64,000 bases of DNA from Alphaproteobacteria bacterium (GTDB lineage: Bacteria; Pseudomonadota; Alphaproteobacteria; UBA9219): positions 2,001-66,000 of the forward strand of contig JAQUYN010000005.1 of NCBI GenBank assembly GCA_028691835.1, in the 5' to 3' direction. This document shows positions 1-64,000 of this stretch, piece after piece (position 1 is the first letter of the stretch; each line of letters begins with the position of its first letter). The notes under the pieces are model-generated. The model did not search any database and was not told the origin of the DNA. It saw nothing but the letters and a program-made list of their open reading frames with translations. A program made the translations under genes and the position numbers.

Positions 1-30
1 CGACTCCACGATCACGAGTTTATGCGACAC
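1..30 (-). CDS. topA: DNA topoisomerase I, first 10 codons only (runs off the left edge)
   Basis: The minus strand reads AAGGGAAG, a 3-nt spacer, then GTG TCG CAT AAA CTC GTG ATC GTG GAG TCG = VSHKLVIVES. This matches the canonical TopA N-terminus (KLVIVESP) and the topA position downstream of dprA. Only 30 nt are visible. Confidence 0.5.
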   Translation of the reverse strand, partial: MSHKLVIVES

Positions 31-50
31 AGACTTCCCTTTTTGATTAT

Positions 51-1163
51 CTATCCTATTAAAGCGACCTTATGCCCTGGCTGGCGATCCAGCCTTCCGG
101 CAAGCTCTAATTCGAGCAAGACAGTTAGCACAAGGGGCAATGACAATTGACACTGACGGACGAGTTCGTCAACTGATACTGGTGAAGTGCTTAGATTCTC
201 TATGATTTTTTCCCTCGATTGTTCTAAAAAGGCCTCGTCAACCTGCATGGGAGGTTCATTATAGGGGATGGGGGGGGCTTCGGCAAAGAGCTGCTTGGGT
301 TTATGGATGTGTTCTAGAATATCAGCCGTGCTTTCGGTTAGAATGGCCCCTTGTCGTATAAGGTCGTTCGTCCCATTGGCTCGTGGATCAAGGGGAGACC
401 CCGGTACGGCAAAGACTTCACGCCCCTGTTCAAGGGCCATGCGCGCTGTAATCAGAGAACCAGAGCGCCGTGCAGCTTCAACGACGATGACACCGAGGCT
501 TAAGCCCGAAATCAAGCGATTTCGTCGTGGAAAGAGGTTGGCGCGGGGCTCACATCCGATATATTGGTCGGAAACGATGCACCCTGTCTCGATAATTTTC
601 TGATATAGGGAACGGTTTTCCTCGGGATAAATGACATCCACACCACCGGCTAATACTGCGACAGTTCCCGTTGGGATTGCTTGCGTATGCGCTGCCGTGT
701 CAATACCCCGTGCAAGACCTGATGTGATCACGAAGCCCAGTTTGCCGAGATCATGAGCGAGACGTTCGGACATCTTGCGTCCATTAAGGGATGCATTGCG
801 TGCCCCCACAATACCAATTTGTTTTTTATGAAGAAGATTGGCTGTCCCCAGCACGGCTAACACTGGCGGCGCATCTTCAATAGCGGCCAGCGCTTCAGGA
901 TAATCCGGTTCGCACGACAAAATAAGCCGTGCACCCAACTTGTCGCAAGCTTTAAGCTCTTTTTCAACTGAGGCAAGTGAAGCGGCAATGAGTGGCTTGG
1001 CACGTCCCCCGCGTCGAGACAAATCCCCTAGATGTATTAAGGCTTCGCTTGCGCTGCCATAGCGGCGTAACAGTTGCCGAAAAGTGATGGGACCAACCTG
1101 TTCCGTTCGTGAAAGGCGAATCCAGTTAAGACGCTCTGATTCAATTAGGCTGGTTTTATTCAT
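51..1163 (-). CDS. dprA: DNA-processing protein DprA/Smf
   Basis: The 370-aa ORF has the DprA Rossmann core (GIVGARNAS, SGLARGIDTAAH, FPRRNRLISGLS) and a C-terminal winged-helix-like tail. Confidence 0.9.
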   Translation of the reverse strand: MNKTSLIESERLNWIRLSRTEQVGPITFRQLLRRYGSASEALIHLGDLSRRGGRAKPLIAASLASVEKELKACDKLGARLILSCEPDYPEALAAIEDAPPVLAVLGTANLLHKKQIGIVGARNASLNGRKMSERLAHDLGKLGFVITSGLARGIDTAAHTQAIPTGTVAVLAGGVDVIYPEENRSLYQKIIETGCIVSDQYIGCEPRANLFPRRNRLISGLSLGVIVVEAARRSGSLITARMALEQGREVFAVPGSPLDPRANGTNDLIRQGAILTESTADILEHIHKPKQLFAEAPPIPYNEPPMQVDEAFLEQSREKIIENLSTSPVSVDELVRQCQLSLPLVLTVLLELELAGRLDRQPGHKVALIG

Positions 1164-1749
1164 CCTTCTTCATTTCGCAAATTTGGGGTTCAGTGCCTGT
1201 GATAAGGCGGCGAATATTGTCTTTGTGTGTAAAAAAGATCAATAAAATGACAGCTCCGCATAACCATAAATACTGTTCTTGATGGAAAACAATGAGCCAG
1301 AGAGGTGTATAGGCAATGGCTATCAAAGCGCTTGCCGAGGATATACGGATTAGGAAAACGACCGCCATCCATGAAAGCATGGCCGCCAAAGCAACAGAAG
1401 GGGAGAGTGCGACAAAAACACCAAGTGCTGTTGCGACACCTTTGCCCCCTCTCAATTTTAGCCAAACAGGGAATACGTGACCAAGGATTGCCGCGAATGC
1501 AGCATAGCTTGCATATTCTGGCGCCCAAAGAAGGGCCAGTGAAGCGGCTAAAGTTCCTTTGAGTAAATCAAGCAAGAGCGTGAGAGCTGCTAGTTTTTTG
1601 TTGCCTGTGCGTAATACGTTTGTGGCGCCAATGTTCCCTGAACCTATTTTCCGAATATCACCGGCACCCATAAGTTTAGTCAAAATCAACCCAAACGGAA
1701 TACTACCAAGAAGATAAGCTATAAGAACGATGATGACAGATTGTATCAT
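1156..1749 (-). CDS. plsY: Glycerol-3-phosphate acyltransferase PlsY
   Basis: The 197-aa polytopic membrane ORF carries PlsY motifs (YLLGSIPFG, GSGNIGATN, GGKGVAT). It overlaps dprA by 8 nt. Confidence 0.9.
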   Translation of the reverse strand: MIQSVIIVLIAYLLGSIPFGLILTKLMGAGDIRKIGSGNIGATNVLRTGNKKLAALTLLLDLLKGTLAASLALLWAPEYASYAAFAAILGHVFPVWLKLRGGKGVATALGVFVALSPSVALAAMLSWMAVVFLIRISSASALIAIAYTPLWLIVFHQEQYLWLCGAVILLIFFTHKDNIRRLITGTEPQICEMKKDE

Positions 1750-1773
1750 TTGAAAACCCCATAGGAGAGTAAT

Positions 1774-2700
1774 TTATTTGACAAGAAGATCCAAACAAGC
1801 CATGCGCACCGCAACGCCCATTTCCATTTGCTCGAAAATGACACTAAATTGAGGGTCATCTGCAAGCTCACTTGTAATTTCGACACCACGGTTGATGGGC
1901 GCAGGATGCATAACGATAACGTTCGGTTTGGCAAGTTTAAGGCGGTCATGATTGAGGCCGTATTGGCTGTGATATTCTGCTTCGGATATTTTGAACTCAT
2001 TGGCCGTCAGACGTTCATTTTGAATGCGAAGCATCATAATAGCATCTGCGTTGTCGATGGCTGATTCAAAACGATCACATTTAACGACACCCAAGGATTG
2101 ATAATCTGTCAGCTCAAATTGAGGAGGAGAGAAGAAACGCACTTCGGCCCCCATTTTATTGAGGAGTAAGGCATTCGATTTTGCAACTCGGCTGTGCTTG
2201 ATATCACCGCAAACAGCGATTATTAAGCCATCAAGTCGTCCTTTGCGCCGAACGAGAGTCAAGGCATCAAGCAAAGCCTGCGTAGGGTGTTCATTTTGTC
2301 CGTCTCCGGCATTGATAACCGAGCCATCGACATAATTGACAGCCATTTTAACAGCTCCGTCTTCAGAATGACGGATAACAAATCCATCGACGCGCATGGC
2401 ATTGATCACGCGCATGGTGTCAGACAGAGTTTCTCCCTTTTTCATTGAACTTGATTGGGCGGTAAAATTGATAACGTCGGCACCCAAACGCTTGGCAGCA
2501 AGTTCAAAAGAGGTGCGCGTTCTTGTCGAGTTCTCAAAGAACATATTAACAATGGTTTTTCCGGCTAATTTGTCAGACTTCTTTTGATTAGTTCGGTTGC
2601 GATCAGCATAGGCATTAGCAAGATTAAGAATAGTTTCAATATCATGTCGAGAAAGTTGTTCAATTCCATATAGGTGTCGATGATTAAATAGGGTTGGCAT
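1774..2700 (-). CDS. pyrB: Aspartate carbamoyltransferase catalytic subunit
   Basis: Motifs STRTR, HPTQ and the HPAPINRG-type HPxP are present. The start is re-set to the ATG at 2700 (MPTLFNHRHL), which has AGGAG 8 nt upstream. The longer track ORF would overlap the divergent apbC gene. Confidence 0.9.
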   Translation of the reverse strand: MPTLFNHRHLYGIEQLSRHDIETILNLANAYADRNRTNQKKSDKLAGKTIVNMFFENSTRTRTSFELAAKRLGADVINFTAQSSSMKKGETLSDTMRVINAMRVDGFVIRHSEDGAVKMAVNYVDGSVINAGDGQNEHPTQALLDALTLVRRKGRLDGLIIAVCGDIKHSRVAKSNALLLNKMGAEVRFFSPPQFELTDYQSLGVVKCDRFESAIDNADAIMMLRIQNERLTANEFKISEAEYHSQYGLNHDRLKLAKPNVIVMHPAPINRGVEITSELADDPQFSVIFEQMEMGVAVRMACLDLLVK

Positions 2701-2810
2701 AAGCGTAGGCTCCTGAAAAGACCATGATACTGTCATACTATAGGACTCCTGTCCGTCTGAGACAAATCTATTTGTTGCGTTCCTATACCCTTCTTTGATA
2801 AGTCCGTTGT

Positions 2811-3893
2811 ATGACATACCCATCGCAAGACGACATTGTGCGTGTGCTGACCGGCATTGCGCTTCCCCATTCTGATATGGACATCGTAGAGGCAGGCCTC
2901 ATTTCTGACCTGTCTGCGACACAGGCGGACGGCGGCCTCCACGTTCAGCTCGTTTTGGAAATTGATCCCGCGCAGGCAAAGATGATGGAAACGGTGCAAC
3001 ACATGGCTCAGGCTGCCATAAAAGGCATCGCAGGCATATCGGACGCTACGGTCATTCTCGCTGCGCATAAACAGGCTCCATCTGGCTCTAAACCTGCGGC
3101 AAAAAAAGAAACGCCTTTCAAGCAAATGCTGCCAGAAGGGATTAAAAGCGTTGTTGCTGTTGCGTCAGGGAAGGGGGGGGTCGGAAAATCAACAACAGCC
3201 GTTAACCTCGCCATGGCATTGGCGCAGTCAGGGCTGAAAGTTGGCCTGCTGGATGTTGATGTTTATGGACCTTCGGTTCCACGTATGCTTGGGGCGATAC
3301 AGGAAGTTGAACAGGACGAAAAGGGGAAGCTTTTGCCGATTATGGCGAATGGACTTGCTTCCATGTCAATCGGTTATTTGGTTCCAGAAGATGCTCCGAT
3401 GATTTGGCGTGGACCTATGGTTCATGGTGCGATCAAGCAGATGCTTTTTGACGTTGCCTGGGGAGAAAGGGACGTTTTGATTCTTGATATGCCACCAGGG
3501 ACGGGGGATGCGGCTTTGTCCGTTGCACAACAACTCCCTCTGACCGGCGTTGTTATTGTATCGACGCCCCAAGATATTTCATTGCTTGATGTGCGTAAAA
3601 GCATTGCGATGTTTCAAAAGGTCAATGTGCCTATACTTGGTATGATTGAAAACATGAGTTATTTTGAGTGTCCCCATTGCCACGAGCGGACGGATCTTTT
3701 TGGCCATGGGGGAGTCCTTCGAGATGCGGAACGTCTCGGTTTACCCTTTTTGGGGCAAATTCCACTAGATTTGGTCGTTCGCGAATCTTCTGATGCAGGG
3801 ACCCCCATCGTGGCCCAACAGCCAACGAGTCCTTTGGCTGTGCATTATTTAGAGATTGCGGCGAGGATTGCAGAAATAACAACCCTCGAATGA
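2811..3893 (+). CDS. apbC: Fe-S cluster carrier ATPase, Mrp/ApbC/NBP35 family
   Basis: It has an N-terminal DUF59-like segment, the deviant Walker A SGKGGVGKSTTAVNLA, and a CPHC cluster-ligand motif. Confidence 0.85.
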   Translation: MTYPSQDDIVRVLTGIALPHSDMDIVEAGLISDLSATQADGGLHVQLVLEIDPAQAKMMETVQHMAQAAIKGIAGISDATVILAAHKQAPSGSKPAAKKETPFKQMLPEGIKSVVAVASGKGGVGKSTTAVNLAMALAQSGLKVGLLDVDVYGPSVPRMLGAIQEVEQDEKGKLLPIMANGLASMSIGYLVPEDAPMIWRGPMVHGAIKQMLFDVAWGERDVLILDMPPGTGDAALSVAQQLPLTGVVIVSTPQDISLLDVRKSIAMFQKVNVPILGMIENMSYFECPHCHERTDLFGHGGVLRDAERLGLPFLGQIPLDLVVRESSDAGTPIVAQQPTSPLAVHYLEIAARIAEITTLE

Positions 3894-3906
3894 AAGCCTC
3901 CAATCA

Positions 3907-3986
3907 GGTCACGAGCGGTTGCGAGGCGCAGAGCGAGTGAGTGAAAGCGACCCTTTCAATGAGTCCGTTCATAGGTCCGCTGATAT
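3907..3986 (-). repeat. Family-A palindromic repeat, truncated copy in inverse orientation
   Basis: The reverse complement reads ATATCAGCGGACCTATGAACGGACTCATTGAAAGGG...CACTCGCTCTGCGCCTCGCAACCGCTCGTGACC. This matches the left arm and core of the copies at 15944, 21769 and 52150, with the central hairpin deleted. Confidence 0.8.
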
Positions 3987-4021
3987 AAGCCTCCCTTAGC
4001 TGATTTCTCTAATCATTATGT

Positions 4022-4546
4022 CTAATCATTAAAGGAGTTATGGGGGGCCGAGGCTGAGGCTGCAAATTGATCATTGCTGTTGTTGTCCGAGGCTTGATCA
4101 AACGCTTCTTGGATGATCATACGCAGCTTGACTCGGGCTGCCATGCGATCTTGTACAGCCTTTGGCAGATCCGTCATTTTCAATACGTTTTTTTTCAAAA
4201 GAGCCATAACGACATCTTCGACGGCACGGGCCATTTCACCATCTGTCCGACGCAATTCGGACAAGGTCTCTTCGATTTTGCGTGGGTCCTGCCCATTTTT
4301 TTCGAGAAATGTTGTGAGATCAGGATGATTGTACGGAATCATCTCCGCACCGTGTAAGGCCTGTACGGTGGCGCGAGTTATCTTTCCGCTGCTATCCCTG
4401 ACTATATATGGCATGAGGTTGACTAAACGGTGAACGAAGGCACAGTTATTATCGCACACGAACCTTTTAACTTCCTTAACGTGATGGCGGGCCAATAAGT
4501 CGTGGACAACTGTAATAAGGGGGTTTCTTTTTGGCTCGGGACGCAT
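4022..4546 (-). CDS. Hypothetical protein (174 aa), no family recognised
   Basis: It is the longest ORF in the region and has helix-like composition. Only 49 nt separate it from the divergent gapR, so the true start may be an internal Met. Confidence 0.5.
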   Translation of the reverse strand: MRPEPKRNPLITVVHDLLARHHVKEVKRFVCDNNCAFVHRLVNLMPYIVRDSSGKITRATVQALHGAEMIPYNHPDLTTFLEKNGQDPRKIEETLSELRRTDGEMARAVEDVVMALLKKNVLKMTDLPKAVQDRMAARVKLRMIIQEAFDQASDNNSNDQFAASASAPHNSFND

Positions 4547-4595
4547 TAAAAAGCGGCTCTTCTATTATCCATACCCAATCAGGAGTGTCCTTTCC

Positions 4596-4847
4596 ATGGC
4601 CGATACATCTTCAGGTGAAGTTTCCAGCGAACGTTTGCGCTCATTCATTTTACGTATTGAGAAACTTGAAGAATCCAAGGCAAGCGTGATGGAAGACATT
4701 AAGGATGTCTATGGCGAAGCCAAGAGCACTGGGTTTGACGTTAGAATCATTCGTCAGATTATTCGCCTCCGCAAAGTTGAGATTGAAAAGCGTCGCGAAG
4801 CCGAAGAACTTCTTGATCTTTATAAATCTGCGATAGGGATGGAATAG
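4596..4847 (+). CDS. gapR: GapR-like nucleoid-associated protein (DUF2312/UPF0335)
   Basis: The 83-aa ORF has the family signature LRSFIxRIEKLEEEK...DIKDVYxEAKxxGFDV...IRLRK...LDLY. AGGAG lies 11 nt upstream. Confidence 0.8.
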   Translation: MADTSSGEVSSERLRSFILRIEKLEESKASVMEDIKDVYGEAKSTGFDVRIIRQIIRLRKVEIEKRREAEELLDLYKSAIGME

Positions 4848-4910
4848 GGATTACCTTGACCTCAGGGACGAAGCTTTCTATTTCTAAAGGAAAGAAAGGA
4901 GGGCTTATCT

Positions 4911-5702
4911 ATGTTCACGCTTTCCAAGCTGATTGGTAATTGTATCGAGCCTGCTACTTTTTTGACCTTATTGACTTTCTTTGCGTTGGCGCTGCAGTTG
5001 ACCCACAGCTCATGCGCGAAAGTCTTTTCCCGTCGCATGCTGCTTTGCATGGCGGCATGTCTTTTTTGTCTTGCCCTTTTGCCTTTGGGGATGTGGGCGT
5101 TGGTTCCCTTAGAAAACCGTTATGCGAAATTAAGCTTGCCTGAAAACGTCGATGGCATCCTTATGCTGACAGGGGATGAAGCCCCCGGCTTATCCGAAGC
5201 GCGTGGACTGGCTGTAGCGGGGTGGGCATCGCAGCGTTATATTCATTTGGCGCGGTTGGCTCAGAAATACCCTGCCGCGAAACTTGTCGTTGTTGGCGAT
5301 ACACGGCCCCTAAGTCCGTCACAGAAAACAACAACTCAAGATATTGCCCGCGATATTCTTCAAAATATTGGTGTTCCACTCGAGCGCGTCATCTTTGAGA
5401 AAGCTTCACGTAACACGCACGAAAATGCTCATTTTAGCAAAAACCTCATCAATCCCGCGCCACAAGAAACTTGGGTTGTGGTTACGATGGCTCCACATCT
5501 GCCGCGAGCGGTCCTCTGTTTTCTTCATGAAGGTTGGCGCGTTATTCCGTCGGCCTCGGATTATTTAACCGATGGTAAGATCACGTTGAGGTTGTTTACG
5601 CACATGTCTTCGAACCTTGATCTTCTCAACTTGGCGGCACATGAATATTATGGACTTTTTTCTTATTGGATGTTGGGCTGGACGGATTCGTTATGGATTT
5701 GA
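4911..5702 (+). CDS. DUF218 (YdcF/ElyC family) membrane protein
   Basis: It has N-terminal TM helices followed by a DUF218-like core (ILMLTGDE, VVVGD, NTHENA). AGGAGG lies upstream of the ATG. Confidence 0.75.
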   Translation: MFTLSKLIGNCIEPATFLTLLTFFALALQLTHSSCAKVFSRRMLLCMAACLFCLALLPLGMWALVPLENRYAKLSLPENVDGILMLTGDEAPGLSEARGLAVAGWASQRYIHLARLAQKYPAAKLVVVGDTRPLSPSQKTTTQDIARDILQNIGVPLERVIFEKASRNTHENAHFSKNLINPAPQETWVVVTMAPHLPRAVLCFLHEGWRVIPSASDYLTDGKITLRLFTHMSSNLDLLNLAAHEYYGLFSYWMLGWTDSLWI

Positions 5703-6661
5703 AATTTTTTTTGATTAGCCTTTTCTGTCTGCTTTCTCTGCCGACGCAGGCTCAAGATGCTCGTACGTTTTCTCTTTGGGTTGATCAATTTTCCCAAGAA
5801 GCCATCGCACGGGGCATTTCACAATCAACCTTGCAAAGTGCAGTGCCGTTGATGATGTATGATCAAAGTGTGATCGATCTTGATCGCAAGCAACCAGAAT
5901 CTAAGGTTACGTTTGCGCATTATCTTAAAAACACACTTCCTAAGTCCAGGATCACTCAGGCACGTGAGCTTTTGTCCGACAATCTTGCCGACTTAAATTT
6001 TCTTGAAATGAAAACGGGCGTTCCATCCACCATCATTGTCGCATTGTGGGGAATTGAGAGTAATTTTGGCCAGAACATGGGTGACAATGATGTGCTTACC
6101 TCTCTTGCGACACTTGCTTATGAGGGGCGCCGCGCTGCTTTTTTTAAAGAGGAGTTGATTCAAGCTCTTGCTATTATTCAGGAAGAGGGGCTGCGTCCTG
6201 AAACGCTTAAAGGATCTTGGGCCGGGGCCATGGGGCAGTGTCAGTTTATGCCTTCAACATATCGTCGCTTCGCTATCGATTATTATCGTGATGGTTCAAA
6301 AGACATATGGAACGATACTGGTGATGCGCTGGCCTCGATTGCAAACTATCTTTCTGCAGAGGGCTGGACGCCCGGCATGAGGTGGGGCGGGGCCGTGAAA
6401 GTGTCTCGTTCTGTGCCTCAGGATCAGGTGGGATTGGCCGTTAAAAAAAGTTTGCGTGCGTGGCGTGCGTTGGGGGTCATCCCCTTGTCTGATAAGGATT
6501 CAACGCTTCCTTCATTGGGACTTTCGTTAATTCAACCGGATGGTTCCTCAGGGCGAAGCTATCTTGTCACAGAAAACTTCCGGGCATTGATGCGTTGGAA
6601 TCGTTCGACCTACTTTGCGACCACCGTTGGCCTTTTCGCCGACCAGATAGGCTCAGACTAA
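5693..6661 (+). CDS. Lytic murein transglycosylase (MltB/SLT_2 family)
   Basis: A signal peptide (MDLKFFLISLFCLLSLPTQA) is followed by WGIESNFG and GAMGQCQFMPST motifs. The start is re-set to the ATG at 5693. Confidence 0.85.
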   Translation: MDLKFFLISLFCLLSLPTQAQDARTFSLWVDQFSQEAIARGISQSTLQSAVPLMMYDQSVIDLDRKQPESKVTFAHYLKNTLPKSRITQARELLSDNLADLNFLEMKTGVPSTIIVALWGIESNFGQNMGDNDVLTSLATLAYEGRRAAFFKEELIQALAIIQEEGLRPETLKGSWAGAMGQCQFMPSTYRRFAIDYYRDGSKDIWNDTGDALASIANYLSAEGWTPGMRWGGAVKVSRSVPQDQVGLAVKKSLRAWRALGVIPLSDKDSTLPSLGLSLIQPDGSSGRSYLVTENFRALMRWNRSTYFATTVGLFADQIGSD

Positions 6662-6846
6662 CAAAATAGTGTGTTTTATAATAAGATGTTACAGGCTGGC
6701 TGTTATCGCGTATTGCGTCACATGACGTAAAACTATAGACAGTTTGTGATGTTTTTTGACAATGCCCCACAATCATGGCCAGCATCTTGGTATGTTTTTT
6801 GAGCCAAGCGCTTCAACAAGGCTTCAACGGTCCCTAAAGAGGTTAC

Positions 6847-7776
6847 ATGAGGACATACTTCCGTATTATTGGATTATTTGCTGTTATTGCATTGAGCGCC
6901 TGCGGTGGGGGGCGTGGACCCGCGCCTTCCGCTAAGCAACGGACAAGTACGGGGGACAGTGGTTATTACAAAGTTGGAAAACCATACCAAATTAAAGGCA
7001 ACTGGTATTACCCGAAAGAAGATTACAGTTATGATGAAACTGGGATTGCTTCTTGGTATGGGGCCGATTTTCATAATCAGGCAACGGCGAATGGCGAAAT
7101 TTATAATAAAAATGAGCTCACAGCCGCCCACAAAACGCTACCAATGCCAAGTTTAGCGCGCGTGACAAATCTTGAAAATGGTCGGTCAATTGTTGTTCGA
7201 GTGAATGATCGCGGACCTTTTTCCGGGGCACGTGTTATAGATGTATCTCAACGTGCCTCTCAGCTTTTGGGGTTTGAAAGGCAAGGGACCGCCAAGGTCC
7301 GCGTGCAGGTTCTTGCCGATGAAAGTAAGGCTATTGCCGATGCCATGCGCACTTATGGTGGTTCGGCCTCCTCTGCGCAGGTGAGTGTAGCGTCCTCTAC
7401 GGTTTCAGACTCATCTGTCGAAGTGGCATCGTTGGGGCATCCAGAATATAATACGGCCTTTACGACGCCAGTTCAGCCTCAGGCTTTGCCGCCGATACAG
7501 GCCGTTCACCCTGTTGCCGAGTATGTGCAGGTTCCGGTTTCAGGAGCGAATCTGATCTATGTGCAGGCAGGAGCGTTTACCAATAAGGATAATGCCAGCC
7601 GCCTGCAAAAGAATTTACAAAAAGTAGGGCAAACAAGGATTGCCGAAGCGCAGGTGAAGGGTGTTCAATATTACCGTGTTCGAGTCGGTCCAATTGCTAC
7701 TGTTGCAGACGCAGATAAACTTCTGAAACGCGTTCTTGGTTCTGGTGCAGATAGCGCCCGCATCATTGTTGATTAA
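6847..7776 (+). CDS. rlpA: Septal ring lytic transglycosylase RlpA family lipoprotein (DPBB + SPOR)
   Basis: It has a lipobox (LSACGG), a DPBB core (ASWYGxxFHxxxTANGExY, VRVNDRGPF) and a C-terminal SPOR-like repeat (YVQAGAF...YRVRVGP). Confidence 0.85.
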   Translation: MRTYFRIIGLFAVIALSACGGGRGPAPSAKQRTSTGDSGYYKVGKPYQIKGNWYYPKEDYSYDETGIASWYGADFHNQATANGEIYNKNELTAAHKTLPMPSLARVTNLENGRSIVVRVNDRGPFSGARVIDVSQRASQLLGFERQGTAKVRVQVLADESKAIADAMRTYGGSASSAQVSVASSTVSDSSVEVASLGHPEYNTAFTTPVQPQALPPIQAVHPVAEYVQVPVSGANLIYVQAGAFTNKDNASRLQKNLQKVGQTRIAEAQVKGVQYYRVRVGPIATVADADKLLKRVLGSGADSARIIVD

Positions 7777-7795
7777 CAAGGGAGATTCCTTCGGT

Positions 7796-8938
7796 ATGAA
7801 AAGATGTTTGATCACGTTAGCCTTGCTTTTACTTCCCCTTACAGCCATGGCACAGGAAGCAACATCTGTTGTCTCTCCGTTGGAAACGTTGGCTAAGCAA
7901 GCCATCATTGTGGATGCCGAGACGGGTGATATTCTTTTCGAGAAGGAGGCTGACACAAAAATGCCGACTTCATCGATGAGTAAGGTGATGAGCATGTTCA
8001 TTGTCTTTGATGCTATCCGGCAGGGCAAGTTGAGTCTCGACAGCATCGTTACGGTCAGCGACGCTGCACGCAGTCAGGTTGGATCTCGCATGTTCATAAA
8101 TGCGGGGCAGAAAGTTAAAGTTGAAGATCTTGTACAAGGTGTCATTGTTCAATCTGGAAATGATGCCTCTGTAGCGTTGGCTGAGGCCGTATCGGGAACC
8201 GAAGCAAGCTTTGCAGAGTTGATGAATGCCAAAGCGCAGGAACTTGGTCTTAAGAACACACATTTCACAAATGCGACAGGCCTTCCTGATCCCGATCATT
8301 ATTCTTCGGCACGAGATTTGGCTACACTTTCTATCGCGCTGATTAAGACGTTCCCAGAGTATTATCATTTCTACAGCCAGAAAGAGTTTACCTTCAACGG
8401 GATCAAACAGGGTAACCGCAATCCGCTTTTGTACCGCAATATCGATGTTGATGGTGTCAAGACGGGACATACGGATGTCGCTGGGTATGGGTTGATCTCT
8501 TCGGCTTTGCGCGAAGGGCGGCGCATTGTCGTCGTCGTCAATGGCCTTTCCAGCATGCAAGAACGTGCCGATGAACCTGCAAAGTTGATCGAATGGGCCT
8601 ACCGCGAATTCGGCATGTATTCTTTTCTCAATCCTGAAGAAGCCATTGGAGAAGTCAAAATTTGGCTCGGCCTTATCCCGACTGTTAAAGTTACGCCAGA
8701 AAGATCTGTGCAGCTTTGCTTGCCTCGGTCTGCGAAAGAAAATGTCAAGATTGACTATGTCGTGAATGCTGAGACGCCAGCACCGATTACCAAAGGGCAA
8801 GTTCTTGGTAAGGCAACATTGACGGTTCCAAACAAGCCACCGATTGAAGTTGCTCTTCTTGCCGTTGAAGATGTTGGCAAGCTCGCCCTGCCGCAAGCTT
8901 TGTGGGTCAAGTTTAAACGCGCCATCGGGAAGGAATAA
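7796..8938 (+). CDS. D-alanyl-D-alanine carboxypeptidase (PBP5/6 class)
   Basis: SxxK (SMSKVM), SxN (SGND) and KTG (KTGHT) motifs are present, with a signal peptide. The start is re-set to the ATG at 7796, which has GGGAGA upstream. Confidence 0.88.
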   Translation: MKRCLITLALLLLPLTAMAQEATSVVSPLETLAKQAIIVDAETGDILFEKEADTKMPTSSMSKVMSMFIVFDAIRQGKLSLDSIVTVSDAARSQVGSRMFINAGQKVKVEDLVQGVIVQSGNDASVALAEAVSGTEASFAELMNAKAQELGLKNTHFTNATGLPDPDHYSSARDLATLSIALIKTFPEYYHFYSQKEFTFNGIKQGNRNPLLYRNIDVDGVKTGHTDVAGYGLISSALREGRRIVVVVNGLSSMQERADEPAKLIEWAYREFGMYSFLNPEEAIGEVKIWLGLIPTVKVTPERSVQLCLPRSAKENVKIDYVVNAETPAPITKGQVLGKATLTVPNKPPIEVALLAVEDVGKLALPQALWVKFKRAIGKE

Positions 8939-8944
8939 TGTCTG

Positions 8945-9577
8945 ATGAGTAGTGGTCGTTTCATCACGCTTGAAGGCGGCGAGGGGGCCGGAAAATCGAC
9001 GCAAGTCGCTTATTTAGTCGCGTTTCTCAAAAGCCGGGGCATCCAAGCCGTTGCGACGCGTGAGGTCGGTGGCGCGCCGGGCGCAGAGGATATAAGGCAG
9101 CTTTGGCTTTCCAAGCCGCAAGGATATTGGGACCCTTTGACCGAAGTCTTCTTGATTATGGCGGCGCGGCGCGAGCATGTGAAGAAAACGATTCTTCCCG
9201 CGTTGGAAGCTGGCATATGGGTGATCTCTGATCGTTATATTGATTCAACGCGGGCCTATCAAGGGATTGGTCTTGGTCTTGGTATCGATAAAATTGACTC
9301 GATCTATCACCAGATCGCCGGTGATTTTTGGCCTGACATGACGTTGTTGCTTGATCTTCCAGTTGCGACAGGTCTGGCCCGGATGGCAGCGCGCAGTGGC
9401 AAAACGGATCGTTATGAACAGCAAGATACGTCCTTTCACGAAACGTTGCGTCATGCGTATTTGAAACTTGCTGCAAGTGAGCATTCCCGTTTTGTGACGA
9501 TTGATGCTGCTTGTGATGCCGCCACTGTTCGCGCCCACATCGAAAAAGCTGTCGGCAATCTAATCGAGGCCGCATAA
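8945..9577 (+). CDS. tmk: Thymidylate kinase
   Basis: It has the P-loop EGGEGAGKSTQ, the DRYxDST motif and a lid region. Confidence 0.92.
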   Translation: MSSGRFITLEGGEGAGKSTQVAYLVAFLKSRGIQAVATREVGGAPGAEDIRQLWLSKPQGYWDPLTEVFLIMAARREHVKKTILPALEAGIWVISDRYIDSTRAYQGIGLGLGIDKIDSIYHQIAGDFWPDMTLLLDLPVATGLARMAARSGKTDRYEQQDTSFHETLRHAYLKLAASEHSRFVTIDAACDAATVRAHIEKAVGNLIEAA

Positions 9578-9578
9578 C

Positions 9579-10610
9579 GTGAGTGACATTCCCGCCCCGA
9601 ACCAAAGTCTTGCTGTAATAGGGCATGAGGCCGCGAAACGGCAAATTGAAGCTGCCTATGCAAGTGGGCGGATGCACCATGCTTGGTTGATCACGGGGGA
9701 GGCTGGGATTGGTAAAGCCACGTTCGCGATGCACATTGCGCACATGATCCTGTCAGGCGGTGAAAATAAGTTTGGCCGTTTTAATCCCGAGCATCAGGCC
9801 GCACGCCTGATTATGTCGGAAGCCCATCCGGATTTGTTTGTTCTTCGTCGTCCCTATGACGACAAAGCGCGACGGTTCAAAGATGTTATTCCCGTTGAGG
9901 ACGCCCGTAAGCTTGGCCCTTTTTTGAGTATGACGGCTTCCTATGGTCATGGACGAGTCGCCTTAATCGACGAAGCTCATACGCTGAATCGTAATGGACA
10001 AAATGCAATCCTCAAGATGATTGAAGAGCCTCCGACGGGGGCAACCATCTTGTTAACAGCAACGACAGTTGGCGCATTGCTGCCAACAATCCGATCCCGT
10101 TGCCGCGTTCTCAAATTGGACCCCCTTAGCAATTCTGAACTGGATGTTGTGTTGGCCCGTTTGAGTATTGATGTGCCAGAGGATCAGCCCAAGGATAAAC
10201 TTTATCAAGCTGCACATGGAAGCATAGGCCGTGCTCTGTCGCTGATTCAAACAAATGTACTCCCACTTTACCAAGAGATTTTAACAATTCTTACGGCTAT
10301 GCCGACTTTGGACCTTGTCCGTGTGCATAAGCTGGCAGATGGGATCGGGCGCAAGGATGAAAGTGAAACTTATCTCGCCCTGACAAGTCTGGTGGTTGAT
10401 ACCCTGCGCGAGGCGGTACTTTGTGCCGCTCAAGGCAAGTCTGATCCAACGGGCCTGGCCGTGAAAATGGCTGGGAGCGGGCGACTTGATAAGGCGTTGG
10501 ATATATGGGACAACACAAGGCAGACTTTCGCAATGACAGAAAGTGCTAGTTTAGACCGTAAGCTGGCACTGATTAATGCGCTTTCAGCGATCAGTCGCGA
10601 AATGGCCTAA
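9579..10610 (+). CDS. holB: DNA polymerase III delta-prime subunit
   Basis: It shows an AAA+ clamp-loader fold (GEAGIGKATFA, LIDEAH, NAILKMIEEP, SRC motif). The start is GTG, in the usual position after tmk. Confidence 0.85.
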   Translation: MSDIPAPNQSLAVIGHEAAKRQIEAAYASGRMHHAWLITGEAGIGKATFAMHIAHMILSGGENKFGRFNPEHQAARLIMSEAHPDLFVLRRPYDDKARRFKDVIPVEDARKLGPFLSMTASYGHGRVALIDEAHTLNRNGQNAILKMIEEPPTGATILLTATTVGALLPTIRSRCRVLKLDPLSNSELDVVLARLSIDVPEDQPKDKLYQAAHGSIGRALSLIQTNVLPLYQEILTILTAMPTLDLVRVHKLADGIGRKDESETYLALTSLVVDTLREAVLCAAQGKSDPTGLAVKMAGSGRLDKALDIWDNTRQTFAMTESASLDRKLALINALSAISREMA

Positions 10611-10651
10611 GACAGCCTAAGATAAAAGATGGGAAACAGGAAACCGGACAG

Positions 10652-12199
10652 ATGAAAAAGTCATATTACATTACGACGCCGATTTATTACGTGAACGACA
10701 TTCCCCACATCGGCCATGCTTATACGACGATGGCGTGCGATGCGATGGCACGTTTTAAGAGACTTGATGGTTATGATGTCATGTTTTTGACTGGCACGGA
10801 TGAACACGGCCAGAAAATTGAAAAGGCGGCGCATGCCGCAGGATTAGAGCCCAAAGCTTTTACCGACAAAGTTTCGCAGAACTTCCGCGATCTTGCCAAA
10901 ATGATGAATTATTCGAACGATGATTTTATCCGTACGACGGAAGAACGCCATTATAAAGCTGCGCAGCATTTGTGGCGTGAGCTTCTTGCCCGCGATGAAA
11001 TCTATCTCGACAAATATGCTGGTTGGTATGCCGTGCGTGATGAAGCTTATTATGGTGAAGATGAGCTGACGGATGGACCCAACGGCAAGAAGATCGCGCC
11101 CTCTGGCGCGGAATGTGAATGGGTCGAAGAAGAAAGTTATTTCTTCCGCCTGTCCAAATGGGGCGACAGGCTTTTGCAATTCTATAATGAAAATCCCGAT
11201 TTTATTCTACCGCATAGTCGCCGCAATGAAGTCACGAGTTTCGTCAAGCAAGGGCTTCGTGATCTTTCTGTTTCGCGCTCAGCGATCAAATGGGGCGTTC
11301 CTGTTCCGAATGATCCAAAGCATGTCATGTATGTCTGGCTTGATGCGTTGACAAACTATATGACTGCCGTCGGTTATCCCGATACGCAAAGCGATGCGTA
11401 TAAGAAATTTTGGCCAGCTGATTTGCATATGGTTGGCAAAGATATTTTGCGTTTTCATGCGATCTATTGGCCGGCGTTCTTGATGGCCGCAGGGCTTCAG
11501 CTGCCCAAGCACGTTTTTGCGCATGGTTGGTGGACCAACGAAGGCCAGAAGATTTCTAAATCGCTTGGCAATGTCATCAATCCTCATGAGCTGATTGAAG
11601 CGTATGGTCTTGATCAAACACGTTATTTTCTCTTGCGTGAGGTTCCCTTTGGCAATGATGGCGACTTTTCACGGGCTGCGATGATTGCCCGCACGAACAG
11701 TAATCTTGCCAACGATCTTGGGAATCTCGCTCAACGTTCGCTTTCGATGATTGCTAAGAACTGTGGAGCAGTTGTTCCTAAATGTGGTGAGTTTAATCAG
11801 GCAGACCATGTGCTTTTGAATAAAGCCTATGGTCTGCTTGACCACGTGCGTCGCGAGATGGACGTTCAGGCCTTCCACAAAGCATTGGATGCAATCTGGC
11901 TTGTGATCGGAGATGGCAATCGCTATGTCGATGAGCAGGCACCTTGGGCGCTGAAAAAGGCAAACCCTGAGCGTATGGAAACGGTGCTTTATGTGCTGGC
12001 CGAAACCCTACGTTGTGTCGCAATTCTTGTGCAGCCCTTTATGCCCGATTCTATGGGCAAGATGCTCGATCAGCTGGCTGTACCGGATGAGGCCCGTGAT
12101 TTCACGTTGTTGACAAAAGAGCATGCCTTGAAATCCGGCACGCCGCTTCCGACGCCATCCGGTATCTTCCCGCGCTTTGTGGAAGAGGTAAAAGAGTAA
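10652..12199 (+). CDS. metG: Methionyl-tRNA synthetase
   Basis: The HIGH motif (HIGHAYT) and KMSKS-type motif (KISKSLGN) are present, with typical class I architecture. Confidence 0.95.
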   Translation: MKKSYYITTPIYYVNDIPHIGHAYTTMACDAMARFKRLDGYDVMFLTGTDEHGQKIEKAAHAAGLEPKAFTDKVSQNFRDLAKMMNYSNDDFIRTTEERHYKAAQHLWRELLARDEIYLDKYAGWYAVRDEAYYGEDELTDGPNGKKIAPSGAECEWVEEESYFFRLSKWGDRLLQFYNENPDFILPHSRRNEVTSFVKQGLRDLSVSRSAIKWGVPVPNDPKHVMYVWLDALTNYMTAVGYPDTQSDAYKKFWPADLHMVGKDILRFHAIYWPAFLMAAGLQLPKHVFAHGWWTNEGQKISKSLGNVINPHELIEAYGLDQTRYFLLREVPFGNDGDFSRAAMIARTNSNLANDLGNLAQRSLSMIAKNCGAVVPKCGEFNQADHVLLNKAYGLLDHVRREMDVQAFHKALDAIWLVIGDGNRYVDEQAPWALKKANPERMETVLYVLAETLRCVAILVQPFMPDSMGKMLDQLAVPDEARDFTLLTKEHALKSGTPLPTPSGIFPRFVEEVKE

Positions 12200-12201
12200 A
12201 G

Positions 12202-12990
12202 ATGTTTGTCGATAGTCATTGCCATTTGGATTTCGAGCAGTTCGACTCTGATCGTGACGTTTTTGTTGCGCGCGCACGTGCGGCTGGCGTTGAAAGAATA
12301 CTCACAATATCGACGTGTATATCAAATTTCCCCAAAGTTTTGAAAGTTGCAGAAAGTTACGGCGACGTCTATTGCAGCGTTGGGGTTCATCCCCATGATG
12401 CCGAAAAAGCGGGGGAGCTTATTACGGCGGACGAGCTTGTCAAATATCTCGATCACCCGAAGGTTGTCGCGATTGGTGAAACCGGCCTTGATTATTTTTA
12501 TGAGTATGCGCCGCGCGAAGCCCAGCAGCGTAATTTCCGTCAGCATATCCGCGCTTGTATTGCCTCTGGCGTGCCGTTGATCGTTCATACTCGCGATGCC
12601 GAGGACGATACAATCCGTATCCTTAAAGAAGAACGCACGGGGCACGAAAGCGAACTGCGCGGCGTGTTGCACTGTTTTAGCTCAGCACAACGTATGGCGG
12701 ATTATGGGCTTGAAATCGGGTTCTCACTTTCTGTGTCGGGGATGCTCACGTTTAAGAAATCTGAAAACATTCGGGATATTGTAAAAGACATCCCCTTGGA
12801 TCGATTACTGATCGAAACGGACTCGCCCTATCTGGCACCGATCCCGTTTCGTGGCAAAACATGTGAGCCTGCTTATGTCGTGCATACGGCTGCGGCTCTT
12901 GCTAACCTCAAGGGGGTGCAGATTGAAGTGCTAGCAAAGGCGACAACTGACAATTTCTATCGTCTTTTCAATAGGATAGAACGGATATGA
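12202..12990 (+). CDS. tatD: TatD family metal-dependent hydrolase
   Basis: Motifs DSHCHLD, GETGLDY, HTRDA and ETDSPYL are present. Confidence 0.9.
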   Translation: MFVDSHCHLDFEQFDSDRDVFVARARAAGVERILTISTCISNFPKVLKVAESYGDVYCSVGVHPHDAEKAGELITADELVKYLDHPKVVAIGETGLDYFYEYAPREAQQRNFRQHIRACIASGVPLIVHTRDAEDDTIRILKEERTGHESELRGVLHCFSSAQRMADYGLEIGFSLSVSGMLTFKKSENIRDIVKDIPLDRLLIETDSPYLAPIPFRGKTCEPAYVVHTAAALANLKGVQIEVLAKATTDNFYRLFNRIERI

Positions 12991-13760
12991 AGATTACAAT
13001 TTTAGGCTGTGGGTGTTCTGGTGGTGTTCCCCTGATAGGCAATGTTTGGGGCGCTTGTGACCCTAGTGAACCTCGTAACCATCGGACATGCGTATCTATT
13101 CTGGTGGAAGAGGGGGGGCAGACCCTTCTTGTGGACACGTCCCCGGACATGAGGGAACAGCTTTTGCGTGTGCGCCTGCGCGCAGTAGATGCAATTTTGT
13201 ACACGCATGAACATGCGGATCATACGCATGGCATCGATAATATTCGAAGCCCGAATTGGTTGATGGGGAAACCTGTGCCGCTTTATGCTGATCAGCACAC
13301 AATGGATGATTTGAAGCAACGTTTTTCCTATATTTTTGACGATCAACGTCCGGCTCGGGCGCAATTTTACCTACCTGCCGTTGAAACACACATCATCGGC
13401 AAAGCGCCATTAACTTTTGGGCCGATCACTGTGAAAGCCTTTTTGCAGCCTCATGGTAAAATCAATTCACTTGGATTTCGTTTTAACGATTTTGGATATT
13501 CCACAGACGTTGCAGACCTAACGGATGAAGCGGTTGACATTCTCAAGGGCGTTAAGGTTTGGGTTGTTGATGGTGTTCGTGAACGGCCCCATCATACGCA
13601 TGCCAATGTTGACACGGCGCTTGAGTGGATTGAGCGTGTGAAGCCTGAGCGTGCTTATCTGACGCACATGGATCAAACTCTTGACTACGCGACGCTCAAA
13701 GCACGGTTACCGGACAATGTTGAGCCATGTTATGACGGGCTTGTGATTGAGTGTCCTTAA
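12987..13760 (+). CDS. MBL-fold metallo-hydrolase (PhnP/GPP-like)
   Basis: It has the HxHxDH motif (THEHADHTHG). It overlaps the tatD stop by ATGA. Confidence 0.8.
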   Translation: MKITILGCGCSGGVPLIGNVWGACDPSEPRNHRTCVSILVEEGGQTLLVDTSPDMREQLLRVRLRAVDAILYTHEHADHTHGIDNIRSPNWLMGKPVPLYADQHTMDDLKQRFSYIFDDQRPARAQFYLPAVETHIIGKAPLTFGPITVKAFLQPHGKINSLGFRFNDFGYSTDVADLTDEAVDILKGVKVWVVDGVRERPHHTHANVDTALEWIERVKPERAYLTHMDQTLDYATLKARLPDNVEPCYDGLVIECP

Positions 13761-14538
13761 TAACGGTTTGTTCAACAAGCCAGTTCTTGATCTCGTTTGC
13801 TACTGTGGGCCAGCATTGATCCATCATAAAAGCATGGGGCACGTTTGGCATAATATTGAGTGTGCCGTCCCACGTTGCTGCTGAATATCTGAAATCGGAA
13901 ACAGGAACGAAGACATCCTTGTCACCACCAAGAACGAGTGTTGGTGTTATGGCCTTGGGTTGTGTCCAGCATGGCCACATAAGCTCGCTCGACACACGCT
14001 TGGATTCAGGCTGAAGGAGCGCCGCCAACTCTTGGCGTTCTACATTTGTCATCGGCCCAGAACATAGGGCCTGTCCGATAATGTCGATGTCGGCATATTG
14101 GGGGCCGCAAGTCATTAAAAGGCCAAGTTGATAGACTAAGGGCGGATCATTCATCATGATGTGCTGTGATGATGCAAAAAGCCCCGTCAAAGCCGGAGAC
14201 GACAAAAGGATAAGGCCGGGGACATCGTGTTCAAGGGCGTAACGCTGAACCAAATAGCCACCCATGGAGTGGCCCACAAGAATGGGCAAAGTATCGAAAA
14301 GATGCACGCCTTTCTCAATATCGTCCAAGAAGTCAGCAAGACCGAGGTTATCCAAATTGTCCCGATCATCATTCTTGCCATGTCCGCTTAGTGAAATTGC
14401 CGCACCAAAAAAGCCTTCTTTCTCAAAATACGGAAGAAAATAACGCTGCCATATGGAGGCGCTGCAATAAGAGCCATGAATAAAAAGAAGCGGTGCGTGG
14501 TGAGTCGTATCGGGATTGCCGAAAAAGATTGTTTCCAT
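13696..14538 (-). CDS. Alpha/beta-fold hydrolase
   Basis: It has an HG oxyanion motif (FIHGS), the nucleophile elbow GHSMGG and a C-terminal His (PHAF). The start is re-set to the ATG at 14538 (METIFF). Its 3-prime end overlaps the convergent MBL gene by 65 nt. Confidence 0.75.
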   Translation of the reverse strand: METIFFGNPDTTHHAPLLFIHGSYCSASIWQRYFLPYFEKEGFFGAAISLSGHGKNDDRDNLDNLGLADFLDDIEKGVHLFDTLPILVGHSMGGYLVQRYALEHDVPGLILLSSPALTGLFASSQHIMMNDPPLVYQLGLLMTCGPQYADIDIIGQALCSGPMTNVERQELAALLQPESKRVSSELMWPCWTQPKAITPTLVLGGDKDVFVPVSDFRYSAATWDGTLNIMPNVPHAFMMDQCWPTVANEIKNWLVEQTVIKDTQSQARHNMAQHCPVTVL

Positions 14539-15096
14539 TTTGATTTGTGTCCGCCGATTTTTATGTCGTGTGAAATACCGAGTAACAACCAATTTATAGA
14601 ATGGTCATGTGAACAATTCATAAAGAGCTGCTGGGCTTGGCTTGACAATCCTATCTATCGCAGTTCAAGAGTTGGGGTATAAAAACTGAATTGAACCGTT
14701 ATTGCGAACCCCGATTTATCGGAGCGCGGCAACGTGTCTCAGCGTAGCTTCTTAGTGAAGACGGATCCATCATCAAGACGTGAATCTTATAGATGTATCG
14801 CTCACATGCTTCTTCCATCTTTTCTGAAATCTGCAAGTTTTAGCGTGCACGCAAACCTGATCAAGCTGTTCGCTCCTTGCCGTATGATCCGCTTTTCATT
14901 TATATGACATTTAACATAATATATCTTATGCGACATATGTAACTAGGAAAATATGGCGTGGGGGGCTTTTGTTTAGGCGCTAATCACACAAGCGAACAAC
15001 GTGTGAAATCAGGCAGTACACATAGGCAAGACATCGGCGTAAGATCATCAAATACATTCCATCTTGCACCTCTTTGATGAAGGAATCCTTGCCGTT

Positions 15097-15900
15097 ATGT
15101 CTGCTTCTGTTGATCATCTTACCAACGTTATGCGCAAGCTTCGCGACCCTGAAACTGGCTGTCCTTGGGACATCAAACAGGACTTCAAATCCATCGCGCC
15201 ATGTACACTTGAAGAAGCCTATGAAGTTGTCGAAGCCATCGAATCCGACGACCATGAACACTTTTGTGAAGAGCTTGGCGACCTTCTCCTTCAGATCGTT
15301 TTTCATGCGCAGATGGCCGATGAAAAAGGCTTGTTTTCTTTCGACGATGTGGCCCACGGTCAGGCCGAGAAACTGATTGAGCGCCATCCGCATGTTTTTG
15401 GAGATCGCGAGGGAGTCCATACGCCCAGTGACGTTCTCAAGAACTGGGAAGCCGACAAAGCCGCAAAACGCGCAGCAAAAGCCGAGGCTGCCAATCAGCA
15501 AAAACCTAGCGCATTGGATGGTGTCAGCACCGCCCTTCCCGCCCTAACGCGTGCGCAAAAAATCCAAAAGCGGGCGGCACGTGTTGGGTTTGATTGGAAT
15601 AATGTAGCTGACTTTTTGTCAAAAATTCGTGAAGAACTTGCTGAATTTGAGCATGAGGTGCATGAGGGCTCTGCAATCGAAAAAATGGAGGATGAACTTG
15701 GTGATGTTTTGTTCGCCGTGATTGGTGTTGCTTCCTTCATGAAGCTCGACGCCGAGCGTGCCCTGCGTGCCACGAACCGCAAGTTTGAACGCCGTTTTAA
15801 GTTCGTCGAAAGCGCCCTCGCCGCCCAAGGCCAAACGATGCAAGACACATCTCTGAATGATATGGAAACGCTGTGGCGTGAGGCGAAGAGCAGCGAATAG
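15097..15900 (+). CDS. mazG: Nucleoside triphosphate pyrophosphohydrolase MazG
   Basis: It has tandem MazG domains (CPWDxxQ, EExYEV, ELGDLLxQ repeated as ELGDVLF). The start is re-set to the ATG at 15097. Confidence 0.9.
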   Translation: MSASVDHLTNVMRKLRDPETGCPWDIKQDFKSIAPCTLEEAYEVVEAIESDDHEHFCEELGDLLLQIVFHAQMADEKGLFSFDDVAHGQAEKLIERHPHVFGDREGVHTPSDVLKNWEADKAAKRAAKAEAANQQKPSALDGVSTALPALTRAQKIQKRAARVGFDWNNVADFLSKIREELAEFEHEVHEGSAIEKMEDELGDVLFAVIGVASFMKLDAERALRATNRKFERRFKFVESALAAQGQTMQDTSLNDMETLWREAKSSE

Positions 15901-15943
15901 AAAACGATCTGAGCCTCAATGTTTGGCATAATTTTTCCGCCTA

Positions 15944-16123
15944 ATACCAGCGGACCTATGAACGGACTCATTGAAAGGGCCACTCTCAATCATTCGCTCT
16001 GCGCCTCACGATTCTCTTGCCGGACGGAACCAATTGTTCTTAAAGGAAAGGACTGTCCGGCGAGAGGCTATCTCCTCGCAACCACTCATGACCCAGCGCG
16101 TCAGTTCATCGGGCGGTTGGTAT
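15944..16123 (+). repeat. Family-A MITE-like palindromic repeat, full copy (~180 nt)
   Basis: Imperfect terminal inverted repeats are ATACCAGCGGACCTATGAACGGAC ... GTCAGTTCATCGGGCGGTTGGTAT. There is an internal foldback, CTCTTGCCGGACGG / CTGTCCGGCGAGAG. Similar copies lie at 21769, 52150, 3907, 46514 and 39340. Confidence 0.85.
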
Positions 16124-16305
16124 ATAAACCTTCCGCTGTGGGTTCTCGTATCAAAATCGGGAGATGGATCGCCACGCGACCTTAAGGCCGCTCGCGATGA
16201 CATCTAGAGCATTTTCAAGTAGGTTGGCCGTACCGGCTTGCACCGGTATGACGGAAATTTTTTTTGCCGAAAATCAATTCATTGGACCGTTGGTAGAACT
16301 TGATC

Positions 16306-17613
16306 TCATTTTTTTGTCGGGGTTGATTCAAGCCACTTGCACCGTTTGGAAATCAACGGCGTCACATTATCGTGCTGAATGCCGTTGGCAATTAGGGAGA
16401 TCACGCGGTCATCCTCCATATAGCCGCTATGCGCAGTCAATGGGTTGGCAAAGGATACGGTGTCGAACAAATTATTCTCCTCTGCAATATTCAAGCTGAC
16501 ATTTGTGACTGACGGACAAATACGGCTGTCGATGTGGTTTGTCGTAAAATTCTGTGTGACAGGATACGAGAGAATATCATTCGGATCGCTAAAAGCGATA
16601 ATATTCATCCGGCGCGCCACCCGTTCATCCTTCTTGTCACCGTTAATTGTGCAATAGCTTTTTTGTGCCGCCAAAACACGTGGCGCGTCACGGCCCATTT
16701 GCAGCAAGGGCAGCTGATTTGCCATCATGAATACCGTGAACTCCTTATCACGCACTGTCTTGCGTATTTCACGATGATGCTCGCTTTGATTTTTCTTTTG
16801 ATTCAGGTATGAAAAGTTCTGAATGGTATCGATGGTGATGCGGCTTCCCAGGCTGTGCGTTACAAAGAAATGATCGTCTGCCGCCAAGCTGGGAAAAGTG
16901 GTGTGAGGCCATTTTTCACATTGGTACGTGCCGCTTTCAGGAAGGCCCTCCCAATCGTTCCCCATCATCCAACAAACGGATTGTGCGACAGATGCGATAA
17001 TTCTTTGATACCCATTCCCGTTATATATGAGCAGATCGGGAACGGTGGCGTTGATAAAACTTTTCAGCGAGTTGTTCATACTGGCCCGCGCAAGCCCCTC
17101 ATTGTTCGCGGAGTCGGTTTCCAGATCCTGCTTTTGTCGCGCCGTAATCGGCGACCATGTTAATTCATAAAAGACGAGCTGATGGTTGTTCTGTGCGTCC
17201 ATGTGGCGGGTTACGTGCAGCGTGCCAAGCGTGTGGGGTTCGCCTTCGTGCCACTGGATATTCTTGTTGTAGAGCTGAATAGTTTTTACCGTTATATCTG
17301 TCACGCTCAGGCCAAGCTTTTCATAAAGTTTTTTCTGGAACCGGCTTGAATAGCCCGGAAGATGGCTGCTGATCCCATGAACCATAAGCACCTTTGTAAT
17401 TTTGGGGGATTCCGCATTCTGACTATCCAAACTTTGTCGGATGCCATTAAAGGCTGTGCCCTCGATTTCGCACTGACGCAGATCTTCCTTGACGCTCTGA
17501 CGTTCGAGAACAGCCTCGGTAACACCACGTGCAATGCCCGAACATCCGCCCAAAAGAATGGGAAAGGACAAGACAGCAAGAAGACTTGCAGATTTCAGAA
17601 AAGATGAAAGCAT
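16306..17613 (-). CDS. Lipoprotein with lipase/esterase-like alpha/beta-hydrolase signature
   Basis: It has a signal peptide with lipobox (LLGGCSG), an HG motif (MVHGISSH), the nucleophile elbow THSLGS, and later SDPND and AHSGY as candidate Asp and His. Confidence 0.7.
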   Translation of the reverse strand: MLSSFLKSASLLAVLSFPILLGGCSGIARGVTEAVLERQSVKEDLRQCEIEGTAFNGIRQSLDSQNAESPKITKVLMVHGISSHLPGYSSRFQKKLYEKLGLSVTDITVKTIQLYNKNIQWHEGEPHTLGTLHVTRHMDAQNNHQLVFYELTWSPITARQKQDLETDSANNEGLARASMNNSLKSFINATVPDLLIYNGNGYQRIIASVAQSVCWMMGNDWEGLPESGTYQCEKWPHTTFPSLAADDHFFVTHSLGSRITIDTIQNFSYLNQKKNQSEHHREIRKTVRDKEFTVFMMANQLPLLQMGRDAPRVLAAQKSYCTINGDKKDERVARRMNIIAFSDPNDILSYPVTQNFTTNHIDSRICPSVTNVSLNIAEENNLFDTVSFANPLTAHSGYMEDDRVISLIANGIQHDNVTPLISKRCKWLESTPTKK

Positions 17614-17802
17614 GCCAACCTCAGATAAAAAGTGATTTTACCTCCCCTATGTTTAAGAATTTCTTTTTAAGATTCTTGCCGGTTTGGCGGGCCTCAATTA
17701 GCGTCCGAAAAAAGTGGCTCATTTTAACCTTTAGGAGGGGCAAATCGGCCATTTTGAGAAAGTTGGGCGAGACTCAGCTGTGGCCATGCCTTTTAAATCG
17801 AT

Positions 17803-17900
17803 TTTAAGGTACCGTGAGTGCGTTGCGTGATGGCGTCCGCACCACCCCTAGCTTGATACTCATTTTATCGCACTCTACGGGCTTCTATGGCGGTTTTCGG
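17803..17900. repeat. Family-C hairpin repeat
   Basis: TTTTAAG..CGTGAGTGCG...CACCCCTAGC...CGCACTCTACGGGCTTCTATGGCGG is shared with 52002-52110. GAGTGCG and CGCACTC form the stem. Confidence 0.7.
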
Positions 17901-17968
17901 AAAGTTGGTTAACAGAAGGTCCAAACTGTAGCCGAATTAACCTTTAGAAGTCCCTTGGGCGACCGCTC

Positions 17969-18667
17969 TCAAACCTCGACCCCCTGCCCTGGATTTAGCA
18001 CCACGACCTCACCGCGTCGGACAAGGTTTTTGAATGTGTCGGCCTGCCCTGTCAGTTGTGGGAACGTGCCATAATGCATAGGGAGGATGGTTTTCAAATC
18101 AAAAAGCTCGTTGCAGGCATAGGCGGCTTCTTTAGGGCCCATCGTATAGCGATCCCCTATCGGCAAAAGGCCGATGGTTGGTTGATATAAGTCTTGGATC
18201 AGCTTCATGTCGGAAAACACGCCCGTGTCTCCGGCATGATAGAGCGTTACCCCGCCCATCTCGACAACAAAACCTGCGGCACATCCGCCATAGGTGCAAG
18301 AATCTCCGACCATGATGCTGTTGCTGTGCATGGCTTGCACCATATGAACCGTCACGCCGCCAGCCAAGGTAACCCCACCGCCGATATTCATGTCGATCAC
18401 ATGTTGCGCCTTCACACCTTGAGCCATGAGGTGGTGTGCTAATTCATAAACAGCAACGATTGTGGCGCCGCCCTTTTTCGCAACAGAAATGGCATCCCCT
18501 AAATGATCTTCATGACCATGTGTTAGGAGAATAAAGTCAGTCTGATGCAAGTCAGGCGTTATCGCAGTAGGAAATCGTGGATTTCCAGAGATAAAAGGAT
18601 CAATGACAACAGATGTCTCATTCATTTCCAAAGAAAAACAGGAATGCCCGAGCCATGTGATTTTCAT
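17969..18667 (-). CDS. UPF0173-type MBL-fold metal-dependent hydrolase
   Basis: The N-terminus is MKITWLGHSCF, followed by the HxHxDH motif (LTHGHEDHLGD) and a conserved C-terminal PMHYGTFP. Confidence 0.85.
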   Translation of the reverse strand: MKITWLGHSCFSLEMNETSVVIDPFISGNPRFPTAITPDLHQTDFILLTHGHEDHLGDAISVAKKGGATIVAVYELAHHLMAQGVKAQHVIDMNIGGGVTLAGGVTVHMVQAMHSNSIMVGDSCTYGGCAAGFVVEMGGVTLYHAGDTGVFSDMKLIQDLYQPTIGLLPIGDRYTMGPKEAAYACNELFDLKTILPMHYGTFPQLTGQADTFKNLVRRGEVVVLNPGQGVEV

Positions 18668-18685
18668 GAAGCTTCGACTTTTACC

Positions 18686-27731: not shown

Positions 27732-27805
27732 TGGAGCGGGTGAAGGGAATCGAACCCTCATGGCCAGCTTGGAAGGCTGGAGCTTTACCACTAAGCTACA
27801 CCCGC
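27732..27805 (-). tRNA. tRNA-Gly (anticodon UCC)
   Basis: The cloverleaf was read by hand: acceptor GCGGGTG/CACCCGC, anticodon stem CCAGC/GCTGG with loop CTTCCAA, T arm GAGGG-TTCGATT-CCCTT, and an encoded CCA end. Confidence 0.9.
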
Positions 27806-27953
27806 TCATGGGTGATTATTTATCACGTGTCTTGTACGACGACAAGTCGTCGTAGGTGAAGGGATTGATCAAAAACACGCTTAAGGCCTGTTTTTGCCCC
27901 TTCGGGCGCAGTCGCAAGAGCTCCTCGCGTCCAAAACTGCCTTTGCAGTTTTG

Positions 27954-28004
27954 TCGACCCTCATGGCCAGCTGGAAGGCTGGAGCTTTACCACTTGATTG
28001 GGCA
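27954..28004 (-). pseudogene. Decayed tRNA-Gly copy (T-stem remnant, anticodon arm and D arm only)
   Basis: TCGACCCTCATGGCCAGCT-GGAAGGCTGGAGCTTTACCACT is near-identical to 27760-27803 of the intact gene. It has a 1-nt deletion in the anticodon loop and lacks the acceptor 5-prime strand. The upstream box TATCACGTGTxTT..GACGACAAG is also duplicated, at 28010-28036. Confidence 0.65.
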
Positions 28005-28113
28005 ATACCTATCACGTGTGTTTGTGGACGACAAGATATTTACATCCAGTTTAATCCATTGATACCAAGGTTGTTTATGATTAATATCGTGGATAGGTTT
28101 TTAATGTGGAAGG

Positions 28114-29238
28114 ATGCTGTCCATGCGATTCAAGGGCTTGATGATAATCGGAGTTCTTTTGACCAGCTTGCCGTTTGCGGTGGATGCTCGGGTCCTTTTG
28201 CCAGAAGACAATACTTCCCAAGATATTGGGGTGGGTAATCTTGGTCTTGTCCCGCGACAAACGAGTGAACCCAAGACGACAGCACCTAAAGCTGTGCCAG
28301 CGGCCCCAGAGACTCCCCAGACAACAAGCCCCCCCTCTCAAGCCGTCCCTGAGACGAACACCGTTGGATTCGATTCTGTAAACGCAGATGCCATTCAATC
28401 TATCGACATTAGTATCCTCAGAAAAGCTGTGCCTGAACTGTTTAATGATGTGTCTGATAGTGACATTAAAAAACTATTTTCTCCCCAACTATCCACCAGC
28501 CGGAACAAGATCGCCCAAAAATATTTAAAGACCAATCCTCAGACCGGCCAAGTGTATATTGATTTTATGCAAATTCAGAAAGACAAAGCTGCAGAGAACG
28601 CCCCGGCGGCCTTTGTTCCCGGCGGCAAGGTTACGACATCAAAAACAACAGCTGAACAAGATAGAGACACCGCAAACTTATTAGCACAAGGCAAGATGCC
28701 TCAACCCGTTTTCCGTCCACGTAAGTTAAAGTTTATGGAAAAGCCGCCGATGCTTTTGACGAGTAAGGATCTACCGATATATGACAGCGGCATGCTTGAA
28801 CATACGCTCAATGTATCGATATTTAAGGATTATACGTGGGGTGTTAAAGACGCACAAAAGATTACGGATGATCTTGGCTATACAGAAGAGGCGATCCCGA
28901 CAAATTGCCAACTCAGGTTGGATGCCACGTTACATACTGATGATGAAAAAGACCTTTATGGCGCGACGATTATGACCGGGAATACAAAGACAATACCTTA
29001 TAGCGGAGTCCTTAAAACAATTAAAGCCCGCCCCTATGCCGTATGCAATAAACCTGAGGGGACGCTTCCTTTAAGCGGGAGCATTATCTTAAAATATCAC
29101 GACAAATATGCAATTATGCTTTCCGAGGCGAACTGCACGCTTGCATCAAAGGCAAAACAATCGACGGGTAAACCTCCCTCCTCGCTTGTTGTCCAATATT
29201 CCGGTGATTCAAATATAACGTGCACTTTCATGAACTAG
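28114..29238 (+). CDS. Secreted hypothetical protein (374 aa) with Pro/Thr-rich linker
   Basis: It has a signal peptide (MRFKGLMIIGVLLTSLPFAVDA) and a P/T/A-rich segment. The C-terminal ~150 aa contain 4 Cys. No family was recognised. Confidence 0.65.
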   Translation: MLSMRFKGLMIIGVLLTSLPFAVDARVLLPEDNTSQDIGVGNLGLVPRQTSEPKTTAPKAVPAAPETPQTTSPPSQAVPETNTVGFDSVNADAIQSIDISILRKAVPELFNDVSDSDIKKLFSPQLSTSRNKIAQKYLKTNPQTGQVYIDFMQIQKDKAAENAPAAFVPGGKVTTSKTTAEQDRDTANLLAQGKMPQPVFRPRKLKFMEKPPMLLTSKDLPIYDSGMLEHTLNVSIFKDYTWGVKDAQKITDDLGYTEEAIPTNCQLRLDATLHTDDEKDLYGATIMTGNTKTIPYSGVLKTIKARPYAVCNKPEGTLPLSGSIILKYHDKYAIMLSEANCTLASKAKQSTGKPPSSLVVQYSGDSNITCTFMN

Positions 29239-29292
29239 AACAAGTCGCGATGAGGTTGGCTCAAAAAGGCGCCAGCTTTACCGCGATTTACC

Positions 29293-31551
29293 CTAACGAC
29301 TTTTAGCGCGATCTACCGAAATGATGGCTGAGTTAGAACGTAAGGCTGCGATGACATTCATCAAATGCTTCGTATCTTTGACTTCAACGTCAACAAGAAT
29401 GTCAAAGAAATCGAGGGATCTATTTATGATCTTGAGATTTAAAATATTGGCATTCCCTTTGCCAATAATTGTTGTCAGGGCTCCCAGAGAATTGGGCTGA
29501 TTGGTGACAACGATTGTCAAACGTCCTACGAGTCCTGCATTCTCCTTGCCGTGTCCTTCCCCCCATTCGACATCAATCCAACGCTCAGGCATGTCTCGAA
29601 ATGAATCGAGTGTTTCACAATCTTTCGTATGGATGGTGACGCCACGCCCTGTCGAAACGATCCCCACGATTTCATCGCCAGGCAAAGGATGGCAGCACCG
29701 TGCGAAATGCATTGCCATACCGGGAATAAGCCCCTTGAGAGTCAGTGGCGATGATTGAGTCGCCACGCGGTCTTTCATTTTCTTTGCAGCCACCTCGATT
29801 TCTGGCATTGTTTTTTCGGGTTGTTTGGCCTTCGCATCAGGATACGCAGCATAGAAAACGTCACGCGACGAAATCAGTGAAGCCCCGATATTGGCAAACA
29901 AATCTTCGAGTGTTGCGGCTTGATAATTTTTGAAGATCGCCTCGAAAGGCTTTTCACCAAAATCGATGTTTTCTTGCTTGCACAGTTTTTCGAGAATAGC
30001 CTTTCCGAGGGCAACATATTCCGTTCGCTGTTGAATGCGAACAAAGCGCCGGATGCGCGCCCTCGCCTTGCCTGTAACAACAAACCGTTCCCACGCAGGG
30101 GAAGGCGTTCCACTTTTCGATGTGATGATCTCGACTTGATCACCATTATGAAGTTCGGTCCGCAGGGGGACCATGCGCCCATTGACTTTTGATCCAACGC
30201 AAGCATCGCCGACACGACTGTGAACGGCATAGGCAAAATCGACAGGGGTCGCGCCGCGTGGCAGCGTAATAATGTCTCCCTTGGGGGAAAAACAAAAAAC
30301 CTGATCCTGAAACAGCTCAAGCTTGGTGTGTTCAAGGAACTCTTCGGGCTTGGAGGCATGTTCGACAATATCCAAAAGCTCGCGAAGCCAGCGATATTCC
30401 GTGCCACTTGATTGTGCGCTTTGTTTGTAAGCCCAGTGAGCCGCCACACCGAGCTCGGCAATTTCGTGCATTTCATGCGTGCGAATTTGTACTTCGATAC
30501 GTTGACGTTCTGGCCCTATGATTGTCGTGTGGATACTTTGATATTTATTAGGTTTGGGAATGGAAATATAGTCTTTAAAACGTCCGGGAATGCCCGAATA
30601 GCGATTATGAATAACCCCTAGCGCTTGGTAACAACTGCCCACTGAATTGACAAGAATACGAAAAGCCATGATGTCGGAAAGTTGCTCAAAGCCTATATCT
30701 TTGCGAGTCATCTTTCGCCAAATTGAATAGGGGCGTTTTTCGCGGCCCTCGACGGTGGCCACAACGCCCTCTTCCTTCAAAACGTCTTCAAGTGTTTGTC
30801 GGATTTTCTCGGCAAGGCTGCCTCCTTCCGTGCGAAGATAGGTCAGGCGGGCAAGGATGCTGTCTCTTGCATCGGGATTGAGGACAGCAAAGGCAAGATC
30901 TTGAAGCTCGTCTTGCATCTTTTGAATGCCGATTCTCTCGGCAAGAGTCGCATAAATGTCCAGAGTTTCACGCGCAATGCGCATTCGTTTTTCAGGCTTA
31001 GGGATGAAATGAATCGTGCGCATATTGTGCAAACGATCTGCGAGTTTGACAAGAAGGACACGAATATCTGCTGACATCGCCAGCACAAGTTTACGGAAAT
31101 TCTCGGCTTGTTTCGTGGCTTGATCGCTTTGAAGTTGAATCCGAGACAGTTTCGTAACACCGTCAACAAGCTTGGCAACATCGCGCCCAAAGTGCTTTTC
31201 AATATCCTCCAGAGTAACGTGCGTATCTTCGACCGTGTCATGAAGCAGCGCCGTGGCAATCGTCGTGCTGTCCATCTTCATTTCTGTGAGGATACCCGCG
31301 ACCTGAAGGGGATGGGAGAAATAGAGATCGCCAGATGCGCGCATCTGCGCCCCGTGAGCTTGCATTGAAAAGACATACGCCCTGTTGAGTAAGTCTTCAT
31401 CAGCGTTGGGGTCATAAGCTTTGACTCGCTCAACCAGCTCGTACTGGCGCATGAGTGAGGCTGGTTTATGAGGAATAACGACCTCATCGGCAGGTTGAGC
31501 GGATGAGGCCGTTTCTTGTTCGTTGGAGGGGAGTGTTTTTGTGCTTTCCAT
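29293..31551 (-). CDS. spoT: Bifunctional (p)ppGpp synthetase/hydrolase, RelA/SpoT family
   Basis: It has an HD hydrolase domain (HPLQVA, HDTVEDT), a synthetase domain (YQSIHTT), and TGS and ACT domains. Confidence 0.93.
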   Translation of the reverse strand: MESTKTLPSNEQETASSAQPADEVVIPHKPASLMRQYELVERVKAYDPNADEDLLNRAYVFSMQAHGAQMRASGDLYFSHPLQVAGILTEMKMDSTTIATALLHDTVEDTHVTLEDIEKHFGRDVAKLVDGVTKLSRIQLQSDQATKQAENFRKLVLAMSADIRVLLVKLADRLHNMRTIHFIPKPEKRMRIARETLDIYATLAERIGIQKMQDELQDLAFAVLNPDARDSILARLTYLRTEGGSLAEKIRQTLEDVLKEEGVVATVEGREKRPYSIWRKMTRKDIGFEQLSDIMAFRILVNSVGSCYQALGVIHNRYSGIPGRFKDYISIPKPNKYQSIHTTIIGPERQRIEVQIRTHEMHEIAELGVAAHWAYKQSAQSSGTEYRWLRELLDIVEHASKPEEFLEHTKLELFQDQVFCFSPKGDIITLPRGATPVDFAYAVHSRVGDACVGSKVNGRMVPLRTELHNGDQVEIITSKSGTPSPAWERFVVTGKARARIRRFVRIQQRTEYVALGKAILEKLCKQENIDFGEKPFEAIFKNYQAATLEDLFANIGASLISSRDVFYAAYPDAKAKQPEKTMPEIEVAAKKMKDRVATQSSPLTLKGLIPGMAMHFARCCHPLPGDEIVGIVSTGRGVTIHTKDCETLDSFRDMPERWIDVEWGEGHGKENAGLVGRLTIVVTNQPNSLGALTTIIGKGNANILNLKIINRSLDFFDILVDVEVKDTKHLMNVIAALRSNSAIISVDRAKSR

Positions 31552-31650
31552 GTATTATCCTTCGGCAGTCTTGAAGACTAAAGCTTCGTTGCGAAAGGAT
31601 CAGACACAAGCATGCTCTTTTACTTGATAGCAAGAAGGGTTGAGAATCGA

Positions 31651-32082
31651 TCAATCCTTAATTTCAGTTGAGTCTTCAAACGATGATGTGCCGCCAAATT
31701 CGCCTTCAACACTATCGTCGGCGCTTTCGTCGAGATCGTCATCCATATCAAGACCTTCTTCTTCGTCAGAATCGTCAGCCGCCATGGAGTCATGAATCCA
31801 AGATTGTTGCTCGCTATTCATAAGATCCGTAACTTCATCTTCAGGGCGATCCGGCTCAATGCGTTTTTGCAGGCCTTTGACCAGCGACTCGTGCAAGCTG
31901 CCCAAATCCATTTTCTGTTCAGCGATTTCGCGCAAAGCGACAACAGGGTTTTTGTCGCGATCACGTTCGACGCGAAGCTCAGCGCCGGAAGCAAGAGCGC
32001 GTGCGCGGTGCGACGCGAGCAAGACAAGCTCAAAGCGGTTAGGAACAAGAACGACGCAATCTTCAACGGTAACGCGTGCCAT
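31651..32082 (-). CDS. rpoZ: RNA polymerase omega subunit with long acidic C-terminal tail
   Basis: The N-terminus is [28 protein letters not shown]. The start is re-set to the ATG at 32082, which has GAGGA upstream. The tail is D/E-rich. Confidence 0.9.
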
Positions 32083-32449
32083 AGGGGCAATCCTCACAAA
32101 TAAGATTCAAACTGTTCGACTCTCACGACGCCCAATCCCTACCAAATACGATAAAGAACTGACCTCTTTTGGCAAGGCGTCAAAACTCGATGCAAGGAGG
32201 CATAATAGCCTGCCCGTTACACGAATGTAAAGTGTTACGATGTCACATCAGAAACATCTTTGCGCCAGGTTGATACAACGTGTTGCACTGTGGCCTTTTT
32301 TAGCGTAATCCTTCGTTATGTAGAGATTTGTTGAGGTGTTCTGTCGTTGCCTTTTATGGGTAGCACGTATAAAATTACAACTGGACATTATCACTCGACA
32401 CTGTTTTATGTTATGGTTAACAAAGGATTCATATCGTGAAAGGGAACAT

Positions 32450-33091
32450 ATGATTTTTTATAAAGAAGAACGTATGGCGATGTTTATTGACGGCGCCAAC
32501 CTCTATGCAGCCTCTCGCGGTTTAGGATTTGATATTGACTATAAGCGTCTGCTTGAATTGTTCGCGGGACGGGCTCGTCTTGTTCGCGCATTTTATTATA
32601 CAGCGCTTGTTGAAAACGAAGAATATTCTCCGATTCGTCCGCTCGTTGATTGGCTCGACTATAATGGCTATGCCATGGTCACCAAACCGACCAAGGAATT
32701 CACGGATGCTTTTGGTCGCCGTAAAATCAAGGGCAACATGGATATTGAGCTTGCGATTGACGTGATGGAAATGAGCGACAATGTCGATCACATCATGATC
32801 TTCTCTGGCGATGGGGATTTCCGCCGTTTGGTTGAAGCTGTTCAACGTAAGGGTAAGCGCGTCAGTGTCGTTAGCACTATGCGTTCGTCACCTCCCATGG
32901 TTGCTGATGAATTACGCCGTCAGGCCGACAACTTTATCGAGCTGAGCGACTTGATGCCGCATATTGCGCGTGCGCGTGATCCGAATGCACCGCCAATTCA
33001 AACGACTCCACAAGCGGCTCAACCTAGCATGCAGGAAATCGCCGAAAATATGGCTCAGGTTCAAGAAGAAATTTCACAAGAAGTTGCCTAA
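32450..33091 (+). CDS. NYN-domain (LabA/DUF88-like) protein
   Basis: Motifs are MFIDGANLY, DIELAIDVME and IFSGDGDFRRLVEAVQRKG. The start is re-set to the ATG at 32450. It is a typical alphaproteobacterial neighbour of rpoZ. Confidence 0.85.
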   Translation: MIFYKEERMAMFIDGANLYAASRGLGFDIDYKRLLELFAGRARLVRAFYYTALVENEEYSPIRPLVDWLDYNGYAMVTKPTKEFTDAFGRRKIKGNMDIELAIDVMEMSDNVDHIMIFSGDGDFRRLVEAVQRKGKRVSVVSTMRSSPPMVADELRRQADNFIELSDLMPHIARARDPNAPPIQTTPQAAQPSMQEIAENMAQVQEEISQEVA

Positions 33092-33114
33092 TCTGAATCT
33101 GATCCTAACAAAGA

Positions 33115-33143
33115 AAAAGCGGCCTCTCGGGGCCGCTTTTTTT
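33115..33143 (+). terminator. Rho-independent terminator after the NYN gene
   Basis: The stem GCGGCC-TCTCGG-GGCCGC is followed by TTTTTTT. Confidence 0.75.
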
Positions 33144-33272
33144 ATGATATCTACGCCCACGTTTTTTTCAAGAAGGAACAACATAACTATTTATAAAATA
33201 AGAAGAATAATGAAACTAATCAGTTTTCAGGCCATATGTTAGAATATGCCATATTTTTAATGAAGGTTCTTT

Positions 33273-34289
33273 ATGACAAAAAAACATATTGAGATGGACC
33301 CCTTTTCTTGGGGAATGCTGTACAACAAATTTCATCCTGCGCATCCCCATGATGGCCGACGCGTTTTGCCTGTTCGCGTTTCCCTTGATAAAGCCAAGAA
33401 TATTATCGAACACAACACAATTATTGAAAAAGAGCCTGTGAGTGGCTTGTACCACAGAACAATAGACAACCAAGATTCATACGAAACGCTGCACGATGCG
33501 ATGAACTTTTCATTTAGTGTATCGAGCATCGGGATGCACACGATTCTTTGGCCCTGTGGTCAGGCACTTGTTACGGCGATCAAAGAGAAGGTAATTCACG
33601 AAGACTATTTAAAAAATAAACGCGTACTCGGGGTTTCATCCGGCAGCGGTCTCACCGAAATTTATATCGCCAAGAATTGTGGCCCTGATATCGTTGTGGC
33701 TTCAGATCACGACATATTTGCCTGTGCGATGTGTCATCTTAACGCGGAACTCAATGACGTTGTCGTGGGGCGTGACTTAATCATCAGCAATCAAGATCTT
33801 CCTGATCTTGAATATCGTGAGGATTCTGATCTCACATATCGGCTCTATGATACCGTTTTAGCCTCAGACTTCAGATATGGTGTTGGCGGTAGCCAAAGCC
33901 AAGAAACATATTCCCAAGAAATTTTGGGCCATCTTAGATATGCCTCATCGGGGGCCGATGTTTTTATCTCCGAAGTTGAATACGCAAACCTCAATCAATC
34001 TCTCAACCCTGTCATTGCTGAAAAGCATCAGCGATGGGCCAAAGAAGATAACGTCTCGGCACAGACGGTGATCAAGCAATATAGTCTGCCCTTCGTTGCA
34101 CGTGCTATTAAGTTTGGTCTGGAGCCAAGGCATGAGGAAACAATGCTTCCCTATATGCCGATTCAAATCCATCATTGGCCGTCGGATCAACCTCGTCTGA
34201 GATTCCAACGACACCAACAAGAACTCCTTGTTGTTCCGAGCCCACCCATGCTCGGCAATCGCTGGTGGGATCGCCCTCCCTCAGTTTGA
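33273..34289 (+). CDS. Putative class I SAM-dependent methyltransferase (Methyltransf_16 / protein-lysine MTase-like core) with unique N- and C-extensions
   Basis: ILWPCGQAL...KRVLGVSSGSGLTEIYIAKNCGP-DIVVASDHD...NAELN resembles motif I and post-I of seven-beta-strand lysine methyltransferases. The remainder is orphan, and the gene looks AT-richer by eye. Confidence 0.55.
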   Translation: MTKKHIEMDPFSWGMLYNKFHPAHPHDGRRVLPVRVSLDKAKNIIEHNTIIEKEPVSGLYHRTIDNQDSYETLHDAMNFSFSVSSIGMHTILWPCGQALVTAIKEKVIHEDYLKNKRVLGVSSGSGLTEIYIAKNCGPDIVVASDHDIFACAMCHLNAELNDVVVGRDLIISNQDLPDLEYREDSDLTYRLYDTVLASDFRYGVGGSQSQETYSQEILGHLRYASSGADVFISEVEYANLNQSLNPVIAEKHQRWAKEDNVSAQTVIKQYSLPFVARAIKFGLEPRHEETMLPYMPIQIHHWPSDQPRLRFQRHQQELLVVPSPPMLGNRWWDRPPSV

Positions 34290-34296
34290 AGTTCGT

Positions 34297-35292
34297 CTAT
34301 TCGGCATACTTCTTGATATTGCGGTGGACGCGGTCGCGCACGGGCTCGCCTGCCGATGGGATTTCAAAGTTCTTGCCTGAAATCTTTTCGTAGAGATCGA
34401 TATAGCGGCAGCTAAAATCAACAAGCGTATCGTCGGGGATCTCCGGGATAGGCTCGTTATAAGGATCGCAGCGTGACGAAATCCAAAGGCGCAGGAATTC
34501 CTTATCCAGACTATCGGGTTCTTGACCCTGCACCACACGCTCCTCATAAGTTTCAGCCAGCCAATAGCGGCTGCTGTCCGGTGTGTGGATTTCATCGGCA
34601 ATCGTCAGAATGCCGTTTTCATCATAACCAAATTCGTATTTTGTATCGACGAGGATCAAACCATGTTGAGCCGCAATTTCGCGGCCCCGGGCAAACAGGT
34701 CAAGCGCCGCTTTGTTGACCTCATCCATTTGCGCTTGCGTCAATAAACCGCGTTCAACGATTTGTTGGGTTGTTACGGGCAGATCATGATCGCCCATTGC
34801 GCCCTTGGTTGTCGGAGTCAAAACTGTTTGAGGCAATTTCTGATTTTTCTTCATGCCTTCAGGAAGAACGATTCCGTACGGCGAACGGTTGCCAACATGA
34901 TACATCGACCAAATAGATGTTGATGTTGAGCCTGTCAGATAATCACGAACGACGACTTCGACTGGCAGCATCTTAAGCTTCTTGACGACGACAACATTCG
35001 GGTCAGGATATTCAATGACATGGTTGGGAACGATGTCGGCTGTATGTTCGAACCAAAACCGTGCAGCCGCCGTAAGGACTTGTCCCTTGAACGGCACCGC
35101 CGCCATGACTTGATCGAATGCGCTTTGCCGATCCGTCGTAATCATCAAACGACGCCCATCAGACAGATCATAATGGTCGCGGACTTTACCGCGCCCGAAA
35201 TTGGGAAGTTCTGGGAATTCAGCATCAACGAGCACATCATGAAGGCGATTACGAATGATGTTATGAAGGATAGCTTTGTCGGTCATTGGCAA
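34297..35292 (-). CDS. purC: Phosphoribosylaminoimidazole-succinocarboxamide (SAICAR) synthase, long form
   Basis: Motifs GKVRDxY, LxxTDRxSAFD and LVDTKYEFG are present. Confidence 0.9.
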   Translation of the reverse strand: MPMTDKAILHNIIRNRLHDVLVDAEFPELPNFGRGKVRDHYDLSDGRRLMITTDRQSAFDQVMAAVPFKGQVLTAAARFWFEHTADIVPNHVIEYPDPNVVVVKKLKMLPVEVVVRDYLTGSTSTSIWSMYHVGNRSPYGIVLPEGMKKNQKLPQTVLTPTTKGAMGDHDLPVTTQQIVERGLLTQAQMDEVNKAALDLFARGREIAAQHGLILVDTKYEFGYDENGILTIADEIHTPDSSRYWLAETYEERVVQGQEPDSLDKEFLRLWISSRCDPYNEPIPEIPDDTLVDFSCRYIDLYEKISGKNFEIPSAGEPVRDRVHRNIKKYAE

Positions 35293-35307
35293 CGTTCCAT
35301 TTCTTAT

Positions 35308-36984
35308 TTAATCTGATTGTTGTGTGCGCCATTTATCGGAATAACGATTGGTCATAGGATAACGCCGATCTTTGGTCAAATGCTTACGTGTGACTTTTGG
35401 TCCGGGGGGGGCTTGCCGTCTTTTATATTCGGCCCGATCCACCATCGCATAGACTTTTCGAATGATACTGGCATCATGGCCCATCATCGTTGTTTCGGCT
35501 ACGCCCAAATCCTTCTCGATAAGACATTTCAGAATATCATCCAACGTCTCATAAGGGGGAAGTGTGTCTTGATCAGTTTGATTGGGTTTCAACTCTGCCG
35601 AGGGCGGTTTTGTTAAAATGCGTTCGGGGATCGGTGAGCCATCCGGCCCCATGGCTAAAAGGGGCTTGTGCGCGTTTCGCCAATGGGCCAGCTTGTAAAC
35701 TTCGGTTTTGTAAACATCCTTAAGGGGAGCATACCCACCACACATATCGCCGTACAATGTCGCATAACCAACAGCAAGTTCGGATTTATTGCCCGTTGCT
35801 AAAACCATCGCACCGCTTTTATTCGAAATCGCCATAAGGAGCATGCCACGAATACGGGCCTGAATATTCTCTTCCGAAGTATCTGACGGACAGCCCATAA
35901 ATTGGTCGGCCAAAGCCGTATCGAATCCAGTCATCAAATCATCAATTGGTATTGTGTCCAAACGGCATCCAAGATTCCGGGCCATTTGTTCGGCATCATC
36001 CCTAGATTCTTTCGACGTATAGGCTGACGGCATCATCACCGTCATAACTTTGTCCACGCCCAAAGTATCGACGGCCAAGGTCGCCACGAGTGCGCTATCT
36101 ATGCCCCCAGACAATCCCAGCAGCACAGACGTAAATTTATTTTTCGTGACATAGTCGCGCAGCCCCGTCATCAAGGCTTGATAGACCGATTCTTGCGCAA
36201 CAGGCACTTCGCTTAATGGAAGGGGATCAGGACAAAGCGCGCCGTTAAGAGAAGAAAAGGGAACAAAGACGATGTCCTCGCTCCAGGCGCGAGCTTGAAC
36301 GCGAAGTTCACCACGCGGAGAAAGAACAAAGGAGGATCCCTCATAAACGAGTTCATCCTGCCCGCCATATTGGTTGACATAAATAAGGGGAAGCTCAGTT
36401 TGTTGGACACGTTCCAGCGCAACTTCATAACGTTTTTGCTGCCTACCCACTTGAAACGGGCTTCCGTTTAAGGTGATCAAAATCTCGGCACCCTGTCGCT
36501 TTAATTCAGCCGCGATGGATGGTGTCCACATATCCTCGCACAGCATAACCCCTAGCTTGAGGCCTCGCCATTCGATGGGGTGCGGCATGGGGCCCGCCGT
36601 GAAGATGCGCTTATCGTCAAAGGGGCCATAGTTGGGAAGGTCGTGCTTGAAGGTGCGATCAATAATTTTGCCGCCTTCAATAAGAAGCGCGGCATTATAA
36701 ATAGCTCCATTTTCAACCCATGGCGTGCCCAATAGAATGGCGGGACCTGCCGCAGTATCGCGGGCCAAAGCCTCAATACACTCACGGATGACCTTATGGA
36801 TGCGTGGCTTTAAGATAAAATCTTCTGGCGAGTAGCCTGTCATATACATTTCAGACGTTATGACAAGTTTGGCGCCACGCCGTTGAGCCTCTCTCCATGT
36901 TGCTATCAGCTTTGCTGTGTTGCCTGCAATATTCCCCATAATAGGATTTAACTGGGCAAGCGCGGCCAACATTTGCTGTGACAT
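35308..36984 (-). CDS. nadE: Glutamine-dependent NAD+ synthetase
   Basis: An N-terminal CN-hydrolase domain (catalytic CEDMW) precedes a C-terminal PP-loop synthetase (LGLSGGIDSALVA). Confidence 0.92.
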   Translation of the reverse strand: MSQQMLAALAQLNPIMGNIAGNTAKLIATWREAQRRGAKLVITSEMYMTGYSPEDFILKPRIHKVIRECIEALARDTAAGPAILLGTPWVENGAIYNAALLIEGGKIIDRTFKHDLPNYGPFDDKRIFTAGPMPHPIEWRGLKLGVMLCEDMWTPSIAAELKRQGAEILITLNGSPFQVGRQQKRYEVALERVQQTELPLIYVNQYGGQDELVYEGSSFVLSPRGELRVQARAWSEDIVFVPFSSLNGALCPDPLPLSEVPVAQESVYQALMTGLRDYVTKNKFTSVLLGLSGGIDSALVATLAVDTLGVDKVMTVMMPSAYTSKESRDDAEQMARNLGCRLDTIPIDDLMTGFDTALADQFMGCPSDTSEENIQARIRGMLLMAISNKSGAMVLATGNKSELAVGYATLYGDMCGGYAPLKDVYKTEVYKLAHWRNAHKPLLAMGPDGSPIPERILTKPPSAELKPNQTDQDTLPPYETLDDILKCLIEKDLGVAETTMMGHDASIIRKVYAMVDRAEYKRRQAPPGPKVTRKHLTKDRRYPMTNRYSDKWRTQQSD

Positions 36985-37082
36985 TAGAAAGGTTCCCTAA
37001 AGCAGATCCCGTTGAGATTGAAACGAACACGCCTCATCACAATAGGTGAATGCGCTCAGTTTCTTTCCATTATCAGTAAGGC

Positions 37083-37454
37083 TTACTTGGCCGGCATGCG
37101 CGGTTGAGGCCCGATCATGGCGGCGTCGATCTCGGATTGAGTCTTGTCGAGTAGTGCTTTTGCTGATTGCGTGACAAGAATGCCTGTCGCATCAGAATCT
37201 CTTTGTGCTTCTTGGCTGATGCACAGCATATAGTCATGGGCTTCTGCGATGTATTTGTTGCGCTCGGCAATTTGCGCATTCAAATCATTGGCGCGTGCCT
37301 CAGAACCTTTGGCGGCAAGGATAAACGCTTGTGGCGCTGTACATTGCGTTGATTGCCATGCCCCACGCATATCAGCGTAAGTCACGCTTCCTGCAAAAGC
37401 CGACGTTGTAACGGTCGCAAGAAATAATAAGATAAAAAGTGGCGTTAAGCGCAT
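37083..37454 (-). CDS. Periplasmic hypothetical protein (123 aa)
   Basis: It has a signal peptide (MRLTPLFILLFLATVTTSAFA). The start is re-set to the ATG at 37454, which has GGGAGGG upstream. Confidence 0.6.
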   Translation of the reverse strand: MRLTPLFILLFLATVTTSAFAGSVTYADMRGAWQSTQCTAPQAFILAAKGSEARANDLNAQIAERNKYIAEAHDYMLCISQEAQRDSDATGILVTQSAKALLDKTQSEIDAAMIGPQPRMPAK

Positions 37455-37520
37455 TGTAAGGCCCTCCCGTTCATGGAAATTAACTAGATCATAACCTTTC
37501 ATTTTGCATTAGCCAATATC

Positions 37521-38894
37521 TTAATCTTCTAAAACGATTCTTTGTCGCGCATTTTTCAGCTGAGCTGCAACCAAAAAGGCCAATTCAAGCGCCTGTGAAG
37601 CATTTAAACGTGGGTCACAGTGCGTTTCATAGCAATTGGCGAGATCAAGCTCGGTAACATGGGCGGCTCCCCCCATGCATTCCGTTACATTGCGACCTGT
37701 CATTTCCAGATGAATTCCTCCGGGCCAAACGCCTTCAGATTCGCACACTGAGAAGAACCCCTTGACCTCAGCCAAAACATTACTGAAATTACGGGTTTTA
37801 TAGTTGTTGGACGTTTTCTCGGTATTGCCATGCATAGGGTCACTGCACCAGACAACTTTGCGGCCCTCTTGCTTGATCCGGTGCAAAAGGGGTGGCAAGA
37901 ACTCTTCGATTTTTGTGGCCCCCATACGTGCGATGAGCGTGATCCGTCCCGCCTCGTTTTCTGGGTTCAGCGTGTCGATCAGGCGTAACAAATCGTCTGG
38001 GTTTATCGTTGGCCCGCATTTCATACCAAGAGGATTTTTGACGCCACGTAAGAACTCAACATGCGCATCATCAGGTCCCCTTGTCCGGTCACCAATCCAC
38101 AACATATGCGCCGATACGTCGTACCAGCTATCCGTTGTGCTATCGATGCGCGTAAGGGCTTCCTCATACGGTAAAAGCAAAGCTTCATGCGACGTGAAGA
38201 ACTCCGTTTCACGGATGGACGGAGTCGTGTTGCCATCAATGCCACAGGCTCTCATAAAATCCAAAGCTTCACCGATACGACGCGATAAATCTCTGTAACG
38301 CTCGGCCTGCAAATCGCCTGTTACAAAATCGAGGTTCCAATTATGAACCTTATGCAAATCGGCATACCCGCCTTGCGCAAAAGCGCGCAATAGGTTCAAC
38401 GTTGACGCTGACTGGTTATAGACCTGAAGCATACGGTCCGGGTCTGGAACTCGGTCCTCAGCCGTGAAATCCATGCCATTAATAATGTCACCACGATAGC
38501 TTGGTAAGGATACGCCATCCCGTGTTTCCATATCTTCCGAACGTGGCTTGGCGAACTGGCCCGCCATGCGCCCGACCTTTACGATGGGAACGGCGCCACC
38601 GAAAGTCAAAACGACGGCCATCTGCAAAATGATACGAAAGGAGTCGCGAATGTTATTCGCGCTGAACTCAGCAAAACTTTCGGCGCAGTCTCCGCATTGA
38701 AGAAGAAAGGCCTTCCCTGCCGCGACCTTTGCCAAAGATTTTTGAAGACGACGCGCCTCACCCGCAAAAACGAGCGGCGGTTGTTTGGCCAGTCGTTCAA
38801 GCACGCCCCCCAACGCCTGTTGGTCGGGATAGGTTGGCTGCTGGAGGACTCGTTTGTTGTGCCAAGAGCTTGGGTTCCAATTTGCCTGTGTCAT
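37521..38894 (-). CDS. 3-deoxy-7-phosphoheptulonate (DAHP) synthase, class II
   Basis: At 457 aa it has the plant/actinobacterial-type class II sequence ([34 protein letters not shown]). Confidence 0.92.
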
Positions 38895-39339
38895 TTTGCG
38901 GTCCTGTAACGTATGAGGTCGATCCGGTTTATCCAGACCTTTAAAGACTTATTCATGATGTGGGTGAGTCGTATGTATATGTTCCGGTTTTACCGGAAGT
39001 AATAAGCAAACATAAAGCCAAAGCCGCCCTGCATCGAGGGTGCCTTTCGCCAAAGTGAAATATGTGCATTTGTGCTTATCATGTGTGAAATGATACATTG
39101 AGTTTTCGAAGAAAACAAATGTTTTGTTAGGCAAGGGTCTGAGGCGAATTACAATGAGACTCAATACGATTTCGTCGGTTTGTGTGTTCATCAATCGCAA
39201 TAGCGGTCATGCGTAGGTCCGCCTGTTCGAAACAGATAACGCGTAAAAGCTCAAAAACGAGATTATCTGTTTGCTCGGCCATTCCTGCCCTGATCAATTC
39301 ACGTTTTGTTCTGTTATATACTCTTTATCTGCTAAAATC

Positions 39340-39433
39340 CCAGTCGTCCCGCCAGCCCACCTCACTCGCTCTGCGCCTCACTCACCGTTAGCGTCATCCC
39401 GTGAACCCACCCCGGCTCGGGCCCGGATGACGC
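39340..39433. repeat. Composite repeat: family-A right-arm module (inverse) followed by a family-B-like palindrome
   Basis: CCAGTCGTCCCGCCAGCCCACCTCACTCGCTCTGCGCCTCAC is the reverse complement of 52347-52388. It is followed by GCGTCATCC...GGATGACGC. Confidence 0.7.
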
Positions 39434-39561
39434 AAAAGGAGAGGCCTGCTGGTGAAAAATCTGTCGAGGGTCTCTTGGCATAACGGGACCATAAAAACCT
39501 ACTCGTGAAGTACGAGCAGTAAACATATCTTTGCTTAAGAAGATAGCAAAAGCCTGCCGCT

Positions 39562-41382
39562 CTATTCCACCGTCACGCTTTTTGCGAGATTGCGGGGTTG
39601 ATCAACGTCGGTTCCTTTCGCAAGGGCCGTATAATAGGCCAAAAGCTGAACGGGAACCGAATACAAGATCGGCATCACAACAGGATGCGTTTCGGGCAGC
39701 ACAGAGACCCAGAATGGCTTGGTCGGCATGTTCGCAAGGCCAACCTTATCCGTAAACATCACAACCTTGCCGCCGCGAGCCACGACTTCTTGAATATTGG
39801 ACGCCGTCTTTTCAAACAACGCATCATGCGGCGCAAGAACAACGACTGGCATTGATTCATCAATGAGCGCAATGGGGCCGTGTTTCAGCTCACCAGCCGG
39901 ATAGCCTTCGGCATGAATGTACGAGATTTCCTTAAGCTTGAGTGCGCCTTCCAAAGCGAGCGGGAACAACAGGCCACGTCCAAGATAAAGCACGTCTTTG
40001 GCATCGGCCAAGTTTTGTGAAAGTTCTTGAATCTTGTGGTCCTCACGTAAGACTTCATTGATCTTGGCGGGAATTTCACGCAAGGCTTGCAGAATTTCGC
40101 TGGCTTTGGCTTCTGAAATATGGCTGCGCGCAACGCCCGCATGAAGCGCCATGCACAACAAAACGGTGAGTTGCGTTGTAAAGGCTTTGGTCGAAGCCAC
40201 GCTGATTTCAGGGCCACACAAAGTCGGCACCACGCAATCAGACTGACGCGCAATCGTGCTGTGTTGAACATTCACAACAGACAAAATCTTTTGGCCGTGC
40301 TTCTTCGCATAGTTTAAGGCCGCAAGTGTGTCTGCCGTTTCCCCGGATTGCGAGATCACAACCATTGCTCCGCCCTTGACCATTGGGGATTCACGATAGC
40401 GAAACTCGGACGCGACATCGACATCGACGGGCAACCCCGCCAATTGCTCAAACCAGTATTTTGCAACCATGCCCGCATAGCAAGCCGTGCCGCAGGCGAC
40501 GATAGAAAGACGAGGAATCTCTTTCCAGTCAAACGGCATCGGAGGCATGGAGAGCTTGTTTTCGGCGGTGATCAGCGCGTTCATGGTGTCACCGATCACA
40601 ACGGGCTGCTCAAAGATTTCTTTAAGCATAAAGTGGCGATATTCGCCCTTACCGATAACGGCACCGCTCAGATTTGTCTGATGAATTTTACGTTCAACAA
40701 TATGTCCATCTTCGTCGTGGACAACGGCTTTACCGGGCGTAAGTTCAACCCAGTCGCCCTCTTCCAGATAACTAATTCGGTTTGTCAGCGGCGCAAGCGC
40801 AAGCGCGTCTGATCCTAAATACATTTCGTTTTCGCCATAGCCAACGGCCAAAGGCGACCCGCGACGGGCACCGATCAAAAGATCTTCATGACCTGTAAAA
40901 ATAATGGCAAGGGCAAAAGCGCCCTCAAGTCGCTTAAGCGCTGCAGCTGTCGCAGCCTGTGGAGTCAGTCCTTGTTGCAAATAATCTGTAATCAGGTGAG
41001 CGATTGACTCAGTATCCGTTTCAGATTTGAAAACGTGGCCCTTATCTTCAAGTTCAACGCGAAGGGAATGATAATTTTCAACAATCCCGTTATGCACAAC
41101 AGCGACTTGGGTAGAAAAATGTGGGTGAGCATTGTCAACGCTGGGGCGGCCATGCGTGGCCCAGCGCGTGTGACCGATCCCGACGGTGCCAACCAACGGT
41201 TCATGTGCCAATTTTTCAGCCAAAGCATTGAGTTTACCAACAGCGCGACGCGTTTGGATGGTGCCATTGACAAGCGTTGCAATCCCTGCGCTGTCATACC
41301 CGCGATACTCAAGCCGCCGAAGACCATCGACTAATATGTCTGCAACAGGACGTGAAGCCAAAATACCAACAATACCGCACAT
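39562..41382 (-). CDS. glmS: Glutamine--fructose-6-phosphate aminotransferase
   Basis: It has the N-terminal MCGIVG nucleophile, two SIS domains and a C-terminal KSVTVE. Confidence 0.95.
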   Translation of the reverse strand: MCGIVGILASRPVADILVDGLRRLEYRGYDSAGIATLVNGTIQTRRAVGKLNALAEKLAHEPLVGTVGIGHTRWATHGRPSVDNAHPHFSTQVAVVHNGIVENYHSLRVELEDKGHVFKSETDTESIAHLITDYLQQGLTPQAATAAALKRLEGAFALAIIFTGHEDLLIGARRGSPLAVGYGENEMYLGSDALALAPLTNRISYLEEGDWVELTPGKAVVHDEDGHIVERKIHQTNLSGAVIGKGEYRHFMLKEIFEQPVVIGDTMNALITAENKLSMPPMPFDWKEIPRLSIVACGTACYAGMVAKYWFEQLAGLPVDVDVASEFRYRESPMVKGGAMVVISQSGETADTLAALNYAKKHGQKILSVVNVQHSTIARQSDCVVPTLCGPEISVASTKAFTTQLTVLLCMALHAGVARSHISEAKASEILQALREIPAKINEVLREDHKIQELSQNLADAKDVLYLGRGLLFPLALEGALKLKEISYIHAEGYPAGELKHGPIALIDESMPVVVLAPHDALFEKTASNIQEVVARGGKVVMFTDKVGLANMPTKPFWVSVLPETHPVVMPILYSVPVQLLAYYTALAKGTDVDQPRNLAKSVTVE

Positions 41383-41431
41383 GGATAGGTAACTCCTAAA
41401 ATAACAAGATCACAAACATAAGTAACTGATT

Positions 41432-41593
41432 TGTCATTCCGGTGAAACTTTCTCTTCGACGCTTGAGGCGAAAGAAAGTTTAATCCGGAATCCCATTTGG
41501 TTTTAAAAAGAAGCCAAAGAAAATGGGATTCCAAATCTGCGCCCTTATGTCGCAAGCGACAAAAGGTCTTGTCCGGAATGACAAGTGGAGAGA
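41432..41593. repeat. Family-B palindromic element, long compound copy
   Basis: The termini are TGTCATTCCGG ... CCGGAATGACA. They enclose two further hairpins: AAACTTTCTxTTCG/GCGAAAGAAAGTTT and GGAATCCCATTT/AAAATGGGATTCC. Confidence 0.8.
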
Positions 41594-41693
41594 TAAGGCC
41601 CCACCAATCACGCACCCCATGCTGAAGCATCACCCCCATCAAGGCAACCCCCCGAATCGTCAAATGGTATGACAGATTGTTACAAATTCGTGT

Positions 41694-42416
41694 TCACCAA
41701 GGCCAAAATGAGCCACTGTAATCCCAAAAGCGGCCCGATTGTCCCACGTCTAACCCTTCTATGATTTTGCGCATAGAAGTAACGCTCTCTTCCGGTTCTA
41801 GTGGTGCGCTTTGTCCGCCCATATCTGTTGCAACAGAACCGGGATGAATGCTTGCGAACGCAATCCCCTGAGGCTCTAAAAGTTTGGCCATATTACGCAT
41901 GCCGATATTCAGGGCCGCTTTGCTTGTATTATATGAAATGTATTCTGGAAAAAGCGACATGTCTGCCGAGCCACAACGACTAGAAATCATGATGACTTTT
42001 CGTTGCTCCCCAAACTTAATATTTGGCAGCAACGCCAATGTCACCATAATGGGGCCAACTGTATTGATATTAATCACCCGACGCCAAGCGGTGTGGTCAA
42101 GCGTACCTGTATAGTCGCCTGTGGAGTCATCCCAGCCAATTAGTCCCCGGCCCTGCGCCGTGATTCCCGCATTATTGATCAACACATCTATGGGAACATC
42201 TTTCAGTGTTGTGCTGAGTTCATCAATACTGCCCTCTTCGCCAACGTCGAGCGCTTCTAGTTGAACAGACGGATAGCTTTGCGCCAGCTTTATCAGATTT
42301 TCTGCCGTGTCGGGATCGCGACACGACGCTATGACGCCCCATCCGTCTGCGGCATACTGCCTCGCAAACGCAAGGCCTATGCCACGACTTGCCCCCGTGA
42401 TAAAAACGGTTGGCAT
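41694..42416 (-). CDS. Short-chain dehydrogenase/reductase (SDR) family oxidoreductase
   Basis: Motifs TGASRGIG, NNAG and YxxxK (YNTSKAA) are present. Confidence 0.85.
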   Translation of the reverse strand: MPTVFITGASRGIGLAFARQYAADGWGVIASCRDPDTAENLIKLAQSYPSVQLEALDVGEEGSIDELSTTLKDVPIDVLINNAGITAQGRGLIGWDDSTGDYTGTLDHTAWRRVININTVGPIMVTLALLPNIKFGEQRKVIMISSRCGSADMSLFPEYISYNTSKAALNIGMRNMAKLLEPQGIAFASIHPGSVATDMGGQSAPLEPEESVTSMRKIIEGLDVGQSGRFWDYSGSFWPW

Positions 42417-45074
42417 TCAACCCGCCAACGCCTTCTCGATCACCGCGACCGCCTCGGGCATTGCGTCGTCATTGACGCCGCCAGCTTGGGCCATGTCGGG
42501 ACGGCCACCGCCGCCCTTACCGCCCAGAGCCTCCGCGCCGACCTTGACGAGATCCACAGCGCTGATCCGGCTGGTCAAGTCATCCGTCACGGCGACAACG
42601 AGCGAGACTTTGCCTTCCGCGCTGGACATCAGAACGACGACGCCGGACTTGACCTGAGCCTTGAATGCATCGGCCATAGGCTTCAAATCCTTGGCCGGCA
42701 TATCCTTCATGATGCGGCTGATAAAGTTTACGCCGCCCACTTGCTTCGGCGCTTCACTGGCCGCACTTGAAGACGCACCGCATCCCATCGCAACCTGACG
42801 GCGCAAATCGGCAACTTCGCGTTCCAACTTTTTGCGTTCCTCGACCAACAAAGCAACGCGAGAGGCGACTTCCACAACCGAGGCTTTCATCGTGTCGGCA
42901 ATCGCGAATAGGTTCTTTTCATGTTCGGAAAAATGCGCGAGTGCACCGGAGCCCGTCAGGCCTTCGATGCGGCGAACACCCGCAGCCAAAGCGCTTTCGC
43001 TGATGATTTTGAAAACGCCAATATCACCTGTGCGGCGCACATGCGTACCGCCACAAAGCTCGACAGAAAAGGCCAGTTTGCCGTCAGACGGCCCGCCCAT
43101 GGAAACGACGCGAACCTCCTCGCCATACTTTTCACCGAACAGCGCCATTGCGCCTTGGTCCATCGCCTCCTTTGGAGTCATGAGTCGCGTTGTGACTTCA
43201 TCATTCAAACGGATTTGACGATTCACCTCGGCCTCGACTTCGGCCAGAACATCCGCAGTCACAGCGCCGTTGTGGCTGAAGTCAAAGCGGAAACGATCCG
43301 GCGTAACGCTCGAGCCCTTTTGCGCAACATGCGTGCCAAGCTTGCGGCGCAACGCCTCCTGAAGTAAATGAGCAGCCGAGTGATTGGCGCGGATCGCGGC
43401 GCGACGTTCACTATCGACAAGCAACTTGGCCTCGTCGCCCGTCTTGATCGTGCCCTTTTCAACGCGACCATGGTGCACGAACACGTTGCCCGTTTCCTTG
43501 CGCGTGTCGGTAACGATAACAACGGCGCCTGATGAAGTCGTGATCGTGCCCGTGTCGCCGACTTGGCCGCCACTTTCAGCATAAAAAGGTGTTTGATTGA
43601 CGACGATTTGCACATCGCTGCCTGCGCCAGCATCAGCAACGCGTGAACCATTGCGCACAAGCGCGGTAATCTGGCCTTCCGCCTTTTCGGTGCTGTACCC
43701 CAAGAAATCCGTTCCGCCAATTTCATCGGCAATCTCAAACCAGATTTTCGATGTTGCGGCATCGCCAGACCCCGTCCAGCTTTTGCGAGCCTCGGCCTTT
43801 TGCTTGGCCATCGACTCCTCAAAGCCCTTTACATCGACCGTCTGATCGCGTCCGCGCAAAACGTCTTGCGTCAGATCGAGCGGGAATCCAAATGTGTCAT
43901 AAAGCTTGAACGCCACCGCGCCAGGCAGAGCATCGCCCTTGCCAAGACCAGCGGACTCTTCATCAAGTAACTTGATGCCACGATCAAGCGTCTGTTTGAA
44001 ACGCGACTCTTCCAACTTCAACGTCTCGGTGATCATCGACTCCGCACGCACCAGCTCTGGATAGGCTACGCCCATTTGTTTAATAAGCTCTGGAACGAGG
44101 CGATAGATCAACGGCTCCTTGGTGCCGAGCAAATGCGCATGACGCATGCCACGGCGCATAATGCGACGCAGGACATAGCCGCGCCCTTCATTGCTGGGCA
44201 ACACGCCATCAGCAATCAGGAAGGCCGTTGCGCGAAGATGGTCGGCAATAACGCGGAAGGAAGCTTTTTGCTCACCTTGCGGATCCACTTTGACAAGATC
44301 AGCCGTCGTGGCGATTAATGCCTTGAACAAATCAATATCATAGTTCGATGTTACGCCTTGCAAAATGGCAGCGATGCGCTCCAACCCCATGCCCGTGTCA
44401 ATTGAAGGCTTCGGTAACGGAATACGTTTGCCGTCGGCGGTTTCCTCAAACTGCATAAACACAAGATTCCAAAACTCAAGGAACCGGTCGCCGTCTTCAT
44501 TCGGCGACCCGGGAGGCCCCCCTTGAAGCTTTTCACCCTGATCAATAAAGATTTCTGAACAGGGCCCGCAAGGCCCCACATCCCCCATGCGCCAGAAATT
44601 GTCTGAGGTCGGAATGCGGATAATTTTATCGTCCGTGAACCCGGCAACTTTCTTCCAAAGGCTTACCGCCTCTTCGTCATCATGATACACGGTGACGAGC
44701 AAATGCTTTGGCGACAAATCCAGATGCTTCGTAATCAGCTCCCATGCGAAATCAATCGCGTCAGCTTTAAAATAATCGCCAAATGAAAAGTTGCCGAGCA
44801 TTTCGAAAAAGGTGTGGTGCCGCGCCGTATAACCCACATTTTCAAGATCGTTATGCTTGCCGCCAGCCCGCACCGATTTTTGAGCCGTTGTAGCTCGCGT
44901 ATAAGGTCGCGTTTCCGCGCCAGTAAATACATTCTTAAACTGAACCATTCCCGAATTGGTGAACATCAGGGTCGGATCGTTCTGTGGCACCAAAGGTGAG
45001 GAGTCCACAATCGTGTGTCCCTTGGATTCATAAAACTTCAAATAGGTCGAACGTATATCGGCAAGCGTTTTCAT
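42417..45074 (-). CDS. alaS: Alanyl-tRNA synthetase
   Basis: The 885-aa ORF has class II motifs, an editing domain with HxxxH and CxxxH, and a C-terminal DHHA1-like domain. Confidence 0.96.
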
Positions 45075-45225
45075 AAGGTCCCTCTTTGTGTTAGGTCCCT
45101 ATATTTGCGGATATTTTGGCGCTTGTCCATGGGGGAAACACGATTAAACGCAATCTGACTGGATATCACAGATGATACGGCCCACCCATGGGCAGCAATC
45201 GCGACGCGAAAATAGATTTCTATAG

Positions 45226-46203
45226 TTAACGATGATAAGCCCCAGGGATCTGAGATATGTCAAACGGAACGGCGGCATAAATGCACTTAATCCAGTTAGT
45301 ATAGAGAATTGCCGAATAGCGCCACGAATTTAGTGGCGGATTTACCGGATCGTTCTCAGGATAATAATGTTCGGGTAACGCCGTCAGGGGGTCTTTTGCT
45401 CGGTCTCGCAGATATTCACGATGCAATGTGTCTGTTTCATATTCGGGATGGTTCAGCACATAAAGACGTCGCGGATAAAAAGACTCGCCATCATCAAAGG
45501 TGCGTGATTCTGCTAGCATGTTGGGGCCGGACTCGATGGAGTCCGCGATAATTTCTAAGGCCTTCACCTTTTGAATATCATCTCGACATGGGCTTTTCCA
45601 GCGTGAGACGGGCACAGAGAAGGCATCTGGAAAACCGAACAGCACCCCTGTTTTATCCGATACCAATCGATGCTCGAACAACCCAAACGTTTTGCGATTG
45701 CCCTTCAAGCTATCAATGTCATAAAAATACTTCAACGCGGCTTTGGCCCCCCAACACAAGAACAGCGTAGAAAGGACATTCGTGCGCGACCATTCTAAAA
45801 GCTCGCAAACTTCGCCCCAAATAAGTTCTTCTTCCACACGATCCTTGAGCGCATTGACCCCAGTGACAATAAGCCCATCAAACTTGCGATCTTTGATCTC
45901 ACCAAACGCATGATAGAATTTTTGGATATGTTCGGGTGCAGTATTTTTGCTTGAATGGCCACCCCGGATTTTATTGATATAGGAATCTGTGGCAACAAAG
46001 GTCAGCTGGACTTGCAAAGGCGTGTTGCCTAGCCATTGAGCGAGTTGTCGCTCCGTCGTTTGCTTGTCCGCCATTAGGTTTAAGATGGCGATTTCCATAG
46101 GCCGCACGTCCTGCGCAACCGCCCTCTTCCGGTCAATCGCGGATGGATTGCCAAGAGAAGGAAGAAAAGGATGTCGTTCATGGCTGGTGATAATGACAGG
46201 CAT
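45226..46203 (-). CDS. metA: Homoserine O-acyltransferase MetA (HTS family)
   Basis: The N-terminus MPVIITSHERHPFL...RPMEIAILNLMADK aligns with the E. coli MetA N-terminus (MPIRVPDELPAVNFL...RPLKVLILNLMPKK, recollected). The start is re-set to the ATG at 46203. Confidence 0.9.
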   Translation of the reverse strand: MPVIITSHERHPFLPSLGNPSAIDRKRAVAQDVRPMEIAILNLMADKQTTERQLAQWLGNTPLQVQLTFVATDSYINKIRGGHSSKNTAPEHIQKFYHAFGEIKDRKFDGLIVTGVNALKDRVEEELIWGEVCELLEWSRTNVLSTLFLCWGAKAALKYFYDIDSLKGNRKTFGLFEHRLVSDKTGVLFGFPDAFSVPVSRWKSPCRDDIQKVKALEIIADSIESGPNMLAESRTFDDGESFYPRRLYVLNHPEYETDTLHREYLRDRAKDPLTALPEHYYPENDPVNPPLNSWRYSAILYTNWIKCIYAAVPFDISQIPGAYHR

Positions 46204-46309
46204 ATGTGACCTCTCGCATTCAATGTGTTCTATGTCACAGATATGTGGGGGCAAATAGAAAACCCCCGCACCTGTGGCAACCCAAATCAGGGAGACCACA
46301 TCGCGAAGG

Positions 46310-46375
46310 CTTTGTGGCGCTTTAGCTTTTGATAACGCGGAAGCAAGCTGCTCTCTCTGTCAAATCCCGCGAAGC
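46310..46375 (-). promoter_or_regulatory. Candidate SAM-II (metA-type) riboswitch
   Basis: The minus strand reads CGCGGGAUUUGACAGAGAGAGCAGCUUGCUUCCGCGUUAUCAAAAGCUAAAGCG. CGCGG/CCGCG form P1, and loop AGCUU can pair with the 3-prime AAGCU to give an H-type pseudoknot. The conserved GAUUU and AAAGCUAAA strings are present. It lies upstream of metA, as is typical in alphaproteobacteria. Confidence 0.45.
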
Positions 46376-46513
46376 ATAGGGAAACCCCGTGCTTGCGAAG
46401 ATATCATCATAGATATGGGGAGGTTGTCAATTACCTCCATCACAACATTTCAATTTAATTTGCTATACCAATCGTGAATGAAGGGTTGGTTTTTAAGTCC
46501 AGAGAATGCTGTT

Positions 46514-46560
46514 ACACCAGCGAGCCTATAGAACGGACTCATTGAAAGGGCCGTTGGTAT
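46514..46560 (+). repeat. Family-A repeat, miniature copy (left arm fused to right terminus)
   Basis: ACACCAGCGAGCCTATAGAACGGACTCATTGAAAGGGCCGTTGGTAT. Confidence 0.7.
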
Positions 46561-46574
46561 AACGGTGCGCTTTG

Positions 46575-47423
46575 TTAAACCTCTGGCAGTTCGCAAAAAC
46601 GTAGAATCCAGTCGCGAAGTTCGCGCCAGCTTTGTTTGTTGGGGGCTGTCAGAATGCCGCGTCCATAATGAGATGGCCGGAAACGTTCTTCATTCCAATG
46701 GGCCGAAAACCCACCCGCTTCGCTGTGAATGAGAATACCTGCCGCATTATCCCAAGGCGTGCAGGTTTCTTTCCAGCAATGGAAATGCATCTGTTCGTGA
46801 TTGCCGGAGAAATGAGGCTTACCACGCACCAAACGGGCATAATCATGGCAAGATGATAGCATGCGTGAGAACAGAGGTTTTTTTACATCTGGCGGCGTTT
46901 GGCATTGTGCAAAATCGTCATGAAGGCGCGCCCCCATCACACCGTGAAGCTTTTCAAATGCGCAGGCAGGAAGCACCTTTAACCGCTCCCCCTTGTAATA
47001 GGCCCCGGCTCCTTTTTCAGCGGTGATAAACTCTCTCGACGTTGGATCATAAAGCCATGCCGCGAGAGTCTGGTCGTTATGAGAAAGAGAAACGATAACG
47101 CCATAATAGGGCAATCCGGCGATAAACAACTTGGTTCCATCAACCGGATCAATTGTCCAGACGGGAGCATCGCTCGAAAAATTATTCAGCACATTTTGAT
47201 TTTGAGCAAACTCTTCTTCGCCGACAACGAGCGACCCCGGCAACAATTCCGTCAGACGGCGTTTAAGCTCTATCTCAGCTTCTAAATCCGCAATGGTGAC
47301 GGGATTGTTGTATGACTTATAGTGGACATCATCTGCTGGAAGTTGTTTGAATCGAGGGACAATGATCCTGTCGGCGACCTCTGAGATAATCGATTCAACA
47401 TCCTCATTTTTGAAACTTAACAT
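46575..47423 (-). CDS. Inositol monophosphatase family protein (SuhB/CysQ-like)
   Basis: Motifs are WTIDPVDGT, WDNAAG and an EE metal site. The start is uncertain: the ATG at 47423 is preferred, with 47474 as the alternative. Both lie inside the 3-prime end of hflX. Confidence 0.8.
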   Translation of the reverse strand: MLSFKNEDVESIISEVADRIIVPRFKQLPADDVHYKSYNNPVTIADLEAEIELKRRLTELLPGSLVVGEEEFAQNQNVLNNFSSDAPVWTIDPVDGTKLFIAGLPYYGVIVSLSHNDQTLAAWLYDPTSREFITAEKGAGAYYKGERLKVLPACAFEKLHGVMGARLHDDFAQCQTPPDVKKPLFSRMLSSCHDYARLVRGKPHFSGNHEQMHFHCWKETCTPWDNAAGILIHSEAGGFSAHWNEERFRPSHYGRGILTAPNKQSWRELRDWILRFCELPEV

Positions 47424-48822
47424 CGACAATTTTTCCAAATTTACTGATGAATCGACCAAAATCAGCTTCATCAAGCGTGACTTTAAGGTGAGTCTTTGTT
47501 TTCCTATCCGTCTTTTCTAAAACTTTACCATGACCATACAACCAAGCCAAGGCTGCGCCTTCTGTAAGCGGAAGGCTGACTTCATAAACGTGAACACGTG
47601 CGGCCAGTTGATCGTCTATCAAGGACAAAAGATCATCGATCCCAACCCCTGTTAACGCTGAGACTGCCACAGCGCCGCCCCGCGCTTCATGTGTAAGGCC
47701 TTCAAGCGTCAAGGCATGATGACTGTCCCATGACTGGCGCGAGGCGTAACTTTGCAGATTCTGCTGCTCATCTTCATCAAGTAAATCGGCCTTATTCATC
47801 ACCTCGATCAATCGCGAGTCATCAGCTTCGATGCCAAGGTCGGCCAAAATTGTTTCGACGGCTTCCTTTTGAAGGCGAGCTTCGGGATGCGTGATGTCGC
47901 GCACATGAAGGATGACATCGGCAAGCTGAACTTCTTCCAGCGTCGCCCGAAAAGCCTCGACCAAATGTGTTGGCAAATCCGTAATAAAACCAACTGTGTC
48001 GGAAAGGATAGCCTGTCTGCCGCTTGGAAGTTTAATGCCGCGCATGCTGGGATCGAGCGTCGCAAACAGCATATCTTTGGCCAACACATTTTCGCCCGTC
48101 AGCTTGTTAAACAGCGTCGATTTACCTGCGTTCGTATAGCCGACAAGAACGATTGTTGGATGCTCGGCACGCTGGCGCGCTTCACGTTGAAGACCCCGCG
48201 TGCGACGCACTTGCTCTAATTCTACCTTGAGCTTGGCAATTCGGTTGGTGATAAGACGACGATCAATCTCAAGCTGAGATTCCCCCGGTCCGCCCATAAA
48301 ACCAAAGCCGCCGCGTTGGCGCTCAAGGTGGGTCCATGTGCGAACCAGTCGTGATTTCTGGTAGTTGAGCGCCGCCAGCTCAACCTGCAGCCGACCTTCA
48401 TGTGTGCGCGCCCGTGCCCCAAAGATCTCCAGAATAAGGCTGGTACGATCAATGACTTTGCATTTCCATTTTTTCTCAAGATTCCGTTGCTGAACAGGGG
48501 TCAACGTGTGATCGATAATGACAAGATCAACTTCGTCGGATTCGATGCGCTGCGCGTAAGACTCAACGAGGCCTGATCCCAGCAGCATTGCCGGGGTAGG
48601 GTTGGCAAGATTAAACGTCTCGGCCCCAACAACATGCAGCCCAATCGCTTCAGCAAGCCCAATCGCCTCTTCAAGGATTGAATCGAGTTCACGCAGCGTC
48701 CCATGCGAAGTTTTTGAATGATTCCGCAAAATGGGTTTCAGGACATAAGCCCTGTCGCCATGACGTGTACCATCAATATCTATGGATTGATCTGTTTGTT
48801 CAGGTTGTCGTTTGTTCGCCAC
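47404..48822 (-). CDS. hflX: GTPase HflX
   Basis: It has the HflX N-domain and a G-domain ([18 protein letters not shown]). The track ORF overlaps hfq by 140 nt. I propose the GTG at 48822 as the start, but this is not secure. Confidence 0.85.
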
Positions 48823-49057
48823 TATTTTCTGTGCCTTCAAAAAGCTGCACGGGAACATTCGGCATAATGGTTGACACAGCATGTTTGTAAACAAGCTGGA
48901 TATGTCCGTCCCGGCGCAGCAAAACCGAGTGCGTGTCATATGAGCCTACCATACCTTGAAGCTTTACGCCATTAACGAGAAAAATGGTTGTTGGAATCTT
49001 ATTCTTACAAAGATAGCCCAAAAGGATATCTTGGATATTCTGGCAGCACTCTGGCAT
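48800..49057 (-). CDS. hfq: RNA chaperone Hfq
   Basis: Sm1/Sm2 motifs are present ([27 protein letters not shown]). Confidence 0.92.
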
Positions 49058-49085
49058 TTTAAAGCTTCCCTAACTTGAATTGTTC

Positions 49086-49760
49086 TCATTCCATTGTATG
49101 GCCTCTATTCCACTCTTTAAGCGCGGTTTTTAAGGCAACGCAATCAGAAAAAGCATATTTGAGCGCTAATTTATGACCCTGCTGTATATTCCCCACTAAA
49201 ATAGGGGTGCATCCTGACCGAAGAGCACTCTCAACGTCAACATGTGTATCACCAATAAACCACACGCTAGGGTTGTCAGCCAATAACTTAGCTTTCCTTA
49301 GCGCAATGTCAACAGGCATTCGGTCCGGTTTGTCCTTGGGAGCAGCTAAAGAACCCATCATGCAAACGAAATATGGGGTCCACCCCAAATACTCAGCTTC
49401 GGCCCGTAAAAGGTCGCTTCTTTTCGTACTCACAACAAACAAGGGAACCTTTTTTTCGCGAAGCCAAATCAGAAGCTCCTCAGCGCCGGGAAGAACGCGA
49501 AGCGTTTGAATCTGAACTTTATAGAAATGCTCATAAAAAATATCGCGCATTTCCTCCCACTTGTCGCCAAACCATTCGGGGAAACTGACGCGCAACGCAC
49601 GCGAAGATTTAAGACGAGCCTCGGCCACCGTCCACGTATCAAGCCCATTGAGCGCACGCACCTTGTTCAGGGCTTCCGTTATGCCATCCCAATTATCAAT
49701 CAATGTATTATCCCAATCAAAAATAACGGCTGTCGGAAAAGGAGGCTTTAAGTCTTGCAT
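49086..49760 (-). CDS. HAD-superfamily hydrolase (phosphoglycolate phosphatase-like)
   Basis: It has motif I DWDNTL, motif II VSTK and motif IV GDTHVD. Confidence 0.8.
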   Translation of the reverse strand: MQDLKPPFPTAVIFDWDNTLIDNWDGITEALNKVRALNGLDTWTVAEARLKSSRALRVSFPEWFGDKWEEMRDIFYEHFYKVQIQTLRVLPGAEELLIWLREKKVPLFVVSTKRSDLLRAEAEYLGWTPYFVCMMGSLAAPKDKPDRMPVDIALRKAKLLADNPSVWFIGDTHVDVESALRSGCTPILVGNIQQGHKLALKYAFSDCVALKTALKEWNRGHTME

Positions 49761-50203
49761 GAAATCTCTCCATAAAGTTGATGCGCCCGCGCCTCAAAAG
49801 CGGAAACCATGGAGCGAAAAGCCTTATCAAAAAATAAATCCATCATCGCGCCAAACAAGAAAGATTTGAGTTCGAATGACAAAGAGAAACTGATCTCGCA
49901 TTGATGATCGTCAATTGGTTTAAACGCCCAGTGTGTCGAAAGATGCTTTAATGGCCCTCCCCCATACTCAACCGTGATCGCGTGTGGAGGCTCAAGGCGC
50001 ACCAATGAAGTGAACGTTTCGCGAAAGGATTTGTATCCGACAGACAAGATAGCGCGCATGCAATTTTCTTCATTGCGGATAACATTGGCTTCAATGCACC
50101 AAGGAAGAAAGTCCGGGTAATGTTCGACATCCGCGACAAGCGCATAAACTTGTTCACATGTATAGGGAAGAATTCGTTTTTCGAAATGACGGGGCATCAA
50201 CAT
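49748..50203 (-). CDS. SRPBCC-fold protein (COQ10/RatA family)
   Basis: The 151-aa ORF has the typical VADVEHYPDFLPWC motif. Confidence 0.8.
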   Translation of the reverse strand: MLMPRHFEKRILPYTCEQVYALVADVEHYPDFLPWCIEANVIRNEENCMRAILSVGYKSFRETFTSLVRLEPPHAITVEYGGGPLKHLSTHWAFKPIDDHQCEISFSLSFELKSFLFGAMMDLFFDKAFRSMVSAFEARAHQLYGEISCKT

Positions 50204-50291
50204 TTATTCCCAAATGAGTACTGACAGTCGATAAACAAAGGTGTACGCTCATTCTATCCAAATTTGAATAATCAACGTATCACGGTTTTCC

Positions 50292-51956
50292 ATGGGCTTT
50301 GCAAGCACCCTTCTGAATGTTTCTCGTCTTATCGGGTGTTCTTTCCTCTTTCTGTTATGGGCATCGCCACTTTCGGCAACACCATTGGACGATCTTCTCT
50401 CAACAGTAATGGAAGATGAGGCTCAGGCCGTTCAAAAAGCGCTAGCTTTGAATAAATCCCAATCCAAATATCATTTGAATACGACTGATCTTCAGGCCTT
50501 TTATCAGGTCCGTGAGTTTCGGCCCACATGGCTGACAAAAAAGACAACCGACAACAAGAACCTGTCCACTTTCATCGATTCTTTAAAAGCGTTTGGCGAA
50601 TATCACGGACTGCCAGAATCAGATTATCCCGCCGTTGAAATGCAGCGCCTTCTTGCCAGCCCGTTAGCAGAAGATGCCATCACACTTGATCTCCTTATAT
50701 CGGACAGACTCATTAAAATCGCCCACGATTTGAATGGCGACCGCGTGAATCTTGGATTGCTTTATGTGGGCTGGGATTTCACAAAACCGCCACGTCATGT
50801 TGTCACCGAGTTTGCCGAAGCCATTCAAAACAACAAAGTTGATGACTATATTTCATCTCTCTCCCCGACCGGATTTGACTATACGCGGTTGGCCGATAGC
50901 CTAAAAGTTTATCGTGAAATCAAGAACCATGGTGGATGGCCGTTCATTCCCTCTGGTCAGACGATAAAGCTGGGCATGGATGACCCACGGATCGCTTTGA
51001 TTAAACAACGGTTGGCCGCCGAAGGCTATGATCTTTCTCCAGATTTGCAGCCAGAGGATACGCACTATACCGAGGCGCTTGAGCAAACCGTCATCGCCTA
51101 TCAAGCTCGCAATGGATTAAAAGGTGACGGCAATTTAGGCAAAAATACCATCCGTGCGATGAGTATAACTGTTGATCAGCGGATCAATCAGATCTTGGCG
51201 AATATGGAACGCATCCGCCACCTGCCACGAGATCTTCCAAACCGCTACGCCCTTGTCAATATTGCTGATACGTCTGTCAAAGTCATCGAAAACGGCCAAG
51301 TCATTTATCATGCGCCTGTTGTCGCTGGCCGCACGGATAGAAAAACGCCCTTTATTCAAAGTTTTATACGTAGTGTCATTTTCAATCCATCTTGGCATGT
51401 GCCCTCGAAAATTGCGCGTGAAGATATTTTGCCCAAGCTGCGCAAGGACTCGCATTATCTGGAAAAACACCGGATGGTCATCAAAGAGGGGGATGGAACC
51501 GATCCCCATGGCACCTTGATTGATTGGAAGAGAATTTCTGCCGCAGAGTTTACCTATCGCCTACGTCAAGAACCTGGGGCTACGAACGCATTGGGGCGTA
51601 TTAAATTTGATTTCGACAATGACTTCTCCGTTTATATGCATGGCACGCCACACGAGGAGCTTTTCGCGAAAGCGCGGCGGCATCTCAGCTCTGGCTGCGT
51701 GCGCCTGCAAGATCCCGTGACGTTCGCCACGATTGTTTTACAAGGCAATAGTGGCAACTGGGATAAGAACAAAGTTGAGAAGGAGGTTCGTTTAGCTAAA
51801 ACGCATTGGCTCACGCTTGAAGAGCCGCTGCCTTTATATTTCATCTATCAAACGGCAACGTTCCCAACACCGGAGGGTCCGATCCACTTCAGCCCAGACG
51901 ACTACAATTATGACCAGATTTTAACGGACGCTTTGAGAGAAGCGGAACGCAAATAG
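50292..51956 (+). CDS. L,D-transpeptidase, YcbB/LdtD-like (PG-binding + YkuD domains)
   Basis: It has a signal peptide, a PG_binding_1 motif (YQARNGLKGDGNLGKNT) and the YkuD catalytic motif HGTP...SSGCVRL. Confidence 0.85.
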   Translation: MGFASTLLNVSRLIGCSFLFLLWASPLSATPLDDLLSTVMEDEAQAVQKALALNKSQSKYHLNTTDLQAFYQVREFRPTWLTKKTTDNKNLSTFIDSLKAFGEYHGLPESDYPAVEMQRLLASPLAEDAITLDLLISDRLIKIAHDLNGDRVNLGLLYVGWDFTKPPRHVVTEFAEAIQNNKVDDYISSLSPTGFDYTRLADSLKVYREIKNHGGWPFIPSGQTIKLGMDDPRIALIKQRLAAEGYDLSPDLQPEDTHYTEALEQTVIAYQARNGLKGDGNLGKNTIRAMSITVDQRINQILANMERIRHLPRDLPNRYALVNIADTSVKVIENGQVIYHAPVVAGRTDRKTPFIQSFIRSVIFNPSWHVPSKIAREDILPKLRKDSHYLEKHRMVIKEGDGTDPHGTLIDWKRISAAEFTYRLRQEPGATNALGRIKFDFDNDFSVYMHGTPHEELFAKARRHLSSGCVRLQDPVTFATIVLQGNSGNWDKNKVEKEVRLAKTHWLTLEEPLPLYFIYQTATFPTPEGPIHFSPDDYNYDQILTDALREAERK

Positions 51957-52001
51957 ACACAGCATAAAATTGCTTCTGTTAACCATAAAAGAATTTTCCC
52001 G

Positions 52002-52110
52002 TTTTAAGAGCCGCTGAGTGCGATGTTTCACATACCCGGCTACACCCCTAGCGGGCCTATGTCTGGAGGCACTCTACGGGCCTTCTAAACGGCTCTATGG
52101 CGGTCTGTTT
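52002..52110. repeat. Family-C hairpin repeat
   Basis: TTTTAAGAGCCGCTGAGTGCG...CACCCCTAGC...GCACTCTACGGGCCTTCTA..CTATGGCGG matches 17803-17900. Confidence 0.7.
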
Positions 52111-52149
52111 TGGGCGAGTCTGAGTGGCAAATCCAAAATGGGCCTTTTT

Positions 52150-52390
52150 ATACCAGCGGACCTATGAACGGACTCATTGAAAAGGCAGTTCTCAATCACT
52201 CGCTCTGTGCCTGGCACACCTCTTGCCGGACGGAACGCCTTGTGCCTAAGGGAGAGAGGACTGTGCGGCCAGAGGATCCCTCCTCGCAACCGCTCGCTGG
52301 ACCGAAGAAGCCAAGAAGAACAGACCTTTCCTTTCGGCAAGCAGCAGGTGAGGCGCAGAGCGAATGAGGTCGGCTGGCGGGACGACCGGA
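52150..52390 (+). repeat. Family-A MITE-like repeat, long variant
   Basis: The left arm is identical in type (ATACCAGCGGACCTATGAACGGACTCATTGAAAAGG). The right side carries the inverted core GTGAGGCGCAGAGCGAATG. The right boundary is approximate. Confidence 0.75.
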
Positions 52391-52439
52391 ATTTTAGCAG
52401 ATAAGGAGTATATGAGCCCCCCTGAACAGCCCTTTTTGC

Positions 52440-53768
52440 CTAAGAATGAGGCAGGCCCGACTCTTTCACAAAGGCGGCGGCGCGCGCCATATAATTTTCA
52501 AACATGTCATAGCTAGGCGAGGCCGGTGAAAGGAGGATAACGCCCCCCGCTGGGGTGATCGCTTTGGCTTGCCTTAAAGCTTCCGCCATGGAGGTAACCT
52601 GCATAACGTGCGCAGCGCCGCCTGCCTTTAAAAGATCCCCTATAGGCAAACCACTTTCCCCCATGCAGACAACGGAGACATTCTGTTGTTGCAAAATATA
52701 TTCTGACAACGGCGCAAAATCGATCCCGCGATTTTGTCCCCCCGCGATCAATGTAATCGGACGATGCGCATATACGCGCAAGGCAGCCACAGCCGATTGG
52801 GGCGTTGTCGATATACTGTCGTCAACATAAAGGATGCCGTCCATTTCACCAACCTCTTGTTGGCGATGAGGCAAACCTTTGTAATATTTCATCGACGCAA
52901 GCGCCTGATCGCAGGACAGCTGAAGCGCGTCGATAAGAGCCATCACACCGCATACATTCACTTGATTATGTGGCCGCAAAAGATAGGTATTTTCCAAGGC
53001 GCCAATACAGCACGGTCCGCAGTACAGGTCGCCTTCCTTAAAATGAAACTGGGACTTGCTGTCAAAAACACGTGCGCCGTCAATTTGCAAATTATGAGCG
53101 GCCATAACGGATTCAGCTTGCGTTGTCGTCAAAAGAGTTTCGCAATGCTGCAACACTTGGCACTTATCGGTGTAATAAGCCTTAAGGCTTTTGTGCCAAT
53201 CCAAATGTTCAGGATAAAGTGAAGTTATCAATCCCATCAGGCAAGAACCGTCAAAGTTGGCCGCTTGATAGCTTGAAACCTCAAGGATCACATAATCAAA
53301 ATCTTCCGCTTTGCACTCTGTAACAGGCACGCCAAAATTGCCGAGGATCGTCACGCGTTGGCCGAGCTGTTGCAAAACATGAGTCAGCAAGGAGGCTGTC
53401 GTACTCTTCCCTTTCGTGCCAGTAATCGTGATAACGCGACGAGAATCGTTTTCTGCGCTCCACAAGTTTAACAGCGAAGTGATTGGGATCTGCCGCGCCT
53501 TTGCGGCTTCAAGTATGGGGTGGTAAAAGCTTACACCCGGCGATTTGATGATCACATCCGCAGCAAGGACAGCCGCCTCTATTTCAAATAGATTTGTAAT
53601 CAGTCGATCCGTAGGCCATTCCTTTGGCAGCGAGGCTTCGCCATGTTCATCAACGAATGTGAAAACCTGTTTGGTGTGAAGCGCGCGAATATAGCGCGCT
53701 GCTGCCAAGGCTTCAATGCCTGTTCCCCAAATCACAATTTTCTTATCGCGTAATTGAAACCTATGCAT
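52440..53768 (-). CDS. Mur ligase, MurD-like (UDP-MurNAc-L-Ala--glutamate ligase; possibly the L-Glu-adding MurD2 type)
   Basis: It has an N-terminal Rossmann segment (KIVIWGTGIEALAAARY), the P-loop GTKGKST and a Mur ligase C domain. It lies outside any dcw cluster and overlaps the upstream PP-loop gene by 8 nt. Confidence 0.8.
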   Translation of the reverse strand: MHRFQLRDKKIVIWGTGIEALAAARYIRALHTKQVFTFVDEHGEASLPKEWPTDRLITNLFEIEAAVLAADVIIKSPGVSFYHPILEAAKARQIPITSLLNLWSAENDSRRVITITGTKGKSTTASLLTHVLQQLGQRVTILGNFGVPVTECKAEDFDYVILEVSSYQAANFDGSCLMGLITSLYPEHLDWHKSLKAYYTDKCQVLQHCETLLTTTQAESVMAAHNLQIDGARVFDSKSQFHFKEGDLYCGPCCIGALENTYLLRPHNQVNVCGVMALIDALQLSCDQALASMKYYKGLPHRQQEVGEMDGILYVDDSISTTPQSAVAALRVYAHRPITLIAGGQNRGIDFAPLSEYILQQQNVSVVCMGESGLPIGDLLKAGGAAHVMQVTSMAEALRQAKAITPAGGVILLSPASPSYDMFENYMARAAAFVKESGLPHS

Positions 53769-55098
53769 CAGCGATCACCTTTAAATACGCATTGGAAAGC
53801 TGATGATCGGTGCGCAAAGCAAAAAGTTTGTTATACTGCGTTGCGTGCGCGGGGTAACGATCCTTTAACAACGGCGCTATATCAGCGATGACGCCGTCCC
53901 CTTGCCATTCCGGCAATTGGGAAAGGTGCATCATCAAGAGCGCACTTTCTTCAACCTCCCCCACGCATTCAAAGGGTTTGTGAGGGCCGAGTCCACACAG
54001 TTCTTTGAAGCCAGCAAGTTGCGTCATATCCGCCAACAGGTTGGCTCCAAAAATGGCAATAAGTTTCTCTTTACCCATGAACGAGGCCAATGCCAAAAAA
54101 ACAAAGCGGCATTTGGGACATGTGCAGCACCATTTTTTGCCGCGAGCAGACTCGTCTTGTTTAAAGGCCGTGTTGCAGCTTCGAAAAACCGCGTGATAGG
54201 CCTCACATTTTGAAAAACGCATCGCAATAGCGGTTTCTGTCAACGGGCGTAACAACGAAAAATAGGAAAGGCTCGGTGAAATGGTGTGTTGAACGATGGC
54301 ATTAAAGTCTTGCTCAAACGCAAAGGACTTACTGTATTGATGGTTGACCTCTGCGCCATGGCTTACGACATTCGGCTCACTGGCCGCATACTCATTCGAC
54401 AAAACGATGGTGTCATAGCCATAAAGGATCGCACAGGCAACGACGATACTGCTCAGGATCGCTGTGATGGGAACATGGCCATTCAATGCCCCCTGCGCAT
54501 TCAACGCCATTAAGTTGGGGGACAAGAACCGCTTGATATGCAGCGAAGGCAGCCCCGCCACGCGCAGTGTATCCGCAATAGGTTGAGCGAGATTTTGCCC
54601 ACCACAGGCAATCAGTGTTTGGTCATATCCGGCATGACGAAGAGCTTCAATGGAAGTGATGGAATCTTTGCCACCGCCGACAGGCACCAACAGTCGATGA
54701 GGAAGATCCAGAGACGCCGCTTGATTTTTGCGTATCGTCACTGCCGTTTCAAAGACGAAATCCAGCGTAACGTTGTTACAGAATGCGAACTCGCCAAGTC
54801 CGGCACGATACACCTTTGCGCAAAACGCAGCCAATGTCGGATCAAGATCAAAAGAGGGACAAGCCAAGCGATGCGGAATGTCGGCCTTATAATAACTGAC
54901 CCCCGCCAACAGGAAGATCAATCTGAAGGCGTTATCAAGCGCAGCCTGATCCTGCTCCGAAAGAGCACGGCGCCCTTCGGGAAAGATGATTGTTTCCGTG
55001 AATTCGGGCCCATTTAAGAACGCATAATTCAGCTGCAGCGTACCCGTCGCGCTTTCATAAGAATAAGCTTTGAATTGGAATTCTTCGTAACGTGACAC
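53761..55098 (-). CDS. PP-loop (GGGKDS) ATP-pyrophosphatase-like protein with CTCPKC motif; candidate MurL-type epimerase
   Basis: The 445-aa ORF starts at GTG with AAGGAGAG 9 nt upstream. It has the motif VPVGGGKDS and a Cys cluster, WCCTCPKCRF. It appears translationally coupled to the MurD-like gene. Confidence 0.6.
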   Translation of the reverse strand: MSRYEEFQFKAYSYESATGTLQLNYAFLNGPEFTETIIFPEGRRALSEQDQAALDNAFRLIFLLAGVSYYKADIPHRLACPSFDLDPTLAAFCAKVYRAGLGEFAFCNNVTLDFVFETAVTIRKNQAASLDLPHRLLVPVGGGKDSITSIEALRHAGYDQTLIACGGQNLAQPIADTLRVAGLPSLHIKRFLSPNLMALNAQGALNGHVPITAILSSIVVACAILYGYDTIVLSNEYAASEPNVVSHGAEVNHQYSKSFAFEQDFNAIVQHTISPSLSYFSLLRPLTETAIAMRFSKCEAYHAVFRSCNTAFKQDESARGKKWCCTCPKCRFVFLALASFMGKEKLIAIFGANLLADMTQLAGFKELCGLGPHKPFECVGEVEESALLMMHLSQLPEWQGDGVIADIAPLLKDRYPAHATQYNKLFALRTDHQLSNAYLKVIADA

Positions 55099-55372
55099 AG
55101 TGCGGGCTCTCCTTGTTCATTATGTCGCATAGATAAGTGTCGGATTCAATCTCATCGTCAGAAACGAGACTCATGATAACCAGCCGGGGGATGATGTAAA
55201 TTTTGACAGGGCCTATACGCTGTCTATTTTATATCTATTTTATCCTTTTGTTATAGCTTACTTTTTGCGCGCTGGTTAACAAGATAATCGTTTCACCTTG
55301 TTTTTATGCTTAAAAAAGAGTAAGTATGCGGCTTCGTTTGTACGCTCATAGTCGGTTAAAGATACGTAACGC

Positions 55373-55930
55373 ATGGCAAAACAAGTCGACCTTACCAAAA
55401 GACGCTTTATGCAAATGGGCCTCGCTGCAACAGCGGGCGTTATTGTACAGCCGTCTCTTGTTTTAGCCAGACCTTTTGGCCACAAAATGAAAGAGCTTGC
55501 TTTTTATAACCTCCACACCGATGAAAAGCTTCGCGTAACGTACTGGAAAAACGGTCAGTTTAACAGCTCGGCCATGTCCCAGATTAATCATATTCTTCGT
55601 GATTTCCGTACTGGCGATGTGTTCCCCATGTCGGCCAACCTCATCGACTTCCTTCACGACCTTCAAACACGCTTGCGGACAGACAGTCCCATTGAGATTA
55701 TTTCTGGTTATCGCTCGCCGCGTACAAATGCTGCGTTGGTTCACAACTCAGATGGCGTAGCCCGACGCAGCTATCACATGAAGGGCCTTGCCACAGATAT
55801 AAGGATGCGTGGCGTCTCAATTCGTCAAATCCAGACGGCCGCTCTCTTTATGAAGCGTGGCGGCGTCGGCTTTTACCCCCGGTCCGACTTTGTTCATGTC
55901 GATGTCGGCCCTGTTCGCCGCTGGGGTTAA
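55373..55930 (+). CDS. DUF882 / peptidase M15A family murein endopeptidase (YcbK/MepK-like), Tat-exported
   Basis: It has a twin-arginine signal (KRRFMQMGLAATAG) and metal-ligand motifs SGYRSPxTN, HMKGLATD and DFVHVD. Confidence 0.85.
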   Translation: MAKQVDLTKRRFMQMGLAATAGVIVQPSLVLARPFGHKMKELAFYNLHTDEKLRVTYWKNGQFNSSAMSQINHILRDFRTGDVFPMSANLIDFLHDLQTRLRTDSPIEIISGYRSPRTNAALVHNSDGVARRSYHMKGLATDIRMRGVSIRQIQTAALFMKRGGVGFYPRSDFVHVDVGPVRRWG

Positions 55931-56160
55931 CCTCATCCTTTCTTCCCTTCTTAAGATCTATATTAAGGTAAACGACAATTATTGTCGGGTATCAAAGGTA
56001 ATTAACCATGGCTTACCAATAACCATTTTTATCAATATTCATTAATATTAATATCCACGTTCAATTTATAATTAGAAACAGTTGCATATTGCCGAAAATG
56101 GCGTATTATCATGTATATTCAACCGTTTATATTATATCGCACAAAGTGAAATTGGAAAAC

Positions 56161-57420
56161 ATGACAGTACAAATCACAACACTCGCAAATGGTCTCCGCG
56201 TCGCAACCGACACCATGTTAGAAGCAGAAAGTGTCGTTATCGGCGCTTGGGTTGGCGTCGGCACACGTCACGAGCCTTGGCGCGCCAATGGCATTGCGCA
56301 CATGGCCGAGCATATGATGTTCAAGGGCACCAAGAAACGTTCAGCCTATGCGATTTCCAAAAGCATAGAGAAGAATGGTGGCGTCATGAACGCGCACACG
56401 ACGCGTGAGGAGACCGCCTACTACGCCCGCGTGTTGCCGGAAGACACCGAACGTACCGCCGAGATCATTGCCGATATGCTCTTGCGCTCGGTTTTCGATC
56501 CCAAGGAGCTTGACCGTGAACGCCAAGTCATTATCCAAGAAATTGGCCGTGATCGCGATACACCTGAAGACTATATCTTCGATCTGATGCATGAAACGGC
56601 ATTCCCCAAGCAGAAGATGGGCCGTTCTATTCTCGGCACAAGTGAAGTGGTTGAACGCGTGCCACGTGATGAACTCGTCAACTATGTTCGTAAAAACTAT
56701 CATACGGGTAATATCGTAATCGTCGGGACCGGCAAGATTGCTCATGCCGATTTAGTGGCCCTCGCTCGCCGTTATTTCAGCCGCCTCCCCTCTGGCAAGC
56801 CCGCCAAGATCGACAACGCCAAGATCAAAAAAGGCGATCTGCGCATGAACAAAGATAGCGAGCAGCTGCATCTTATGATGTCGTTTGCCGCTCCGGGGCT
56901 TCATGAGACGAACGCCCACGTCGCGGGACTGCTGGCGACGCTTCTAGGGGGCACGTCATCTTCACGCCTGTTCCAAAAAGTCCGTGAAAAACGCGGCCTC
57001 GTTTACAATATTTCAACCTATCACATGCCGTTCCAAGATGTCGGGCTGTTCTGCCTTTATGCCGGAACCGACCCTGATCGCGTGAAAGAACTGGTCCCCG
57101 TTGTTTGCCGTGAGCTGAAGGAAGTCACCAAGCACATTACGGACAGCGAATTGAAACGTGCCAAGGCGCAGGCCCGTGCCGAGCTTCTGATCGGCCAAGA
57201 CAGTGTCATGCGCCGCGCAGAGGTTCTGGGGCACCATGTGTTAACCTATAATGAACCAATTCCGATGCAGGACACCATCGACGAGATTATGAAAGTTACC
57301 GCTGACCAAACGCGCTCGATGGCAGCCAAAATTCTATCCCGAGCCCCCATCGTGACGGCCCTCGGCCCTATCGACAATATCATCCCTTACCGCGAGATTG
57401 CCGAACAAATGCGGGCCTAG
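56161..57420 (+). CDS. M16 family zinc peptidase (pitrilysin/MPP-like)
   Basis: It has the inverted zinc motif HxxEH (GIAHMAEHMMFKGT). The start is re-set to the ATG at 56161 (MTVQITTLANGLRV). Confidence 0.88.
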   Translation: MTVQITTLANGLRVATDTMLEAESVVIGAWVGVGTRHEPWRANGIAHMAEHMMFKGTKKRSAYAISKSIEKNGGVMNAHTTREETAYYARVLPEDTERTAEIIADMLLRSVFDPKELDRERQVIIQEIGRDRDTPEDYIFDLMHETAFPKQKMGRSILGTSEVVERVPRDELVNYVRKNYHTGNIVIVGTGKIAHADLVALARRYFSRLPSGKPAKIDNAKIKKGDLRMNKDSEQLHLMMSFAAPGLHETNAHVAGLLATLLGGTSSSRLFQKVREKRGLVYNISTYHMPFQDVGLFCLYAGTDPDRVKELVPVVCRELKEVTKHITDSELKRAKAQARAELLIGQDSVMRRAEVLGHHVLTYNEPIPMQDTIDEIMKVTADQTRSMAAKILSRAPIVTALGPIDNIIPYREIAEQMRA

Positions 57421-57878
57421 ACAAAACCTAGCCTTTTGATTGTTGACGAATAAACTTTGATTTTTTAATAAAAAGGTAGGGAGATCATGACGAACGAAGT
57501 GTTTGAAACAACCATAAAAAATCACGTCTTGGATGCCGCCAAGAAAGCAATTTTAGCTGAAGATTATAAGGTTCTGTCTTCCACGGCTGATGATTTGCAT
57601 AAATTAGCCTTATAGAAAAGCGCTTTTGTGACGCCATTGATTGAATGGCCCGATACGCGATTATCTACGCAGTAAAGAACAGACTGCCGGCCCTCATCTG
57701 CGTCACGAATAGAGAGCAAGGGGCAATCTTGGTTCAAGCCACTCTGGGGGCTTAAGGATTCATTAACCAAAAACCGCTTTCTCCTCATGAAAAGAGCGTG
57801 AAAGTTTTAATTGTGTAACACTTTTCTGTTATACTGCGCACTATTGGCATTGGCACACCTATTTCAAGGACAGCGATT

Positions 57879-64000: not shown

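What the first reader, a model, noticed from the sequence alone, without database searches (positions are those of the whole stretch)
52440..55098. MurD-like ligase translationally coupled to a PP-loop protein: possible MurD2/MurL (L-Glu addition then epimerisation) route, wedged between ldtD and mepK
A MurD-type ligase (P-loop GTKGKST) lies outside any dcw context. Its start overlaps by 8 nt the end of a 445-aa protein carrying an ATP-pyrophosphatase PP-loop (VPVGGGKDS) and a CTCPKC cysteine motif. In Xanthomonas oryzae, a second MurD (MurD2) adds L-Glu to UDP-MurNAc-L-Ala, and an adjacent ATP-dependent enzyme of roughly 450 aa (MurL) epimerises it to D-Glu, bypassing glutamate racemase. The pairing, size and ATP-activating motif here fit that scheme, but I cannot confirm from memory that MurL carries this exact motif. 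The pair, with family-A and family-C repeats beside it, separates an LdtD-like L,D-transpeptidase from a DUF882/MepK-like endopeptidase. Those two genes are adjacent partners in E. coli (ycbB-ycbK).
Basis: partly seen in the sequence, partly recalled or inferred. Interest (0 to 1): 0.6.

Follow-up and report, generated by a model that had tools for sequence, protein, structure and literature searches.

The report
murL–murD2 alternative D-glutamate cell-wall route
This overlapping gene pair is the known Xanthomonas-type bypass for putting D-glutamate into the cell wall: a ligase adds L-glutamate and an ATP-using enzyme then flips it to D-glutamate. In this uncultured alphaproteobacterium it appears to be the only such route, so the finding is correct but is a new example of a known pathway.

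Summary

**The two genes**
- Window 53761-55098 (-) encodes a 445-aa protein that matches NCBIfam MurL over its full length (E 5e-136). It is 41-45% identical to Xanthomonas and Stenotrophomonas MurL.
- Window 52440-53768 (-) encodes a MurD-family ligase. Its start overlaps the murL stop by 8 nt (ATGCATAG).
- The ligase carries the published MurD2 stereospecificity residues: E187 and R347 (matching X. oryzae E197 and R358), plus P418 and Y420. It falls in the clade of MurL-linked ligases, apart from canonical MurD.

**The rest of the genome**
- This is the only MurD-level gene in the genome.
- The dcw cluster runs mraY-ftsW with a 3-nt gap and no murD.
- No murI and no D-amino-acid transaminase were found.

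**Relatives**
- Across 71 genomes of the same order, MurL and MurI are almost mutually exclusive: 24 have MurL only, 31 have MurI only, and 1 has both.
- A same-genus relative with MurI has murD in its dcw cluster and has ldtD and mepK adjacent. The "wedge" between those two genes is therefore real.

**Added here**
- The MurL core folds like the PP-loop/zinc enzyme QueC: an invariant GGGKDS loop and a QueC-type Cys4 motif. This gives a concrete basis for its ATP-to-AMP chemistry.

**Verdict**
New member of a known kind, of moderate to low interest.

The parts
53761..55098 (-). [quoted passage not shown]
   Evidence: It matches NF041275 at 453.6 bits (E 5.3e-136), with residues 5-441 aligned to model positions 8-442 of 447. 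It is the only such gene in the genome. It is 42% identical to X. vasicola MurL over residues 1-442. The AF2 model has pLDDT 93.3.
54661..54678 (-). PP-loop codons of MurL (G141-G-G-K-D-S146)
   Evidence: These residues are invariant in 20 homologues that are 50-79% identical to the window protein. They align with the SGGKDS PP-loop of TtuA and the SGGQDS of E. coli QueC.
54109..54177 (-). Cys4 motif of MurL (C308-x15-C324-x2-C327-x2-C330), a putative zinc site
   Evidence: C308, C324, C327 and C330 are invariant. The spacing pattern matches the C-x8-C-x2-C-x2-C of E. coli QueC. Foldseek matches QueC structures 2pg3 and 3bl5. Metal binding is inferred, not tested.
52440..53768 (-). [quoted passage not shown]
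   Evidence: It scores 306 bits on TIGR01087 against a cut-off of 212 and has the three Mur ligase domains. Its signature residues are E187, I319, R347, P418 and Y420, against D182, K319, K348, A414 and L416 in E. coli MurD. It sits in the clade of MurL-linked ligases.
53400..53420 (-). ATP-binding P-loop of MurD2 (GTKGKST, residues 117-123)
   Evidence: It aligns with GSNGKST, which includes Lys115, of E. coli MurD in PDB 2wjp and 2jff.
53761..53768 (-). 8-nt stop/start overlap ATGCATAG (translational coupling of murL to murD2)
   Evidence: The overlap was read directly from the sequence. In 84 of 86 related loci murL is directly followed on the same strand by the ligase gene; the computed gaps were mostly negative (overlap) but used longest-ORF starts. 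The two exceptions are contigs that end after murL.
55099..55372 (.). Divergent intergenic region between murL (-) and mepK (+)
   Evidence: There are back-to-back promoter-like hexamers. On the minus strand: 55200-55173, TTTACA-16-TATCAT. On the plus strand: 55203-55230, TTGACA-16-TATTTT. These are consensus matches only. An AAGGAG lies 10 nt upstream of the murL GTG. The region has no repeat copies elsewhere in the genome.
51957..52439 (.). Spacer downstream of murD2 made of dispersed repeat units (about 52148-52296 and 52290-52413)
   Evidence: blastn against the genome finds at least 79 other copies of the first unit (73-89% identity) and at least 11 of the second (85-92%). There is no Rfam match.
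50292..51956 (+). ldtD-like L,D-transpeptidase (left flank)
   Evidence: Pfam finds YkuD, Scaffold and PG_binding_1. NF007891 scores 260 bits, below its cut-off of 425. In same-genus genome G066 it lies directly next to mepK.
55373..55930 (+). mepK (DUF882 / peptidase M15) L,D-endopeptidase (right flank)
   Evidence: NF053624 scores 206 bits against a cut-off of 185, and PF05951 has E 1.7e-53.

Best explanation
The two overlapping genes form a murL-murD2 operon that supplies the D-glutamate residue of peptidoglycan without free D-glutamate.

**Step 1 (inferred from homology and specificity residues).** MurD2 uses ATP to ligate L-Glu onto UDP-MurNAc-L-Ala.

[quoted passage not shown] It consumes ATP and releases AMP. 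The product then enters the ordinary MurE and MurF steps encoded in the dcw cluster.

**Mechanistic proposal for MurL (inferred from the fold).**
- Its core is a QueC-like PP-loop domain.
- The GGGKDS loop binds ATP and adenylates the alpha-carboxylate of the terminal Glu.
- Activation makes the alpha-proton exchangeable, directly or through an oxazolone with the preceding Ala carbonyl.
- Hydrolysis of the D-configured adenylate then releases AMP.
- The Cys4 motif probably holds a structural zinc, as in QueC.

In this genome the pair is the sole route, because murI, dat and the dcw-cluster murD are all missing.
For: **MurL identity**
- MurL shows full-length homology to NF041275 (E 5e-136).
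- It is 41-45% identical to MurL of Xanthomonas, Stenotrophomonas and Lysobacter.

**Conserved pairing**
- The murL-then-ligase order is kept in 84 of 86 loci, from Alphaproteobacteria to Lysobacteraceae and a Sericytochromatia MAG.

**Ligase specificity residues**
- PMC8788868 reports that X. oryzae MurD2 E197 and R358 set L-Glu specificity.
- The window ligase has E187 and R347, plus P418 and Y420, at those positions.
- Among 84 MurL-linked ligases the counts are E 83, R 81 and P 79, with Y or F in 80. Canonical MurDs of MurI-bearing relatives have D, K and A.

**Phylogeny**
- The quick tree separates four canonical MurDs from 87 MurL-linked ligases on a branch with 97-99% SH-aLRT support.

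**Own genome**
- One MurD-level hit only.
- The dcw cluster is murE-murF-mraY-ftsW-murG-murC-murB-ddl-ftsQ-ftsA, with mraY and ftsW 3 nt apart.
- No TIGR00067 hit.
- The only class IV aminotransferase is IlvE.

**Relatives**
- MurL and MurI are near-exclusive across the 71 genomes of the order.
- Seven of the nine other genomes of the genus have MurL and lack MurI, including genomes that are 96-100% complete.
- G066 (same genus, has MurI, lacks MurL) has murD between mraY and ftsW.

**MurL fold**
- The AF2 model has pLDDT 93.3.
- Foldseek matches QatC, QueC (TM 0.65-0.70 on the target), TtuA, Cap9 and MnmA, all at probability about 1.0.
Against: - No biochemistry exists for this protein pair. 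L-Glu specificity and epimerase activity are inferred.
- The MurL score of 453.6 bits is below the NCBIfam equivalog cut-off of 700, which is tuned to Xanthomonadales.
- The genome is a 146-contig assembly, 93.6% complete with 5.3% contamination, so absence of murI is not proven from this genome alone.
- One Asp/Glu-racemase-superfamily gene is present next to murA. It is YgeA-like and scores 109.5 bits on TIGR00035.
- Sequence-profile comparison of MurL with E. coli QueC aligns only the PP-loop (hhalign probability 1.6%). The QueC relationship therefore rests on a predicted structure.
Confidence: 0.88

Rival explanations
1. The ligase is a functionally ordinary D-Glu-adding MurD that has moved out of the dcw cluster. 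Free D-Glu comes from the YgeA-like racemase next to murA, and the MurL-like protein does something else.
For: - A TIGR00035 'amino acid racemase' ORF lies directly upstream of murA on contig C11.
- The ligase passes the generic murD equivalog cut-off.
Against: - The ligase carries the two residues whose replacement switches X. oryzae MurD2 to D-Glu specificity.
- It groups with MurL-linked ligases rather than with the canonical MurD of its own genus.
- The YgeA-like gene was not found in any of the nine other genomes of the genus, including seven MurL-positive, MurI-negative ones.
- Across the order the YgeA-like gene is sporadic (13 of 71) and unrelated to MurL or MurI status.
- Its first catalytic Cys position reads Asn (ANNT; inference by comparison with the CNT motif recalled from memory).
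Confidence: 0.05
2. The pair is an accessory or redundant copy, as in relative G022 which has both routes. The canonical murI would then lie in the unassembled ~6% of the genome.
For: - The assembly is 93.6% complete in 146 contigs.
- G022 shows that both routes can coexist.
Against: - The dcw cluster is assembled across the place where murD would be, and mraY and ftsW are only 3 nt apart. The canonical murD is therefore truly absent, and a murI would have no D-Glu ligase to feed.
- Same-genus MurL-positive genomes at 96-100% completeness also lack MurI.
Confidence: 0.04
3. The pair acts on something other than the peptidoglycan precursor. Examples would be a recycling intermediate linked to the neighbouring ldtD and mepK remodelling genes, or a secondary metabolite.
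For: The pair sits between two periplasmic peptidoglycan-remodelling genes.
Against: - That context is not conserved. Other genomes of the genus carry the pair elsewhere, and none of the 15 related loci checked (six with only 1.5-kb flanks) shows ldtD or mepK beside it.
- The genome would then have no enzyme for the essential MurD step, although murA, murB, murC, murE, murF, mraY, murG and ddl are all present.
Confidence: 0.03

Closest known systems
Xanthomonas oryzae MurL (XOO_1319) / MurD2 (XOO_1320) alternative peptidoglycan pathway (Feng et al. 2017, reviewed in PMC8788868 and PMC5808125)
   Same: - A two-gene unit with murL first and the MurD-type ligase second, overlapping on the same strand.
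- Full-length MurL homology.
- The Glu, Arg, Pro and aromatic residues that define MurD2.
- A genome lacking murI and dat.
- The ligase is the only MurD.
   Different: - Only 41-45% (MurL) and 31-34% (MurD2) identity to the Xanthomonas and Stenotrophomonas proteins.
- The MurL score is below the NCBIfam equivalog cut-off.
- The host is an uncultured alphaproteobacterial lineage of about 2.5 Mb, not among the genera listed in the reviews (Devosia, Pelagibacterium and Parvularcula for Alphaproteobacteria).
- The pair is inserted between ldtD and mepK.
- There is no biochemical evidence for this pair.
Canonical MurD (E. coli b0088; PDB 1UAG, 2JFF) with glutamate racemase MurI
   Same: - The same three-domain Mur ligase architecture.
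- The P-loop, Glu157, His183 and Lys198 equivalents are conserved (E163, H188, K202).
- The same position in the pathway.
   Different: - D182 is replaced by E, K348 by R, A414 by P, L416 by Y and K319 by I.
- The gene is not located in the dcw cluster.
- It is paired with murL, and no murI is present.
- About 29% identity to E. coli MurD.
QueC (7-cyano-7-deazaguanine synthase; PDB 2pg3, 3bl5) and QueC-like PP-loop proteins (QatC 9y02, Cap9 9nto, TtuA 5gha)
   Same: - A PP-loop nucleotide-binding fold for the MurL core.
- A glycine-rich xGGxDS loop.
- A C...C-x2-C-x2-C cysteine cluster.
- Chemistry that adenylates a carboxylate or carbonyl oxygen and releases AMP.
   Different: - No detectable sequence homology beyond the PP-loop.
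- MurL is twice as long, with an extra N-terminal beta/alpha domain (about residues 1-125) and a C-terminal helical domain.
- The first loop residue is Gly, not Ser.
- The substrate is a UDP-muramyl dipeptide and the outcome is epimerisation, not amide or nitrile formation.

Membership tests
[quoted passage not shown] | Full-length sequence homology to characterised MurL | tested here: met
   NF041275 gives E 5.3e-136, covering model positions 8-442 of 447. The protein is 42% identical to X. vasicola MurL over residues 1-442.
[quoted passage not shown] | Score at or above the curated NCBIfam equivalog cut-off (700 bits) | tested here: not met
   The score is 453.6 bits. The model is named for Xanthomonadales, and none of the alphaproteobacterial homologues in 371 genomes searched reaches its cut-off. 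This therefore reflects the model's scope rather than a different family.
[quoted passage not shown] | Genetic linkage to a MurD2-type ligase | tested here: met
   The two genes overlap by 8 nt. The same arrangement is found in 84 of 86 related loci.
[quoted passage not shown] | Host lacks glutamate racemase and D-amino-acid transaminase | tested here: met
   There is no TIGR00067 hit. The best TIGR01121 hit is IlvE. MurL and MurI are near-exclusive across 71 relatives. Caveat: the genome is 93.6% complete, and one YgeA-like racemase is present.
[quoted passage not shown] | ATP- and Mg2+-dependent unidirectional L-to-D epimerisation with AMP release | not testable with these tools
   This requires an enzyme assay.
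[quoted passage not shown] | Mur ligase N, middle and C domains with an ATP P-loop | tested here: met
   PF21799, PF08245 and PF02875 all match. TIGR01087 scores 306 bits. The P-loop GTKGKST is present.
[quoted passage not shown] | Glu and Arg at the positions of X. oryzae E197 and R358 (E. coli D182 and K348), which set L-Glu specificity | tested here: met
   The window ligase has E187 and R347, and also P418 and Y420 where X. oryzae has P433 and F435.
[quoted passage not shown] | Phylogenetic placement with MurL-linked ligases, apart from canonical MurD | tested here: met
   In the quick IQ-TREE a branch with 97-99% SH-aLRT support separates the four canonical MurDs. The window ligase is sister to the MurL-linked ligase of same-genus genome G062. 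The careful search did not finish, and only four canonical sequences were used.
[quoted passage not shown] | Preference for L-Glu over D-Glu in vitro | not testable with these tools
   This requires an enzyme assay.
PP-loop ATP pyrophosphatase superfamily, QueC-like (for the MurL core) | PP-loop motif SGGxDS after the first strand of a Rossmann-like fold | tested here: met
   A variant, GGGKDS, is invariant in 20 homologues. It follows strand 136-139 and precedes helix 144-155 in the model. It aligns with the PP-loops of TtuA and QueC.
PP-loop ATP pyrophosphatase superfamily, QueC-like (for the MurL core) | Fold similarity to solved PP-loop enzymes | tested here: met
   Foldseek hits are QatC (E 1.3e-6), QueC 2pg3 and 3bl5 (E 1e-4 to 7e-4, TM on target 0.65-0.70), and TtuA, Cap9 and MnmA. 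The query is a predicted model, not an experimental structure.
PP-loop ATP pyrophosphatase superfamily, QueC-like (for the MurL core) | Sequence-profile homology to QueC beyond the PP-loop | tested here: not met
   hhalign of A1 against E. coli QueC aligns 22 columns at probability 1.6%. MurL has no Pfam hit in the local library.

The most novel reading that the evidence does not exclude
Two linked readings go beyond a plain new member of a known pathway.

- **Origin and active site of MurL.** MurL is an offshoot of the QueC-type PP-loop/zinc enzymes. The only MurL reviews found in the library say it 'lacks known conserved domains'. The QueC relationship would give this ATP-to-AMP, one-way peptide epimerase a defined active site. 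That site would comprise the GGGKDS adenylation loop, a Cys4 zinc site, and invariant H208, H253, E377 and C378 as candidate proton-exchange residues.
- **Interchange with the canonical route.** In this alphaproteobacterial order the murL-murD2 cassette and the murI plus dcw-murD pair have replaced each other repeatedly, even within one genus. The replacement includes clean removal of murD from the dcw cluster, and at least one genome (G022) carries both routes.
Probability: 0.45. Interest if true: 0.5.

Novelty: new member of a known kind. Interest (0 to 1): 0.3.

Why it matters
- **Scope of the pathway.** The reviews present the MurD2/MurL bypass as limited to relatively few genera. It is in fact common in an uncultured, small-genome alphaproteobacterial order: 25 of 71 genomes, against 13 of 300 (excluding the window's own genome) in an even sample of the class.
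- **Annotation.** Pipelines miss it. NCBI names the homologues 'endonuclease domain-containing protein' or 'hypothetical protein', and labels the ligase as an ordinary D-Glu MurD. Metabolic reconstructions would therefore wrongly flag a D-Glu gap or assign the wrong substrate.
- **Evolution.** The switches between MurI plus MurD and MurL plus MurD2 within a genus are a natural experiment on replacing an essential cell-wall step.
- **Mechanism.** The QueC-like fold gives testable residues for the unexplained MurL mechanism. The pathway has been proposed as a narrow-spectrum antibiotic target.

Tried and rejected
- **RNA gene in the spacer.** I suspected an RNase P-like RNA in the GC-rich spacer 51957-52439. 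Rfam gave no match at E <= 0.1, and blastn showed the spacer is dispersed repeats.
- **Pfam for MurL.** The local Pfam library gave no hit for MurL or for any of 20 homologues. The large protein database lists PF26298 and PF26299 for them, but those models are not in the local copy.
- **PDB sequence search with MurL.** No homologue has been solved. The best hit is the TtuA PP-loop region at E 0.24.
- **hhalign of MurL against E. coli QueC.** Only the PP-loop aligns. The own genome has no queC to compare with.
- **Literature.** The search for later structural or mechanistic work on MurL returned only the two reviews, and one query was swamped by 'Constant-Murley' papers. PMC2922099 was checked and is irrelevant.
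- **Tree.** The careful tree search did not finish in 300 s, so the quick tree was used.
- **Conserved context.** I looked for ldtD or mepK next to the pair in 15 related loci and found none, apart from same-genus G065. The context is not part of the system.
- **Earlier scan notes.** Notes near this place were unrelated.
Full report
**1. Observation**

- Read on the minus strand, the junction is ...GCT G**ATG CAT AG**G.... The upstream stop TAG and the downstream ATG therefore share the 8-nt ATGCATAG.
- The quoted motifs are present. The ligase has GTKGKST at residues 117-123. The 445-aa protein has VPVGGGKDS and CCTCPKC.
- The left flank is an LdtD-like L,D-transpeptidase at 50292-51956 (+), with YkuD, Scaffold and PG_binding_1 domains.
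- The right flank is MepK at 55373-55930 (+), scoring 206 bits on NF053624 against a cut-off of 185.
- The 483-nt spacer downstream of the ligase gene consists of dispersed repeats. A unit of about 150 nt has at least 79 other copies in the genome, and a unit of about 124 nt has at least 11. It has no Rfam match.

**2. What the two proteins are**

The 445-aa protein:
- It has a single NCBIfam hit, NF041275 'UDP-N-acetyl-alpha-D-muramoyl-L-alanyl-L-glutamate epimerase' (MurL). The match is E 5.3e-136 at 453.6 bits and covers model positions 8-442 of 447.
- The score is below the 700-bit equivalog cut-off. That model is named for Xanthomonadales, and no alphaproteobacterial homologue among the 371 genomes searched reaches the cut-off.
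- A scan of one genome per species found at least 595 loci encoding relatives.
- The window protein is 48-56% identical to proteins from uncultured Alphaproteobacteria, Stellaceae and Acetobacteraceae MAGs.
- It is 41-45% identical to MurL of Xanthomonas, Stenotrophomonas, Lysobacter and Pseudoxanthomonas over essentially its whole length.
- In the large protein database the family has at least 8000 clusters. JGI names some members as this epimerase, while NCBI calls them 'endonuclease domain-containing protein' or 'hypothetical protein'.

The 442-aa protein:
- It is a MurD-family ligase. TIGR01087 scores 306 bits against a cut-off of 212, and all three Mur ligase domains are present.

**3. 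MurD or MurD2?**

The review PMC8788868 reports mutagenesis of X. oryzae MurD2.
- E197 and R358 correspond to E. coli MurD D182 and K348.
- The E197D/R358K double mutant switches fully from L-Glu to D-Glu.
- P433 and F435 replace E. coli A414 and L416.
- E. coli K319T gains some L-Glu use.

Alignment with E. coli MurD structures and with the E. coli gene gives the window residues:

| E. coli MurD | X. oryzae MurD2 | Window ligase |
|---|---|---|
| D182 | E197 | E187 |
| K319 | not given | I319 |
| K348 | R358 | R347 |
| A414 | P433 | P418 |
| L416 | F435 | Y420 |

- The 84 ligases found next to MurL in other genomes read E (83), I (82), R (81), P (79), and Y or F (40 each) at these positions.
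- Canonical MurDs from MurI-bearing relatives (G066, of the same genus; G021; the second copy in G022) read D, K or N, K, A, F.
- A quick IQ-TREE places the four canonical MurDs on one side of a branch with 97-99% SH-aLRT support. All 87 MurL-linked ligases are on the other side.
- The window ligase is sister to the MurL-linked ligase of same-genus genome G062.
- The careful tree search did not finish, and the canonical sample is small.

**4. Is the pairing conserved?**

In 84 of 86 related loci murL is directly followed, on the same strand, by the ligase gene. The computed gaps were mostly negative (overlap), but they rest on longest-ORF starts. The two exceptions are 3-kb contigs that end after murL. 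This matches the X. oryzae gene pair XOO_1319/XOO_1320.

**5. The rest of the genome**

The assembly is 2.54 Mb in 146 contigs, 93.6% complete with 5.3% contamination.
- It has one MurD-level hit, which is this gene.
- It has one MurL.
- It has no TIGR00067 glutamate racemase.
- Its only class IV aminotransferase is a clear IlvE, scoring 483 bits on NF005726.
- The dcw cluster on contig C114 reads murE-murF-mraY-ftsW-murG-murC-murB-ddl-ftsQ-ftsA. Only 3 nt separate mraY from ftsW, so murD is absent from its usual slot on assembled sequence.
- One Asp/Glu-racemase-superfamily ORF is present next to murA. It is YgeA-like and scores 109.5 bits on TIGR00035.
- Homologues of that ORF are absent from all nine other genomes of the genus. 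Across the order they occur in 13 of 71 genomes and do not track MurL or MurI status. It is therefore an unlikely D-Glu source.

**6. Relatives**

Counts across the 71 genomes of the window's order:

| D-Glu route found | Genomes |
|---|---|
| MurL only | 24 |
| MurI only (E <= 1e-40) | 31 |
| Both MurL and MurI (G022) | 1 |
| Dat only | 2 |
| None of the three | about 13 |

- Within the window's genus, seven of the nine other genomes have MurL and no MurI. These include genomes at 96%, 97% and 100% completeness. The two without MurL have MurI.
- G022 has two MurD genes. A MurD2-type copy lies next to murL, and a canonical copy lies between mraY and ftsW.
- G066 (same genus, has MurI, lacks MurL) has murE-murF-mraY-murD-ftsW. 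It also has ldtD-mepK-M16 peptidase as direct neighbours.
- G065 (same genus) shares the window's arrangement of murL (-), mepK (+) and M16.
- Other genomes of the genus carry the pair away from mepK.
- The 'wedge' between ldtD and mepK is therefore real but local. ldtD and mepK are also adjacent in E. coli K-12.
- In an even sample of the class, 13 of 300 genomes, excluding the window's own, have MurL.

**7. How MurL may work**

The reviews state that MurL needs ATP and Mg2+, forms AMP, acts only from L to D, and 'lacks known conserved domains'.

Sequence conservation among 20 homologues shows these invariant elements:
- GGGKDS (residues 141-146)
- NGHxP (206-210)
- NHQxSKS (252-258)
- C308
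- C324-x2-C327-x2-C330
- KPFECVG (374-380)

Structure:
- An AlphaFold2 model built on this alignment is confident (pLDDT 93.3, pTM 0.92).
- Its best PDB fold matches are all PP-loop enzymes:
  - QatC, E 1.3e-6
  - QueC 2pg3 and 3bl5, target TM 0.65-0.70
  - TtuA, Cap9 and MnmA
- E. coli QueC has SGGQDS and C-x8-C-x2-C-x2-C. MurL has the same kind of loop and the same CxxCxxC cluster with one more distant Cys.
- Profile comparison with QueC aligns only the PP-loop. The relationship is therefore at fold level and rests on a prediction.

Inference: the PP-loop adenylates the alpha-carboxylate of the terminal Glu. This acidifies the alpha-proton, possibly through an oxazolone. Hydrolysis of the D-form then gives AMP.

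**8. Verdict**

- The system is the known MurL/MurD2 bypass in a lineage not listed in the literature I could read.
- It is apparently the sole route to the D-Glu residue in this genome.
- It is a new member of a known kind.
- The modest extras are the QueC-like fold of MurL and the within-genus mosaic of the two routes.

Noticed in passing
G000:C114:9301-11709 (locus L117; not in the window): The ddl gene of the dcw cluster encodes an 802-aa protein with two complete sets of D-Ala-D-Ala ligase N and C domains, that is, a tandem Ddl-Ddl fusion.
   Followed up: partly
window 51957-52439: The spacer between ldtD and murD2 is built from dispersed repeat units. A unit of about 150 nt (52148-52296) has at least 79 other copies in the genome at 73-89% identity. 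A unit of about 124 nt (52290-52413) has at least 11 at 85-92%. There is no Rfam match.
   Followed up: partly
G000:C11:8417-9106 (L007:1483-2172): A YgeA-like Asp/Glu-racemase-family gene lies directly upstream of murA. The first catalytic Cys position appears to read Asn (ANNT), while the second motif (ACTE) is kept. The gene is absent from the nine other genomes of the genus.
   Followed up: partly
Relatives G053, G005, G006, G042, G012 (loci L118-L122): Five genomes of the same order, 95-100% complete, have a canonical-type MurD (D, K or N, K, A signature). They have no hit to MurI (TIGR00067), Dat (TIGR01121 at E <= 1e-50) or MurL. Their D-Glu source is unresolved.
   Followed up: partly
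Relative G022 (L016/L024 and L020/L023): One genome of the family carries both routes. It has murL-murD2 on contig C1, and murI plus a canonical murD between mraY and ftsW on C32. This may be a transitional or redundant state.
   Followed up: partly
Database names of MurL homologues (P0005, P0019, P0034 and others): NCBI annotation calls many MurL homologues 'endonuclease domain-containing protein'. Nothing in the sequence, the model or the fold matches seen here supports that name, so it looks like a propagated misannotation.
   Followed up: no
window 55173-55230: Back-to-back promoter-like hexamer pairs face murL (minus strand) and mepK (plus strand) in the 274-nt divergent spacer. These are consensus matches only.
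   Followed up: no
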